Positions 1 through 64,000 are shown, numbered from the stretch's first letter. The stretch: 64,000 nt of DNA from an uncultured delta proteobacterium (GCA_963815115.1 CAWFFN010000005.1:96001-160000), one strand, 5' to 3'. Notes: generated from the letters alone by a model not told the origin. Translations and numbers: made by a program.

Positions 1-531
1 GGCGTCGTGACGCTCTCACTTCGCAACGCACTCCTGCGGCGCGGCCTGACCCCGGGAAGCTTCCACGCATTCGACCTGACCCCGGCCATGCTAGAGCGGT
101 TCCGCGAGAACCTTCATCAACGGCACATCGACGGGGTTGAGACCACGCAGGCCAATGTTCTTCAGCTCGACACGCTGCCGGACGCCTGGCGGCAGTACGA
201 CCTCATCGTGACCGCGTCGATGCTGGAGTACTTGCCCCGAGACAAGCTCGCCGATGCCTTACGTGGTCTTTGCGGGCGGCTCGGCGAGAACGGACGGCTG
301 GTGCTCTTCATCACGCGCCGGAACTGGCTGACGCGACCTCTGATCGGGCGCTGGTGGCAGTCAAACATTTACAGCGCGGAAGAGCTGCGAGTCGCCTTCC
401 GGCAGGCTGGCTTCGCGGAATGGACCTTCCGGAGCTTCCCGCCTGCGGCTCGCTATCTCGCCCTGTGGGGCTACATCATCGAGGCGGCGACGGATGCCGC
501 CGTTCCGTTGCCGATAGCCAGGAGGTCATAG
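1..531 (+). CDS. Class I SAM-dependent methyltransferase (5'-truncated by window edge)
   Basis: ORF 7..531 has FDLTPAML, YDLIVTASMLEY and GRLVLF motifs of methyltransferase_11/25. The Gly-rich motif I is absent, presumably upstream of the window. Confidence 0.75.
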   Translation, partial: GVVTLSLRNALLRRGLTPGSFHAFDLTPAMLERFRENLHQRHIDGVETTQANVLQLDTLPDAWRQYDLIVTASMLEYLPRDKLADALRGLCGRLGENGRLVLFITRRNWLTRPLIGRWWQSNIYSAEELRVAFRQAGFAEWTFRSFPPAARYLALWGYIIEAATDAAVPLPIARRS

Positions 532-705
532 TCCGTGGCCGTGACCGCCGACCGGCTTGCAGTCGCGGTCAAAGTGCACTCGAATCTCGCGCCGAGAACC
601 ACAGCGCGCGCAGACGGCGCGCTGCTTCGAGAAGGGCCGCAGCGATGCCACATCCGGGGGCCCTTCCTGCATACCGCTCTGTCTACGGCAACGCCGGACA
701 ACAAT

Positions 706-894
706 CTACGCCTCCTTCCCGCGCCGCTTCGGCCGCTCGCCACTTGCGCGCGCGAGCTTCTCCTCGATGGCCTTCGTCACGAAGTCCATCACGGATTTCT
801 CCGCTTCCACGCAGTGGAGTTTCAACTCTCGATGCAACGCCTTCGGAATCCGCGTCGCAAGCTGCACCCACACTACCTCTTCACTTCTCGCCAT
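706..894 (-). CDS. Small ribbon-helix-helix DNA-binding protein
   Basis: MARSEEVVWVQLATRIPKALHRELKLHCVEAEKSVMDFVTKAIEEKL shows a beta-strand plus two helices (Arc/ParG-like). GGAGG RBS precedes the ATG at 894. Confidence 0.7.
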   Translation of the reverse strand: MARSEEVVWVQLATRIPKALHRELKLHCVEAEKSVMDFVTKAIEEKLARASGERPKRRGKEA

Positions 895-1059
895 CCTGAG
901 ACGTCCTCCTTCCCCCCCGCCAGACACGGCTAGCCTCTCCGCCACTCGGCGTGCAAACGCTCAGATCGAGTGGCGGAAGGAATTCAGTGAATCGGCGCGG
1001 CATTTGCGAGAAGGCGGTGTGTCGCATAGGAGCGCACTCGTTAGCTGGGAGGTGAGGGG

Positions 1060-1245
1060 ATGCCTCGACGTAAGAGTCTGGCCACGGTCATCCGCGAGCT
1101 CGTGCAGCAGGAGGTGCGTCAAGCGATGGCGACTCTCTTCGGGAGCTTCGCGCCGAAGAAGCCCGCTAAGAATGGCCGCCGGCGTCGTCGCCGCGGGCCC
1201 GGACGTCCGCCGGGCTCAAAGAACAAACGTCGCAGCGTCCGATAG
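1060..1245 (+). CDS. Small basic protein with C-terminal AT-hook-like motif
   Basis: 61 aa: amphipathic N-terminal helix, then RRRRRRGPGRPPGSKNKRR. Purine-rich RBS (GGAGGTGAGGGG) upstream. Confidence 0.65.
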   Translation: MPRRKSLATVIRELVQQEVRQAMATLFGSFAPKKPAKNGRRRRRRGPGRPPGSKNKRRSVR

Positions 1246-1397
1246 CTGCTTCTGACCGCCCGCGGGTGCTAACACGCTAGACGGCGCACTGAGAGCCCCG
1301 TAGAGCCTCGCGGGGGCGCCGGGCATAGCTACCCTACGGACCGAAGTATCGGCTTTTTGGCACGCGAGCCGATCGTAATCCCTGCGCGGGGCACTTG

Positions 1398-1421
1398 CCA
1401 TATATCCATATGGGTATATGG
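1398..1421. promoter_or_regulatory. CsoR/RcnR-type operator (24-bp near-perfect palindrome)
   Basis: CCATATATCCATATGGGTATATGG, one mismatched pair, ends 8 bp before the RcnR-family start. Resembles TAC-C-tract/G-tract-GTA operators. Confidence 0.75.
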
Positions 1422-1429
1422 TGCGGGCC

Positions 1430-1703
1430 GTGGCTCACACGGTTCGTGAGAAGGACAAACTGCTGAACCGGGTTCATCCGGATTCGGGGGCAGCTCGCTG
1501 CGGTCGAGAGGGCGCTCACGGAAGAACGTGAGTGTCACGAGGTCCTGCAGACTCTCGCAGCTTGCAGAGGAGCGATATCGGCCCTGACCGCAGAGGTCAT
1601 TGAAGGGCACGTCCGAGATCACATCGCGAACCCTGATGCGACCTCGGAGAGGGCGCAGGCCGCCCGACAGCTGATCGATGTGATCAAGACGTATCTCCGG
1701 TAG
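1430..1703 (+). pseudogene. RcnR/FrmR/CsoR-family metal-sensing repressor with +1 frameshift (~1477); not in ORF track
   Basis: GTG1430 MAHTVREKDKLLNRVH, then shifted frame RIRGQLAAVERALTEERECHEVLQTLAACRGAISALTAEVIEGHVRDHI...KTYLR-TAG1703. Span is 274 bp (3n+1). Could be a sequencing indel. Confidence 0.8.
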
Positions 1704-3640
1704 GTGATGGCACAGACACCCCTGCAACACCCCGACCACGAAGCCACGCACACGCAACCTGAGCATCAAATCGAGTGGCCGGGGCTCTCGCGCATTGGCT
1801 TCGTGGCCCTCTGCGCCATCGGTAGCCTTCTGGAGCTCGGTCGCGCTTTCGGCCAGGTCGATCTCGTAGCCCTGGCGGGCGTTGTCGTCGGGGGCTACCC
1901 GATTCTCCTAGAAGCCGTCTCTGCGCTCGCGGTGCGCCGGATGACGATGGAGCTATCGATGGTCATTGCCATCGCCGCGGCGTGCGCCATCGGGGCTTTC
2001 CTCACCGCGGTCGTCATCGTGCTCTTCGTGCTCGTGGCCGAGGTGCTCGAGCACATGACAGTGAGCCGCGGCCGGCGCGCCATCGCCGAGCTCGTGAACC
2101 TTCTGCCGCAGACGGCCACGGTGCGCCGCGATGGCACGCCGCAGGAGGTGCGCGTTGCCGAGCTCCGGGTTAGCGACACTGTCGTCGTCAAACCTGGCTC
2201 ACGGCTCCCTGTCGACGGCGTCGTGCTCTCCGGCCACTCCTTCATCGACCAGTCGTCCGTCACTGGCGAATCCATGCCTGCGGAGAAGGTCCCCGGAGCC
2301 GCGTGTTTGCAGGCACGATCAACCAGTCGGGAGCGCTGGACGTCCGCGCGACCCGTATCGGGCGTGACACCGCCTTCGGCAAGATCATCGAGGCCGTCGA
2401 GCAGGCGGAACAGTCGCGAGCGCCCATAGAGAAGACAGCAGACCGGTTGGCGGCATATCTCGTCTACTTTGCACTGGCGTCAGCTGTGCTGACGTTCGTC
2501 ATCACGCACGACATCCGCTCCACCATCTCCGTCATCATCGTTGCCGGCGCGTGTGGCATCGCTGCCGGCACACCGCTGGCGATTCTCGGGGCTATCGGCC
2601 GGGCGGCACGCAAGGGCGCCATCATCAAGGGAGGGCGCTACCTGGAGGTGCTCGGCCGAGTCGATACGGTCGTCCTCGATAAGACCGGCACGCTCACGCT
2701 TGGCGCGCCGCAGGTCGTTGCCGTGCACCCCTGCGGCACGGCGAGCACTCGCATGCTCGTTGAGCAGGCCGCCATCGCGGAACGCCCATCAGAGCATCCC
2801 CTTGCCCGGGCGATTCTTGAGAAGGCGCGGGCGCTCGGAAGCGAGCTCCTCGAACCCGACGGGTTTCAAAGTACCCCCGGGGGTGGCGTCGTAGCCAAAG
2901 TCCGCGGCGTGGACATCGTCGTCGGGAGGGCCTCTTTTCTTGAGGAGCACGGCATTAACATCGGCACCCATCAACCCTCGGGCGGCCACCACTCCGAGGT
3001 CTTGGTCGCAAGCGCAGGGCAGTTTCTCGGTACCCTTGATGTTGCTGATGTGCTCCGGCCCGAGGCGACTCAGGCTGTTGCTGCGCTTCGAGCCATGGGG
3101 ATGCGGACGGTTCTACTCACTGGTGACGCGGACGGGATTGCGTGCACCGTAGGCGCGCGGCTTGGCGTCGACGAGGTGGCCGCAGAACTACTCCCCGACG
3201 AAAAGCTCGCTCGCGTGCGCACGCTCGTGCAGGAGGGGAAGACCGTCGCGATGGTCGGCGACGGCATCAACGACGCACCGGCGTTGGCGCAGGCGAGTGT
3301 GGGCATCGCCATGGGCTCCGGAACAGCGCTCGCTCGGGAAACGGCCGACGTGCTGCTCCTTGGGGACAACTTGGTCGCGCTCGTCGAAACGTTCCACATC
3401 GCTCGTCGGTGTCGTCGCATCATCATGCAGAACTTCTCGGGTACCCTTATCGTCGATGGGGCAGGTGTGCTGCTTGCGGCCTTCGGCCTGTTGAACCCAC
3501 TGTTGGCCGCCTTCATCCACGTCTCATCGGAGCTCGCCTTCATCCTGAACTCGGCGCGACTACTGCCCGCAGGACCTGCGACCGGGACGTCAATTCCTCA
3601 AGGAGTTGAGTCTTCAACGTCCATTCGGGCAGCTGCCTAG
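1704..3640 (+). pseudogene. Heavy-metal P1B-type ATPase, split by a frameshift at ~2300
   Basis: ORFs 1704..2429 (TGES) and 2303..3640 (DKTGTLT, SEHPLA, GDGINDAP) join into one ATPase. Atypical TM motifs GACGIAAGTP and HVSSE. Confidence 0.85.
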
Positions 3641-5291
3641 CCCGGATAATTCACGCCGGCCAGCGTGAGAAAGCCACCGCCCCTCTCCAAGTGTGCTAGA
3701 AACGCGCTTGTCGAGAGCAGCGTCGTGCACGCGGCGGGGAGGTGGCGGTGGCTACAGAGTGTCATACGCAATTCGGCTTCACTTTCCAACGGAAGGTGAC
3801 GGCCGCGTTCGACGGCGGCGAGATCACGAGCGACGCGGGGCTGCTGCTCGTTCGGGAGTTCGACGAACGGCTCGGCCTGACCGCAGCGCTCCGCGCGGCC
3901 GTCGCCGATCGTCGTGATCGCCGCTACGTGACCCACGACGTGCTGACCCTGCTGCGGCAGCGGGTGTACCAGATCGCCGCCGGCTACGAGGATGCCAACG
4001 ACGCCAGGTACCTGCGGCACGACCCGACCCTGCAGACCGTTGCCCAGCGCCTCGGCACCCCGCTCGCGTCGCAGCCGACCCTCTCGCGGCTCGAGAACGC
4101 GGTCGAGTGGGGCACCGTCCGGCGATTGGGCCGGGTGCTGCGCCAGTGGTTTACCCGCCACGCCGTCGCGCGCCGCGTGCCGCCGGCCGAACTCATCCTC
4201 GACATCGACTCGACCGACGATCCGACCCACGGGCAGCAGCAGCTCAGCTTCTTCAACGGACACTACGACCAGCACATGTACCATCCGCTGCTCGTCTTCG
4301 CCGACGGCTATCTCCTGGGCGCGCGGTTGCGCCCGGGCGACGTCGGCGGCGCGACCCACCTGCGCCCGCTGCTCGCGCCGATCGTGACGCACCTGCGCGC
4401 CGCGCTGCCGGCCACCGCGCTTGCCCTGCGGGCGGATGGCGGCTTCTGCAACCCGGATCTGCTCGACTACGCCGAGCACGCTGGGCTCACCTACGCCATT
4501 GGGATGCCGCCGAACCCCAAGCTGGTCGCGGCCGTCGCACTCCACCGCGTCCACGCCCAAGTGGTCTACCTGCGCACCGGGCAGCCCGTGCGGTGGTTTA
4601 CCAGCGTGCGCTACCAGACCCGGAGCTGGCGCCGGCCGCGCCGCGTGCTCGCGCTGATCGAGCACACCGCACAGGGGCCGAACGTCCGCTTCGTCGTCAC
4701 CAACCGCCGCGGGCGGGCCGCCGACCTCTTCCACTGGTACCACCAGCGCGGGCAGGCGGAAAATTTCATCAAGGAGCTCAAGCGCGATCTCGCCGCCGAT
4801 CGGCTCTCCTGCCATGCCTTCCGCGCCAACGCCGTGCGCCTCCTGCTCCATGCGCTCGCCTACGACCTGCTGCACCTCTTCCGGCTCCGTGTGCTGGCCG
4901 GCACCTCGCTCGCCACTGCGACGCTCGGCACCGTACGGCTGCGACTCCTCAAGCTCGGCGCCCGCGTCGTCCGCTCGGTGCGACGGTGGTGGTTTCATCT
5001 CGCCACCGGTTGGCCCGGGCAGCCACTCTTCCTGGCCATTCACCAGCATCTCCGCAGGCTGCGCGCCTCGCCCTGAGCGCGCCGCTCCAGGCCCCCCCAT
5101 GCGTCCTCCGTATCGCGGTCGCCGTCACCGCATCCCCGACCTGTGCCCACAATGGCGGCCACGGGCCTCGCGCTGCACGCCGCGACGTGTCTCGCACCCG
5201 GCGGCCCCTATCCCGTAGCCGGATGGGTCGCGAGCGCCGCGCCGCGCTCGTCGTCAGCCGTCCACCGCTGGCACTTCATGAATGATCCGGG
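3641..5291 (+). mobile_element. Complete IS1380-family insertion sequence
   Basis: IRL CCCGGATAATTCACG (3641); IRR reads CCCGGATCATTCATG on the minus strand (ends 5291). CTAG target duplication at 3637-3640 and 5292-5295. Confidence 0.92.
3742..5076 (+). CDS. IS1380-family DDE transposase
   Basis: FDGGEITSDAG, GYEDANDA, LASQPTLSRLEN, LDIDSTDD..HGQQQ, LRADGGF and YHQRGQAENFIKELK motifs. Confidence 0.95.
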   Translation: MAVATECHTQFGFTFQRKVTAAFDGGEITSDAGLLLVREFDERLGLTAALRAAVADRRDRRYVTHDVLTLLRQRVYQIAAGYEDANDARYLRHDPTLQTVAQRLGTPLASQPTLSRLENAVEWGTVRRLGRVLRQWFTRHAVARRVPPAELILDIDSTDDPTHGQQQLSFFNGHYDQHMYHPLLVFADGYLLGARLRPGDVGGATHLRPLLAPIVTHLRAALPATALALRADGGFCNPDLLDYAEHAGLTYAIGMPPNPKLVAAVALHRVHAQVVYLRTGQPVRWFTSVRYQTRSWRRPRRVLALIEHTAQGPNVRFVVTNRRGRAADLFHWYHQRGQAENFIKELKRDLAADRLSCHAFRANAVRLLLHALAYDLLHLFRLRVLAGTSLATATLGTVRLRLLKLGARVVRSVRRWWFHLATGWPGQPLFLAIHQHLRRLRASP

Positions 5292-5528
5292 CTAGTCGGG
5301 GCCGCGACCGAAGGTTGGTGCCAGCGGCCACGCCGGACCCTTTGACGGACCAGACGGTATCTCAGAACCGAAACGGCAGGGTAGGGGACGCTGAGGAGAA
5401 GGGCAGGGGAGCCGCCGTCCTCGGCCTGGTCGCGTCGGGTCCAGTCTCGCGTGAGACCCCGACGGCGACGGTCGAAAACGGCAGGAGTATATCCCCCTCG
5501 GAGGCTGACCGGACCGGCAAACGGAGCG

Positions 5529-6149
5529 CTACCGGGTGCGAGCGGTGGCGAGGAGGAGCCCTCGGGATGTACCAGTCTCGTTCACCAAAACGTCGTCGAA
5601 CCCGCCGTCCCGAAGAAAACGAGTGACCTCAGCATCGGTGTAGAAGCGGTAGACCGTGGAGGGGAAATCCTTGGTGCCTGCATCCGCGCTGGGTCGGAAG
5701 CACAGCGCGAGTACCCCCCCTGGCTTCAGCACCCGACGCAGTTCGGCAACGACTTCGGCCGGGCGTTCCCAGAAGTAGAGCGTGTGCACGGAGTAGACCT
5801 TGTCGAAGGACGCGCTCTCAAACGGAAGCTTCTCGGCAGTGCCGAGCCGGAGTTCCACTCGGCCCTCGCGTATGAAGCGCTCGCAGCGTCGAGTGGCCAT
5901 GCCGAGCATCTCCTCGGAGACCTCGACGCCGGCGACGCTGCAGGCCGTCACCATGCCAGCGACGCGCTCAAGTGCTCGACCTGGACCGAAGCCGACTTCG
6001 AGCACACGATCCGTTGGCTTGAGGTCGAGGCGTTCCAGGGCGGCGTCGTTTTCCGTGGTCGTCTCCGCCTCCATGATGCACCCAATGAGCCAGCCAAGCA
6101 GGCCCGTCGGACACCGGGATTGCTTCGCGATGAACTCCGGCCGCCGCAT
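5529..6149 (-). CDS. Class I SAM-dependent methyltransferase
   Basis: MRRPEFIAKQSRCPTG...VLEVGFGPG...LPFESASFDKV...RVLKPGG. Confidence 0.88.
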   Translation of the reverse strand: MRRPEFIAKQSRCPTGLLGWLIGCIMEAETTTENDAALERLDLKPTDRVLEVGFGPGRALERVAGMVTACSVAGVEVSEEMLGMATRRCERFIREGRVELRLGTAEKLPFESASFDKVYSVHTLYFWERPAEVVAELRRVLKPGGVLALCFRPSADAGTKDFPSTVYRFYTDAEVTRFLRDGGFDDVLVNETGTSRGLLLATARTR

Positions 6150-6157
6150 CGTCGTCG

Positions 6158-6352
6158 TCAGCGCCCGCAGTCTCGGACGACGGCGCGGATGCCGAGGAGG
6201 TACGTGACACACGCCCCGATGATGGTGGTCGCGAACCCCACCGTAAGCTCGTTCACGCCGGCGATGCAGCTCCGCGGGATGACGATGCCGTAGCCGATTC
6301 CCACCGTGGGTACGACGAAACCGATCAGCGGGACGAGATAGCGCAGCTTCAC
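6158..6352 (-). CDS. Small two-helix membrane protein
   Basis: GTG start overlaps the upstream stop; two hydrophobic segments; sits within the operon. Confidence 0.6.
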   Translation of the reverse strand: MKLRYLVPLIGFVVPTVGIGYGIVIPRSCIAGVNELTVGFATTIIGACVTYLLGIRAVVRDCGR

Positions 6353-8007
6353 GGCCGGCTCCCTTCCGTCGGGTGACGGCACGTCCGCTCCTCGGCGCCA
6401 ACCCGAATCCATGTCGTCGTCCGTCCCAGAAGCGGTACGCCGAAGTAGCCCCGCAGGTAGAGTCGGTCACCCTCGAGAGTCATCCGGCAGCGATACGTAC
6501 GCCCACTCGTGGGATCGTAGATCATCCCGCCTGCCCAGACGTTCTCGTCCTGCGGGGACCGCTCCAGCCCGTGGAAGATCTCGAGCCCCTCGATCGCCCG
6601 TCCCCGAAGGCCTGTGTCCGCGTTTTGCACGTCCCGCAGCGCACAGCCGTTCTCATCGAACGGGGACCGCAGCCGCTCCACCCGTCCGCATAGCGCTCTG
6701 CCGCAGGACTCGACGCGAACCGTCGCGGCGCCCCCCTCGGCATACCAGAGACCTTCCGGCGTGCCTGCTTCGGCATGCGCTGTCGCGACCATGGCGAAGA
6801 CAAGGAGGGCCGCGGCGGCTGAGCGAGCCGCGAGTCGCGGGAGCGGGCACGCCTTCGGCCGCATGCCGAAGAGAAAGCGTGCGGCAGGGAGCTCGCGCAC
6901 GATGAAGTGGTAGATCGCGAAGGTGAGAAGAACCGAGACGGTGAGAATAAGGAGGAACTTGGCCGCGACACCAAGAGGAAGACGAACCAAGAAGTACCCG
7001 GGAACGACAATCGCTGCCTGGTGGAGGATGTACACCGGGAAAGCCGCTTCACTCAGGTAGTGGAGCGTCGCGTTTCCGAAGTTGAGAAATCGCCGTCCCA
7101 GCCCCATCGCCGCAAGCACGAAGCACCAACCCGCAATCGCACTGCCAGCAAGAAGCACCGTTGGGGACTCATAGAGCCGGAGCACGCCGGCAAGGAGGAC
7201 GCCGCACGTCGCGACGCCCAGCACAAGAGCGCGTCGCCACTCACGCTGCGCGACCTCTTCGACGGCCGGGTATCGTGCAAGAACAAAGCCCGCGAAGAGA
7301 TACGTCGTGTAGTACGCGACATTTGCCCAGTCGTTGTAGAGGTTCTGGATTCCCGGCCAGTGCGGACGCAGCAAGAGCTGCACAAGCACAAGCGGAAGGA
7401 TGGGCGCGTAGACGACGAGCACCGAGACGCGTCCGAGTTCTCTCGATCGGCGAAGGAGGTAAGAGAACGCTGGCAGGTAGAGGAGTGTGAACGTGAACAG
7501 ATACGCGACGAACCAGAGGTGCGCCCACGTGAAGCGCTCGAGCGAGAAGAAAGTCGGGAGGAACTCTCTGAACGATTCGCCAAAGGGCTCCGCCACAGGA
7601 AGCCCGTCTGGGATGACGAGTCGAAAGCCATCCTGGAGTGCCGGGCTCACGCGAAGACCGGCATGGTTTAGGTCGAGCCCGCTCGAGAGCTCGAGGTACT
7701 TGATGACCGGCATGAACAGGACACAGCCGAAGAGCAGCGGCACGAGCAGGCGGAGACTTCGTTCCTTGAGCACGCCGGCACTACCCCGCCTCCGAAGGGA
7801 CTCGCAGAGCGACCATCCCGCGAGCAGGAAAAAGAGCGGCATGTGCCACAGGCTGATGAAGCCGCAGACGACAAGCCAGCCGAAGGAGAGCTCGTCGTTT
7901 CGGATGTGGTAGAAGGGCGCAGGGTTGAAGACCATGCCGACGTGGAAGACGAAGAGGAGCAGCGTTGCTCCTACGCGAAGCCAGTCGATGTCGTAGCGGC
8001 GTTCCAT
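6349..8007 (-). CDS. Acyltransferase-3 (OpgC/MdoC-like) fused to C-terminal DUF2147-like domain
   Basis: N-terminal RRYDIDWLR, WHMPLFFLLAG, HLWFVAYLF, FPVYILHQ. C-terminal GLWYAEGG...WAGGMIYDPTSGRTY...LRGYFGVPLLGRTTTWIR. Confidence 0.85.
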   Translation of the reverse strand: MERRYDIDWLRVGATLLLFVFHVGMVFNPAPFYHIRNDELSFGWLVVCGFISLWHMPLFFLLAGWSLCESLRRRGSAGVLKERSLRLLVPLLFGCVLFMPVIKYLELSSGLDLNHAGLRVSPALQDGFRLVIPDGLPVAEPFGESFREFLPTFFSLERFTWAHLWFVAYLFTFTLLYLPAFSYLLRRSRELGRVSVLVVYAPILPLVLVQLLLRPHWPGIQNLYNDWANVAYYTTYLFAGFVLARYPAVEEVAQREWRRALVLGVATCGVLLAGVLRLYESPTVLLAGSAIAGWCFVLAAMGLGRRFLNFGNATLHYLSEAAFPVYILHQAAIVVPGYFLVRLPLGVAAKFLLILTVSVLLTFAIYHFIVRELPAARFLFGMRPKACPLPRLAARSAAAALLVFAMVATAHAEAGTPEGLWYAEGGAATVRVESCGRALCGRVERLRSPFDENGCALRDVQNADTGLRGRAIEGLEIFHGLERSPQDENVWAGGMIYDPTSGRTYRCRMTLEGDRLYLRGYFGVPLLGRTTTWIRVGAEERTCRHPTEGSRP

Positions 8008-8708
8008 CAGCGTGCATCCTTTGCCAGCGCACTCACGATGAAGTGCACGGCAGTCTCCCGCGCGACCGCGTCCGTGACGGGCTGCGGTGCGGCATCCCAG
8101 TGTCGGTGGACTGCCCAGAAGACGAGCGTCTCAAGGACGAGCCGTGCAGCGACGGCCGGATCCGGCGCCGGCTTCAATCGCTTCTGACGAAAGCGGTCGG
8201 TCAGGTACTGTGTCAGGAGACCGACCAGCCCACTGCGCGCGCCTGTGAACCACAGCGCCGCGATCTCGGGCGTGTCCCGTGCCGAGCTGTCGACCAGCTT
8301 GATCCCAACGCGGTTCTCACTCAGCGTGTCGTAGAGCTGTCGGACGATGGCTTCGAGCTCCGCGCGAGGGTCCGCCGCAGGCCGGCCCTTGAGCGCCTTC
8401 AGCAACGCGGCCGGCGCCCGATTCTTCGCCAGGCGCTCGCGCACGTAGCGCAGTGTCTGCCCTGGCTTGGGCGTGGGGACCGGCAACACCGGCGGATCGG
8501 CGAACGGGGGTGGGGTGTCAGCACACCGCGCGACGAGGTCGAAGAGGGCGTCCTTGCTCTCGACGTAGAGGTAGAGGGTGCCTTTCGCGACGCCGAGCGC
8601 GGTGGCGACGTCGGCCATCTGTGTCCGCCGGTAGCCTTGCGCGATAAAAACCTGTGTCGCGCACTTGATGAGCTCCGCGATGCGGTCGGGCGGCGTCTCT
8701 CGGGCCAC
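8007..8708 (-). CDS. TetR/AcrR-family transcriptional regulator
   Basis: VFIAQGYRRTQMADVATALGVAKGTLYLYVESKDALF HTH. Confidence 0.92.
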   Translation of the reverse strand: MARETPPDRIAELIKCATQVFIAQGYRRTQMADVATALGVAKGTLYLYVESKDALFDLVARCADTPPPFADPPVLPVPTPKPGQTLRYVRERLAKNRAPAALLKALKGRPAADPRAELEAIVRQLYDTLSENRVGIKLVDSSARDTPEIAALWFTGARSGLVGLLTQYLTDRFRQKRLKPAPDPAVAARLVLETLVFWAVHRHWDAAPQPVTDAVARETAVHFIVSALAKDAR

Positions 8709-8720
8709 GGGGCATGTATA

Positions 8721-8739
8721 ACTGACCGACTTAGTCAGT
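8721..8739. promoter_or_regulatory. Putative TetR operator
   Basis: ACTGAC-N7-GTCAGT inverted repeat between the divergent tetR and desaturase genes. Confidence 0.65.
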
Positions 8740-8787
8740 CAAGAGCCTTGCCTTGCCCTCCCCCGGGGCGTTCCCTATGTCGCAGGA

Positions 8788-9566
8788 ATGAGCGACGCAC
8801 AGTTTCAGGTACTGCGCGCGGGCTCTCGTTCGCCTTCGCAGTCGGTCTCGCCCTGACGCTTCAACACCTGACGCCCCACGCGAGGTGGCGGGGCAGCGTC
8901 GGCCCCAACCTCGGGCTCTGGGCAGTGAGCGCGGTCGTCATGGGTCTTGTCTGCGGTGCCTGCGCGTGCACGGTGGCGAGGTGGGCCAGCGCCGCTGGGG
9001 TTGGCGCACTGAACGCCACGGACGCTTCCCTATGGGTCGCCATCCCGGCGACGGTCATCGCGCTCGACTTCGTCTCGTACGTCTGGCACCGGGCGAACCA
9101 CGTAGTGCCGACCCTGTGGCGCCTCCACCGGGTGCACCACTCAGACCAGACCTTTACGGTCTCTACAGCACTGCGGTTCCATCCTGGCGAGCTCGTCCTG
9201 TCGCTTCCTCTTCGGCTGCTCGCGGTCGTAGTCCTGGGGGCACCCGCGCTCGGTGTCGTCGCGTTCGAAGCCCTCTTCGCCGTCTCAAACCTCATCGAGC
9301 ATGGAGACATCGACCTGCCGCTCCAGCTCGAGAGGGCAGTGGACGGCGTACTCGTGACACCGGCACTCCACCGCTTCCATCACACCCGGGCCGGCTTGGA
9401 GCGCGACCATAACTTCGGGACGATTCTCGTGCTCTGGGACCGGCTTCTCCACACCTACCGGCCGAACTCGTCCGCGATGCGGGTCGAGGTCGGCCTTGCC
9501 GAGATTCGCGAATCTCTTGGGCTTCGCGCGGCGCTCCTGCTTCCTGTCCGTAGCCTGGGAAACTAA
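8788..9566 (+). CDS. Sterol desaturase / fatty-acid hydroxylase family protein (probable frameshift near 8820)
   Basis: His boxes YVWHRANH, WRLHRVHHSD, IEH, HRFHH and NFG. ATG8788 with AGGA RBS is out of frame with the gene body. Confidence 0.82.
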
Positions 9567-9855
9567 GCCGAGGCCGTCACTGCCAGCGGAAAGAACGCCC
9601 GGCCCGCTTTCATTTCCTCCAGGAACCACGGGGCGAAGCCGTTCTTGATCACCCACTCGAGCCGGTCGCTCCGCCACTGCACGCGGTAGGGGTCAAACGC
9701 CGAGCGCTGCTCTTCCTGGAGCCGGGTTAACGTCTCGAACACGTCCGCATTGTCCTGCACTATCGCGGGCCGTTCCTGAACCCGCCCGAGCCACGCGAGG
9801 AGTCGCCGATGACGCTCAGAATCCAGCCCAAACCCTAGGAAGCTTGCCGCCGCTA

Positions 9856-11380
9856 GTACCGCTGCACAGGGGTTGTGAAGGGATGGTTGGTCAGGCGGCC
9901 TCCGCGGCGGGCAGGGTCGGTTGGGGATAGGAGCGTCCCATCTTCGCGCGGGCACGATGGACATCGAAGAGCCACTCGATGCGTGCGCGGGCGTCGTTGC
10001 GTTGCCGGTTCCAGGCCGCGGTCTCGCGGCGCAGGGTCGGGGCGTCCGCAATCCTTCGGTCGAGGCACTGGCGCACGAGCACCCCGATCTCGATCTCCAC
10101 CATGTTGAGCCAGCTCGCGTGTTTCGGGGTGTAGTGAAACTCCAGAACACGCAGGAGGCGCCGTGCTTCTTCCGGCGGAAAGGCGGTGTACAGCGCCGCC
10201 GACGTGTGCGTGGAGAGATTGTCGAGTACCACGCGGATCCGGCGCGCATGCGGGTAGTGGGTATCGACCAGGTCGCGCATGCACGCGGCGAAATCCCGCG
10301 CCGTGCGGTGCTCGGTCACCTTCACGTGGCGCCAGGGGCGGTGCGCGTCGAGGAACACGAAGAGATTCGCGGTCCCGTTGCGGCGGTACTCGTAGTCGTA
10401 GCGGGCCGCCTGCCCGGGCACGGGCGGACACGGCACGCGCGTCTCGCCGATCAGCTGCGTTGGCGTCTCGTCGAAGCACACGACGGGCATCGTCCGCGGG
10501 GGCCGTTCGGCGTACAGGTCCAACACGTCCTCCATCCGGGCGACGAACTCGGCGTCGACCGCGGGGAGACACCACATCTTGTGCTGCCACGGCTTGAGAG
10601 CCTTCTCGTGCAGGCGCCGTCGCACCGTCTCCCGCGACAGCGCCGTGTGCTCGGTGAGACGCACCACCGCGCCCGCCAGCAGCTCCAGCGTCCAGCGCGC
10701 GCGGCCCGTCGGGGGCTTCGAGCACGCCACCGCCACGAGCAGCGCCTCCTCGTGGGCCGTCAGCTTGCGGCCCGCACCGGGACGCGGGTCGTCGTGGAGG
10801 GCGCGCTCGGTCCCGCGCTCCACGAAGCGGCGCTTGGTCCGGTAGATCGTCGCCGGCCCCACCCCCACGGTCGTCGCGATGATTCGATCGGCCACGCCGG
10901 CATCGGCGGCGAGCAGCACCTGGGCGCGCTTGAGCGTGCGGACCCGCGTCGTCCCGCTCGCTACGACCGCCTCCAGGTCCCCGCGCTCCCTCGGGGTCAA
11001 CTCCACCACGTAGTGCACGTTCATCCGCCACCCCTCCTCCCCTTCCATCCCGGCGCGCAGCGGAGCACTCTGCGGTCGTGTCGGTCCCCAACCCCGATCG
11101 GACTCCGCAGTTCACCGCCGCCCAGGGGCAGTACCTCGCGTTCATCTATGCCTACGCGACGATTCACCGCCAGGCCCCCGCCGAAGCGGACCTGCGGCGA
11201 TTCTTCCGCGTGACCGCGCCGTCGGTGCACCGGATGGTGATCGAACTCGAGCAGCGAGGCCTGATCCGGCGGGTGCCGCGCACCGCACGCAGCATCGAAC
11301 TGCTCGTCCCTCCAGAAGAGCTGCCTATTCTGCGGGACGTCGCGACGAGCCGATCAATCAGAACCTCTGTGCAGCGGTAC
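9856..11380 (-). mobile_element. Complete IS630-family element with passenger gene
   Basis: Terminal IRs GTACCGCTGCACAG(G/A)GGTT at both ends. TA duplication at 9854-9855 and 11381-11382 within CTAG. Confidence 0.92.
9891..11048 (-). CDS. IS630-family transposase
   Basis: N-terminal HTH, VVCFDETP, DYEYRRNGTANLF, VLDNLSTH, HYTPKHASWLNMVEIE. Confidence 0.95.
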   Translation of the reverse strand: MEGEEGWRMNVHYVVELTPRERGDLEAVVASGTTRVRTLKRAQVLLAADAGVADRIIATTVGVGPATIYRTKRRFVERGTERALHDDPRPGAGRKLTAHEEALLVAVACSKPPTGRARWTLELLAGAVVRLTEHTALSRETVRRRLHEKALKPWQHKMWCLPAVDAEFVARMEDVLDLYAERPPRTMPVVCFDETPTQLIGETRVPCPPVPGQAARYDYEYRRNGTANLFVFLDAHRPWRHVKVTEHRTARDFAACMRDLVDTHYPHARRIRVVLDNLSTHTSAALYTAFPPEEARRLLRVLEFHYTPKHASWLNMVEIEIGVLVRQCLDRRIADAPTLRRETAAWNRQRNDARARIEWLFDVHRARAKMGRSYPQPTLPAAEAA

Positions 11381-11383
11381 TAG
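11078..11383 (+). CDS. LexA N-terminal-like winged-helix protein carried inside IS630
   Basis: FTAAQGQYLAFIYAY...APAEADLRRFFRVTAPSVHRMVIELEQRGLIRRVPRTARSIEL resembles the LexA DNA-binding domain. No peptidase domain. Confidence 0.8.
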   Translation: MSVPNPDRTPQFTAAQGQYLAFIYAYATIHRQAPAEADLRRFFRVTAPSVHRMVIELEQRGLIRRVPRTARSIELLVPPEELPILRDVATSRSIRTSVQRY

Positions 11384-12026
11384 GTGCGGCACGACTGCGA
11401 TGTCGGCGATGGAGTATGTGCCGCAGAAGAACTCCGAGTCCCCGAGCAGCCGCTCAAACTCATCATAGAGGCGCCCCATGTCTCGGCCCGCCGCCTCGTG
11501 CATCGCTGGGTGACTTTCCCGGCGCCCGAACTCCACCAGCGTGACCGCATACATGGCCGCGTCGAGCTGGGTGTCTGCGAGGTCTTCCACGAGTCGGCAC
11601 TTGGCACGGAGGCGAGCGTCGGCCGGGTACAGGGCGGGCCGCGGGTGACGGTCCTCGAGGTACTCGCAGATGACCGTTGAGTCGTAGAGCGCGAAGCCGT
11701 CCTCGATAAGCGCCGGAACCTCGGCCCGCGGGTTCACATGGACGAAGTCCGTCCGGTTACAGTCCCCGTGGAGTGCACGCACCCGCTCGAAAGGCACTCC
11801 CTTCTCGTAGAGCGCGATGCGAACCTTGCGGGCGTAGGGGCTGAAGACGTCGTCGAAGAGCGTCAGCATGCTCGCGGTCTACCCATCCCGGCCGAGCAAA
11901 GCCATCCGGGCCTTGCGAGAGCTCCCCCGGCGGACCGTCTAACCGCTGGAAGGGATCGCTGTTAGGGCTCACGCTCAGAGACGGACCGGCCCTTCTCCCT
12001 GGCCCGGTCCAGGTTTCACGCCTATC

Positions 12027-12542
12027 ATGGCCGTCATGGCACAGAGACCACGCATCTTTGTCCTCGCTCTCGTCTTCCTGTTCGTCGTCTGCGCACGCAC
12101 CCGAGCCGAGGATCATTCGATGATGTCCAAAAGCGCTGGTGACACGCGGCAGCCGCTTCCCCTCCCGGCGATGATGGCTGACCACCAGAAGCAGAACATG
12201 CGCGAGCACCTTGCCGCGGTCCAAGCCATCATCGCCGCTGTCGGGCGCGACGACATGGACGCTGTTTCCAAAGGAGCGGCCCGCCTCGGCTACTCTGAAG
12301 CCATGGGACAGATGTGTGAGCACATGGGCGCCGCGGCACCCGGTTTCACTCCCATGGCCCTCAACTTTCACCACACCGCCGACACCATCGGCGAGGCCGC
12401 GCGGCGCGGCGACCGCGCTGGAGTCCTGTCCGCCCTCGACCGGACGCTGCAAACCTGCGTGGGCTGTCACGCCACGTATCGGCAAGAGGTTGTCGACGAC
12501 GAGACGTGGAAGAAGCTCACCGCCGCCACCACGTCGCGGTGA
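12027..12542 (+). CDS. Secreted c-type cytochrome (cytochrome c'-like, C-terminal heme motif)
   Basis: Signal peptide, helical body, single CVGCH near the C-terminus. Confidence 0.8.
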   Translation: MAVMAQRPRIFVLALVFLFVVCARTRAEDHSMMSKSAGDTRQPLPLPAMMADHQKQNMREHLAAVQAIIAAVGRDDMDAVSKGAARLGYSEAMGQMCEHMGAAAPGFTPMALNFHHTADTIGEAARRGDRAGVLSALDRTLQTCVGCHATYRQEVVDDETWKKLTAATTSR

Positions 12543-12579
12543 TGAAGGAGCAACCGCGGTCAACTACGTCGTAGGCCCC

Positions 12580-13786
<1,207 letters not shown>

Positions 13787-13829
13787 TCAATCCAGCGAAC
13801 GCCGCGGCGTCGCACCGACGAGCGGAAAT

Positions 13830-13922
13830 CAGTGCCCACACTCGGCGCTGGGCTATCTCACCCCGAGAGAGTTCGCGGACCAATTGTCGGCCTGCTGTAG
13901 GCAAAACAAGGGTCGCCCCACA
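13830..13922 (+). mobile_element. IS3-family remnant (transposase C-terminus and probable right end)
   Basis: Translates to [14 protein letters not shown], the IS3 integrase-core C-terminal motif. Followed by ...GGGTCGCCCCACA. Confidence 0.6.
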
Positions 13923-14010
13923 CTTCTTCGCACTTCAGTTCTTCGGCGGCACTGCGGTTCCCGCCAATCGCGAGAATGGCGCCCGGTCCTTCAGACCGAT
14001 AATCTGTTGG

Positions 14011-16289
14011 CTACCGGTTACAGACGAAGTCCGGCGGGCAACCGCCCCTGCACGTCGTGCCGGTCTCCGCGGCGGCTTCCGGCCACCAGTCGTCGACGCA
14101 GCAGTTGAGGCGCGTCATCGTATTGGCGTAGGCGCCGCTCCGCCGCGAGAGATCGTAAGTCAGCGTGCCGGGTTTGCCGGAGTGGAGGCCCTCCTCGTCG
14201 GGATCGAGGAAGAGATCGGTGAGTTCGTTCCCGTTGGCCCCTTTGACGTACAGCTTCAGCTGCCGCGGCTCGCAGACGCGCCCGCACGGCGGCGGAGTCG
14301 GCCCCGGCCCGGGCGGGCACGCGGGGCAGTCGGAGTGTGTGCCGCAACGGACGCCCGGTGCGTTCCGGCACCACTTCGTCTCCTTCTCTACGCAGGCATG
14401 GTTGTTGCCAGGAAAGAGCGCGCGGCAGGTGGTGTCGTCGATGCAGGGTGGAGCCACGCGGCACTGCCCTCCGAGACAGACCGCGCCCGGCCCGCACGAC
14501 CCGTTCGGGCTGCACGCCGGTTCGGCGGTGGGGGCGCAATGCCCCCCTATGCAGGTCGCGCCGGCGCCGCAGTCCGCGTCGGTCGTGCAGGCAGGCGCGT
14601 CGAGGTTGGCACAGCGACCGACGCTCCCCGGACGGGTCAGAAGGTACCGCAGCTTCGTCGGTACCGTCGGTCGCTTGGTCTGATGGCCACACAGGGCATG
14701 ACGCAGCGGAGGACGACTGAAGGCGCCGCCGGGGCTCACCGACAGAAGGTAGGGGCGCAGGTCGTGGCCGTCGCAAGGCGTGCCGTCGTCTCCCTGCGGG
14801 CACGCCTGCGACCCTGGTGTGTCGAGGGCCAAGCCGAGGGCGGTGGGCAACACGTCGGTCGAGTGCCCGAGCTCAGCGATCTCGTTCGCCGGGGGCGGCG
14901 TTTCCTGCGTGCCGTCCCAGCCCGGCACGGCCGGCAGGTTACGCGGGTCGAAGACCACGATGCGCGTGCGATAGCCATTCTCGGTGAAGGCGTGCTTCGA
15001 GTTGGGCAGGAACCAACCGTTGTCGGACATGTAGACGAGGACGGTGTGGCGCGCGAGATCGGGGGAGACGGCCGCGGCCCACGTGCCGCCACACTGGGCC
15101 GGGGCGGTGACATCGAAGCGCGCCTGGCCTGAGCGGTCGATGCAGTGCGGGGCGCTGGCGCGTGCGAGGTACTCGCGGATCTCGCGGATGGAATCGTCCA
15201 CCCACCACATGTTGGCGTAGAAGGCTCGCTCGCTGCCGAACTGTGCCTCGTTGAAGGCCGACACCACGGGCGCGCAGCTCCCCGCGTTGCAATACTGAGC
15301 GAGCTGGAACAGGCCGCCGAGTGCAGGGGGGGTGACGCTGCCGAGTAGGTCTCGGTGGCAGCTGGTGAGCTGAGCGGCTGGTGGGGGATGCGGGGTGCCG
15401 CCCAAGCGAAGAAGTGCTGCACCGCGAACTCCGCCGGCGAGGTCCCGGGCAGGCGGAAGAACAGCCCGTCGAGGAACTCGAAGAGGTCCTCCATGTTGAA
15501 GATCGTCGTCGGGTTGTAGTCCGCGGCCATCTCCGAGCCGCAGCGCGGGGGGCTGCCGTTCAGGCCCGGGAGGCAGTTCGTGCGTCCGAGTCGCCGGCCC
15601 CTGGCGAGCGCGTCGAAGCCATGGTCACCCACCGAGCCCGTGAACTTGCCACCGAGGAAGGTGCAGTAGCCGCCCACCCGGTTGCCGTCGTTGTAGGGAT
15701 CGACCGGCGCCGCTGCGTCGTCACCGAGCGCGCGCAGGACCTTCGGGATGGTGGCGAAGTGGTCGGCGATCTGCGGCCGGCCGTCGAAGCTGCGGGCGTA
15801 ACGACCCGTGAGGATCGAGTCGATCGACGGGTAGCACCAGGACGCCGTGTTGTGTGCGATGGGGAACACGGCGCCGTAGCCGGCGAGCAGGTCGAGGTTG
15901 GGGGTGGACGGCGGCGGGATGGGAGTGCCGGTCTGCACGCTGCGGCATTCGCCCGCGGTGCCGTAGTGACAAGCGCCCTGGTCGTCGCCGTAGAGCAGGA
16001 TGACGTTCGGCCGCGACCTGATCGGTGACGGCACGCAGGCGACGCCGTCGATCGGGCAGATCCCGTCCGCGGAGCATGCCACGCCGCCGGCGCACATGCC
16101 TTCCACGGCCGGGCAGCAGGGCCTGTCCCCGGTGCGATGGTTGGGGGAGTAGAAGACCGACGGAGGCTCGCAGCCGTTCAGACGCGTGGCCCACTGGAGG
16201 TGCCTGGCCTGCGCGAGCGGCGGGCAGACGAGGCCTGCCAGCAGTGCGGCGAGAAGAGCGAGAGAAACTCCAGGTACACGGCTCCGCAT
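14011..16289 (-). CDS. Secreted Cys-rich sulfatase-fold protein, paralogue B (frameshift ~15345)
   Basis: Signal peptide, RPNVILLYGDDQG, ASWCYPSIDSILTGRY, PRIPH, WWVDDSI, YMSDNGW, DVLPT and Cys-rich inserts. ORFs 14736..16289 and 14011..15405 join. Confidence 0.8.
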
Positions 16290-16343
16290 TGCGGGTCTGC
16301 CTTCCTTTTTCGGACTGGTCGCCGGGTGCTGGTTCGTAACCGC

Positions 16344-18733
16344 CTACTTGCAGGTGAGATCGGACGGACACGAGTCTCCCGCAGCGCACAGGGTCCCCGC
16401 GGCCGGGACCACCTGCGGCCACCAGTTGTCGATGCAGCAGTTCATCCGCCTGATGGCCGCCGCGTAGGGGCCGTTCAGATTCGAGAGCTGGCCGACCAGC
16501 GTGCTGCCGTCGCCGGAGAAGAGCCCGTGCTCGTCCGGATCGACGAACGGGTCCGTCAGCTGCACCGAGGGAACGTTCGCGGCGTTGTGCCCGGGGGTGA
16601 TGTAGAGCTTGAGCGTCCGGGGCTCGCACAGCCTGCCGCACGGGACCGGACTACCGTTCGCGCTCGGACAGGAGGGACAGTCGTCGTTCGTGGCGCAGGC
16701 GACGCTCGGGTCGTTGCGACACCAGCGCGTATCCCTGGCCGCGCAGGCGTAGCCGCTGCCCAGCAGGGAGGTGCAATCCCCGTCGTCCAGACACACCGGC
16801 CCCATCCGGCAGCGCCCCGCCAAACAGACGCTTCCTGCCGGGCAGCCTGCCGTCGCCGCGCACGACGTTTCGGCCACCGCCATGGCGCAGTGGTCACCCA
16901 GGCAGAAGTCGCCTGCCGCGCAGTCGCTGGAAGTCGTACACGAGGGTTCAGCGAGCTTCGTGCATCGACCGACACTTCCCGGTCGTGTGAGGAGGTAGCG
17001 GCTCTGCGTCGGCGACGTGGGCCGCTCGGTGTGATGGCCGCAGAGCGCATGTCGCAGGGTCTCGGGGGCCGCGGCACCGCCCGGCGCCCAGGGAAGATAG
17101 GGCCGCAAGTCGTGGCCGTCGCATGCCGAGCCGTCGCTGCTCTGTGGACACGGCTGGCCGGCGGGTGTCCCGGCGGCATACCCGACCACGGTCGGCAGCA
17201 CGTCGACCCCGTTGGCGAGGGCCGAGGTCTCTCGAGGAGTCGGTGGGGCGACCTGCTGGGGGTCCCAGGATGGAACGTCGGGCAGGACCCGCGGGTCGAA
17301 GACGAGAAGCCGCGTCCGATAGCCGTTTTCGGTGAAGGCGTGCTTCGACCTGGGCAGGAACCACCCGTTGTCCGCGAGGTACAGGATGATCGTGTTGCGG
17401 CCCAGGTCCGGGCTCACCCCACTCCAGGTCCCCGAGCATGCTCCTGGTGTCGTGACGTCGAAGCGGCTCCGGCCGTCGGCTCCGATGCAGTGAGGCGCCG
17501 TCTCGGCGACCAGGAAGTGCCGGAGCTCGCGGATGTTGTCGTCGACCCACCACATGCTCGCGTAGAAATCGTGGCCCGTCCCGAAATTGGTCTCGTTGAA
17601 CGCCTGCACCGCGGGTGGACAGCTACTTCCGGTGCACCACTTCCCGAGATCCATCACGCCGCCGAGCGGGAACAGCCCGGCGCCTCCGAACAGGTAGTCG
17701 CGGATGGGCTGCGGCGCACGGAGACCTTGATGTGGGATGCGGGGCGCATGCCAGACGAAGAAGCGCTGCACGGCATAGTCCGCCGGCGTGGCCGCGGGAT
17801 CCTTGTAGAGCAGCATGTCGATGAAGTTGAAGACGTCGCTCATCCGGCTCGTCGTGAACGGCGAATAGGCGGCGCCGATCGCGGTCCCGCACCGCGGGGG
17901 TGATCCCGGCGGTCCCGCCACGCAGTCGTTGCGGCCCAGCTTGCGCCCGCTCGTCTTCGTGACAGCGTCGAAGCCCGGCTCACCGGGCGAGGCGGCGAAC
18001 TTGCCTCCGAGCAAGGTGCAGTAAGCGCCGACGGCCGCATTCGAGTCGTAGGGATCTGGCGTGGTCGCGGCGACGCCCTCGAGCCGGTGCAACGCCTGAC
18101 CCACGGTCACGTACGCGTCCGCGACGCGCCGGACGCCGTTGAAACTTCGCTGGTAGCGGCCGGTCAGGATCGAATCGAGGGACGGAAAACACCAGCTCGC
18201 CGTGTTGTGAGCCACCGGGAAGACCGTCCCGTAGCCGGCGAGGAGGTCGAGGTTCGGCGTCTTCGGAGGGGAATGGGCGTGCCGCTCTGCACGCTCCGAC
18301 ATTCGCCCGCCGTGCCATAGTGACAAGCACCCTGGTCGTCCGCAATGAACAGGATGACGTTGGGGCGCGCCGTGGTCGACCCCGGGATGCGTGGCACCGT
18401 CTCGGTGGGACAGGTTCCGCTGGCGGGGCACGCGTTGCCGCCCGGGCACACGCCCTCGATCGTGGGACAACACGGCTTCCGGCCGGGTACGTGGTGCGGC
18501 GAGTAGAAGACATGCGGCGGCTCGCAGAGCGGGCCAACCCGCTTCGACCACTGAACCGATACGCGTGCGTACGCGGGGACGCCGAGCGTCGAGACAAGCG
18601 CCAGCAGCATCGCCGCACAGCGTCGCTTGCGGTGTGAATCGACGAGCGAGCGCTGTGTGACCGTCGTTCCGGTGCGCCGCGCCAGCGAGGCTCTGCCGAT
18701 CGAAGACATCACACCCGCTTGCCCACCGTCCAT
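16344..18733 (-). CDS. Secreted Cys-rich sulfatase-fold protein, paralogue A (frameshift ~18270)
   Basis: RPNVILFIADDQG, ASWCFPSLDSILTGRY, HAPRIPH, WWVDDNI, YLADNGW, DVLPT. ORFs 18164..18733 and 16344..18551 join at a short C/G run. GAGGA RBS before ATG18733. Confidence 0.8.
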
Positions 18734-18837
18734 CGTATGTCCTCAGGCGTGAGCGAACGAATGGTACGAGCGCCGTTTGGAGACACGCTCGCCGAGGCCT
18801 TCACAGGGTCATACCTCTGCCCCTCGTTGGTCGTCAG

Positions 18838-18885
18838 GTAGGAGTCATCAGCCACCGCGGCGGTTATACGGCGGACTCCATCGCC
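18838..18885 (-). ncRNA. Fluoride (crcB) riboswitch 1
   Basis: Minus strand GGCGATGGAGTCCGCC-GTATAACCGCCGCGGTG-GCTGATGACTCCTAC. Canonical 5' and 3' motifs; pseudoknot GGAGTC/GACTCC. Confidence 0.92.
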
Positions 18886-18900
18886 GTGTTGCGGCGGTGA

Positions 18901-18930
18901 CCTCTAACTTCCGCGCGTGCCGAGTGTCAA
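18901..18930 (-). promoter_or_regulatory. Candidate sigma70 promoter for the riboswitch-1 transcript
   Basis: Perfect TTGACA at 18930-18925 on the minus strand with a weak -10 (TAGAGG) 18 nt downstream. Confidence 0.4.
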
Positions 18931-18996
18931 GAGAAATCCACGCTCTTGACTTCTCCACTCGCCTGCCGCTATCGCATCCCGCTATCGCTGTTCGAC

Positions 18997-20871
18997 ATGA
19001 GTGAGCAGGTGGGTCCGAGACGAGTGGGCGCCGGCATCGCCGGGGGACTGCTGGCCGGTGCCGTCGTGGGAGCGGCAGAGGCGGCCGTCGGATGGCTTCA
19101 TGCCCACGGAGCCGGAGAGCTCCCGCCCGTCACCTGGGCCCTCTACACCTACGGCCTGATCGGGGCAGTGGGCGGGCTGGGTGCCGGCGTTCTGGCTTCC
19201 CTCCTTGGTCTCGACGCCTTCGCGCTCGCGCTTGCCGCAGTCGGGGTCGTGCTTACCATCGCGGTTGGGCGCTTTCGGATCATTCGTGACGTGTTTCTCG
19301 AGCAGGCGCCGCACGGCCTCATACCCCGGCTCATCGAGATTGCGAGCATCGCTGCGGTCTGCGCTCTCGGCGTGCTGCTCTGGCGTGCGCTTCGTGGGCT
19401 TGGTGAAAGACGCGCCCTGATGACGCGTCCTGTCGTCGCCGCGCTGATCGTCGCAGGGCTCGGTGGCGCATGGGCCGCGGCCGCGACGTCCCTCATCCAC
19501 CCCGGACCCGCGGCGATCGCTCCGAGTGCGGCAACTGCGCCGGAGGGCGCTCCCAACGTCCTCCTCGTCGGGGTCGACACCCTGCGTGCCGATCACCTGT
19601 CCTGCTACGGCTATGCCGCGACCAAGACCCCAGCCATCGACGCTCTTGCCGCCGACGGCGTGCGCTTCAGCAATGCCTTCTCGCAGGCCTCGTGGACGCG
19701 CCCCTCGTTCGCAACGATCCTGACGGGACTCTACCCGTCGTCGCACGGCACGGTGCACAAAGCGGACAAGCTCCCCGACGGCATCGACACGGTCGCCGAG
19801 CTTCTGCACGCGGCAGGGTACCGGACGATCGGCTTTGCCGACAACGTCAACATTGCGCCTGCCTTCAATTTTCAGCAGGGTTTCGACGAGTATCACTACC
19901 TCGCTCCGGCGTTGTTCTTCTACGCCGATGACGCGACGGCACAGCTCACCCTCTACAGCGGCCTTCGCCTGGTGCGGGAGCGGTTCTTCGCCCGCTCCGT
20001 CGACGTGCACAACTACTACCAGCCCGCCGAGACCGTCACCGCGACGGTTCGTCGGTGGCTCGACGGCGCCGGTGCCTCTCCCCAGCCGCTCTTTCTGTTC
20101 GTCCACTACATGGACCCGCACGACCCCTACTTCGTGCACCCCTTCAACGGCGAGGGCTACGCGCGCGTCGCGGACCCCAATCCTCCGCCGGCCGTCGCTG
20201 ACACCTACCGCCGGCTGTACGACGGGGAGATCGGCTACCTCGACACGCATCTGGCCGCGCTCTTCGACGACCTCAAGCGTCGGGGACTCTACGATCGCAC
20301 CCTCATCATCCTCACCGGAGATCACGGCGAAGAATTCCAGGAGCACGGTGGCTGGTGGCATGGGACGACCCTCTACGACGAGCAGATCCACGTGCCCCTC
20401 ATCGTCAAACCGCCGCGCAGCCAGAACAAGGCACGCGAAGCGACGGAGATGGTCATGAGCGTCGACATCGTGCCGACGATCCTCGCTGCGGCGCACCTCA
20501 CGCTTCCGAAGACGCTCCAGGGGCATCCGCTTTCGCTTGACGGCTCGGGGCCGACCCAGCGCGAGCGCGTCTTCGCCGAAGAGGACTTCGAGGGGAACGT
20601 CCTCCAGGCGGTTCGGACGCCGGAGTGGAAGTTCATGGTGGCTAACGAGGACAATCCGCGCGGCCTGCCCACTCAGCAACTCTTCAACCTCACGCAGGAC
20701 CCGATGGAGAAGAGCGACCTCGCCTCACGGTCCCCACAGGACGTGGAGATCTGGCGCGCTGCGCTCGGACAGTGGTTCGTGGCAGCGAGTGCACAGGCCC
20801 ACGCCAGCGAGCACGGGGCGACCGACGCCGCAACGGCGGACCGCCTGCGGGCGCTGGGGTATCTCAAGTGA
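18997..20871 (+). CDS. Membrane-anchored sulfatase-like / alkaline-phosphatase-superfamily protein (Thr nucleophile)
   Basis: About 5 N-terminal TM helices, NVLLVGVDTLRADHL, ASWTRPSFATILTGLYP, HYMDPHDPY, GDHGEEF, RLRALGYL. Confidence 0.88.
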   Translation: MSEQVGPRRVGAGIAGGLLAGAVVGAAEAAVGWLHAHGAGELPPVTWALYTYGLIGAVGGLGAGVLASLLGLDAFALALAAVGVVLTIAVGRFRIIRDVFLEQAPHGLIPRLIEIASIAAVCALGVLLWRALRGLGERRALMTRPVVAALIVAGLGGAWAAAATSLIHPGPAAIAPSAATAPEGAPNVLLVGVDTLRADHLSCYGYAATKTPAIDALAADGVRFSNAFSQASWTRPSFATILTGLYPSSHGTVHKADKLPDGIDTVAELLHAAGYRTIGFADNVNIAPAFNFQQGFDEYHYLAPALFFYADDATAQLTLYSGLRLVRERFFARSVDVHNYYQPAETVTATVRRWLDGAGASPQPLFLFVHYMDPHDPYFVHPFNGEGYARVADPNPPPAVADTYRRLYDGEIGYLDTHLAALFDDLKRRGLYDRTLIILTGDHGEEFQEHGGWWHGTTLYDEQIHVPLIVKPPRSQNKAREATEMVMSVDIVPTILAAAHLTLPKTLQGHPLSLDGSGPTQRERVFAEEDFEGNVLQAVRTPEWKFMVANEDNPRGLPTQQLFNLTQDPMEKSDLASRSPQDVEIWRAALGQWFVAASAQAHASEHGATDAATADRLRALGYLK

Positions 20872-21254
20872 GCATCGCGGCAGCCACGGGCAACGTTCGC
20901 TATATGGTCGACGACGTCGGCGCCGCCGTTGCCTTGTACACGACCTACCTCGGCTTCACGCTGCTCTCCACTGCGGCGCCGGCCTTTGCAGACGTCACCC
21001 GTGGATCGCTGCGGCTGCTACTCAGCGGGAAGACGAGCTCGGCTGGCCGACCCATGCCCGACGGCACGCAGCCAAGCCCCGGCGGCTGGAACCGCATCCA
21101 ACTGGTCGCCGATGACCTCGGCGCCGAGGTCACCCGGCTCCGCGCCGCTGGCCTCAGGTTCCGGAACGACATCGTGATCGGACCCGGCGGGTCGCAGATC
21201 CTCTTGGAGGATCCCTCCGGCAACCTCGTCGAACTGTTCCAGCCCGCTCGGTGA
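20868..21254 (+). CDS. VOC/glyoxalase family protein
   Basis: VRYMVDDV...GGWNRIQL...GPGGSQILLEDPSGNLVELFQP. GTG overlaps the upstream TGA. Confidence 0.88.
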   Translation: MSIAAATGNVRYMVDDVGAAVALYTTYLGFTLLSTAAPAFADVTRGSLRLLLSGKTSSAGRPMPDGTQPSPGGWNRIQLVADDLGAEVTRLRAAGLRFRNDIVIGPGGSQILLEDPSGNLVELFQPAR

Positions 21255-21295
21255 GAAGCCCCAACCCTCGTGTGATAGTGCAGCGATGACGCTTC

Positions 21296-22711
21296 TCAGG
21301 GCGAGACACTGCCCGCGTCTGCTTGGCGCGGGCGCGCACTGAGCGTCTCGGCCCGCAGTCCTGCCACGTCGTCCCGGGTCACCGCGTGGAGCATCGGATC
21401 GCGCCGGAGGAGGAGCAGCAGCCCGCCAGGCACCGACAGGGGGATCTTCTCGATCCAGAACCCGAGGTTCCCGATGAGGAATGCCTTTGCTGCCCCAGCC
21501 TTGCTTCCGAGCAGCCACACGAACACGAGTTCCCGGACTCCTTCGCCGGAGGCGGATGGCGCGATGAACGTCCCGAGCGTCATGACCGCCGAGGCGAACA
21601 AGACCTCGCTGATGCGGACGTCGTGCGTGCCCAAGGACATCGCATTCGCGAAGTACATGAGCGTGGTTGTGAGCTGCCCGAAAACGGCGAGACCAAGAGC
21701 CAGCAGGAGCTGCGTGCGTCGTGTCGAGTAGGTGGTGACGGCGTCGATGATCTCGCCGACGAATCGCCGCACACGGGCGTTCGGGATGACCCGGACGACG
21801 CGCCGGAACCAAGCGGGCTGCAGCAGCACGAGCACCGCCAACAGCACCGTCCCCGCAAAGGGAACCTTGAGGGCCCCGACCAGCTCGCCGAAGGATTGGC
21901 CGTGTGTCAGGCGGCCAGCGAACGGCATGAAGACCAGGATCAGCGCGAAGAGCGCCACGAGCCCCAGGATCCGCTCGACCACGAGCGTCGTTGCACATTC
22001 GACCGGACGTCGCGTCAGCCGGATGGTCTCGTAGAGCCGCCACGCGTCGAGCCCCATAGTACTCGGGGCGACGATGCCGAAGTAGCGGCCGATGAAGTAG
22101 GTACTGCTCAAGAACCCGAACTCCAGCTCGATCCCTTGTCCGTCAAGCAGGATCTGCCAGCGCCAGACATTGGCGAAGATGCCGAGGAGCTTGATCGCCA
22201 TGGCGGCAAAGAACCACGGGAGGAACACCGCAAGCCGAAGGTCACGAACCTCGTTCCAGATGTCAGAGAGGTCCGCCGGGACGAGTTGGAGGCCCTGCAC
22301 GCGGAAATAGACCGGAGTGCCCGCCTGCCTCAGCGGGACCGCCACGAACCGGCCGTCGGCCGTTCTCTCATAGACGGTGCTCAGTTCGGCCCCGTTGCAG
22401 TGGCGTGACGCTTTGAACTGACGGATGCTGCCGTCCGCGGCCGAGACGAAGACCGGGCGCTCGGCACCGACTTGGCAGACCTCGCGCTCCGAAACTGGGA
22501 CCCTGGGTTCGGGCAGGTGCTGCCCGGTCAACCGTGCCCGCAACCGCCCCACGATGCCGGGGAAGGCAGGATTCGCGGTCATGAACTCGCCCGGCGCATC
22601 CAGAGTGGCCTTGTCCACGGCCACGTATCCGCCGCCGAACTCGACGAAGATCCCGGCAAAGATGGCGAGCGTCACCGCGAGCTTGAGGGGCCCGCTCCTG
22701 AGCCCCCTCAT
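21296..22711 (-). CDS. Lysylphosphatidylglycerol-synthase TM domain (UPF0104/flippase-like) protein with periplasmic insert
   Basis: WRWQILL, PSTMGLDAWR, VVERILGL, PSASGEGVRE; multiple TM helices. Confidence 0.78.
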   Translation of the reverse strand: MRGLRSGPLKLAVTLAIFAGIFVEFGGGYVAVDKATLDAPGEFMTANPAFPGIVGRLRARLTGQHLPEPRVPVSEREVCQVGAERPVFVSAADGSIRQFKASRHCNGAELSTVYERTADGRFVAVPLRQAGTPVYFRVQGLQLVPADLSDIWNEVRDLRLAVFLPWFFAAMAIKLLGIFANVWRWQILLDGQGIELEFGFLSSTYFIGRYFGIVAPSTMGLDAWRLYETIRLTRRPVECATTLVVERILGLVALFALILVFMPFAGRLTHGQSFGELVGALKVPFAGTVLLAVLVLLQPAWFRRVVRVIPNARVRRFVGEIIDAVTTYSTRRTQLLLALGLAVFGQLTTTLMYFANAMSLGTHDVRISEVLFASAVMTLGTFIAPSASGEGVRELVFVWLLGSKAGAAKAFLIGNLGFWIEKIPLSVPGGLLLLLRRDPMLHAVTRDDVAGLRAETLSARPRQADAGSVSP

Positions 22712-22838
22712 GGCACGATCATCCCATCGCCGCCTTGGCGGTTCCTTCTCCGCGCTTCGGTGTTCATGGATTCGCAGCCACGGTCCATTGACCCTTCCTG
22801 CATTTGACGCGACAATGCCCCACTCCTACAGGAGCTGT

Positions 22839-22866
22839 TATCGTCGCACGATATCGTATATCGATA
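22839..22866. promoter_or_regulatory. Putative PadR operator copy 1
   Basis: TATCG-TCGCA-CGATATCG-TATAT-CGATA immediately upstream of padR. Confidence 0.75.
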
Positions 22867-22882
22867 CCTCGGCGTGCAAACC

Positions 22883-23185
22883 ATGGATGACCAGGAGCTC
22901 TACGTCGGCCTGATCCGCCTCCACATCCTCCATCACGCTGTCGAGGAGCCGATCTTCGGCCTCGGCATCATCGAGGAGCTCGCTCGTCACGGATACAAGC
23001 TGAGTGCAGGGACGCTCTACCCTCTCCTCCACGGGCTGGAGGGGAAGGGGTACCTGCGATCCTCGGAGCAGCGGCACAACGGTCGGGTCCGGCGGATCTA
23101 CCGGGCAACGGCGCGAGGACGTCGGGCCCTGGAGGCCGCGAAGGGGAAGGTGCGCGAGCTCTTCGGCGAGCTGTTCGAGGAGTGA
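22883..23185 (+). CDS. PadR-family transcriptional regulator
   Basis: GLIRLHILHHA...LSAGTLYPLLHGLE..GYL...RRIYRATARG. Confidence 0.92.
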   Translation: MDDQELYVGLIRLHILHHAVEEPIFGLGIIEELARHGYKLSAGTLYPLLHGLEGKGYLRSSEQRHNGRVRRIYRATARGRRALEAAKGKVRELFGELFEE

Positions 23186-23238
23186 TTGCCGCGTCCAATC
23201 TGAGGTCCGGTGCGTCGCAGGACAGCGGAAGGAGACCC

Positions 23239-23730
23239 ATGAACGGTGGCCAGGGCCTCGCGGCGCTTGCCGTCCTGTTCCTCGCAATGCCGGCGGGCGC
23301 AGCGGACCAGACCGAGCCCACCTACCTCCCGCCGCAGAGCGCGACCCGAGTGCTGACCGTCGCGAAGGAAGGCCAGGCCGAGGCCGGGGTCGTCGTCCTC
23401 ACCGAGGCGCTCGCCATCAAGGAAACGGGTCCGAAGGAGACGGTCGCTCGGTTCGCCGAGACCTACGCCTTCTCTCCCGCGGTCTTCGCGGTCTACCGCG
23501 ACCAGCCGACCCTCATCACCTTCCGCAACCTCCAGCCCGACGATGTCCATGACTTCATGCTCACCGACCCGAGCGGCTCAGTGCTCATGAAGGTTCAGTT
23601 CCCGGCCCTGGCGGACACGTCGTACGTCTTCACGTTCCATCGAGAAGGAATATTCCCCTTCTATTGCACGATGCACCAGCCTGCGATGAGCGGGCAGATT
23701 CTCGTCCTCCCACCCAAGAGCGGCGGCTGA
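23239..23730 (+). CDS. Secreted cupredoxin-domain protein
   Basis: Signal peptide; VHDF...FYCTMHQPAMSGQILV gives His/Cys/His/Met type-1 copper ligands. Confidence 0.82.
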   Translation: MNGGQGLAALAVLFLAMPAGAADQTEPTYLPPQSATRVLTVAKEGQAEAGVVVLTEALAIKETGPKETVARFAETYAFSPAVFAVYRDQPTLITFRNLQPDDVHDFMLTDPSGSVLMKVQFPALADTSYVFTFHREGIFPFYCTMHQPAMSGQILVLPPKSGG

Positions 23731-23759
23731 GCCGAGTGGGCGTGCCTCGGCCTGTCCGT

Positions 23760-24992
23760 CTAAAACCTCCCGCTCGTGATGTTCCACGTGATGTCGCCCT
23801 TCGCGAGCCGCGCGATCGCGGTTCGCGTGAACCTTCCCTGCTCCCACTGGTATCGGCGGAGCTCATGCTGATCCTCCGACCCGACGTAGACCTCCGCCTT
23901 GCCATCACCGTCCAGGTCCGCCACGTAGACCGGGTGCTCGAAACCCGACGACTCCGCATCGATGGGGGTCTTCTTCCAGCCATCGCCATCCCGCTCGAAG
24001 AGCCAGAGCCCGGAGGAGAGCGCCCCGGCGACGATGGCAATCTTGCCGTTGCCGTACACATCGCCGGCCGCCATGGAGCGCAGCTGGCGATCGGCGAGCG
24101 TCGCGACGTCCCGGCTTTGCAATCCGCCCTCGGCCCAGCGGTACTGCTTGACCGTCACCGGGCGTAGCACCTTCCCCTGAGCGTCTACGGCTGCCTCCCA
24201 CGCAGCGTAGAGCTCCACGCGCCCGTCGCCGTCGAGATCCGCGGCGAGAATCTCCTTGGCGTGCGTGTCGGACGCCTGTTCCACGATGGTCTTCTCCCAT
24301 TTGCCATCGACATGACGGTAGAGGCGCACATCACCCGCCTGTGGCTGGTCGAGCTTGTTCGGCTGACTCACACTCGCGAAGAACTCCGCCCGGCCGTCGC
24401 CGTCGATGTCGCCGATCTCGATCTCGTGGGCGAACCGCTCCGGCTCTCGATTCACTTCCTCGACCCGCCAGTTGTCGTCTGGGTGGACGACCGCGATCAC
24501 CCCCTGGTCGTGAGTCGCGATCACGAACTCATTCTTCCCGTCGCCGTCCACGTCCCCTTCTTCGACATCGCGGAGGCGATCGAACTTCCCGCCGAATGTT
24601 GGGCTCCAGTGTGTCTCCTGCCGCCACTGGCCACCGGCAAATCGCCAGACCTTGAGCATGGCGCGATCGCCCCCGATAGTGAGGATGCCACCATCGTAGG
24701 GGAGCGCCTTGTGAAAGACGTTGCTGTCCGGGTCCTCCAGGGTCACGGGCGTCCAGCCGCTCTCTGTCTTTCGGACGATGGTGAGCTTGGCCGCTCCGGG
24801 GATCGCTTCCGGCTTGCCATCCGCGCCCACTCGGTCGTGAAACTGCGCCTGGGTCACCAGAAGGGCGGGGTAGGGGCCACCCCCGAGCGCCTCGCGGACC
24901 GCCACCGGTTCCTGGTTCTTCGACTGATCGCCACAACCGATCCCCGCGGTGGCCAGAGCGGCCATCGCCAGTGCCAACCGAAGCGGCCTCAC
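23760..24992 (-). CDS. FG-GAP/VCBS-repeat lipoprotein
   Basis: Lipobox-like GIGC; repeated GDVDGDGK / ADLDGDGR motifs. Confidence 0.8.
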   Translation of the reverse strand: MRPLRLALAMAALATAGIGCGDQSKNQEPVAVREALGGGPYPALLVTQAQFHDRVGADGKPEAIPGAAKLTIVRKTESGWTPVTLEDPDSNVFHKALPYDGGILTIGGDRAMLKVWRFAGGQWRQETHWSPTFGGKFDRLRDVEEGDVDGDGKNEFVIATHDQGVIAVVHPDDNWRVEEVNREPERFAHEIEIGDIDGDGRAEFFASVSQPNKLDQPQAGDVRLYRHVDGKWEKTIVEQASDTHAKEILAADLDGDGRVELYAAWEAAVDAQGKVLRPVTVKQYRWAEGGLQSRDVATLADRQLRSMAAGDVYGNGKIAIVAGALSSGLWLFERDGDGWKKTPIDAESSGFEHPVYVADLDGDGKAEVYVGSEDQHELRRYQWEQGRFTRTAIARLAKGDITWNITSGRF

Positions 24993-25067
24993 GGCTCGTC
25001 CTCGAGCGTTTTCATGTCACGTGCGTCCTTCATCGTGCCCTCGTTGCCTCCTCGAGCACCTCAATGA

Positions 25068-25095
25068 TATCGACCACCGATATCGTGTCGCGATA
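25068..25095. promoter_or_regulatory. Putative PadR operator copy 2
   Basis: TATCG-ACCAC-CGATATCG-TGTCG-CGATA directly before the GGAGG RBS of the DoxX gene. Confidence 0.75.
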
Positions 25096-25111
25096 TGGAG
25101 GAGCAACACGA

Positions 25112-25558
25112 ATGTCCAACGGAGACACGAACGGACCGACCGGGTCCGCAGCCATTCTTCTGATACGCCTCGCGGTCGGGGGCATCTTCCTCTCCGAGGG
25201 CGTACAGAAGTTCCTCTTCCCCGAGGCGCTCGGTGTGGGTCGCTTCACGACCATCGGGATCCCGGCACCGCAGATCCTGGCGCCGTTTGACGGGGTCGTC
25301 GAGATCGGCTGCGGGCTCCTCGTTCTTCTCGGCCTCTTCACGCGCCTCGCGACCATTCCGCTCATCGTGGACATGCTCGTCGCCATTGCCACGACGAAGG
25401 TGCCGATCCTTCTGAAGAGCGGCTTCTGGAGCATGGCCCATGAGGCCCGGACCGACTGGGCGATGCTGCTGGGCTCCCTCTTCCTACTCGTCGCGGGACC
25501 GGGGCCGTGGTCCCTCGACGCTCGGCGGGGTCGAGGACAAGGGCCCCGCTATGGGTAG
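25112..25558 (+). CDS. DoxX-family membrane protein
   Basis: LLIRLAVGGIFLSEGVQKF...EIGCGLLVLLGLFTRLA...GPGPWSLDA. Confidence 0.9.
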   Translation: MSNGDTNGPTGSAAILLIRLAVGGIFLSEGVQKFLFPEALGVGRFTTIGIPAPQILAPFDGVVEIGCGLLVLLGLFTRLATIPLIVDMLVAIATTKVPILLKSGFWSMAHEARTDWAMLLGSLFLLVAGPGPWSLDARRGRGQGPRYG

Positions 25559-26718
25559 CCCGGCAGAGAGATCCGCATCCCCGGCGGCGGCGCTCCGAGA
25601 GTTGGCAGCGCTCTTCCTCCGCCTGGGCGCCACCGCCTTCGGGGGACCGGCCGCGCACATCGCGATGCTCGAAGACGAGGTCGTGCGGCGGCGCCGCTGG
25701 CTCACCCACGAACGCTTCCTCGACATGTTGGGGGCGACGAACGTCATCCCGGGTCCGAACTCGACCGAAATGGCGATCCATGTCGGTCTCGACCGCGCGG
25801 GTCTCCCGGGGGTGGTGATCGCCGGCATGTCGTTCATTCTCCCCGCCGCCCTCATCACCCTCCTCATCGCCTGGGCCTACGTGCGCTTCGGAGCGCTCCC
25901 CGAAGCGAGCGCTTTTCTCTACGGCGCGAAGGCGGCGATCATCGCCGTGGTCCTGCAGGCACTGTGGCGCCTTGGCCGTGCGGCCCTCCGATCGCGGCCG
26001 CTGGTCGTCACGGCGCTCGTTGCGCTCGCGGCGTCGGCGCTCGGCGTGCACGAGCTCGTCGTGCTCTTCGGGGCCGGCGGCGTGCTCGCCGCGGGTGAGG
26101 CCTTGAAAGCGCGGCTGAGCGACAAGCGGCTCCCCCCGACCGTCGCCACGTGCCTTGTGCCGCTCGGGATCGCGGAATGCGCCGGGACGGCTGCGGCGAC
26201 GTTCACGCTCGGCGGCCTGTTCCTCTTCTTCCTCAAGGTCGGGGCGGTTCTCTTCGGAAGCGGCTACGTCCTGCTCGCATTCCTCCGCGCGGATCTGGTC
26301 GAGCGCTGGCACTGGCTCACGAACGAGCAGCTCCTGGACGCGATCGCGGTCGGCCAGATCACGCCCGGACCCGTCTTCACGCACCGCCACCTTCATCGGC
26401 TACCTTCTCGGGCGCACGCGGGGGGCGTTGGTCGCGACCGTGGGCATCTTCCTGCCAGCCTTCGTTTTCGTCGCGCTCATCGGGCCGTTTCTTCCACGCA
26501 TCCGACGATCCGCAACGGCGGCGGCGTTCCTCGACGGCGTGAACGTCGCCTCGCTGGCGCTCCTCGCGCTGGTCACTGGGGCACTCGCGTACGGCGCGAT
26601 CGTCGATTGGAAGACGGCTGGTATTGCCTTCGGAGCGACCGTTCTCCTCGTGCGCTGTGGCTTGAACTCCGCCTGGCTCGTCCTCGGCGGCGGCGTCCTC
26701 GGTCTCCTGGCAGGGTAG
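25551..26718 (+). CDS. chrA: Chromate ion transporter (long-chain CHR), frameshift ~26380
   Basis: FLRLGATAFGGP, PGPNSTE, FGSGYVL, GQITPGPVF, then shifted frame TATFIGYL...GIFLPAF. Confidence 0.85.
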
Positions 26719-26775
26719 GGAGATACCATCGGGACTCCCAGAGTCCTCAGGTCGACCGTCGCACGGGGGCTCCTC

Positions 26776-27507
26776 GTGGCGGCGGTCTTCTGGTCATCGC
26801 TCCAGCGATCGGCGTTGGCTGGGCCGCCGTACGTGACTGACGACCCAGAGCCGGTGGATTACCAGCATTGGGAGGTCTACCTCGCCTCACAACTCGCTCA
26901 TGACTCGGGCGGGTGGTCGGGAACGGCTCCTCACATCGAGATCAACTACGGTGTCGTGCCGAACGTCCAGCTCCATGTCATTGCGCCTGCCATCGTCGAC
27001 GCCCCGACTCACGGGCGGACACGGTACGGCTATGGCGATACGGAACTCGGCACGAAGGTTCGTTTCGTCCAGGAGACCACGTGGCGACCCCAGGTCGGCG
27101 TGTTCCCACTCCTCGAGGTTCCGACGGGGGACCATCGTCGAGGACTCGGAAGCGGCCACACGAAGGCCTTCCTCCCACTGTGGCTACAGAAGAGCTTCGG
27201 GCCGTGGACAACATATGGTGGTGGGGGCTACTGGCTGAACCCGGGCAAGGGCAACCGCGATGGGGCCTTTGTCGGCTGGCAGATCCAACGGCAGGCGCTT
27301 TCAAACCTCAACGTGGGTGCCGAGGTCTTCCACCAAACCCCGCAGGAGGAAGGCGGCGAGCCGGAGACTCGATTCAACATCGGCTGCGTGTTCGACTTTA
27401 GCGAGACGCACCATCTGCTCTTGTCTGCCGGCCGCGGTCTTCAGGGGCCAAACGAAGCTCAGCTCTACCTCGCGTATCAGCTCACCTTCGGGCCTGACGC
27501 ACGATGA
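26776..27507 (+). CDS. Putative outer-membrane beta-barrel 'transporter' (MetA-pathway/phenol-degradation-like)
   Basis: AGPPYVTDDPEPV, GYGDTELGTK, alternating aromatic beta-strands, C-terminal YQLTF. True start uncertain. Confidence 0.65.
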   Translation: MAAVFWSSLQRSALAGPPYVTDDPEPVDYQHWEVYLASQLAHDSGGWSGTAPHIEINYGVVPNVQLHVIAPAIVDAPTHGRTRYGYGDTELGTKVRFVQETTWRPQVGVFPLLEVPTGDHRRGLGSGHTKAFLPLWLQKSFGPWTTYGGGGYWLNPGKGNRDGAFVGWQIQRQALSNLNVGAEVFHQTPQEEGGEPETRFNIGCVFDFSETHHLLLSAGRGLQGPNEAQLYLAYQLTFGPDAR

Positions 27508-27787
27508 CGGAGGAGTTCAGGGTCAACGGGGATTCTCTTGCACTACGTCCGGCAGAGCTTTCGTTCGCCCGCATCATAGACAGACCCACGTGGCTGGTGG
27601 AGCTTCAGAGTGCTCCGAGTGCCCGTGACGTGGGCGCGCGACGCTCCTCCCAGGACGAGGCCGCGGACGACGGCGTGCCGCATTCGCTCCCCAATCTCCA
27701 TCTGACATCGGAGCCGGTGATGTGCGACGCCCGCGTGGGCTGGGCCTGCGCATCCGGGCGGTCTGTGGTCGACGGGTTGCAGGCCCC

Positions 27788-30763
<2,976 letters not shown>

Positions 30764-30803
30764 GGCATCCCTCCTTCTCGCTGCTGGGGGCGCGGTGTCC
30801 CGA

Positions 30804-31322
30804 TCAGCGACGCCGCCGCTGGCTTCGGGTCGACGCGTAGCCTGCCACATCGCGGGGCGTCACCGAGAGCGCCCGGTACGAGAGGCGCCGGAACACCACA
30901 CCATGGGAGGCGGCGACGTCGCCGACGGCGTCGAACGCCTGGTCGTCGCTGACGACCTCGAGCACGTCCCCCGCCCGCGCGCCCGCGAGCCAGACGCCGG
31001 CCGCCACCGCGATGCGCAGATCGCTCCAGTCCTTCACCCCGGCCACGGGCGCGCTGTGCGCCAGCGTCGCGCCGCGGCGCGCCAGCAAGCTCGCGGTCTC
31101 CTGCCCCACGACGCGCCAGTTGCCCATCGCGACGAACGTCACGCCAGGACCGAGTTGGATGAGCTCGAGGTGATCGAGCACCGCGGCCACATCCTCGGGA
31201 CGGCTCGTGTTCTCCACGTCGAAGAACACGGCGCGGAGCGATCGCCCGGACGGCGGGGGTCCGTCCGAGGGCAGGCTCCCTCCGGTATCGTCCATCAGCA
31301 CCTCGTTCCCGGCTCCGCTCAT
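30804..31322 (-). CDS. NYN (PIN-like) domain protein
   Basis: VFFDVEN, KDWSDLRIAV, VVSDDQAFD acidic motifs. Confidence 0.72.
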   Translation of the reverse strand: MSGAGNEVLMDDTGGSLPSDGPPPSGRSLRAVFFDVENTSRPEDVAAVLDHLELIQLGPGVTFVAMGNWRVVGQETASLLARRGATLAHSAPVAGVKDWSDLRIAVAAGVWLAGARAGDVLEVVSDDQAFDAVGDVAASHGVVFRRLSYRALSVTPRDVAGYASTRSQRRRR

Positions 31323-31489
31323 CTCACGTCCCCCGGCCGTTCTGCGGGCAGCCGACACAGGGCGAGTGCAGCCCCGTGGACGCGGATTGGTCGCCCCTGC
31401 GCGGCCCGCTCGAGCAGCGCGCGCGCCGCCGGATCGCGGATCGTGCGACCAGGAAGTGGGGATCGGACTGCGTCATCCGGTCACGACCG

Positions 31490-31909
31490 TCACCGCACGA
31501 CCAGCACCGAGCACGGCGCATGGTCGACCACCTTGTCCGCCGTCGTGCCGAGGAGTCGTCCCCAGATGCCCGAATGCCCGCTGTGCCCGATGACCAGCAG
31601 ATCGGCGCCCACCTCGAGCGCGTAGTGCGGCAGGGCCTGCGCGGGGTGGCCCGGACGTACCTCGCGGTGGGCGACCAGACCCGCGCGGGTGACCTGTTCG
31701 ACCGCCTCGTCCTGGACTTCGCGGTAGAAGCGCTCCGCAGACCGCTGCTCATCTTCCACCTCGTCGATCGCGCCCGGGTAGTGCGGCAGCTGCTCGACCG
31801 AGATGAGGAACAGCTCGGCCTTGGCCGTGCGCGCGAGGGCGATGGCGGTCTCGAGTGCGCGTCGAGATCCCTCCGACCCGTCGAGCCCCACTAGAATGCG
31901 TCGGTACAT
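31490..31909 (-). CDS. Universal stress protein
   Basis: YRRILVGLDGSEGSRRAL...ADLLVIGHSG...LLGTTADKVVDHAPCSVLVVR. Confidence 0.93.
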   Translation of the reverse strand: MYRRILVGLDGSEGSRRALETAIALARTAKAELFLISVEQLPHYPGAIDEVEDEQRSAERFYREVQDEAVEQVTRAGLVAHREVRPGHPAQALPHYALEVGADLLVIGHSGHSGIWGRLLGTTADKVVDHAPCSVLVVR

Positions 31910-31911
31910 CG

Positions 31912-33111
31912 CTACCTCCCGTGTCGCGCGCCTGCGCGCGCGTGCACCTCGGCTTCCGGCGCCGGCGTCTTGACCGGCCCCGCCTCCACCTGCGGCTGGA
32001 AGAACGTCTGCGCCACGATCGTCGGCACGACGGCGCTGCCGATGACGACCGTGACCAGCACGGTGTACTGCGTCTGGTCGATGTAGTGGTTCTCGAGACC
32101 GAAGAGCGCCGAGATGGTACCGAAGGTGAGTCCGGTGGCCATCATGAGCGTCGTGTAGTTGGCTTCCCGACGTGGCAGCCGGAATGCGCGCGCCACCGGC
32201 CACACGCCGATGAACTTCGCACCCAGCTTGACGCCGAGGAGCGCGATCACGAGGCCGGCGCTCGTCGCCAGCGCGGGGAGCGAGACGAAGAGCCCCGCCT
32301 TCAGGAAATAGAACGGCGTCAGCATGGTGAAGGCTATCGAGCGCATCCGGGTGACGAGGATGCGGTCCTGCAGGAAGACCCCCGCCACAACGAGCCCGAT
32401 CAAGTATGCGGGCAGCACGGCCTCGCTGCGCGCCGTCGTGGCAAGGCCGCCGAGGAAGAAGAGCACCAGGAAGAGCAACTTCACCTCCGGTTCGCTCACC
32501 CGGCTCGCCCCGAACGTGCTGATGACCGCGCGCATCATCCGAGGCAGGTAGCGCAACACCACTGCAAGGATCGCCACGAAGACGATCAGCCAACGGTTGA
32601 AGTCCGCGAAGAATACACCCAGCGCCAGGACCGTCCCGAAGTCGGTCACGAAGCAGGCGGCGAGAATCATCTTCCCGATGCTCCTGCTGCTGAGCCCGGT
32701 CTCGACCATCACCGCGTAGACCACGGCGACCGACGTGGTCGAGAGCGCGATGCCACAGATGAGCGCCCCCTCGTACGTCCAGCCGATCACCCAGGAGGCG
32801 AAGGCCCACGCCGCGAGGAAGGGCACCAGGAACGACACGATGCCGATCGTCAGCGCAGCCTTGAGGTGCGTACGCAGCGAGTCGGGATCGATCTCGGCGC
32901 CGGCGAGGAAGGTGAGCAGACCCGCACCGAAGGTGGCGAGGAAGTTGATCCAGTCTGTGGTGTGGAAGCCCAGGAAGTTACCCGCGACGACGCCCATCCC
33001 GATCTCGAGCAACGCGACGGAGATGCCAGTGCGGATCGAGAGCACGCTGGCGACGAAGGCGAGCAGCATCCAGGCCGCCGCGATGAACCAGACGTTGGTT
33101 ATGTGCTCCAT
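31912..33111 (-). CDS. Cation:proton antiporter (CPA2-like)
   Basis: About 12 TM; LTFLAGAEID, ALSTTSVAVV, ACFVTDFG, PFYFLKAG. Confidence 0.88.
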   Translation of the reverse strand: MEHITNVWFIAAAWMLLAFVASVLSIRTGISVALLEIGMGVVAGNFLGFHTTDWINFLATFGAGLLTFLAGAEIDPDSLRTHLKAALTIGIVSFLVPFLAAWAFASWVIGWTYEGALICGIALSTTSVAVVYAVMVETGLSSRSIGKMILAACFVTDFGTVLALGVFFADFNRWLIVFVAILAVVLRYLPRMMRAVISTFGASRVSEPEVKLLFLVLFFLGGLATTARSEAVLPAYLIGLVVAGVFLQDRILVTRMRSIAFTMLTPFYFLKAGLFVSLPALATSAGLVIALLGVKLGAKFIGVWPVARAFRLPRREANYTTLMMATGLTFGTISALFGLENHYIDQTQYTVLVTVVIGSAVVPTIVAQTFFQPQVEAGPVKTPAPEAEVHARAGARHGR

Positions 33112-33346
33112 CGTCCGCCCTCCGTCTCGCCGGCCCGTCTGCGGGCGCATCCGGGCGACGAGCGCCCGGTCGTGACGACGCGATCGCGGCCACGGGGTCG
33201 AACGGTCCCTCGAGTGGCGCCGGTGAAGTCACGCCCTGCGACCGCGCTGCCCGGGACGCCGCCCCGCGTGCGCCAAGCCCTCTCGCAACCCGTCGGGCCG
33301 CGGTGCCTGGCTGTCTGCTGTGGGACCCCTCCCATGTGTTCTCCAG

Positions 33347-33398
33347 GTAGGGGTCATCAGCCCTGAGGGCGACTGTGCGGCGAACCCCATCCAAACCG
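33347..33398 (-). ncRNA. Fluoride (crcB) riboswitch 2
   Basis: Minus strand GGTTTGGATGGGGTTCGCC-GCACAGTC-GCCCTCAGGGC-TGATGACCCCTAC. Compensatory pseudoknot GGGGT/ACCCC; 5' P1 strand is imperfect. Confidence 0.78.
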
Positions 33399-33433
33399 GC
33401 AACAGAGGCCGCCGTCACCCGCGGTTTGGGATG

Positions 33434-34680
33434 TCAGCGCGCCCGCAGCAGGGCCGCCGCCCCGACAGCTCCCATCACCGCCGCGTAGCCGAAGCCGGCG
33501 GCCGGCGAGACGGAGGCCAGAGCCATCCCACCAGCGCGCTGGCCACCAGGTCGCCCACGCCGTTGACCGCCGCGAGTGCGCCGAAGCCCGTGCCGCGCAG
33601 GGGCTCCGGCAGCAGCTCAGCGGCAACGGCGCGCTCGAGCACCTCCTCCGCAGACAGCGCCAGCCCGGCGAGGACGAAGAGTCCCGCCAGGACGAGGAGG
33701 CTCGGTCTCGCCGGGGCGACGAGGAAGCCCGCGGCCATGCCGCTGAAGACGAGATAGCCGCCGGCGAGCACGCGGCGGGCGCCGAAACGCTCGCCGAGCA
33801 CGCCGATGGGGTAGGCTGACACGGCGTGCACGAGATTGTGCAGGACATACAGGGCCACGGCTCCGCGCGCGGGGGTGAGGAGACCGGACGACGGGAGCAT
33901 CTCGACCGCGCGCAGGACGAGCAGCGAGCGCGCGAAATCACCGAGCCCGAAGAGGAACACCGCGCCGAGAAACGCCTTGAAGCGGCGGGGCAAGCCGGCC
34001 AGGCTCGCGCGCAGCGGTTGGCGCCGCCGCACCCGCGCGATCTCCCGCACGCTCGCGAAAGCCAGCACCGACAGGACTCCCGGCACGAGTGTGAGGGCAA
34101 AGATCGGCCGGTACGCGAGGTGCCCCATGAGGACGAGGGCGACGAGCGGACCGACGACCGCACCTGCGGTATCCATGGTGCGATCGAAGCCGAACGCCCG
34201 ACCGTAGGCCCACGCCGGCACCGCCTCGGCGAGCATCGCGTCGCGTACCGGGCTGCGCATCCCGCGGCCCGTCCAGCTGATCGCGCGGACGGCGAAGACG
34301 CCGAACGGGCTGCGGGCGAGCGCGAAGGCCGCCATGCCGACCCCGGTCGCGGCATACCCCACGATGCCGATGGGCTTGCGATGTCGGAGCCCGTCGCTGA
34401 ACCAGCCCGACACGATCTTCGCCGCCGTGGAGAGGGCGTCGGACACGCCTTCGAGCAGCCCAAAGGTCGCTGCCGAGCCACCGACGCTGCTGAGGAGGAA
34501 CATCGGTAGCACGGCGGTCGCCATCTCGTGGCCGGCGTCGGAAAACAGGCTCGCGAGGCCGAACGCCAGGATGTTCCGGCTGAACCAGTCGGAGCCGGCG
34601 ATCGGAACGGCCCCTGCCCGGGATCCGGCACCGTCAGCGTCCAGGGACTTGTCCGCGCCTCGCTCGTCGCGTCTTGCCAT
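33434..34680 (-). CDS. MFS transporter (frameshift ~33518 near C-terminus)
   Basis: GLASLFSDAGHEM, GWFSDGLRHRKP, GRGMRSPVRDA, AFGFDRTMDTAGA. The shifted frame supplies the last TM ...GFGYAAVMGAVGAAALLRAR-TGA. Confidence 0.88.
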
Positions 34681-34737
34681 GCGTCCTCCTGGAGCTCCGC
34701 ATGGCATGCGCATGATCTCCCGCCGTGCGGCTCGTTG

Positions 34738-34793
34738 GCAGGAGTCATCACCCCGACGTGCTACGCGGGGAATTCGGGCGGACCCCATCGCCC
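34738..34793 (-). ncRNA. Fluoride (crcB) riboswitch 3
   Basis: Minus strand GGGCGATGGGGTCCGCCC-GAATT-CCCCG...CGGGG-TGATGACTCCTGC, about 57 nt before the MFS start. Confidence 0.85.
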
Positions 34794-34930
34794 GTCGGTA
34801 CGTCTGCAGCGTGGATATTCGCCGTTCCTGTCTGCGTCAACGCCGCCGGGAAGGCATGGCGGTGCTCCTGCGGGAGCCGGCGCCTTGTCGCGTCGTGCGA
34901 ACGTTGCTAGGTTCCAACCAGCTAATCGGC

Positions 34931-34985
34931 GGGCATGGGGTGCGCCCGGAACCGCCGCCGGTCACCCGGCGGCTGATGACTCCTC
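34931..34985 (+). ncRNA. Fluoride (crcB) riboswitch 4 (variant)
   Basis: GGGCATGGGGTGCGCCC-GGAACC-GCCGCCGG TCAC CCGGCGGC-TGATGACTCCTC. Lacks one base of the GAUG core; about 25 nt before the dynamin ATG, in an operon with fluC. Confidence 0.78.
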
Positions 34986-35010
34986 GACCGAACGTAAACC
35001 CGAGGACATC

Positions 35011-36738
35011 ATGCCCGCCGCCGCACAGCCAACCGCAACCACGCCGCCCGCGGAGCCGCTGCATCACCTAGCGACGCTCGCGGAGGCGGTCGGTCTCGCC
35101 GGCGTCGCCGACGAGGCGCGGGCCTTTGCCGGGCGCGTCGCCGAGGGGCGCTTCTTCGTGGCCTGCGTGGGGCAGTTCAAGCGCGGGAAGTCCACCCTGC
35201 TGAACGCTCTGGTCGGCGACCCTGTCCTGCCGACCGGCGTCGTGCCCGTCACCGCGGTCGTGACCGTCGTCCGACACGGAGCGGGGCGGCGGGCGCGCGT
35301 GCGCCACGTCCACGGGGACTGGGAAGACGTCCCCGTCGATCGGCTTGCCGACTACGTGACCGAGGACGGGAACCCGGGGAACCAGCGGCGCATCGCCGGT
35401 GTCGAGGTCTTCGTTCCCCATCGCCTCCTCGCCGCCGGGATGTGCCTCGTCGACACCCCCGGCCTCGGCTCCGTCTTCACCGCGAGCACGGAGGCCACTC
35501 GCGCCTTTCTCCCCCACCTGGACGCCGCCGTGATCGTGCTCGGCGCCGACCCGCCGATCTCCGCCGAGGAGCTGGAGCTGGTCGCCGCTGCGGCCGGACA
35601 GGTGACCGACCTCATCGTCGTCTTCAACAAGGCGGATCGCCTGTCCGACACCGAGCGGACGGATGCGCGCGCGTTCACCGACCGTGTGCTCCGCGAACGC
35701 CTCGGCCATTCTGTCGGCCGCATCCTCGATGTCAGCGCCACCGAGCGCCTCGCAGCGACGGGCCCGGCGCGCGACTGGGACGCCCTGTGTCTCGCGCTCG
35801 AGACGCTGGCGGTGCGCTCGGGCGCGGACCTGGTGCGCGCGGCGGAGGCCAGAGGACTGCGCGTGCTCACGGGACGCTTGCTGGGCGAGCTGGACGAGCG
35901 TCGCGACGCGCTCCTCCGCCCGCTGGACGAGTCCGTCGCACGGATCGAGGTGCTGCGCCGGAGCGTCGCGGAGGCCGAGGATGCGCTCGCCGACCTCCAC
36001 TATCAGCTCGCCGGCGAGCAGGAGCGGCTCACGCGCGAGCTGGGCGACCGGCTCCGGGGCTTCCTCGCCAAGGCGATCCACCAGGCCCGGCGCGCGTTCG
36101 CGCGCTCGATGGAGCCATCCCGCGGGCGCCGCGGCAAGGCCCTGCGCGAGGATGCCGTTCAGCAGGCGCAGGGCGTTGCGCGAGCCGTCTTCGACCGCTG
36201 GCGCGTCGAGGAGGCGCCTGCAGCCGAGGCGCGATACCGCGAGACGTCGCGCCGCTTCGTCGACACCGCGAACGCGTTTCTCACCCGCATCGGGTCGGCC
36301 GCTGCCTTCGACGCAGTACACGTCCCCCACGTCCTGGGCGAGGAGACCGGCTTCCGCGTCACGAGCGACCTTCGCTACACGGAGCTGCTGTACCTCACCA
36401 TGCCGCCGCCGCTTGCTCGCCCGCTTCTGATCCTCCTCACGCGACGGCAGGAGTTCCGTCTCGTGAGCCGTCGTGGCGCCGACTACCTCGAACGGCTCGT
36501 CTTCACGAATGCGCATCGGGTCACCAACGCGCTGATCGAGCAGGCCCTGGAGAGCCGTCGCCGGCTGGAGGCGGACCTCGGGCACCAACTGTACGAGGTC
36601 GTCCGTTGTGCCGAACGGGCGCTGGCGGAGGCGCGAGCCTACCAGGCCAGGGGGCAGGCGGCCGTCGAGGCGGAGCTCCACCGCCTCGAATCATTGCGCG
36701 ACGCGGTGGCCACGCTGACACCGCCCGGTGGCCCGTGA
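35011..36738 (+). CDS. Bacterial dynamin-like GTPase
   Basis: G1 GQFKRGKST, G2 PVT, G3 DTPG, G4 NKAD and a long helical C-terminal stalk. GAGGA RBS before ATG35011. Confidence 0.88.
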   Translation: MPAAAQPTATTPPAEPLHHLATLAEAVGLAGVADEARAFAGRVAEGRFFVACVGQFKRGKSTLLNALVGDPVLPTGVVPVTAVVTVVRHGAGRRARVRHVHGDWEDVPVDRLADYVTEDGNPGNQRRIAGVEVFVPHRLLAAGMCLVDTPGLGSVFTASTEATRAFLPHLDAAVIVLGADPPISAEELELVAAAAGQVTDLIVVFNKADRLSDTERTDARAFTDRVLRERLGHSVGRILDVSATERLAATGPARDWDALCLALETLAVRSGADLVRAAEARGLRVLTGRLLGELDERRDALLRPLDESVARIEVLRRSVAEAEDALADLHYQLAGEQERLTRELGDRLRGFLAKAIHQARRAFARSMEPSRGRRGKALREDAVQQAQGVARAVFDRWRVEEAPAAEARYRETSRRFVDTANAFLTRIGSAAAFDAVHVPHVLGEETGFRVTSDLRYTELLYLTMPPPLARPLLILLTRRQEFRLVSRRGADYLERLVFTNAHRVTNALIEQALESRRRLEADLGHQLYEVVRCAERALAEARAYQARGQAAVEAELHRLESLRDAVATLTPPGGP

Positions 36739-37106
36739 AGGGGGTTCTCTGGGTCGGCCTGGGCGGCTTTGTCGGGGCCAACGCCCGCTACCTGCTCGCG
36801 ACCTGGATCGCGGGACGCGCGGGCACCACCTTCCCGCTCGGGACGTTGGTCATCAACCTCTCGGGCAGCTTCGTCCTGGGCCTGCTCGTCGGTGTGCTCG
36901 AGAATCACGTCACTCCGCCGACGCTGCGGCTGGCGCTCGCCACCGGATTCCTCGGCGCCTATACCACGTTCTCGACGTTCACCTACGAGACGATTCGACT
37001 GGTCGAGGAAGGCAGCGTCCTGCTGGCGGCGCTCAACGCCGGCGGGAGCCTCGCACTCGGGCTCGGCGCCGTCTTCGGCGGCCTCGGTCTCGGGAGAGCC
37101 CTGTGA
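36735..37106 (+). CDS. crcB: Fluoride channel Fluc/CrcB
   Basis: GGFVGANARY, FPLGTLVINLSGSF, TGFLGAYTTFSTF signature. GTG overlaps the dynamin TGA. Confidence 0.95.
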   Translation: MKGVLWVGLGGFVGANARYLLATWIAGRAGTTFPLGTLVINLSGSFVLGLLVGVLENHVTPPTLRLALATGFLGAYTTFSTFTYETIRLVEEGSVLLAALNAGGSLALGLGAVFGGLGLGRAL

Positions 37107-37137
37107 CGCCCGGCCCACGGCACGAGGAGGTATCGTC

Positions 37138-38418
37138 ATGCGCGGCAAACGGATGACCATCTTCATCGACGAGACCGACCATTGGGGGCACCGGTCGCTG
37201 TACCTCGCCATCCTCGAGCGCCTGAAGGCCGCCGGATGCGCCGGCGCCACGGCCGTCCGCGGCGTCGCCGGGTTCGGCCCGCACTCGCAGATCAAGACCG
37301 CACGTCTGGTCGACGTGGTGATGGCGCTGCCGATCGTGATCAGCGTGATCGACCTCCCTGACCGCATCGAGCGCTTCGCCGGCGAGGTGGCGGAGATGAT
37401 GTCGGGGGGGGTGGTCGTGCTGGAGGATGTCGAGGTCCACTTCTACTCCGCCGCCTTCCGTGGGGGCCTGCCCGACGTCGAGGTGGCCGACGTCATGTCC
37501 CGCGCCCCGGAATTCGTCACGCCGGACACGCCGCTGGTGGAAGTGGTCCGGCGGTTGCTCGAGCGCGACTACACGGTGCTGCCCGTGGTGGACCCGGAGC
37601 GCCGGGTGGTGGGAGTCATCGGCGACCAAGACCTGCTCGCCCGGGGCGTCATCAGCGAGAGCCTGCACATGCACCGGGCGACCGCTGAAATCCCGCCCGA
37701 CACGCTGCAGCGGCTCACGTCGAACGGCGGCGTGGTGCGCGACGTGATGACCGCACCGGCCACGACGGTGCAGGAATCCGCGCGCGTCCCCGAAGCCGCG
37801 CGGCTGATGCACGAGCGACATCTGAAGCGGCTGCCCGTCGTCGACGACGCGGGCCACCTGGTGGGCGTGGTCGGTCGGCTCGATATCCTGAGCAGCATCG
37901 CGGCCGGCTATACGCGCAGGACGGCCCCGCGCACCGCGGGGCTTCCACAGGAACATCGCACGGTGGGCGAGATCATGGAGCGCGGGGTTCCGACCGTGGC
38001 AGAGACGACGCCCCTCGGCGACGTGGTGGAGCGCCTGCTCGACTCGGCGGTCCACGAGGTGATCGTGGTCGACGCTGAGGGGCGGCCACTCGGCATCATC
38101 ACGGCCGCCAACGTCTTGGTGAGAGCGGACCCGGTGGAGCGGCCCGGCCTGCTCACCCAGCTGCGCAGCCGCTGGAACGCGGAGGCCAAGCGGCAGGTGC
38201 GCCGCGTGTACGGCCAGCGGGCGGCGGACGTGATGGCGTCGCCTGTGATCACCGTCCGCGACACCGACCCGGTGATGACGGCGCTCACGCTCTCGGCCAC
38301 GAAGCACGTGAAGCGTCCACCGGTCGTGGACGGCGAGGGGCGGCTCGTGGGGGTGGTGGGGCGACCGGCCCTGCTGGCGGCGTCGCTCGACGTGGACACC
38401 GGCGACGCGGAGAAATGA
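37138..38418 (+). CDS. DUF190 (PII-like) domain fused to two CBS pairs
   Basis: IFIDETDHW...AGATAVRGVAGFG...LPIVISVID, then four CBS motifs (VADVMS, LPVVD, VRDVMT, VGEIME, AADVMA). Confidence 0.88.
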   Translation: MRGKRMTIFIDETDHWGHRSLYLAILERLKAAGCAGATAVRGVAGFGPHSQIKTARLVDVVMALPIVISVIDLPDRIERFAGEVAEMMSGGVVVLEDVEVHFYSAAFRGGLPDVEVADVMSRAPEFVTPDTPLVEVVRRLLERDYTVLPVVDPERRVVGVIGDQDLLARGVISESLHMHRATAEIPPDTLQRLTSNGGVVRDVMTAPATTVQESARVPEAARLMHERHLKRLPVVDDAGHLVGVVGRLDILSSIAAGYTRRTAPRTAGLPQEHRTVGEIMERGVPTVAETTPLGDVVERLLDSAVHEVIVVDAEGRPLGIITAANVLVRADPVERPGLLTQLRSRWNAEAKRQVRRVYGQRAADVMASPVITVRDTDPVMTALTLSATKHVKRPPVVDGEGRLVGVVGRPALLAASLDVDTGDAEK

Positions 38419-38929
38419 GTCAGGTCATTCGGGGGGTCAGCGCGGGGAGCGCCGAAGCGGGGCCACGGACGTCTGCCGCCATTCGCCGACGATCTCCCCG
38501 GGGCTGCCTCTTGCGGACCTATCTAAAGATGTCGCATTGGCGTTGACAGATCGCGCCGCGCGGCCATCCGTCGGTCCCCGACCCCAGCGCCGCCCGGCTG
38601 TAGAGCTACTTGTCGTGCCCGACATGAAGGGGCCAGGCGAGTTCCCGCGCACCCATGGGTTGAACACGGTTGCGGCCGATCCGGGATGCTACAATGAAGT
38701 CAGCTGGAGATCCAGAAGAGGAGGCCGCATCGTGATGACGAAGTCGGGGAGGGAACAGCAGCGCCGGGGTTGCGCAAGGCGGGCGCCCCGCGCTGAGATC
38801 GAGGCTTCGTTGCTGGGCACAGCCGAAGCCCGACGTGTTCGGCGTGCAGCATGAGCTGCGGCACATCGTGCGGAGGCTCGAGGTGATTCCTGAATCGGCC
38901 GGACGAGAAGTTGTCACGGAGAAGGGACG

Positions 38930-39250
38930 ATGGTGACGAAGCCGCGCTCACGTCTGCGCGATGAGACCCTCATTGCGCTCCTCGGCCCCGGGGACACCGC
39001 CACCCTCTGCCAGTTCGGTGGCGGGCGGCGCGTGCCGAGCCACGCGCAGTACCTCGCGTGGCAGCGGCGGCTGCTGCTCCTCCACGACTGGCTGCACAAC
39101 GGCTACAGCCAGCGCGCGCTCGCGGCCAAGTACGGGCTGTCCCTCCCGGCCGTGAAGAAGCTCGCGACGTCCTACCTGCGCCAGAAGCGTCTCGCGGAAT
39201 TGCGCGGCACCACCGGACGCGGTCCGGCGTCGCCGAGGCGCGGTTCATGA
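38930..39250 (+). CDS. Mor/C-like phage transcription activator (HTH)
   Basis: LCQFGGGRRVPS...GYSQRALAAKYGLSLPAVKKL resembles the Mu Mor/C architecture. Confidence 0.55.
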   Translation: MVTKPRSRLRDETLIALLGPGDTATLCQFGGGRRVPSHAQYLAWQRRLLLLHDWLHNGYSQRALAAKYGLSLPAVKKLATSYLRQKRLAELRGTTGRGPASPRRGS

Positions 39251-39442
39251 CGCAGCCCTCCGTGGCCCAAGTGCTCGCCTGCCAGTGGCGAGAGCGGGCC
39301 ACGTTCAGCGCCCGAGTGGTTGCCCTCGAGCGTGCCCTCCAAGCCGACCTTGACCGCCTGCAAGACGCGCCGTTCACGCCGCGCGTCCCCGTGACCGTCC
39401 GGCTGACGCTCGACGAGCTGAGCTGTTTAGGTTTCCCAGGTA

Positions 39443-39556
39443 GTGGTGCCGGGCGGCAACAAGGCGGCGGTGGACCGTCTCGACGACGCTCCCGCCGCAA
39501 CGATCCGCAACCTATCCGCAACCTCCGAGGTCGCGGCTGAGCTGGGAGCACGCTAA
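39443..39556 (+). pseudogene. Probable tyrosine-integrase C-terminal remnant adjacent to tRNA 3' end
   Basis: Frame reads VVPGGNKAAVDRLDDAPAATIRNLSAT...-TAA, similar to tails after the catalytic Tyr of phage integrases (from recall). Contains CCGCAAC x3. Confidence 0.5.
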
Positions 39557-39573
39557 GCGTGCAGAATCGTGAG

Positions 39574-39646
39574 TGGAGCCGAGGGGAGTCGAACCCCCGA
39601 CCTCTAGAGTGCGATTCTAGCGCTCTCCCAGCTGAGCTACGGCCCC
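39574..39646 (-). tRNA. tRNA-Ala (anticodon CGC), CCA not encoded
   Basis: GGGGCCGTAGCTCAGCTGGGAGAGCG-CTAGA-ATCGCAC-TCTAG-AGGTCGGGGGTTCGACTCCCCTCGGCTCCA; G3:U70 pair. Confidence 0.96.
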
Positions 39647-39738
39647 ACAAGCGCGCCTGACGGCGCCGGACGGAGACCGCAGGCTATAGCCAGGCGACCC
39701 CGCGAAATCAACCGCCGAGCTCGACGGCGCGGGCGCGC

Positions 39739-40020
39739 TCAGCGCTTCGACGCCGGGGGCTTCACATTGATGATGAGATCGCCGTCCGTCGCCAGCGCCG
39801 CACCACCCTCGTGACGCTGCCACCCGTCTCCCCCTCGCTTCCAGCGGCTGATCTCTCGCGGCTGAGGCAGCTCGAGGCGGCGGCGGACGTCCTCCGCCAT
39901 GCGCTCGGCCCTGAGCAGATCGGTTGCGCGCGGCGTTTCGCTGCGCGGCTGATCGACCAGCCCGACAGCCCGAGAGCCCAGCAATCCGCCCAACATCAGC
40001 ATTGCCAGCATGGTGCGCAT
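39739..40020 (-). CDS. Small secreted hypothetical protein
   Basis: [18 protein letters not shown] signal-like N-terminus; fills the gap between the tRNA and copA. Confidence 0.45.
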
Positions 40021-40087
40021 GCGGACCACGGGAGCACGCGTCGTGCCGGGGTTTGACACGCCGGCCGGAGGACCCGAAAGGCTCTCC

Positions 40088-42361
40088 ATGGGCGAGGCGG
40101 CGCGGGACCCGGTGTGCGGGATGAGTGTCGATCCCGCGCGAACGCCGCACCACGACGTTCGCAACGGGGTGACCTATCACTTCTGCGGCGCTCGCTGCGT
40201 CGAGCGCTTCCGTGCCGATCCCGAGCGCTTCCTCGCCCCGGCGGTGCCGCAGCCCGCGCCGATCGCGGCGGAATACACCTGTCCGATGCATCCCGAGATC
40301 GTGCGTCCGTCCCCGGGCACGTGTCCGATCTGCGGCATGGCGCTCGAGCCGCGCGCCGTCTCGCTCGATGGCGAGGAATCGAATCCCGAGCTCGACGACA
40401 TGACGCGCCGGCTGTGGGTCAGCGCCGCGTTCACCCTGCCGCTGTTCCTGCTCGCCATGTCGGACATGCTTCCGGGGCAGCCGATCCAGCACGCGCTCGG
40501 GCACCGCGCGCTGGCCTGGATCCAGCTCGCGCTCGCGACGCCCGTCGTGCTCTGGGGCGCGCGTCCGTTCTTCGAGCGCGGCGTGGCCTCGATCCGGAAC
40601 CGGCACCTCAACATGTTCACCCTGATCGCGCTCGGGACCGGCGTCGCCTACGCCTACAGCCTGGTCGCGACGCTGGCGCCGTGGCTGATCCCCTCCGGCG
40701 GGCCACACGGAGTGCCGATCTACTTCGAAGCGGCTGCAGTCATCACCACGCTCGTCCTGCTCGGCCAGGTGCTCGAGCTGCGCGCCCGCAGCCGCACCGG
40801 GAGCGCGCTGCGGGCGCTCCTGGGCCTCGCGCCGAAGACCGCGCGGCGCCTCGCCGACGATGGCGGCGAGGTCGACGTGGCGCTCGAGCAGGTCGTGGTC
40901 GGCGACCGGCTGCGCGTCCGTCCGGGCGAGAAGGTGCCCGTCGACGGCGTCGTGCTCGAGGGGCGCAGCAGCGTCGACGAGTCGATGATCACCGGCGAGC
41001 CCATCCCGGTGGAGAAGACCGCCGGCTCGCGGGTCACGGGGGGCACGGTGAACGGCACCGGCGGGCTCGTCGTCCGCGCCGATCGGGTGGGGCGCGACAC
41101 GCTGCTGGCGCAGATCGTGCGTCTCGTCGGCGAGGCGCAGCGCAGCCGCGCGCCGATCCAGCGCCTCGCCGACGTCGTGTCCGGCTGGTTCGTGCCCGGC
41201 GTGATCGCGATCGCGGTCCTGGCCTTCGTCGCGTGGATGACCTTCGGACCCGAGCCGCGCCTGGCCCACGCGCTCGTCGCCGCGGTGAGCGTGCTCATCA
41301 TCGCCTGCCCGTGCGCGCTCGGGCTCGCGACGCCCATGTCGATCATGGTCGGTACCGGCCGGGGTGCGACCGCCGGCGTCCTCGTGCGCAACGCCGAGGC
41401 CCTCGAGGTCCTCGAGAAGGTGGACACGCTGGTGGTCGACAAGACCGGCACGCTCACGGAGGGGAAGCCACGGCTCGTGGCCGCCCCCGGCGACGACGTG
41501 CTCCGCCTGGCCGCGAGCCTCGAGCGCGGCAGCGAGCATCCGCTGGCGGCGGCGGTGGTCGAGGGCGCGCGCGAGCGCGGCATCCGCGACCTGCCGCCCG
41601 CGACCGACTTTCGCTCGCACACCGGGAAGGGCGTCGTCGGGAGCGTCGAGGGCCACCAGGTCGTGCTCGGGAACGCCGCGCTGCTCGCGGAGCTGGGCGT
41701 CGGCGCGGCGGCGCTCGAGACCGACGCGGACGCCCTGCGACGCCAGGGGCAGACGGTGATGCTGGTCGGCGTCGACGGCCGGCCTGCCGGGCTGCTCGGC
41801 GTCGCGGACCCGGTGAAGGCGTCGACTCCCGAGGCGCTCGCCGCGCTGCGGGCGGACGGCATTCGCATCGTGATGCTGACCGGCGACGCCCGCGTCACCG
41901 CGGCGGCGGTCGCGCAGGCGCTCGGGATCGACGAGCTCGAGGCCGAGGTGCTGCCGGAGCGCAAGGGCGAGGTCGTCGCTCGTCTCGCCGCGGCCGGCCA
42001 CGTCGTCGCCATGGCCGGCGACGGCGTGAACGACGCGCCGGCGCTCGCCCGGTCGCACGTGGGGATCGCCATGGGGACCGGTACCGACGTCGCCATGGAG
42101 TCGGCCGGCGTGACCCTCGTGCGCGGCGACCTGCGCGGCATCGTGCGGGCGCGGCGGCTGTCGCGCGCCGTCATGCGCAACATCCGCCAGAACCTGTTTC
42201 TCGCCTTCGTCTACAACGCGGTCGGCGTGCCGATCGCGGCGGGCGTGCTGTATCCCGCCTTCGGCCTGCTCCTGAGCCCGATGATCGCGGCGGCCGCGAT
42301 GAGCCTGAGCTCGGTGTCGGTGATCTCGAACGCGCTCCGCCTCGGGAGAGCGCCGCTGTAG
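40088..42361 (+). CDS. copA: Copper-translocating P1B-1 ATPase with YHS and YTCPMHP domains
   Basis: [44 protein letters not shown] and MSLSS motifs. Confidence 0.94.
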
Positions 42362-42451
42362 CGGGGGGCGCGGCGGAGGATCGACTGTCTCGACCTGCTC
42401 ACGACGGACGATCCGCTGCGCGAAGCCGCAGGAGTCGCCGAGCGTCGCACG

Positions 42452-43183
42452 CTACCGCCCGACGACCGCCCCCAGGGCGGCCATGAGCGCGATGCCGCCG
42501 AGAAAGGGCACGTAGATCCAGACGCCCGACGAGGGCCGGTGGTGGTGGAGCTGGGGGATCAGATCCGAGCCGGCGATGTAGATGAACATGCCGGCGGTCG
42601 CGGTCATGAACCACGCCAGATGGTGCTCGATCGGCTTGACGGAGAAGAAGAGCAGCGGGCCGAGCATCGCCATGAGCCCGGTGGCGAAGTTGAGGAGCAG
42701 GGCGGTGCGGAACGAGTACCCGCTACTCGTGAGGATGGTGAAGTCGGCAATCTCCTTCGGTACCTCGTGGACCGTGACCGCCAGCGTGGTGGCCAGTCCG
42801 AGCTCGGGGCTGGCGGCGAAGCTCGCCGCGATGACGACGCCGTCGATGAGGTTGTGGAGGCCGTCGCCGACCAGGACCAGGTAGCGAGACGCCTTCGCGT
42901 GGCTCTCCTCGTGCTCGTGAAAGCCGTGCAGCACGCGCTCGAGGAAGAAGAACCCGATCATCGCCGCGAGGGTGGCGACGAAGATGTTGCCATCGTGAGC
43001 GCGCTCGACGGCCTCGGGAAGGAGGTCGAGGAACGCCGTCGCGAGCAGCACGCCGGCCGCGAAGCTGAGCAGGAACGCTTCGCCGCGGGCGCCGGGTCGG
43101 CGGGCGAACAGGAAGACGATGCCGCCGAGCGCGATGACGCCCACCCACAGGGTGGCGATGAGTGACAGGGCGAGCGGGGACAT
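42452..43183 (-). CDS. ZIP-family metal transporter
   Basis: SFAAGVLLATAFLDLLPEA, GDGLHNLIDG, HEVPKEIADF. Confidence 0.9.
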   Translation of the reverse strand: MSPLALSLIATLWVGVIALGGIVFLFARRPGARGEAFLLSFAAGVLLATAFLDLLPEAVERAHDGNIFVATLAAMIGFFFLERVLHGFHEHEESHAKASRYLVLVGDGLHNLIDGVVIAASFAASPELGLATTLAVTVHEVPKEIADFTILTSSGYSFRTALLLNFATGLMAMLGPLLFFSVKPIEHHLAWFMTATAGMFIYIAGSDLIPQLHHHRPSSGVWIYVPFLGGIALMAALGAVVGR

Positions 43184-43250
43184 GCGCGGCGCGACACATC
43201 TGCCTACCCCGTCGCCCTTTGGCAACCTCGTTGCGGTACGCGCCGGACGA

Positions 43251-43580
43251 TCAGCCCGCGAGCTCGCGGAAGACGGCGCGCGCGACGTCGGCGGCGGTGT
43301 CGGTGCCCTCGACGTCGAGCCGGCACCGGGGCGGCTCGGCGCTCAGCCGGAAGCTCAGAAACGGCCAGCGGTCGGCGAGCGCCCGCACCAGGTGCGCCAG
43401 AGTCGCCAGGTCGATCAGCTCGAGACCGAAGCGCAGCCGCACGCCGCTCGGCAGGTCCTCGGGCAGCGCGCCGCGCAGATACGGCCGCAGCGCGCGGGCC
43501 TCGTCGGCCAGCGGCATGTCGCCCAGCGCGCGCGCGAGCCGTCCCGGGCGGACGGCCGGCAGGTCGACGATGACGTCCAC
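43251..43580 (-). CDS. Hypothetical protein
   Basis: 109-aa ORF with normal composition filling the gap; no motif recognised. Confidence 0.55.
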   Translation of the reverse strand: MDVIVDLPAVRPGRLARALGDMPLADEARALRPYLRGALPEDLPSGVRLRFGLELIDLATLAHLVRALADRWPFLSFRLSAEPPRCRLDVEGTDTAADVARAVFRELAG

Positions 43581-43635
43581 GGTTCACCCGTAGCATGCCT
43601 TGCCTCGCGGCGCGCCCGGAGCTACGCCGAAATCC

Positions 43636-44193
43636 ATGGCGCTCACCGAGAACCGCGACGTGCCCCTCGGCACCCCGTGTCCCGATTTCCGGCTGGCCAC
43701 CGTCGACGGCGGCACGGTCGCGCGCGACGACCTCGCGGCCACGCCCGTCCTCGTCGTGATGTTCATCTGCAACCACTGCCCGTACGTGCAGGCGGTGGAG
43801 GACCGCCTGGTCGCGCTGGGCCGCGAGTATGCGGGCCGCGGCGTGCAGCTCGTCGGAATCTGCTCCAACGATCCCACCGACTATCCCGACGACCATCCGA
43901 AGCGACTCCTCGCGCGCTGGCGCGACAAGTGCTTCGGCTTCCCCTACGGCGTCGACGAGTCGCAATCGGTCGCGCGGGCTTTCGGCGCCGTGTGCACACC
44001 GGAGTTCTTCGTCTACGGGCCGGAGCGGACGCTCGCGTACCACGGGCGTCTCGACGACAGCTGGCGCGAGCCCGCCAAGGTCACGCGCCGCGAGCTGGCC
44101 GCGGCACTCGATGCGCTCCTCGCCAACCGGGCGCCGGCGCGCGAGCAGGTGCCGGCGATGGGTTGCTCGATCAAGTGGCGGCGGGCGTCCTGA
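43636..44193 (+). CDS. Thioredoxin-like AhpC/TSA family protein
   Basis: FICNHCPYV, AVCTPEFF, YHGRLDD, MGCSIKW. Confidence 0.92.
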   Translation: MALTENRDVPLGTPCPDFRLATVDGGTVARDDLAATPVLVVMFICNHCPYVQAVEDRLVALGREYAGRGVQLVGICSNDPTDYPDDHPKRLLARWRDKCFGFPYGVDESQSVARAFGAVCTPEFFVYGPERTLAYHGRLDDSWREPAKVTRRELAAALDALLANRAPAREQVPAMGCSIKWRRAS

Positions 44194-45379
44194 GCGCCGC
44201 CACCAGCGCCGCCTGGTGGACCACCTTGAGCGGCACGCGCTTCTCCCGCGCCAGCGCGCGGCAGTCCTCGAACTCGGGCGCGACGTTCAGGGTGCCGTCC
44301 GGCGCGCGCGCGACCTTGACCCGCACGCTGCCGTAGGGCGTCTCCACGCGGCGTTCCTCGCGCGGCAGCACGAGCCGGCGCCAGGTGGCGTAGCGCAGCC
44401 CGATGGTCGACGTCTCCGCGAACACGATGGCAGCGAGCCTGTCCTGGTCGGCCGGATCGGCGAGCACGCGCAGCGTCGTGCCGGGCCGGCTCCTCTTCAT
44501 CAGCACGGGCTCGAGGAAGGCGTCGCGCGCACCGGCCGCGAGCAGCCGCTCGAGCACGTGCTCGTAGATCTGCGGGCTCGAGTCGTCGATCGTCGCCTCG
44601 AGCACCACGACCTCGTCCGACTCGAGTGCGGACATCGGATCGCCGACCAGGATGCGCAGCAGGTTCGGCCGGTCGGCAAGCGTCCGATCGCCCGCGCCGT
44701 ACCCGACCCCCGTGAGCCGGAACGGGGGCGCCGGGTCGGGACGTCCGAGTCCGGCAACGATCGCGGCGCCCGTCGGCGTGACCAGCTCGCCGTTGCCGTC
44801 GCCTGCCCGCACCGTCCAGCCGCGCAGGAGGGCGAGCACCGCCGGCCCCGGCACGGGAAGCGGGCCGTGCGACGCCTGCACCAGGCCGTGCCCGACGGGG
44901 AGCGCGCTCACGTGCACGGCGTCGATGCCGAGGTGCACGAAGCCGAGCGCCGCACCGACCACGTCGACGATGGCGTCGAGCGCGCCGACCTCATGGAACT
45001 CCACGCGGTCGGTCGGGACGCCGTGGACCTGCGCCTCGGCCTCGGCCAGGCGAGCGAAGATGGCGAGGGCGCGCTCGCGCACCGCGGCGTCGAGCGCGCT
45101 GCCGGCGATCAGGTCGCGGATCTCGACCCAGCGCCGATGTCCGTGCTGCGAGCGCGGCGCGTCGGGGTGCTGCCCGTGCACTCGCACCTGGAACTTCGTC
45201 GCGGCGATGGCGGAGCGCTCGGTGCGTTCGGCCCACACCTCGACACCGTCCAGAGCGAGCACGTCCACCGCCTCGCGCACGCGCTCGATCGGGAGACCGA
45301 GGTCGAGGAGGGCCCCGACCGTCATGTCACCGCTGATGCCTGAGAAGGTGTCGAGGTATGCGATGGACAAAACGCTCAC
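44171..45379 (-). CDS. larC: Nickel-pincer cofactor biosynthesis protein LarC
   Basis: SGISGDM, FHEVGALDAIVD, HGPLPVPGPA, ELVTPTGAA, ETSTIGLR, APEFEDC. Confidence 0.93.
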   Translation of the reverse strand: MSVLSIAYLDTFSGISGDMTVGALLDLGLPIERVREAVDVLALDGVEVWAERTERSAIAATKFQVRVHGQHPDAPRSQHGHRRWVEIRDLIAGSALDAAVRERALAIFARLAEAEAQVHGVPTDRVEFHEVGALDAIVDVVGAALGFVHLGIDAVHVSALPVGHGLVQASHGPLPVPGPAVLALLRGWTVRAGDGNGELVTPTGAAIVAGLGRPDPAPPFRLTGVGYGAGDRTLADRPNLLRILVGDPMSALESDEVVVLEATIDDSSPQIYEHVLERLLAAGARDAFLEPVLMKRSRPGTTLRVLADPADQDRLAAIVFAETSTIGLRYATWRRLVLPREERRVETPYGSVRVKVARAPDGTLNVAPEFEDCRALAREKRVPLKVVHQAALVAALRTPAAT

Positions 45380-45436
45380 TCCGTCATTGCGCGCCTAGAC
45401 CCCTGGTGCTAGGTTCCGGCATCTCGTGGAAGCCGC

Positions 45437-45802
45437 ATGAGACAACGCGAACTTAGCACCTTCCAGAAACTCCTACACGAGCGACGCCGAGAGCTCCTGG
45501 GCGAGGCCCTGCGTACGGTCGACGGTATGGGTGAAGGGCGCGAGCTGTTCCCCGATCCGACCGATCGAGCCACGCTGGAGTACAGCCGCAACCTCCTGCT
45601 GCGCATCCGCGACCGCGAGCGCAAGCTGATCTCGAAGATCGACGAGGCGCTGGGGCGCATCGAGGACGGCTCGTACGGGAAGTGCGAGGAGTGCGGGGGT
45701 GAGATCGGCGTCGATCGCCTCCGGGCGCGTCCCGTCACCACGCTCTGCATCAACTGCAAGTCGCAGCAAGAGGCGGAAGAGCGCCGCCGCCGCCTCGGCT
45801 GA
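45437..45802 (+). CDS. dksA: RNA polymerase-binding protein DksA
   Basis: PDPTDRA, RIRDRERKLISKIDEAL, C4 zinc finger CEECG...LCINCK. Confidence 0.93.
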   Translation: MRQRELSTFQKLLHERRRELLGEALRTVDGMGEGRELFPDPTDRATLEYSRNLLLRIRDRERKLISKIDEALGRIEDGSYGKCEECGGEIGVDRLRARPVTTLCINCKSQQEAEERRRRLG

Positions 45803-45810
45803 CCGCGAGC

Positions 45811-47556
45811 TCATCGCCCCGGCGGCGGCCTGAGCTCCACCAGCACGGCGTCTGCCGTGTGACCCGGATCGACGAACCAGTCGCGGAGCTCCGCGCCGCT
45901 CAGGCGTCCCACCTCGACCACGTTCGGGAGCTGCACGCCCTTGCCGGGAAGCAGGACGAAGACTCGCCGCCCCGTCGCCAGCCAGCGGCGCGCTGCCTCC
46001 GCGGGATCGCTGCCCAGCTGGGAGAACTCCCCGTCGTAGTGCGCCTCGGCGTGCGTGTAGTGGGTGATGTTCTCCGCCGGACGCCCGAGGGCCGGCGTGG
46101 TGATCACCAGCGCCCCGGCCGGAACGAGGGACTCGACCGCGTCGCGCGCCCGGATCACCTGCTCCTCCTGGAACCGGTCGCGCGCACCCGACCCGCCGGC
46201 GACCCGGACGAGGCCCACGCCGGCAAAGGCGAGCGCGGGGACCAGCGGACCGACCGCCGCCGCCGCGGGAGCGAGCGCGGGAGCGAAGGCCGCCACGCCG
46301 ACCAGCGCGGCGCCCGTGCCCACGACCAGCTCGAGAAGCCGTCGCTGCTCCTGGGACGGAAAGATCGCGGGTGACACCGCGACGGCGGCGATCGTGAGCG
46401 CGGTCAGGACGAGCCGCATCCCCGCGGAGAGGCCGGGTCGCGAGAGTGCCGCGCACCATCGCGCCGTGCCGGCGGCGGTGAGGACGAGCAGCGCCAGGGC
46501 CACCCCGACCAGGTAGCGCGCGTCCCCGTGTCCCCAGCAGCTGAAGAACAGCACGGAGGCGAGAGCGTACGGTCCGAGCGCCGCCGCGATCAGCCGCCCG
46601 CGCAGCGCGCCGAGCGCGGGCAGCAGAAACAGCCCGAACGCGCCGGCGAGGTAGCTCAGATTTGCGGGCAGCACGCGCGGCAGGTTGCGGAGCTGGAAGC
46701 CGCCTCCCGAGGTGAGCGGCAGCCGGGGCAGCACGCCTGCCATCGCGACGGCGTAGCGCCCGGATACGGCGCCGAGCAGGTGGCGGAACTCCATGCCCTG
46801 CGTGAAGGCGAGCGGGTGTCCCTGGGTGATCGTGTTGTAGGCCAGCAGCGGCGCGATCCCGACGAGGAAGGTGAGGCTGCCACGCATCAGCTCCGCGCCG
46901 CGCGGGCGCAGGACGAGCGCCAGCGCGCCGAGCGAGAACGAGTAGAGGATGGCATCGGGGCGCATCGTGCAGGCGATCCCGAGGGCGAGCCCGGCGAGAG
47001 CGAACCGGCCAGTGCAGGCCGCGGCCAGCGCGCCGATCGCGAGCAGGTGCGCCGGCAGATCGCGGACGACGGTGATGCCCCAGTAGTGCACCTCGGCGGG
47101 AATCACGAGCAGCGCCCACGGCGCCGCCGCCGCGGCCGCCGTGGCGAGTCCCGGCGGGGCGCCGTCGAGGAGCCGGCGGGTGAGCCACGCGAGGGCGGCC
47201 AGCAGCGCCAGGTAGAGCAGCGGATTCAGCAGGTGCTGGGCGCGCTCCCCGCCGACGGCGCCGGCGAGCGCCAGCAGCAGCGGGAAGCCCGGCGGATAGC
47301 GCGAGAAGACCTTCCCGTCTCGCCAGATATACGTCTGGTAGTAGGCGTCGGCGGTCTGGCCGCGCGGTACGCCAGCGGCCAGCGCCGCAAGCGAGTCCGG
47401 GTCGTGGAAGACGCTGCCGTGACGCAGGTCGTCCGCGAAGGTGAGGAAGGCGAACTGATCGCTCGCGAGGTACCAGGTGGTGCGGCGCTCGAGCCCGCGC
47501 GCGGCGACCGCGAGCGCCAGCAGGACGAGGCCGAGCGCGACGCGCCGGCCCGTCAC
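45811..47556 (-). CDS. Multi-TM glycosyltransferase (GT-C fold)-like membrane protein
   Basis: ASDQFAF first loop, SRYPPGFPLLLA, MRPDAIL, DARYL; many TM helices. Confidence 0.65.
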   Translation of the reverse strand: MTGRRVALGLVLLALAVAARGLERRTTWYLASDQFAFLTFADDLRHGSVFHDPDSLAALAAGVPRGQTADAYYQTYIWRDGKVFSRYPPGFPLLLALAGAVGGERAQHLLNPLLYLALLAALAWLTRRLLDGAPPGLATAAAAAAPWALLVIPAEVHYWGITVVRDLPAHLLAIGALAAACTGRFALAGLALGIACTMRPDAILYSFSLGALALVLRPRGAELMRGSLTFLVGIAPLLAYNTITQGHPLAFTQGMEFRHLLGAVSGRYAVAMAGVLPRLPLTSGGGFQLRNLPRVLPANLSYLAGAFGLFLLPALGALRGRLIAAALGPYALASVLFFSCWGHGDARYLVGVALALLVLTAAGTARWCAALSRPGLSAGMRLVLTALTIAAVAVSPAIFPSQEQRRLLELVVGTGAALVGVAAFAPALAPAAAAVGPLVPALAFAGVGLVRVAGGSGARDRFQEEQVIRARDAVESLVPAGALVITTPALGRPAENITHYTHAEAHYDGEFSQLGSDPAEAARRWLATGRRVFVLLPGKGVQLPNVVEVGRLSGAELRDWFVDPGHTADAVLVELRPPPGR

Positions 47557-47639
47557 CCGGGGGTCTCCGCGAAGACGGCGAAGCCCCCGGAAGGATGAAG
47601 TCCCTCCGGGAGCCCCGTCATCGTGCGGGACAGATCGTG

Positions 47640-48371
47640 TCAGTCGAGCTGGTCGAGTCGCGGGTCGAGGAATGCCGCACTCGGCGACCCGGGCATCGTG
47701 GTCGTGGTGGTGGGGGCGCTGGTCGTCGTGGTCGTGATGCCGCCGGGGCAGCCCTCGATCGACGGCCGGCGCACCTTGAAGAGCCGGTCACCGTCGTTCT
47801 TCACGCTGCCGTCGGCGCCGTACTGCACGCAGTAGCGATCGCCATTGGCGATCTTCAGCGTGATGAAGCCGTCCGTGCCGAGGTTCGGCGGGACCACGTC
47901 GAGCGGCCCCTTCTTCCCCCGCACGACCACCTTGATGCTGAACACGCCGCCTACCGTCTTCTTGATGAGGACGACCTTGACCGCGCCCTGCTGGCCGTCG
48001 GGGTCCTTGTACTTGAAGCCCGTGGTCCCGCTGGCACGCCAGAACGGCTTTCCGGCGGAGGTGGTCCCCTGCTTGAGAGGGAAGACCTGCTGGGTCGGGT
48101 TGTCGCCGTTCGCGATGACCGTGAGGATCGCGCCGCCCGCGCTACCGAGGAGGGCGCCGCCCGCGCTGCTCGCGATCGTCGGGTCGCCGACGATGGTGGC
48201 CGAGCTTCCGGTCTCCTTCGCAACGCCGGTCACCTTGCGCTTGTCGGGAGTGCCCGGGTTCTTCACGATGAACGAGCGTCCGAGAACCGTCTGGTCCGCG
48301 GCCCCCGCCCATGCCCCCAACACCATCGACAGCGCCACAGCCAGCGCAGACAACCTCGCGATCCGCTTCAT
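47640..48371 (-). CDS. Secreted hypothetical protein with Thr-rich linker and GSPSAAFLD tail
   Basis: Signal peptide, FKYKD motif, TTTTTSAPTTTTT linker. Confidence 0.7.
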   Translation of the reverse strand: MKRIARLSALAVALSMVLGAWAGAADQTVLGRSFIVKNPGTPDKRKVTGVAKETGSSATIVGDPTIASSAGGALLGSAGGAILTVIANGDNPTQQVFPLKQGTTSAGKPFWRASGTTGFKYKDPDGQQGAVKVVLIKKTVGGVFSIKVVVRGKKGPLDVVPPNLGTDGFITLKIANGDRYCVQYGADGSVKNDGDRLFKVRRPSIEGCPGGITTTTTSAPTTTTTMPGSPSAAFLDPRLDQLD

Positions 48372-48468
48372 GTGAGCCCCTCCTGACGTACGGAATTCGC
48401 GCCGGTAGCCGGCGCCGCATCGCCTCATGACCGGCTATCGTTCCGACCTGTACGTTGTCAAGGTCACA

Positions 48469-49131
48469 TCACGCGAGGAGCACCGAGGGAATTCGCAGAA
48501 AGTTGGACGCCAGCGCCGGGTCGTCGAGGTGCGGTAGCTCGCCGAGGCAGGGGAGGCCGGTGAGGGTCCGGATCGTGGCCGCGTTGGTGGCAGACGACGG
48601 GTCGCGTTCCCGATCCGGCTGGGAGAGCACGAAGCCCAGCGCGGTGAGGCCCATCGACTCGGCCACGCGGGCGGTGAGGGCGCAGTGGTTCACGGTGCCG
48701 AGCCGGTTGGCGGCGACCACGAGAAGCGGCAGCTCGAGCCGGGCAGCGAGGTCGGCGTAGGTGACGCCGTCCGCGATCGGGACGAGCAGGCCGCCCGCGC
48801 CCTCCACGAGGAGCACGTCCGCCACGGTCCGACGCCGGCGGACCAGCGCTTCGAGCCGCCCGAGGTCGATCGTGACCCCCTCGGCGCGCGCCGCCACCGA
48901 CGGGGCGACCGGCGTGCGCAGCCGGTAGGGGCAGACGTCGTCGAGCGCCGCCTGATCGGCCGCCGCCTCGCGCAGCCGCCGGGCATCCTCGGGCACGGAG
49001 ACGACGCCCGTCTCGACCGGCTTCATCACCGCAACGGTGCGCCCGCGCGCGCGCAGCGCGTGCGCCAGCGCGCAGGCCACGAAGGTCTTGCCGACGCCGG
49101 TGTCGGTGCCGGTGACGAGCAGCGCGCTCAT
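48469..49131 (-). CDS. bioD: Dethiobiotin synthase
   Basis: VTGTDTGVGKT, MKPVETG, VEGAGGLLVP, LGTVNH. Confidence 0.95.
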   Translation of the reverse strand: MSALLVTGTDTGVGKTFVACALAHALRARGRTVAVMKPVETGVVSVPEDARRLREAAADQAALDDVCPYRLRTPVAPSVAARAEGVTIDLGRLEALVRRRRTVADVLLVEGAGGLLVPIADGVTYADLAARLELPLLVVAANRLGTVNHCALTARVAESMGLTALGFVLSQPDRERDPSSATNAATIRTLTGLPCLGELPHLDDPALASNFLRIPSVLLA

Positions 49132-50480
49132 GCGGCCGTGGCTTCCGCGATGGCGTCCCGCGCGACGTCGACCAGCGTCTCCAGCTCCGACGGCGAGATC
49201 GCCAGCGGCGGCATGAGCACGATCACGTTGCCGAGCGGACGCAGCACGACGCCGCGCGCGCGAGCGGCCCGCACGACGCGTTGCCCGATGCGGGCGGCGG
49301 GCGGGTAGGGCACACGTGCGGCGCGATCGGCGACCAGCTCGATGCCGGCCATGACGCCCTGCTGCCGGACGTCGCCGACGTGGGGCAGCGGCCCGATCTC
49401 GCCGGCGAGCCGCTCGCGCAGCCGTGCGATCTTCGGTTGCAGGCGCTCCAGCGTGCACTCCTCGCTGAAGAGCCGCAGGCTCGCCAGTCCGACGGCACAG
49501 GCGAGCGCGTTGCCGGTGTAGGTGTGACCGTGGAAGAAGGCCCGGAACTCCTCGTAGGGGGCGAGGAACGCGGCGAAGACCTCCTCGGTCGCGAGGGTCG
49601 CGGCCAGCGGCAGATATCCGCCGCTGATGCCCTTCGCGAGACACAGCAGGTCGGGAGTGATGCCCGCGTGCTCGCACGCGAACATCCGTCCCGTGCGCCC
49701 GAAGCCGGTCGCCACCTCGTCCGCGATGAAGAGGACGTCGTGGCGGCGGGCGAGGGTGTGCAGTGCGCTCAGGTAGGCGGGCGGGTGGATCCACATGCCC
49801 GCGGCTCCCTGCACCAGGGGCTCCACGATCAGCGCGGCGAGCGTGTCGCCGTGCTCGGCGAGGGTTTGCTCCGCCTCGGCGGAGGCGGCGGCGAGCGCCG
49901 CCTCCGCGTCCATGCCGCGCTGCCAGCGGAAGACGTGCGGCGGCGTGAGGCGGACGGCGGGCCGGACGGCGCACTCGACGAAGCGATGGAAGGTCTCCGA
50001 GTACCCGACGCCGACCGCGCCCAGCGTGTCGCCGTGATACGCCTCGACCAGCGAGGCGAAGCGCGTGCGCGCCGTGGCGCCGCGGAGCTGCTGGTACTGG
50101 AGGGCGATGCGCAGCGCCGCCTCCACCGCGGTGGCGCCGGCGTCGGAGTAGAAGACGCGCGTCAGACCCGGGGGCACCACGCCGATGAGCGCGTGGGCGA
50201 GCTCGATCGCCGGCACGCTGCCGAGCCCGAGCAGCGTCGTGTGGGCGACGCGCTCGAGCTGGCCGCGTAGCGCGGCGTCGAGCGCGGGATGGCGATGGCC
50301 GTGGACGTTGCACCACAGCGACGACACGCCGTCCAGGTACCGGCGCCCCTGTGCGTCGACGAGCCAGCACCCTTCCGCCTCCGCGATGACCAGCGGCTCC
50401 TCCCGCAGCCAGTCGGCCATCTGGGTGAACGGGTGCCAGAGGTGACGGTGGTCCCAGTCGACGAGACGTGGATCGCTCAC
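49128..50480 (-). CDS. bioA: Adenosylmethionine-8-amino-7-oxononanoate transaminase
   Basis: LWHPFTQM, SSLWCNVHGH, YHGDTLG, ADEVATGFGRTG, AKGISGG. Confidence 0.95.
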   Translation of the reverse strand: MSDPRLVDWDHRHLWHPFTQMADWLREEPLVIAEAEGCWLVDAQGRRYLDGVSSLWCNVHGHRHPALDAALRGQLERVAHTTLLGLGSVPAIELAHALIGVVPPGLTRVFYSDAGATAVEAALRIALQYQQLRGATARTRFASLVEAYHGDTLGAVGVGYSETFHRFVECAVRPAVRLTPPHVFRWQRGMDAEAALAAASAEAEQTLAEHGDTLAALIVEPLVQGAAGMWIHPPAYLSALHTLARRHDVLFIADEVATGFGRTGRMFACEHAGITPDLLCLAKGISGGYLPLAATLATEEVFAAFLAPYEEFRAFFHGHTYTGNALACAVGLASLRLFSEECTLERLQPKIARLRERLAGEIGPLPHVGDVRQQGVMAGIELVADRAARVPYPPAARIGQRVVRAARARGVVLRPLGNVIVLMPPLAISPSELETLVDVARDAIAEATAA

Positions 50481-51655
50481 GCCGCTCCTCCGACGGTACG
50501 CGCCGCCGCGGCGAACGCGGCGAGGGCGCGCTCGATGTGGGCATCGGTGTGGGTGGCCATGGGCGTGACGCGCAGCCGGGCGGTGCCGGGAGGAACCGTC
50601 GGGGGACGGATGGCGTGGGCCAGCACGCCACCCTCGAGGAGCGCCGACGCGAATGCCATGGCGCGGGCATTGTCACCGAGGAGGACGGGCACGATATGGG
50701 TGTCGCCGCCGGTGCGGAGGCCGAGCGCCTCGAGGCCGCCGCGCAGGCGCTCCGCATGCCGGCGCAGCACCGTCCGGCGCTCGGGCTCGGCAGCGAGGAT
50801 GCGCAGCGCCGCACCCGCGGCTGCGACCGCGGCCGGCGCCAGCCCCGTCGTGTAGACGAAGCTGCGGGCGCGGTTCGCCACCAGCTCGACCAGCGCTCGC
50901 GACCCGGCGACGTACGCGCCGGCGCTGCCGAGCGCCTTGCCGAGCGTGCCCATGTGGACTGCGATGTCCGCGCTCAACCCTTCCGCCTCGGCCAGCCCGG
51001 CCCCCCGGGCGCCGAGGACTCCGGTGGCGTGGGCCTCGTCCAGGAACACGCTCGCGTGATAAGCACGGCCGAGCGCGACGAGGTCATGCAGGGGGGCCCG
51101 GTCGCCGTCCATGGAGAAAACCGAATCGGTCACGATGAGGCGCCGTCCCCCGACCGGAACCCCCTCGAGCTGCCTCCGGAGCGCCCGGACGTCGCGATGG
51201 GGATAGACGTGGACGGTCGCTCGCGAGAGCCGGCAGCCGTCGACGATGCTGGCGTGGTTGAGCGCGTCGCTGAAGACGTGATCGCCGCGGCCGACGAGCG
51301 CGCTGATCGTGCCGACGTTGGCCTGGTAGCCGGAGGGGAAGAGCAGTGCGGCCTCGGTATGCTTGAAGGCGGCGAGCTGGGCTTCGACCTCGACGTGCAG
51401 GTCGAGATGGCCCGCGATGAGGCGGGACGCACCCGTTCCGCATCCCCAGCGCCGGGTCGCCTCGCAGGCCGCTGCCATCAGCGCGGGATGGCCGGCGAGA
51501 CCCAGGTAGTTGTTCGAGGAGAAGAGGAGGACACGCCGTCCGGCGAGCTCCACCTCGGCAGCCGAGCCGGTCGCCAGCGGGCGCAGCGAGCGGCGGAGGC
51601 CGAGGGCCTCCAGACGGGCCAGCTCGGCTTCGAGCTCGCCATCGAGCGGCTGCAT
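50477..51655 (-). CDS. bioF: 8-amino-7-oxononanoate synthase
   Basis: SSNNYLGL, SGYQAN, NHASIVDG, FSMDGD, DEAHATG, GTLGKALG. Confidence 0.95.
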   Translation of the reverse strand: MQPLDGELEAELARLEALGLRRSLRPLATGSAAEVELAGRRVLLFSSNNYLGLAGHPALMAAACEATRRWGCGTGASRLIAGHLDLHVEVEAQLAAFKHTEAALLFPSGYQANVGTISALVGRGDHVFSDALNHASIVDGCRLSRATVHVYPHRDVRALRRQLEGVPVGGRRLIVTDSVFSMDGDRAPLHDLVALGRAYHASVFLDEAHATGVLGARGAGLAEAEGLSADIAVHMGTLGKALGSAGAYVAGSRALVELVANRARSFVYTTGLAPAAVAAAGAALRILAAEPERRTVLRRHAERLRGGLEALGLRTGGDTHIVPVLLGDNARAMAFASALLEGGVLAHAIRPPTVPPGTARLRVTPMATHTDAHIERALAAFAAAARTVGGAA

Positions 51656-51704
51656 CGGGCGGTGATGCCGGCGGCCAGGTCGCTTGTCAACCTCGATCGA
51701 GCCA

Positions 51705-53081
51705 ATGGTTGACAAGGCTCGCCGAACCGCTTTCGTCTGCCAGCAGTGCGGTCACACGACGCCTCGCTGGCACGGCCAGTGTCCTTCCTGCTCGACGTGG
51801 GAGTCGCTGGTCGAGGAAGCGGTGCGCGAGCCGAGAGCGCGATCGGGCGCCTCACGAAGCGCCTCCGGCGGTCGGGAGCCCCGGGCGCTGTCGGCGGTTC
51901 CGTCCGAGGATTCCATCCGGCGTTCGACGGGGCTCGGCGAGCTGGACCGGGTGCTGGGCGGCGGTCTCGTGCAAGGGTCGGTCACCCTCATCGGCGGTGA
52001 TCCCGGCATCGGCAAGTCGACCCTCACCCTGCAGGCCTGCAGCGCCCTCGCGCGCCGCGGTCTCGGCGTGCTCTACGTGGCGGGCGAGGAGTCGCCGCAG
52101 CAGGTGCGGCTGCGCGCGGACCGTCTCGGGCTCGGCAACGCCGAGGTGATGATCCTGGCCGAGACCGCGGCGGAGGCGGTGATCGAGCAGCTCGAGGCCC
52201 TGCGGCCCGCGGCGGTCGTCGTGGACTCCATCCAGACGCTGCACACCGCCGCGCTCGCGTCGGCGCCGGGCAGCGTCGGACAGGTACGCGAGTCGGCGGC
52301 GTTGCTGACGGCGCACGCCAAGGCGAGCGGCACGGCGTGCATCCTGATCGGACACGTGACCAAGGAGGGCGCGCTCGCCGGACCGCGGGTGCTCGAGCAT
52401 CTCGTCGACACCGTGCTCTACTTCGAGGGCGACGGCGCGCACGCGTTGCGGGTGCTGCGCGCGGTGAAGAACCGCTTCGGATCGACCAACGAGGTGGGCG
52501 TGTTCGAGATGGGCGAGCGCGGTCTCGCCGAGGTGCAGAACCCGTCCGCCGCCTTCCTCGCCGAGCGGCCCGTCGGCGCGCCGGGATCGGCCGTGCTGGC
52601 GACGCTCGAGGGGAGCCGCCCGGTGCTGGTCGAGATCCAGGCCCTGGTCTCGCGCTCGGGGCTCGCCATGCCGCGGCGGACCGCGATCGGCCTCGATGCC
52701 GGCCGCGTCGCGCTCCTCCTCGCCGTGCTCGAGAAGCGGCGGCGCATGCAGCTCCACGATCAGGACGTCTTCCTGAACGTCGCCGGAGGCCTGCGCGTCG
52801 ACGAGCCGGCCGCCGACCTGGCGGTCGTCGCCGCGGTGGCGTCGAGCGCGCGGGGCCGTCCGCTCCCCGAGGACACGGTGCTGTGGGGCGAGGTCGGCCT
52901 CACCGGCGAGGTCCGATCGGTTGCCCGGGCCGAGGCCCGAGCCCGCGAGGCGGCGCGACAGGGCTTCCGGCGCTGCGTGCTGCCGGCCGGGAACGTCCGC
53001 GGCCTCCGGCCCGTCGACGGTCTCGCGACGACGGGGGTGGCGACGCTCGATGCCCTCTTCGAGGTTCTCGATCTCGGATGA
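51705..53081 (+). CDS. radA: DNA repair protein RadA/Sms
   Basis: CQQCG...CPSC zinc finger, GDPGIGKST, KNRFG, Lon-like C-terminus. Confidence 0.96.
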   Translation: MVDKARRTAFVCQQCGHTTPRWHGQCPSCSTWESLVEEAVREPRARSGASRSASGGREPRALSAVPSEDSIRRSTGLGELDRVLGGGLVQGSVTLIGGDPGIGKSTLTLQACSALARRGLGVLYVAGEESPQQVRLRADRLGLGNAEVMILAETAAEAVIEQLEALRPAAVVVDSIQTLHTAALASAPGSVGQVRESAALLTAHAKASGTACILIGHVTKEGALAGPRVLEHLVDTVLYFEGDGAHALRVLRAVKNRFGSTNEVGVFEMGERGLAEVQNPSAAFLAERPVGAPGSAVLATLEGSRPVLVEIQALVSRSGLAMPRRTAIGLDAGRVALLLAVLEKRRRMQLHDQDVFLNVAGGLRVDEPAADLAVVAAVASSARGRPLPEDTVLWGEVGLTGEVRSVARAEARAREAARQGFRRCVLPAGNVRGLRPVDGLATTGVATLDALFEVLDLG

Positions 53082-54943
53082 GCACCGCGCTCCTCGTCCT
53101 GGCCAATCTCGTCCTGGTGGTGGTGTTCGCGCGCCTGCTCTGGAAGCGCGACCTCCTCGGCTTCGCCCAGGGCGGCAAGTGGTACCTCACCTGGATCTCG
53201 ATCGGCGTGATCACGCTCATGGACGAGCTGACGTCGGTCTTCTACGCCCCGGCGGAAGCGCACCGCTTCATCGGCACGCAGGCGATCTTCTTCATCGCGT
53301 TCACCTCGATCCTGATGCGGCTGCTCTCCAGCCGGATGGTCGAGATCGCCCAGATCCTCGAGCGCAACGGCATCCGCGGCGGCGGCGTGTACTCCTTCTC
53401 CTACCTCGTGCTCGGCCCGGTGGCGTCGTTCGTCGCCGTCGCGTCGATCATGGTCGACTACATCCTGACCGCGTGCATCTCGACCGTCAGCGCGGTCATC
53501 AACGGAACCGCCTTCCTCCCCCTGTCGGGGGGCACGGAGTACGCGCTGATCCTCGCCATCATCTGGGGCGTCGCGGTGCTGAACATCATCGGCATCCGGG
53601 AGAACGCGCGCGTCACCTTCTCGATCTTCATCGCCGCGAGCTTCGTGTTCGTGAACCTGATCGCGCTCGGATTCATCCACCTCGATCCGCAGAGTCCCGG
53701 CATCATCGCGGACAGCGCGCTCAGCGTGAAGCGAGGCCTCGAGCACACCGGGGTTGCACACTTCATCTCCGTGATCACCGTCGGCGTGGCGAGCTGCGTG
53801 CTCGCCTACTCCGGCATCGAGTCGGTGATCCAGACCGCGGGCCTGGTGCAGAGCTGGCGCGACATCGCCAAGGCCTACTGGTTCCTCGCCCTCACGGTCG
53901 GCATCGTGACGCCGCTGGTGTCGGCGCTGGCGCTCTCGGCGCCCATCGACCTGAAGGCCCACGAGGGCGACCTCATCACGTACTACGCGACGCTGGTCGG
54001 CAACGTGCCCTTCGGGGTGCTCGTCGGCGTCTTCGGCAGCATCATCCTGATCATGGCGGTCAACACGGCGTACGTGGCGTCGAGCGAGCTGCTCGAGCGG
54101 GTGGCGCACCGCTATCGTGTGGACTGGCTGATCGAGACCAATCGCAGGGCGTCGCTGTACCGCATCCACATCGTGAACGCGTCGCTCTACACCTCCATCA
54201 TCCTGCTGACGCGCGGCTCGCAGGCGGTGCTCGCCGAGATGTACGCCGTGGGGCTGCTGGCGAGCTTCTGCCTGAACGTCGGGTGCCTGCTGGTCTACCG
54301 CTACTTCAAGGGCACCAAGGAGATCCCCGACTACTACACGTCGCGCGTGGGGACGCTGCTGCTCGAGTTCGTGCTCGTCGCCTGCTTCATCTACCTCGCG
54401 CTCCACAAGCCGTACGGCACGGGACTCTGGGCCAGCGTCGTCGCCGTCATCCTGCTCGCCGGCATCCCCTTCTCGCGCCGCTACGGTCCCGAGGCGAAGC
54501 AGAAGCGGCGCAGCGACTATCCCATGGAGATGCTGCTCGCCCTCGGCGAGACCGACGGGCCGATGCATGTCTGGTTCCGGCGGCCGGGCGAGGGTGAGCT
54601 GAGCGACGACCCCGCGACGGCCTTCATCACCTTCTTCTCGCCGCGCCAGGAGATGCCCGAGAAGCTCGGTCCGAACCACTACCGCTTCGCCGTCCAGGGC
54701 GGCAGCGTCCATCGCAGCATCACCGTGGTGCTCGACCTTCTGGTCGAGGAGCTCGGCGGCCGCGACATCACGGTGCACTTCGGCTGGCCCACCTCCTCGT
54801 GGCTCGACCGCATGTCGACGGGGGTGCTGGTGCACAACCTGATGCGGCTGCCGCCGAAGTATCCCGCGCTGCACTTCGCGATGGAGTGCGCTGCGGCGCC
54901 CGCGCCGATCGAGGACGGCAGGCGGGCGGCCCTGCTCTCCTGA
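53078..54943 (+). CDS. APC-family permease
   Basis: TSVFYAP, GGGVYSF, DYILTACIS, LAYSGIES; about 12 TM plus a soluble C-terminus. Confidence 0.8.
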   Translation: MSTALLVLANLVLVVVFARLLWKRDLLGFAQGGKWYLTWISIGVITLMDELTSVFYAPAEAHRFIGTQAIFFIAFTSILMRLLSSRMVEIAQILERNGIRGGGVYSFSYLVLGPVASFVAVASIMVDYILTACISTVSAVINGTAFLPLSGGTEYALILAIIWGVAVLNIIGIRENARVTFSIFIAASFVFVNLIALGFIHLDPQSPGIIADSALSVKRGLEHTGVAHFISVITVGVASCVLAYSGIESVIQTAGLVQSWRDIAKAYWFLALTVGIVTPLVSALALSAPIDLKAHEGDLITYYATLVGNVPFGVLVGVFGSIILIMAVNTAYVASSELLERVAHRYRVDWLIETNRRASLYRIHIVNASLYTSIILLTRGSQAVLAEMYAVGLLASFCLNVGCLLVYRYFKGTKEIPDYYTSRVGTLLLEFVLVACFIYLALHKPYGTGLWASVVAVILLAGIPFSRRYGPEAKQKRRSDYPMEMLLALGETDGPMHVWFRRPGEGELSDDPATAFITFFSPRQEMPEKLGPNHYRFAVQGGSVHRSITVVLDLLVEELGGRDITVHFGWPTSSWLDRMSTGVLVHNLMRLPPKYPALHFAMECAAAPAPIEDGRRAALLS

Positions 54944-54950
54944 CGCGGCC

Positions 54951-55760
54951 TCAGGCGGCCTCGACCCGCGACAGGAAGTCGACGGCGAGCCGGCCCACCT
55001 CGGCGCGCTCCGCGTCCTCGGTGAGGACGTGCCAGCTGCGCTCGAGAATCCGCGTCTCGATCCAGCGCGACCCGAGACGACGCTGGAGCAGGGTGACGTT
55101 GGCCGGCGGGGCCGTGTGATCCTGCCGGCCGTGGAGCACGAGCACGGGCTGCGTGACCTGGCCGAGCTCGCGGCGAACCACCTTGCGGAGCTCGAGGAAC
55201 GAGAGCAGGGCGGGCAGGGGCATGACGTCGTAGCTCGAGCTGGCGGCGCGCGCCACGGGATCGCCGATGTCGCGCCCGGCGGCCTTGGGGATCACGGCGT
55301 AACGCCGCCGGATCGGCGGCAGCCAGCGCAGCGAGCCGAGCACGGCCGGGCGACGGTCGGAGAGCAGGAGCGGCGTCGCGCAGCATACGACGGCGGCCAC
55401 CTCCGCCGGCCGGCGGGCGGCGAGGAGGAGAGCCAGGAGCGCGCCGAGCGAGACGCCCGCAACGGCGGTGCGGGGCGCGCCCGCGCGCGCTGCCGCCAGG
55501 CCCTCCTCCGCGCAGCGGAACCAGTCGCGCCAGCCGGTCCGTGCCAGGTCGGCCGGCGTCGTCGCGTGGCCTGGCAGCCGGATGGCACGCGAGGCAAATC
55601 CGGCGTTCGCGAGCGTGACGCCGAGCGGGCGCACCTCCTCGGGAGTCGCCGTGAAGCCGTGCAGCAGCAGGCAATCGAGAGACCGACTGCCTGGCAACGC
55701 GAAGCCGCCGTCGGTGAGCTCGCTCGGAACGCTGGTCCCGGGCGATTCCGACCGATCCAC
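54951..55760 (-). CDS. Alpha/beta-hydrolase (carboxylesterase/monoacylglycerol lipase-like)
   Basis: LLHGFT, LPGH, GVSLG nucleophile, HGRQD, SWH. Confidence 0.88.
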   Translation of the reverse strand: MDRSESPGTSVPSELTDGGFALPGSRSLDCLLLHGFTATPEEVRPLGVTLANAGFASRAIRLPGHATTPADLARTGWRDWFRCAEEGLAAARAGAPRTAVAGVSLGALLALLLAARRPAEVAAVVCCATPLLLSDRRPAVLGSLRWLPPIRRRYAVIPKAAGRDIGDPVARAASSSYDVMPLPALLSFLELRKVVRRELGQVTQPVLVLHGRQDHTAPPANVTLLQRRLGSRWIETRILERSWHVLTEDAERAEVGRLAVDFLSRVEAA

Positions 55761-55766
55761 CGGGCG

Positions 55767-57665
55767 TCAGCCCTCGGCCACGGCCTCGGCCTTCACCTCG
55801 AGCGCCCCTTGCTGCTGCGCGCGCTCCTTCAGATGATTCATGAAGGCCTGCATGGCGTCCTGCTGCTTCTGCTGCATGAGGGACTGGCGAACCGTGTCCT
55901 TGGCCTCGCCCAGCCCGGCGAGGTCGGCAGGAGTGCGCTCCTTCAAGGCGACGACGAGCCCATCTCCGCCCACGGCGTAGACGTGCGGCGCGAGCGGCTG
56001 CTCGGCGGTCAGCGTGAAGGCGTCGGCGCGGAGCTCCGCCGCGCCCGACAGCTTCGGTACGGTGCCCGAGCGCCGCTCGAAGGCGCCGGTCTCCTCGACG
56101 GTGGCGCCCGACTCCGCGGCGGCCTTCTGGAGCCCGATCTCCTTCGCGCGCGCCAGGACCTTCTCGGCCTTCTCCTTGGCCAGGGCTTCCCCGCGCACCC
56201 GCTTGAGGTCGTCGACGGGCTTGGCGCCCAGCTCGGCGACGGGCGGCACCGTCGGCTCGATGCGCTCGATCGGCTCGAGCAGATAAATGACGTCGTCGCC
56301 CTCCACGAGGTCGCTCGGCTGGTTCGGCCCGAGCGCGAAGGCGGCGTCCGTGAAGGCTTTCACCCGCCCGATACCGGGCACGTCGTCGGTGGCCGCGAAC
56401 GGCGGCGTCTCCTTCAACCGGCTGCCGGCGACGTCGGGCAGGCTCTTGCCACGCACGACGTCACGCCGATCCGATTCCGCCTGCTGCCGGGCCAGCTCGA
56501 GCCCCTTCTCCTCGGTGAGGGTCTTCACGATCTCGTCGCGTACCGCATCGAACGGCTTGGGGCCGCCGGGCACCTTCTCCTCGACCTTGATGATGTGGAA
56601 GCCGAAGGGCGTCTCCACGATGTCGCTCACCGTGCCCGGCTCGAGCGCGAACGCCGCCGCCTCGAACGCCGGCACCATCCGCCCCCGCGCGAAGAGCCCG
56701 AGGTCGCCGCCCTTGGTCGCCGAGCCCGGATCCTGGGAGTACTTCTTGGCGAGCCCGGCGAAATCGCTCCCCGCCCTGACCTCCGCGAGGACGTCCTCGG
56801 CCTTCTTGCGGGCTTCGGCGCGCGCCTGCTCGTTCGCGTCGGGCGCCAGCTTGATGAGGACGTGGCGCGCGTGGATCTGCTCCGGGACGGTGAAGCGGTC
56901 GTCGCGATGGGAGTCGTAGTACGCGTGCACGGCGTCCTCCGACGGCGCCGCGAGCGTCGCGAAGTCCTTGGGGCTGTAGGCCACGTAACGCACGCGCACG
57001 CGCGGCGGCGTCCGGTAGCGATCGGGATGGTCGGCGACCCACTTCGCCACCTCCTCGTCGGACACCGTGGCGGTTTTCGCCAGCGCGTCCGCCGGGATGC
57101 GGACGTAGAGGAGGTCGATCTGCTCGCGATCCTGGCCGAAGCGCTCCGCGACTTCCTCGTCGCTCACCTGCACGCCATCGACGACGAGCGCCCGCACCCG
57201 GCGGTTCACCAGGTCCTGGCGGACCTGCGCCTCGAACTCGCCACGATCGCGCTGTACCTGCAGCACGCGCTCGAGCAGCTCGCGATCGAAGGTGCCCTCC
57301 CGCTGCAGCTCCGGCATGGTGGTGATGGCGTTCAGGACGTCCTGATCGCTGACGTCGAGCCCGAGCCGGTCCGCCTCGTGTCGCAGCAAGGCGTCGTCGA
57401 CCAGCTGGTCGAGCGCCTGTCCGCGCAGCATGCGCGCCTGGGGCGGCGTGGCGCCCTTCATGAGCTCCTGGAAGCGGTTCTGGAGGGCCGCGGTCTCGGT
57501 GTCGAGATCGCGGCGCGTGATGCGCTCCCCGTGGACGCGAGCGACGACGTCGAGATGAGCCTGGCGGCTCGCGCCGACGCCCCAGCCGATGAACGACACG
57601 GCCAGCAGCGCGTAGAGCACCTTGATGCCTCTCGACGACGAGTATTTGCGAAGGTTGGCGAGCAC
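55767..57665 (-). CDS. ppiD: PpiD/SurA-like peptidyl-prolyl isomerase chaperone
   Basis: N-terminal TM, SurA_N domain, parvulin domain HARHVLI...SQDPGSATKGGDLG...ETPFGFHIIKV. Confidence 0.88.
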   Translation of the reverse strand: MLANLRKYSSSRGIKVLYALLAVSFIGWGVGASRQAHLDVVARVHGERITRRDLDTETAALQNRFQELMKGATPPQARMLRGQALDQLVDDALLRHEADRLGLDVSDQDVLNAITTMPELQREGTFDRELLERVLQVQRDRGEFEAQVRQDLVNRRVRALVVDGVQVSDEEVAERFGQDREQIDLLYVRIPADALAKTATVSDEEVAKWVADHPDRYRTPPRVRVRYVAYSPKDFATLAAPSEDAVHAYYDSHRDDRFTVPEQIHARHVLIKLAPDANEQARAEARKKAEDVLAEVRAGSDFAGLAKKYSQDPGSATKGGDLGLFARGRMVPAFEAAAFALEPGTVSDIVETPFGFHIIKVEEKVPGGPKPFDAVRDEIVKTLTEEKGLELARQQAESDRRDVVRGKSLPDVAGSRLKETPPFAATDDVPGIGRVKAFTDAAFALGPNQPSDLVEGDDVIYLLEPIERIEPTVPPVAELGAKPVDDLKRVRGEALAKEKAEKVLARAKEIGLQKAAAESGATVEETGAFERRSGTVPKLSGAAELRADAFTLTAEQPLAPHVYAVGGDGLVVALKERTPADLAGLGEAKDTVRQSLMQQKQQDAMQAFMNHLKERAQQQGALEVKAEAVAEG

Positions 57666-57688
57666 GGCGGGGTGACCAAAGAAGCTAG

Positions 57689-58816
<1,128 letters not shown>

Positions 58817-58840
58817 CTCGCCGCGATCCGGCGGGGCGTC

Positions 58841-59719
58841 ATGCTCGAGTTCCTTCGTCGCAACCGGCTGCTGGCGACGGCGGCCGTCTTCCTCGTGCTG
58901 GCCGCGGGCCTGATCCTGCGCACCGGCACGACCCGCGGCCGCGACGACCAGCTGGGCCGCATCTTCCTGGAGCTGATGGCGCCGCTCGACCGCGCGGGAA
59001 CCTTCGCGAGCCGCACCGTCGCCGACGCCTGGCAGGGGGCGGCCGCCCTGATGCGCGCGCGCGACGAGGCCGAGGCGCTGCGCGGGCGCGTCCGTCAGCT
59101 CGAGCAGGACACCGCCCGCCTGGCGGAGACCGAAGCGGAGAACGCCCGCCTGCGCACGCTGCTCGACTTCCGCAAGACCCTGGGCGGCAAGCTGCTCACG
59201 GCGCGGGTCATCGGCCGCGACGCGGCGGGGCTGTCGCGGACGCTGGTCATCGACCAGGGCTCCGCTGCCGGCGTCGCGAAGGGCGCCGCCATCCTCGCAC
59301 CCGAGGGGGTCGTCGGCCAGGTGTTCCTGGTGAGCCCGCACGCCGCCCGCGTGCTCCTCGTGTCGGACCACAACAGCGGCGTCGACGCCGTCGTGCAGCG
59401 CACGCGAGGCCGGGGCATCGTCGAAGGGACCGCCGACGGACGCTGCGGCCTCAAGTTCGTCCGGCGCACCGAGGATCTCCAGGTGGGCGATCTGGTGGTC
59501 AGCTCCGGGCTCGACGGGATCTTCCCGCGTGGCCTGCCCATCGGGCGCATCCAGACGGTGGACAAGCAGGGGCAGGGGCTGTTCCAGTACGCGCAGATCG
59601 AGCCCGCCGTCGACGTCGAGCGGCTCGAGGAGGTGCTCGTCACGCTGGAGGCCCAGGCCCCCCCGCCGCCCGCCGCCGACGAGGGACCGGAGCCGCCGGG
59701 GCCGCCGCCCGGCCGATGA
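58841..59719 (+). CDS. mreC: Rod shape-determining protein MreC
   Basis: TM, coiled coil ENARLRTLL, GDLVVSSGLDGIFPRGLPIG; synteny. Confidence 0.93.
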   Translation: MLEFLRRNRLLATAAVFLVLAAGLILRTGTTRGRDDQLGRIFLELMAPLDRAGTFASRTVADAWQGAAALMRARDEAEALRGRVRQLEQDTARLAETEAENARLRTLLDFRKTLGGKLLTARVIGRDAAGLSRTLVIDQGSAAGVAKGAAILAPEGVVGQVFLVSPHAARVLLVSDHNSGVDAVVQRTRGRGIVEGTADGRCGLKFVRRTEDLQVGDLVVSSGLDGIFPRGLPIGRIQTVDKQGQGLFQYAQIEPAVDVERLEEVLVTLEAQAPPPPAADEGPEPPGPPPGR

Positions 59720-59725
59720 CCGGCC

Positions 59726-60220
59726 GTGCGACGCGCCTTCGCCATCGCGGTCGCCGGCATCCTCGCGATGCTGCTGCAGACGGCCGTCTTTCCCGTGCTC
59801 GTGCCCGCGGGGCTGGCACCGAACCTCGTGCTCGTCCTCGTCGTCTACCTCGGCGTGCACCAGTTCGGTGCCTGGGGCGCGCTGGGGGCGTTCCTCCTGG
59901 GCTACTTCCTCGATACCTTCTCGGGTACGCTGCTCGGCCTGCATGCCTTCGCGTTCACCGCGCTGTATCTCGCCGTCCACCACGTCGCGCGCCTGCTCTG
60001 GACGGAGGGTGGCGTGCCGGCCATGCTGATCGTCTTCGCGGCGGCGTGCGGGCACGGGTTCATCGCGCTCGCCTGGATGTCGCTGGTCACCGCCGCCGGC
60101 GCATCGGTCTGGCAGCACGCCCTGCGTCAGGGGCTGATCGGCGCGGTGGTGGCGGCAGCGGTCACGCCCGCCGTCTTCGCCTTCGTCTCCTGGGAGCAGC
60201 GGCTCCTCGGGCGCGGCTAG
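59726..60220 (+). CDS. mreD: Rod shape-determining protein MreD
   Basis: Hydrophobic, PNLVL...GYFLDTFSG; lies between mreC and mrdA. Confidence 0.88.
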   Translation: MRRAFAIAVAGILAMLLQTAVFPVLVPAGLAPNLVLVLVVYLGVHQFGAWGALGAFLLGYFLDTFSGTLLGLHAFAFTALYLAVHHVARLLWTEGGVPAMLIVFAAACGHGFIALAWMSLVTAAGASVWQHALRQGLIGAVVAAAVTPAVFAFVSWEQRLLGRG

Positions 60221-60229
60221 GGCACGCGC

Positions 60230-62122
60230 ATGGATCTCGACGAGCTGCGCGTCATTCCGCGCGACGTGCCGCCGGAGCTGAGCCGCCGCATCGGGGTCGC
60301 CAGCGCCATCGTCCTGGTCGCCTTCGTCGGCATCCTGGTGCGGCTCGTCTCACTCCAGGTGGTGCAGGGTTCCGAGATGCGTTCGCTCTCGGAGCACAAT
60401 CGCATTCGGCTGGTCCGGGTGCCCGCCGCTCGCGGCGTGGTCTACGACCGCAACGGCGAGCTGCTGATCGACAACCGCGCTTCCTTCGACGTCGTCTTCG
60501 TGCCGGAGGACGCGCGCGGCAAGCCCGGCGTGCTGCGCACGCTGGCCGCCCGGTTGAACGAGCCCGAGAACGCCGTGGTCGAGCGCCTGCGCGCACCCTC
60601 CAAGCGCCCCCCGTACGCGGGCATCGTCGTGGCGCGCGACCTCGACTGGTCGGGTGTCGTGGCGCTCGAGACCCACCAGCTCGACCTGCCGGGCGTGTCG
60701 GTGCGGGTCGGTCCGCGGCGCTTCTACCCGTACGGGCCGCTGGCGGCGCACCTCCTCGGCTACGTCGGCGAGGTCAGCGAGAGCGAGCTGACGCGCAACG
60801 AGAACAGCGAGATCCGGGGCGGCGACCTGGTCGGCAAGGCGAATCTCGAGAAGGCCTGGGATCGGGAGCTGCGCGGCCAGACCGGTGGCCAGCAGGTCGA
60901 GGTCGACGCGCTCGGACGCCGCGTCCGCATCCTCGAGGAGGTGCCCGACGTCGCCGGGGACACCCTGGTGCTCACGCTCGACCGGGACCTCCAGGAGACG
61001 GCGGAGCGCGCGCTCGGAGACCGCAGCGGCGCGGTGGTCGCGCTCGACCCGCGCAACGGCGACGTGCTGGTGCTCGCCTCGCGCCCGGCGTACGACCCCA
61101 ACCTCTTCTCGCGCGGCATCCGGCACGCCGAATGGCGGACGCTGGTGCAGGACCCGCTGAAGCCGCTGAGCAACCGCGCCGTCCAGGGCCAGTACCCGCC
61201 GGGCTCCACGTTCAAGGTGGTGGTGGCCGCGGGCGGGCTCGAGCAGGGCGTCATCACGCCCGGCACGGGGGCCTACTGCCGGGGCGGCCTGCAGTTCGGC
61301 AACCACTTCTTCCGCTGCTGGCGCCACGGCGGTCACGGCCACGTGCGGCTGCACGAGGCGATCGTCCAGTCGTGCGACGTGTTCTTCTACCAGGCCGGGC
61401 AGCGGCTGGGTGTCGACCTCATCGCCGACTACGCGCGCCGGCTCGGCCTCGGCCTCGCGACCGGCATCCGCCTCGAGCACGAGAAGGCGGGAACGATTCC
61501 GGACTCGCAGTGGAAGCAGCGCCGGTTCCATCGCCCCTGGTTCGCGGGCGAGACCCTCTCGGTGGCCATCGGCCAGGGCTACGTCACCGCGACGCCGCTC
61601 CAGATGGCGAACCTCGCGGCGACGATCGCCAACGGGGGAACGAGATACCGTCCGCAATACGTGAAGCGCGTCATCGCCCCCGACGGGACGGTGCGGGAGG
61701 AGCTCCAGCCCGACGTGCTCGGCGACGCGGGGATCGATCACCGCGCCCTGGCCGAGGTTCGCGCCGGCATGCGGGACGTCGTCATGACCGACCGGGGCAC
61801 CGGCAAGGCGGGGCGGGTCCGCGGCATCGAGGTGGCCGGCAAGACGGGCACCGCGCAGGCCGTGGCGCTGCGCGGCTCGAATCGCCGCGCGCGGCGGAGC
61901 CGCGACCATGCCTGGTTCATCGCCTTCGCGCCGGTGGCGGCGCCCGAGATCGCGCTCGCCGTGCTGGTCGAGCACGGTGGCGGCGGAGGCGGCAAGCTCG
62001 CCGCCCCGATCGCGAAGGAGGTCCTGGAACGCTACTTCACCCGTGACGTGGGTCCGCAGCCGAACACCCAGAAGACCCAGGAGGCACATGCGGTTCGACC
62101 GAAGACTGCTCACGCATTTTGA
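60230..62122 (+). CDS. mrdA: Penicillin-binding protein 2
   Basis: ARGVVYDRNG, PGSTFK (SxxK), SCD, KTGTAQ, DHAWF. Confidence 0.94.
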   Translation: MDLDELRVIPRDVPPELSRRIGVASAIVLVAFVGILVRLVSLQVVQGSEMRSLSEHNRIRLVRVPAARGVVYDRNGELLIDNRASFDVVFVPEDARGKPGVLRTLAARLNEPENAVVERLRAPSKRPPYAGIVVARDLDWSGVVALETHQLDLPGVSVRVGPRRFYPYGPLAAHLLGYVGEVSESELTRNENSEIRGGDLVGKANLEKAWDRELRGQTGGQQVEVDALGRRVRILEEVPDVAGDTLVLTLDRDLQETAERALGDRSGAVVALDPRNGDVLVLASRPAYDPNLFSRGIRHAEWRTLVQDPLKPLSNRAVQGQYPPGSTFKVVVAAGGLEQGVITPGTGAYCRGGLQFGNHFFRCWRHGGHGHVRLHEAIVQSCDVFFYQAGQRLGVDLIADYARRLGLGLATGIRLEHEKAGTIPDSQWKQRRFHRPWFAGETLSVAIGQGYVTATPLQMANLAATIANGGTRYRPQYVKRVIAPDGTVREELQPDVLGDAGIDHRALAEVRAGMRDVVMTDRGTGKAGRVRGIEVAGKTGTAQAVALRGSNRRARRSRDHAWFIAFAPVAAPEIALAVLVEHGGGGGGKLAAPIAKEVLERYFTRDVGPQPNTQKTQEAHAVRPKTAHAF

Positions 62123-63188
62123 GTGGCTCCTGCCGCTGCTCGCGATCGCGGTGAGCGGGCTCGGCATCCTGACCGTGTACAGCGCGAGCTACACGCTGGG
62201 CGCGGACACGCCGTCGCCCATGGCGATGCGCCAGCTCGTGTGGTGCATCGCCGGCCTCGGGGCCATGCTCGGGATGCTCAGCTTCGACTACCGCCGGCTC
62301 GAGCGCCACGCCTACCTGATCTACCTCGTCGTGCTCCTTGCCGTGCTCGTCGTCCCGCTCATCGGACAGGTGGGCGGGGGGTCGCGGCGCTGGATCCGTC
62401 TCGGTCCGATGTCGGTGCAGCCGTCCGAGTTCGTGAAGCTCGGGCTCGTCCTGGTCTTCGCGCGCCATTTCTCGCAGACGCCGCCGGCGAAGCTGGGGCT
62501 GCGCGAGGCGCTCGTGCCGCTGGTCCTCACGGCCGTGCCCGTCGTCGCGATCCTGGTGCAGCCCGACCTGGGCTCGGCCGCGCTGCTGGGACTGCTGGCG
62601 CTGACGATGCTCGTGCTCGGCGGGGTGCAGCTGCGCTGGCTCGCGCTCCTCGCCTCGCCCGTCGTGCTGGTGGCGCCGCTGCTGTGGCGCCACCTGAAGG
62701 AGTATCAGCAGAAACGCATCCTCACCTTCCTCGATCCCGGACAGGATCCGCTCGGTGCGGGCTACCACGTGATCCAGTCGAAGATCGCCGTCGGCTCGGG
62801 AATGCTGTGGGGCAAGGGTTTCCTGCAGGGAACCCAGAACCACCTGAGCTTCCTGCCCGAGCAGCACACGGACTTCATCTTCTCGGTGTTCTCGGAGGAG
62901 TGGGGGCTGATCGGCGGGGCGGTGCTGGTGGGGCTCTACCTGGCGCTGCTCTTGCGCGGGACCATCATCGCCGTGCGCGCGCGGAATCGCTTCGGGGCGC
63001 TGCTGGTGCTCGGCGTCCTGTCGATCGTGTTCTGGCAAGTCGTGGTCAATGTCGGCATGACCACGGGCCTGCTCCCCGTGGTGGGCATCCCGCTCCCGTT
63101 CTTCAGCTACGGCGGCTCGTCCCTGCTCTGCCTGCTGATGGGAATCGGGCTCGCGATGAACGTCTCGATGCGCCGCAACCTGTTCTAG
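62088..63188 (+). CDS. rodA: Rod shape-determining protein RodA
   Basis: QPSEFVK, QPDLG, GYHVIQSKIAVGSG, LPEQHTDFIF, SYGGSS. Confidence 0.95.
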   Translation: MRFDRRLLTHFEWLLPLLAIAVSGLGILTVYSASYTLGADTPSPMAMRQLVWCIAGLGAMLGMLSFDYRRLERHAYLIYLVVLLAVLVVPLIGQVGGGSRRWIRLGPMSVQPSEFVKLGLVLVFARHFSQTPPAKLGLREALVPLVLTAVPVVAILVQPDLGSAALLGLLALTMLVLGGVQLRWLALLASPVVLVAPLLWRHLKEYQQKRILTFLDPGQDPLGAGYHVIQSKIAVGSGMLWGKGFLQGTQNHLSFLPEQHTDFIFSVFSEEWGLIGGAVLVGLYLALLLRGTIIAVRARNRFGALLVLGVLSIVFWQVVVNVGMTTGLLPVVGIPLPFFSYGGSSLLCLLMGIGLAMNVSMRRNLF

Positions 63189-63202
63189 TCGAGGAAGAGA
63201 GA

Positions 63203-63232
63203 CCGGGGGCCGGCGATGGCGCCGGCCCCCGG
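63203..63232. terminator. GC-rich hairpin between convergent genes (probable terminator)
   Basis: CCGGGGGCCGGCG-ATGG-CGCCGGCCCCCGG, 13-bp perfect stem; no strong U-tract. Confidence 0.6.
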
Positions 63233-63264
63233 CGTTCACCCGGGCGTTCGCTCGCCCGGTGCAG

Positions 63265-64000
63265 CTACTGACAGCTGTTGGTAGCGACGTTGCAGATGAG
63301 CGAGCAGCAGTCGAAGTCCGTCGTGCAGAGCGCGTTCGTCGGACCGCAGCAGCTGCAGCTCCCCGGCGGCGCCCCGGAGATGCGGCACTGGGAGTTCGTC
63401 CCGTCCGGACGGAGGCACTGGACCGCGTTGCACGCCGCGCCCTGCGCGCACGGGTCGCACGGCGCGGGGCACTGGCTCGGATTGCAGAAGAGCGGCGCCG
63501 GGCACGGCTGACTCGTGGAGCAGGGGATCGTCGTGCAGGCTCCGGCGGGTCCGGCGGTCGGATCGAAGCAGGTCCCGCAGTCGCAGTGTCCGGTGGCGTT
63601 GCAGGTCGAGTTCGGAACGGTGCTGCACCCGGTCGGACACTGGCCGTTCGTGTTGAAACACGCCTGTCCCGGGCACTCGCAGCAGACGGGCGGGGCGACG
63701 CAGCCGCACTTCCCGGTCGAGAGCTTCGCGCACTGCGAGCCGGGAGGCGCGCCGGCGGGGCAGGCGCCCGTGCAGGCGTTCGTCGCCGCGTCGAGGTGGC
63801 AGATGAGCGTCGTCGTGGTCGTCGACGTCGACGTCGTAGTCGTAATCGTCGTGCTCGTCGACGTGGTCGTCGTCGGCTGGCCGACGACCTTCTTGTCGAC
63901 GGGCGCGCAGAACATCTGCGGCGGGCCCACGGGCAGCGGACCCTCGGGCCCGAACTGATCGCGGAGCAGGACCTGGATGTTCTTCGGGAAGGCGGTGAGC
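63265..64000 (-). CDS. C-terminus of a secreted Thr-linker, Cys-rich protein (5' part outside window)
   Basis: Frame is open to the window end (…RDQFG…PQMFCAPVDK), then poly-Thr linker and dense Cys repeats. Confidence 0.75.
   Translation of the reverse strand, partial: LTAFPKNIQVLLRDQFGPEGPLPVGPPQMFCAPVDKKVVGQPTTTTSTSTTITTTTSTSTTTTTLICHLDAATNACTGACPAGAPPGSQCAKLSTGKCGCVAPPVCCECPGQACFNTNGQCPTGCSTVPNSTCNATGHCDCGTCFDPTAGPAGACTTIPCSTSQPCPAPLFCNPSQCPAPCDPCAQGAACNAVQCLRPDGTNSQCRISGAPPGSCSCCGPTNALCTTDFDCCSLICNVATNSCQ

Follow-up and report, generated by a model that had tools for sequence, protein, structure and literature searches.

A dynamin-like GTPase gene recurrent in fluoride-riboswitch operons of several bacterial phyla

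Why a dynamin-like GTPase should be encoded between a fluoride riboswitch and a fluoride channel is the question raised by a locus in a 64,000-nucleotide stretch of DNA from an uncultured delta proteobacterium (hereafter, the window). In a 2024 review of fluoride riboswitches, bacterial fluoride defense is described as export, pH and ion homeostasis, and overproduction of inhibited enzymes (PMC11139923). The review names enolase, pyrophosphatase and the Na+/H+ antiporter among the genes of fluoride regulons, explains riboswitch control of the two enzymes as overproduction against inhibition, and gives HF entry at low pH as the rationale of fluoride resistance operons; "dynamin", "GTPase" and "DUF190" have no occurrences in its text (PMC11139923). 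The literature searched placed no dynamin in fluoride regulons (early riboswitch gene lists, Baker et al. 2012, supplements, may name GTPases), and a search for DUF190 with fluoride gave nothing relevant by title and abstract.

On the evidence of its sequence, the segment at 34931–38418 is a single gene string led by a fluoride riboswitch. The aptamer (crcB motif, RF01734; 34931–34984, +) is followed by a predicted expression platform (34975–35013, +), the gene for a short, "dyn1"-type bacterial dynamin-like protein (DLP) of 575 aa (35011–36738, +; ATG at 35011, TGA ending at 36738), crcB for a 123-aa Fluc fluoride channel (36735–37106, +; GTG start), and a gene for a 426-aa protein in which DUF190 (PII-like, UPF0166) is fused to four CBS domains (DUF190-CBS4; 37138–38418, +). 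The crcB GTG overlaps the DLP TGA by 4 nt (GTGA, 36735–36738, read from the sequence), and GGAGG lies 9–13 nt upstream of the DUF190-CBS4 ATG. Scanning 33000–40000 for terminators and promoters revealed no convincing terminator between the three genes (4 terminator-like sites versus 1.9 expected). The gene composition given in the first-pass annotation, namely a riboswitch, a 575-aa DLP, the GTGA overlap, and DUF190 with four CBS domains, was thereby borne out. An opposite-strand ORF of 537 aa (35068–36681) was rejected as a mirror-frame shadow, its codon-position GC being 0.88/0.49/0.80 versus 0.80/0.51/0.88 in the DLP frame.

The string, a compact arrangement in which one DLP is directly joined to crcB without a long DLP paralogue, sits in a small fluoride island. 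At a distance of 130 nt from the leader riboswitch, a divergent fluoride riboswitch (34732–34801, −; Rfam 42.9 bits) heads a gene for an MFS transporter (33475–34713, −, start approximate; Pfam MFS_1 7e-28), orthologues of which (65–69% identity) adjoin DLP genes at homologue loci L014, L076, L079 and L084. The island further holds enolase and a Na+/H+ exchanger (31912–33150, −; Pfam Na_H_Exchanger 1.5e-35), the latter preceded by a riboswitch-like element (33341–33401, −) that falls below the Rfam gathering score (21.2 bits, E = 0.029) and is scored by R2, a covariance model that we rebuilt on 77 related riboswitch matches, at 27.5 bits (E = 9.4e-6); its pseudoknot, GGGGU/ACCCC, is a double change from the consensus GGAGU/ACUCC. 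A tRNA gene is located at 39574–39646, with G+C of 0.64–0.72 to its left versus 0.69–0.74 to its right.

The Rfam match of the leader riboswitch is local, covers model positions 10–56 only, and just exceeds the gathering score of 34 (34.3 bits, E = 9.7e-6); R2 scores the riboswitch at 45.4 bits over 34922–34990. By eye in the Rfam alignment, P1 (GGGC/GCCC), P2 (a GCCG.../...CGGC stem) and the pseudoknot (GGGGU with ACUCC, including one G-U) are all present. Together with two further matches over threshold (18832–18894, −, and the divergent riboswitch) and the one below it, this element makes four in the window, so the earlier label "riboswitch 4" fits; the whole genome of the window has 4 RF01734 matches. 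A riboswitch-like segment at 38453–38520(+), suggested by our first model (E = 0.17), was rejected, being absent from both the better model R2 and Rfam at E ≤ 1. The minimum-free-energy fold of the leader (34922–35030) reaches −53.7 kcal/mol (z = −3.3), and 0 of 200 shuffles fold equally well. In this fold, predicted for the leader without ligand, pairing joins the 3′ pseudoknot strand (GAUG..UCCUCG) to the Shine–Dalgarno region (CGAGGA, Shine–Dalgarno at 35002–35006) and CAUC, and the start codon (35011–35013) to a CAU in the 5′ part of the aptamer, such that the predicted expression platform competes with the aptamer at both sites. From this modeled competition, we infer that the leader works as a translational ON-switch.

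The first gene product is a dynamin relative by several measures. Pfam Dynamin_N matches residues 50–207 (4.9e-24, 85.7 bits versus a cut-off of 27), and PDB sequence searches return mycobacterial IniA (6j72, 6.8e-16) as well as Cj-DLP (5owv) and BDLP (2j68). Foldseek searches with the AF2 model (pLDDT 83.3) gave full-length matches with a probability of 1.00 to IniA (2.5e-19) and BDLP (2.7e-17), and the model contains long helices at residues 256–302, 305–372, 375–430 and 478–546; the predicted fold is thus IniA/BDLP-like, with a helical neck/trunk bundle folding back on the GTPase. Across an alignment of 101 sequences, the G1–G4 motifs are conserved (P-loop GQFKRGKS, T81/T85, DTPG, NKAD), with G54, K57–S61, T81/T85, D148–G151 and D209 invariant and K207 nearly so, and by this conservation the GTPase looks active. 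The stalk tip (431–477) is conserved (E445, G447, F448, S452, T457), has a pLDDT of about 53–75, and is devoid of a transmembrane segment. Identity to the structural relatives is only 16–21%, and the putative membrane role of the DLP is borrowed by analogy from these distant relatives. Scores far under the curated NCBIfam cut-offs (DynA, 55.5 versus 1600; CrfC, 38.3 versus 1146) indicate that the protein is neither a DynA nor a CrfC equivalog. At 50% identity and E ≤ 1e-30, its subfamily comprises 1598 clusters.

To place the locus among its homologues, we collected 74 DLP loci from species genomes, each with 6-kb flanks. A same-strand fluoride riboswitch lies upstream of the DLP in 54 of the 74, any riboswitch in 58, and a riboswitch, crcB or DUF190 within 6 kb in 68. 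The first-pass annotation had named, as an outcome that would count against its reading, a dynamin–fluC linkage unique to this locus, and the 54 loci show that it is not unique. By taxonomic label, same-strand upstream riboswitches were found in Acidobacteriota (44/60), Myxococcota (4/4), "Deltaproteobacteria" (2/2), Binatota (1/2), Methylomirabilota (1/2) and Gemmatimonadota (1/1). Checking at the Rfam threshold yielded 15 RF01734 matches in 11/11 loci tested, including ones that the first model had scored weakly. The short (~570 aa) DLP subfamily is thus recurrent in fluoride-riboswitch operons of several phyla. Many soil bacteria have relatives of this dynamin under the control of fluoride switches, a link absent from the literature searched. 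No riboswitch was present in the 6-kb flanks of 16/74 loci, and 6/74 were without any fluoride gene; of these six, one has a short upstream flank and another is a distant Akkermansia DLP.

Could the DLP nevertheless be a passenger, serving another stress or conflict role such as phage defense or envelope stress and hitch-hiking in a mobile stress island? The gene is patchily distributed: it is present in 8 of 61 related genomes searched and, within the same genus, in 1 of 4 other genomes, and the copies of three relatives (G003, G012, G006) look broken, which together indicate that the gene is dispensable. This patchiness, the decayed copies, the tRNA gene with lower G+C to its left, and a reported phage role of DynA would all suit a passenger. 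However, the riboswitch stands directly upstream of the DLP (15–300 nt) in 9 loci, and the link persists across changed gene order and phylum. Riboswitches are, moreover, approximately 100 times denser in DLP loci (79 per 0.92 Mb) than in five whole DLP-bearing genomes (17 RF01734 matches, 2–5 per genome, in about 23 Mb), 9 of these 17 lying inside the 13.6-kb DLP loci. We therefore regard a mere passenger as highly unlikely. The earlier claim linking the DLP to the fluoride response stands, on the 54 loci and on all seven other DLP-bearing related genomes, in which a riboswitch (5) and/or crcB (5) adjoins the gene.

A narrower tie, to the channel itself, was then considered. The crcB product is assigned by Pfam CRCB (8.3e-28, 97.2 bits versus a cut-off of 32.9) and TIGR00494 (98.3 bits versus 80.45); in 36 sequences, N41, G71, F72, G74, T78 and S80 are invariant and F79 and F82 nearly so, with the G71–S80 signature residues inside the TM3 stretch GFxGAYTTFSTF. 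The DLP might act on Fluc directly, in the way the dual-topology dimer inserts or pairs, in clustering or in turnover, with the stop/start overlap setting stoichiometry. The GTGA overlap, the same DLP-crcB-DUF190 order in L023 and in genome G003 of the same genus, and the presence of crcB within 6 kb at 37/74 loci favor such help, whereas the other 37 loci lack crcB within that distance, gene order varies (DUF190CBS-crcB-DLP in G044; DLP-MFS in L014, G017 and G014), and a second crcB elsewhere in the genome has neither a riboswitch found nearby nor an adjoining DLP. We consider a dedicated channel helper unlikely. Because crcB is found at 37/74 loci versus 42/74 for DUF190, the DLP has the look of a fluoride-regulon gene and not of a channel accessory; of the proposed tie to fluoride export, the export-specific part is the weaker, crcB being within 6 kb in only 37/74.

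Compensation for inhibition must also be weighed. Metal fluorides trap dynamin-family G domains. Complexes of GDP with AlF4−, MgF3− or BeF3− resemble the transition state, which jams GTPases, and the cell might respond to fluoride by making more DLP or a fluoride-tolerant isoform. Neighbors at DLP loci include enolase, pyrophosphatase, the Na+/H+ antiporter and also a universal stress protein, and enolase and pyrophosphatase share operons with DLPs in L067 and L017; the logic of overproduction against inhibition, as the review applies it to these two enzymes (PMC11139923), could extend to the GTPase. Against this, a Dynamin_N scan of the 6.9-Mb genome found no second dynamin for which the protein might compensate. 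As the sole dynamin found, the DLP does not duplicate a housekeeping DLP, and its absence from 53/61 relatives argues that it is not a housekeeping activity needing protection. Compensation is, in our judgment, improbable. The only other Dynamin_N match (contig C7) was rejected as a dynamin, since its MMR_HSR1 and KH_2 domains mark it as a GTPase of the Era type.

The genome also departs from the expectation, voiced in the first-pass annotation, that such proteins occur in pairs. In bacteria, DLP genes usually come as operon pairs, according to the abstract of PMC6104087, and a second DLP paralogue occurs in 30/74 of the other homologue loci (~675–700 aa in the four examined by Pfam); pairing fails here. 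In many Acidobacterial loci, the DLP lies alongside an AAA+ ATPase, a small helical protein and a long DLP. Searches with one Acidobacterial query each, for the AAA+ ATPase (L044:5180-5965) and a 205-aa protein (L044:3482-4096), found no match in the genome of the window, an outcome of little weight for single-query searches; these unmatched partners and the lack of a second DLP suggest that the mechanism may differ between lineages.

Taken together, the regulatory link to fluoride is observed, and we tentatively favor, at a little short of probable, a reading in which the DLP is a fluoride-induced GTPase of membrane maintenance or remodeling that is co-expressed with export. Without fluoride, the anti-Shine–Dalgarno stretch of the leader would pair with the Shine–Dalgarno sequence and AUG; with fluoride bound to the aptamer, this stretch would be drawn into the pseudoknot, allowing the DLP to be translated, followed by crcB through the stop/start overlap and then DUF190-CBS4. 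An IniA/BDLP-type protein that binds membranes and is driven by GTP would in this way be made only upon a rise of cytoplasmic fluoride and would seal or remodel the cytoplasmic membrane (by repair, fission or vesicle shedding), while Fluc passes fluoride outward, down the membrane potential. Sealing and export would cooperate, because the pH gradient collapses as HF enters and Fluc depends on a membrane that is intact and energized.

This reading has partial precedents. Compared with the operons of the review (PMC11139923), the locus shares the riboswitch leader, the crcB/Fluc cargo, and the Na+/H+ antiporter and enolase neighbors, and differs in that its first gene is a dynamin-like GTPase of a subfamily recurrent in such operons. 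IniA (6j72/6j73, iniBAC operon), which is reported to be drug-induced and to mediate membrane fission (PMC6715688), is the best match of the DLP in sequence and fold, a single-GTPase BDLP of similar size (606 versus 575 aa) that is likewise, if the predicted induction holds, induced by chemical stress. However, identity is 20–21% and the TM-score is about 0.4 (the hinge conformation differs), partner genes differ, and IniA responds to cell-wall drugs rather than, as predicted for the DLP, to fluoride via an RNA switch. DynA clusters at membranes upon exposure to pore-forming antibiotics and phage, as reported in PMC8844932 and PMC12998192. B. subtilis DynA, Campylobacter DLP1/DLP2 and Nostoc BDLP resemble the DLP in combining a Dynamin_N GTPase with a helical neck/trunk; DynA is a two-headed fusion, and the DLP of the window is unpaired in its genome. 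DynA, DLP1/DLP2 and BDLP act in membrane surveillance and tethering.

A bolder version would make the DLP a protein-level fluoride effector. In the cytoplasm, GDP, fluoride and Mg2+ (or, in acid soils, Al3+) would combine into a mimic of the transition state, locking the dimers of G domains, so that the riboswitch-made DLP would assemble on the membrane only during fluoride exposure and remain there as a fluoride-triggered scaffold, seal or vesicle-shedding device, with DUF190 (PII-like) proteins as nucleotide- or ion-sensing partners. We rate this as distinctly unlikely; if true, it would constitute a branch of fluoride defense not working by export. More generally, a conserved riboswitch-controlled DLP would add a membrane-level arm to fluoride defense. 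To our knowledge, neither a trigger nor a physiological role is established for most bacterial dynamins, and a large DLP subfamily would gain a defined chemical inducer, making BDLP function testable with NaF at acid pH.

The locus would likewise offer a handle on DUF190, a widespread neighbor of crcB in the homologue loci, for which we know of no function, alone or CBS-fused. In the 426-aa protein, Pfam assigns DUF190 to residues 4–100 (6.6e-31, 106.9 bits versus a cut-off of 23.4) and CBS to 4 stretches (1.5e-47, 160.1 bits versus 24). The N-terminal 100 residues match PH1503 (2dcl, 1.9e-15, residues 5–99) and TM0021 (1o51, 2e-7), two DUF190/UPF0166 proteins from which it differs by its fusion to two Bateman (CBS-pair) modules. 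The likeliest role of DUF190-CBS4 is that of a ligand-sensing regulator, and the "energy sensing" previously attributed to its CBS domains is a candidate role by family knowledge. Co-folding of a CrcB dimer with the DUF190 domain (residues 1–108), using an own alignment for each, scored 0.16 against a mark of 0.32, a value that argues in neither direction on binding. A homologue search with DUF190-CBS4 yielded 1578 matches at E ≤ 0.001; among the best 120 of these (50–91% identity, one being the window's own), all but two fragmentary entries hold DUF190 plus CBS, and the fusion, as judged from these matches, forms a large family across Binatia and "delta" lineages.

The gene for the dynamin-like protein (DLP; 575 aa, 35011-36738, plus strand; Pfam Dynamin_N, 4.9e-24) is followed on the same strand by crcB (36735-37106; CRCB, 8.3e-28; TIGR00494 above cut-off) and, behind a GGAGG, by a gene encoding a 426-aa protein with DUF190 and four CBS domains (DUF190-CBS4; 37138-38418; Pfam). 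The overlap of the dynamin TGA with the crcB GTG (GTGA, 36735-36738) and the fusion of DUF190 to two CBS pairs, both described in the first-pass annotation, were confirmed. A long opposite-strand ORF over the DLP gene was dismissed as a mirror-frame shadow. The riboswitch that the same annotation had placed ahead of the DLP gene (34931-34984, plus strand) likewise held up: it is the lowest-scoring of three fluoride riboswitches above threshold in the window and a local match only (RF01734, 34.3 bits; gathering score 34), and it contains both stems and the pseudoknot GGGGU/ACUCC and reaches 45.4 bits once the model is rebuilt on 77 related sequences. In the fold predicted for the leader without ligand, UCCUCG, the 3′ strand of the pseudoknot, pairs with the Shine-Dalgarno region CGAGGA (35002-35006), and the aptamer's CAU pairs with the DLP start codon (z -3.3; none of 200 shuffles folded equally well). 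This modelled layout matches the expectation for a translational ON switch, and we infer that fluoride unlocks DLP translation and that crcB is coupled to DLP through the stop/start overlap.

Scanning one genome per species yielded 74 distinct loci with DLP relatives (33-60% identity, up to 6 kb of flank), which were searched by tblastn with the window proteins and by covariance models built from the window riboswitches. A fluoride riboswitch was present in 58 loci, on the same strand upstream of the DLP gene in 54 (distance 15-5778 nt); crcB was present in 37 of the 74, DUF190 genes in 42 and a second DLP paralogue in 30. These counts are lower bounds because some of the 16 loci with no riboswitch within their flanks have clusters starting near the flank edge. 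The dynamin-fluoride linkage is therefore not confined to the window, since at least one of riboswitch, crcB and DUF190 occurred in 68 of the 74 loci; all three were absent within the flanks of six (L002, L003, L021, L061, L019 and L073), among them L019, with an upstream flank of just 882 nt, and L073, a distant Akkermansia DLP at 33% identity. RF01734 scored above its gathering score in all 11 loci tested (15 matches), including riboswitches with E values of 0.01-0.07 under our first home-made model, which confirmed these models by Rfam's own threshold. By taxon label, the same-strand link was found in Acidobacteriota (44/60), Myxococcota (4/4), 'Deltaproteobacteria' (2/2), Binatota (1/2), Methylomirabilota (1/2) and Gemmatimonadota (1/1), and was absent within 6 kb from the sole Armatimonadota and sole Verrucomicrobiota loci. 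Among the riboswitch variants of these loci, we also observed that the 5′ GNUGG element covaries with a 3′ element (GAUGG with CUGAUGA, GGUGG with CCAAUGA, GUUGG with CAGAUGA, and an Acidobacteriaceae GAAGG type with CAGAUGAUGA), a pattern that would fit a long-range tertiary pair.

Gene orders differed among loci. L044 comprises a riboswitch, a long DLP (687 aa), crcB, a 205-aa protein that matches no family, three DUF190 domains (one two-domain and one single-domain ORF), a weak AAA ATPase and a short DLP; L067 comprises a riboswitch, an ORF of unknown function, Usp, crcB, DUF190 twice, a long DLP, enolase and a short DLP; the L017 cluster includes a pyrophosphatase (all by Pfam), and in L010 the DLP directly follows the riboswitch. 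By position, the DLP gene is under fluoride-riboswitch control, and this position is conserved across phyla and gene orders. That the DLP is a passenger is very improbable, as riboswitches are about 100-fold enriched in DLP loci. Their background rate is low: five DLP-bearing genomes held 2-5 RF01734 matches each (17 in ~23 Mb), and nine of the 17 lay inside DLP loci, each some 0.3% of its genome. A role as a direct helper of Fluc is unlikely, given that crcB is not nearby in half of the loci. Near one Acidobacterial DLP locus, an Acido-Lenti-1 sRNA match was also noted (L005, 9601-9647, plus strand; 42.2 bits, gathering score 37).

Within the class, the DLP was detected in eight of 61 genomes, the window's own included (E ≤ 1e-20), and in one of four other genomes of the genus; all seven other carriers have it beside fluoride genes. 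The order riboswitch-DLP-crcB-DUF190CBS recurs in the congener G003, riboswitch-DLP-MFS in G017 and G014, and DUF190CBS-crcB-DLP in G044, while G012 and G006 have a riboswitch and crcB beside the DLP and G026 has crcB near it. The DLP frame appears interrupted in G003 (L078/L083; two frames meeting near residues 356-378), G012 (L080/L084; halves ~2.4 kb apart) and G006 (L082; middle part missing). From this pattern we conclude that the DLP gene is accessory, that it moves from one arrangement to another and that it is in decay in some genomes.

The nearest solved relatives of the DLP by sequence were IniA (6.8e-16), Campylobacter DLP2 and DLP1, and Nostoc BDLP. An AF2 model (pLDDT 83.3, pTM 0.66) comprises a GTPase domain (~45-250) and a long helical bundle with a less confident tip (431-477), and Foldseek ranked IniA (2.5e-19) and BDLP (2.7e-17) first, followed by Cj-DLP1/2, SynDLP and mitofusins; the protein falls outside the DynA and CrfC equivalog families. 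Across 101 aligned members, the P-loop, switch threonines, DTPG and D209 of the NKAD motif are invariant and K207 nearly so; conserved tip residues are E445, G447, F448, S452 and T457, and the tip lacks a transmembrane segment. The family spans 1598 clusters at 50% identity (E ≤ 1e-30), and nearly all of the best 150 are full-length, at ~570 aa. By analogy with the IniA/DynA precedents (PMC6715688, PMC8844932, PMC12998192), we tentatively favor a membrane-maintenance or remodelling role recruited to fluoride stress. According to a review of fluoride responses, HF that enters at low pH collapses the pH gradient, and Fluc relies on membrane potential (PMC11139923); many DLP loci came from bog, palsa and peat MAGs, an origin that fits an acid-soil setting. 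The boldest reading, to which we give a low probability, is that GDP and metal fluoride together trap the DLP in its assembled state, which would make the protein itself fluoride-responsive.

The DUF190-CBS4 fusion is populous (1578 matches at E ≤ 0.001): both domains occur in all but two truncated entries among the best 120 (50-91% identity), and the closest relatives among the matches listed (91% and 83%) are labelled Candidatus Binatia. Its DUF190 part matched the structural-genomics proteins PH1503 and TM0021, and the 'energy sensing' proposed for it would be simply what CBS pairs do elsewhere.

In the window's genome (6.9 Mb, 12 contigs, 100% complete), the Dynamin_N scan found a single dynamin, unpaired although such proteins often occur in pairs; the only other match was an Era-type GTPase. 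Compensation for a GTPase jammed by metal fluoride is accordingly improbable, there being no other dynamin in this genome by that scan. Single queries for the Acidobacterial AAA+ ATPase and small protein found no match there. The window represents a compact Binatia-type variant: a lone short DLP as first gene, overlapping crcB, then the DUF190-CBS4 fusion. The riboswitch cargo listed in the review includes exporters, Na+/H+ antiporters, pyrophosphatase, HAD-fold enzymes and enolase, and the words dynamin, GTPase and DUF190 are absent from its text (PMC11139923); the literature searched, exclusive of Baker et al. 2012 and its supplements, contained no dynamin-fluoride regulon link.

The operon belongs to a small fluoride island. 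A divergent riboswitch (34732-34801, minus strand; RF01734, 42.9 bits) leads an MFS transporter gene (33475 to ~34713, minus strand), 130 nt from the DLP riboswitch; this transporter travels with the DLP in the class (65-69% identical; L014 7700-8827, L076 3200-4327, L079 3218-4330, L084 311-793), either directly 3′ of it or led by a riboswitch of its own. A Na+/H+ exchanger (31912-33150, minus strand) follows a sub-threshold element (33341-33401, minus strand; Rfam 21.2 bits, E 0.029; 27.5 bits with the rebuilt model), whose pseudoknot GGGGU/ACCCC carries a double compensatory change relative to the consensus and whose P1 gives a poor alignment; the element may be a genuine though atypical fluoride riboswitch. 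The island also contains enolase (27788-29074, minus strand). The gene for the dihydroxy-acid dehydratase IlvD (29071-30850, minus strand) is split between two ORFs that overlap in different frames and cover ILVD_EDD_N positions 1-78 and 76-315, which suggests a frameshift or assembly error.

Three of the genome's four RF01734 matches above cut-off lie in the window; the fourth (contig C9, 267757-267820, plus strand; L087) precedes an ORF that weakly matches the NYN domain (21 bits, below cut-off), and a similar weakly NYN-like ORF lies in the island (30804-31358, minus strand). The second of two crcB genes is on contig C12, which holds none of the four matches. The window's strongest riboswitch (18832-18894, minus strand; 55.8 bits) precedes an unusual cargo, a cysteine-rich sulfatase/alkaline-phosphatase-like gene (16344-18733, minus strand), which holds a frameshift or sequencing error, as its coding sequence is divided between two frames that overlap (18164-18733 and 16344-18551). 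Lastly, a tRNA gene (39574-39646, minus strand) 1.2 kb beyond the operon may mark an island edge, because G+C lies at 0.64-0.72 on the left side of the gene and at 0.69-0.74 on the right side.
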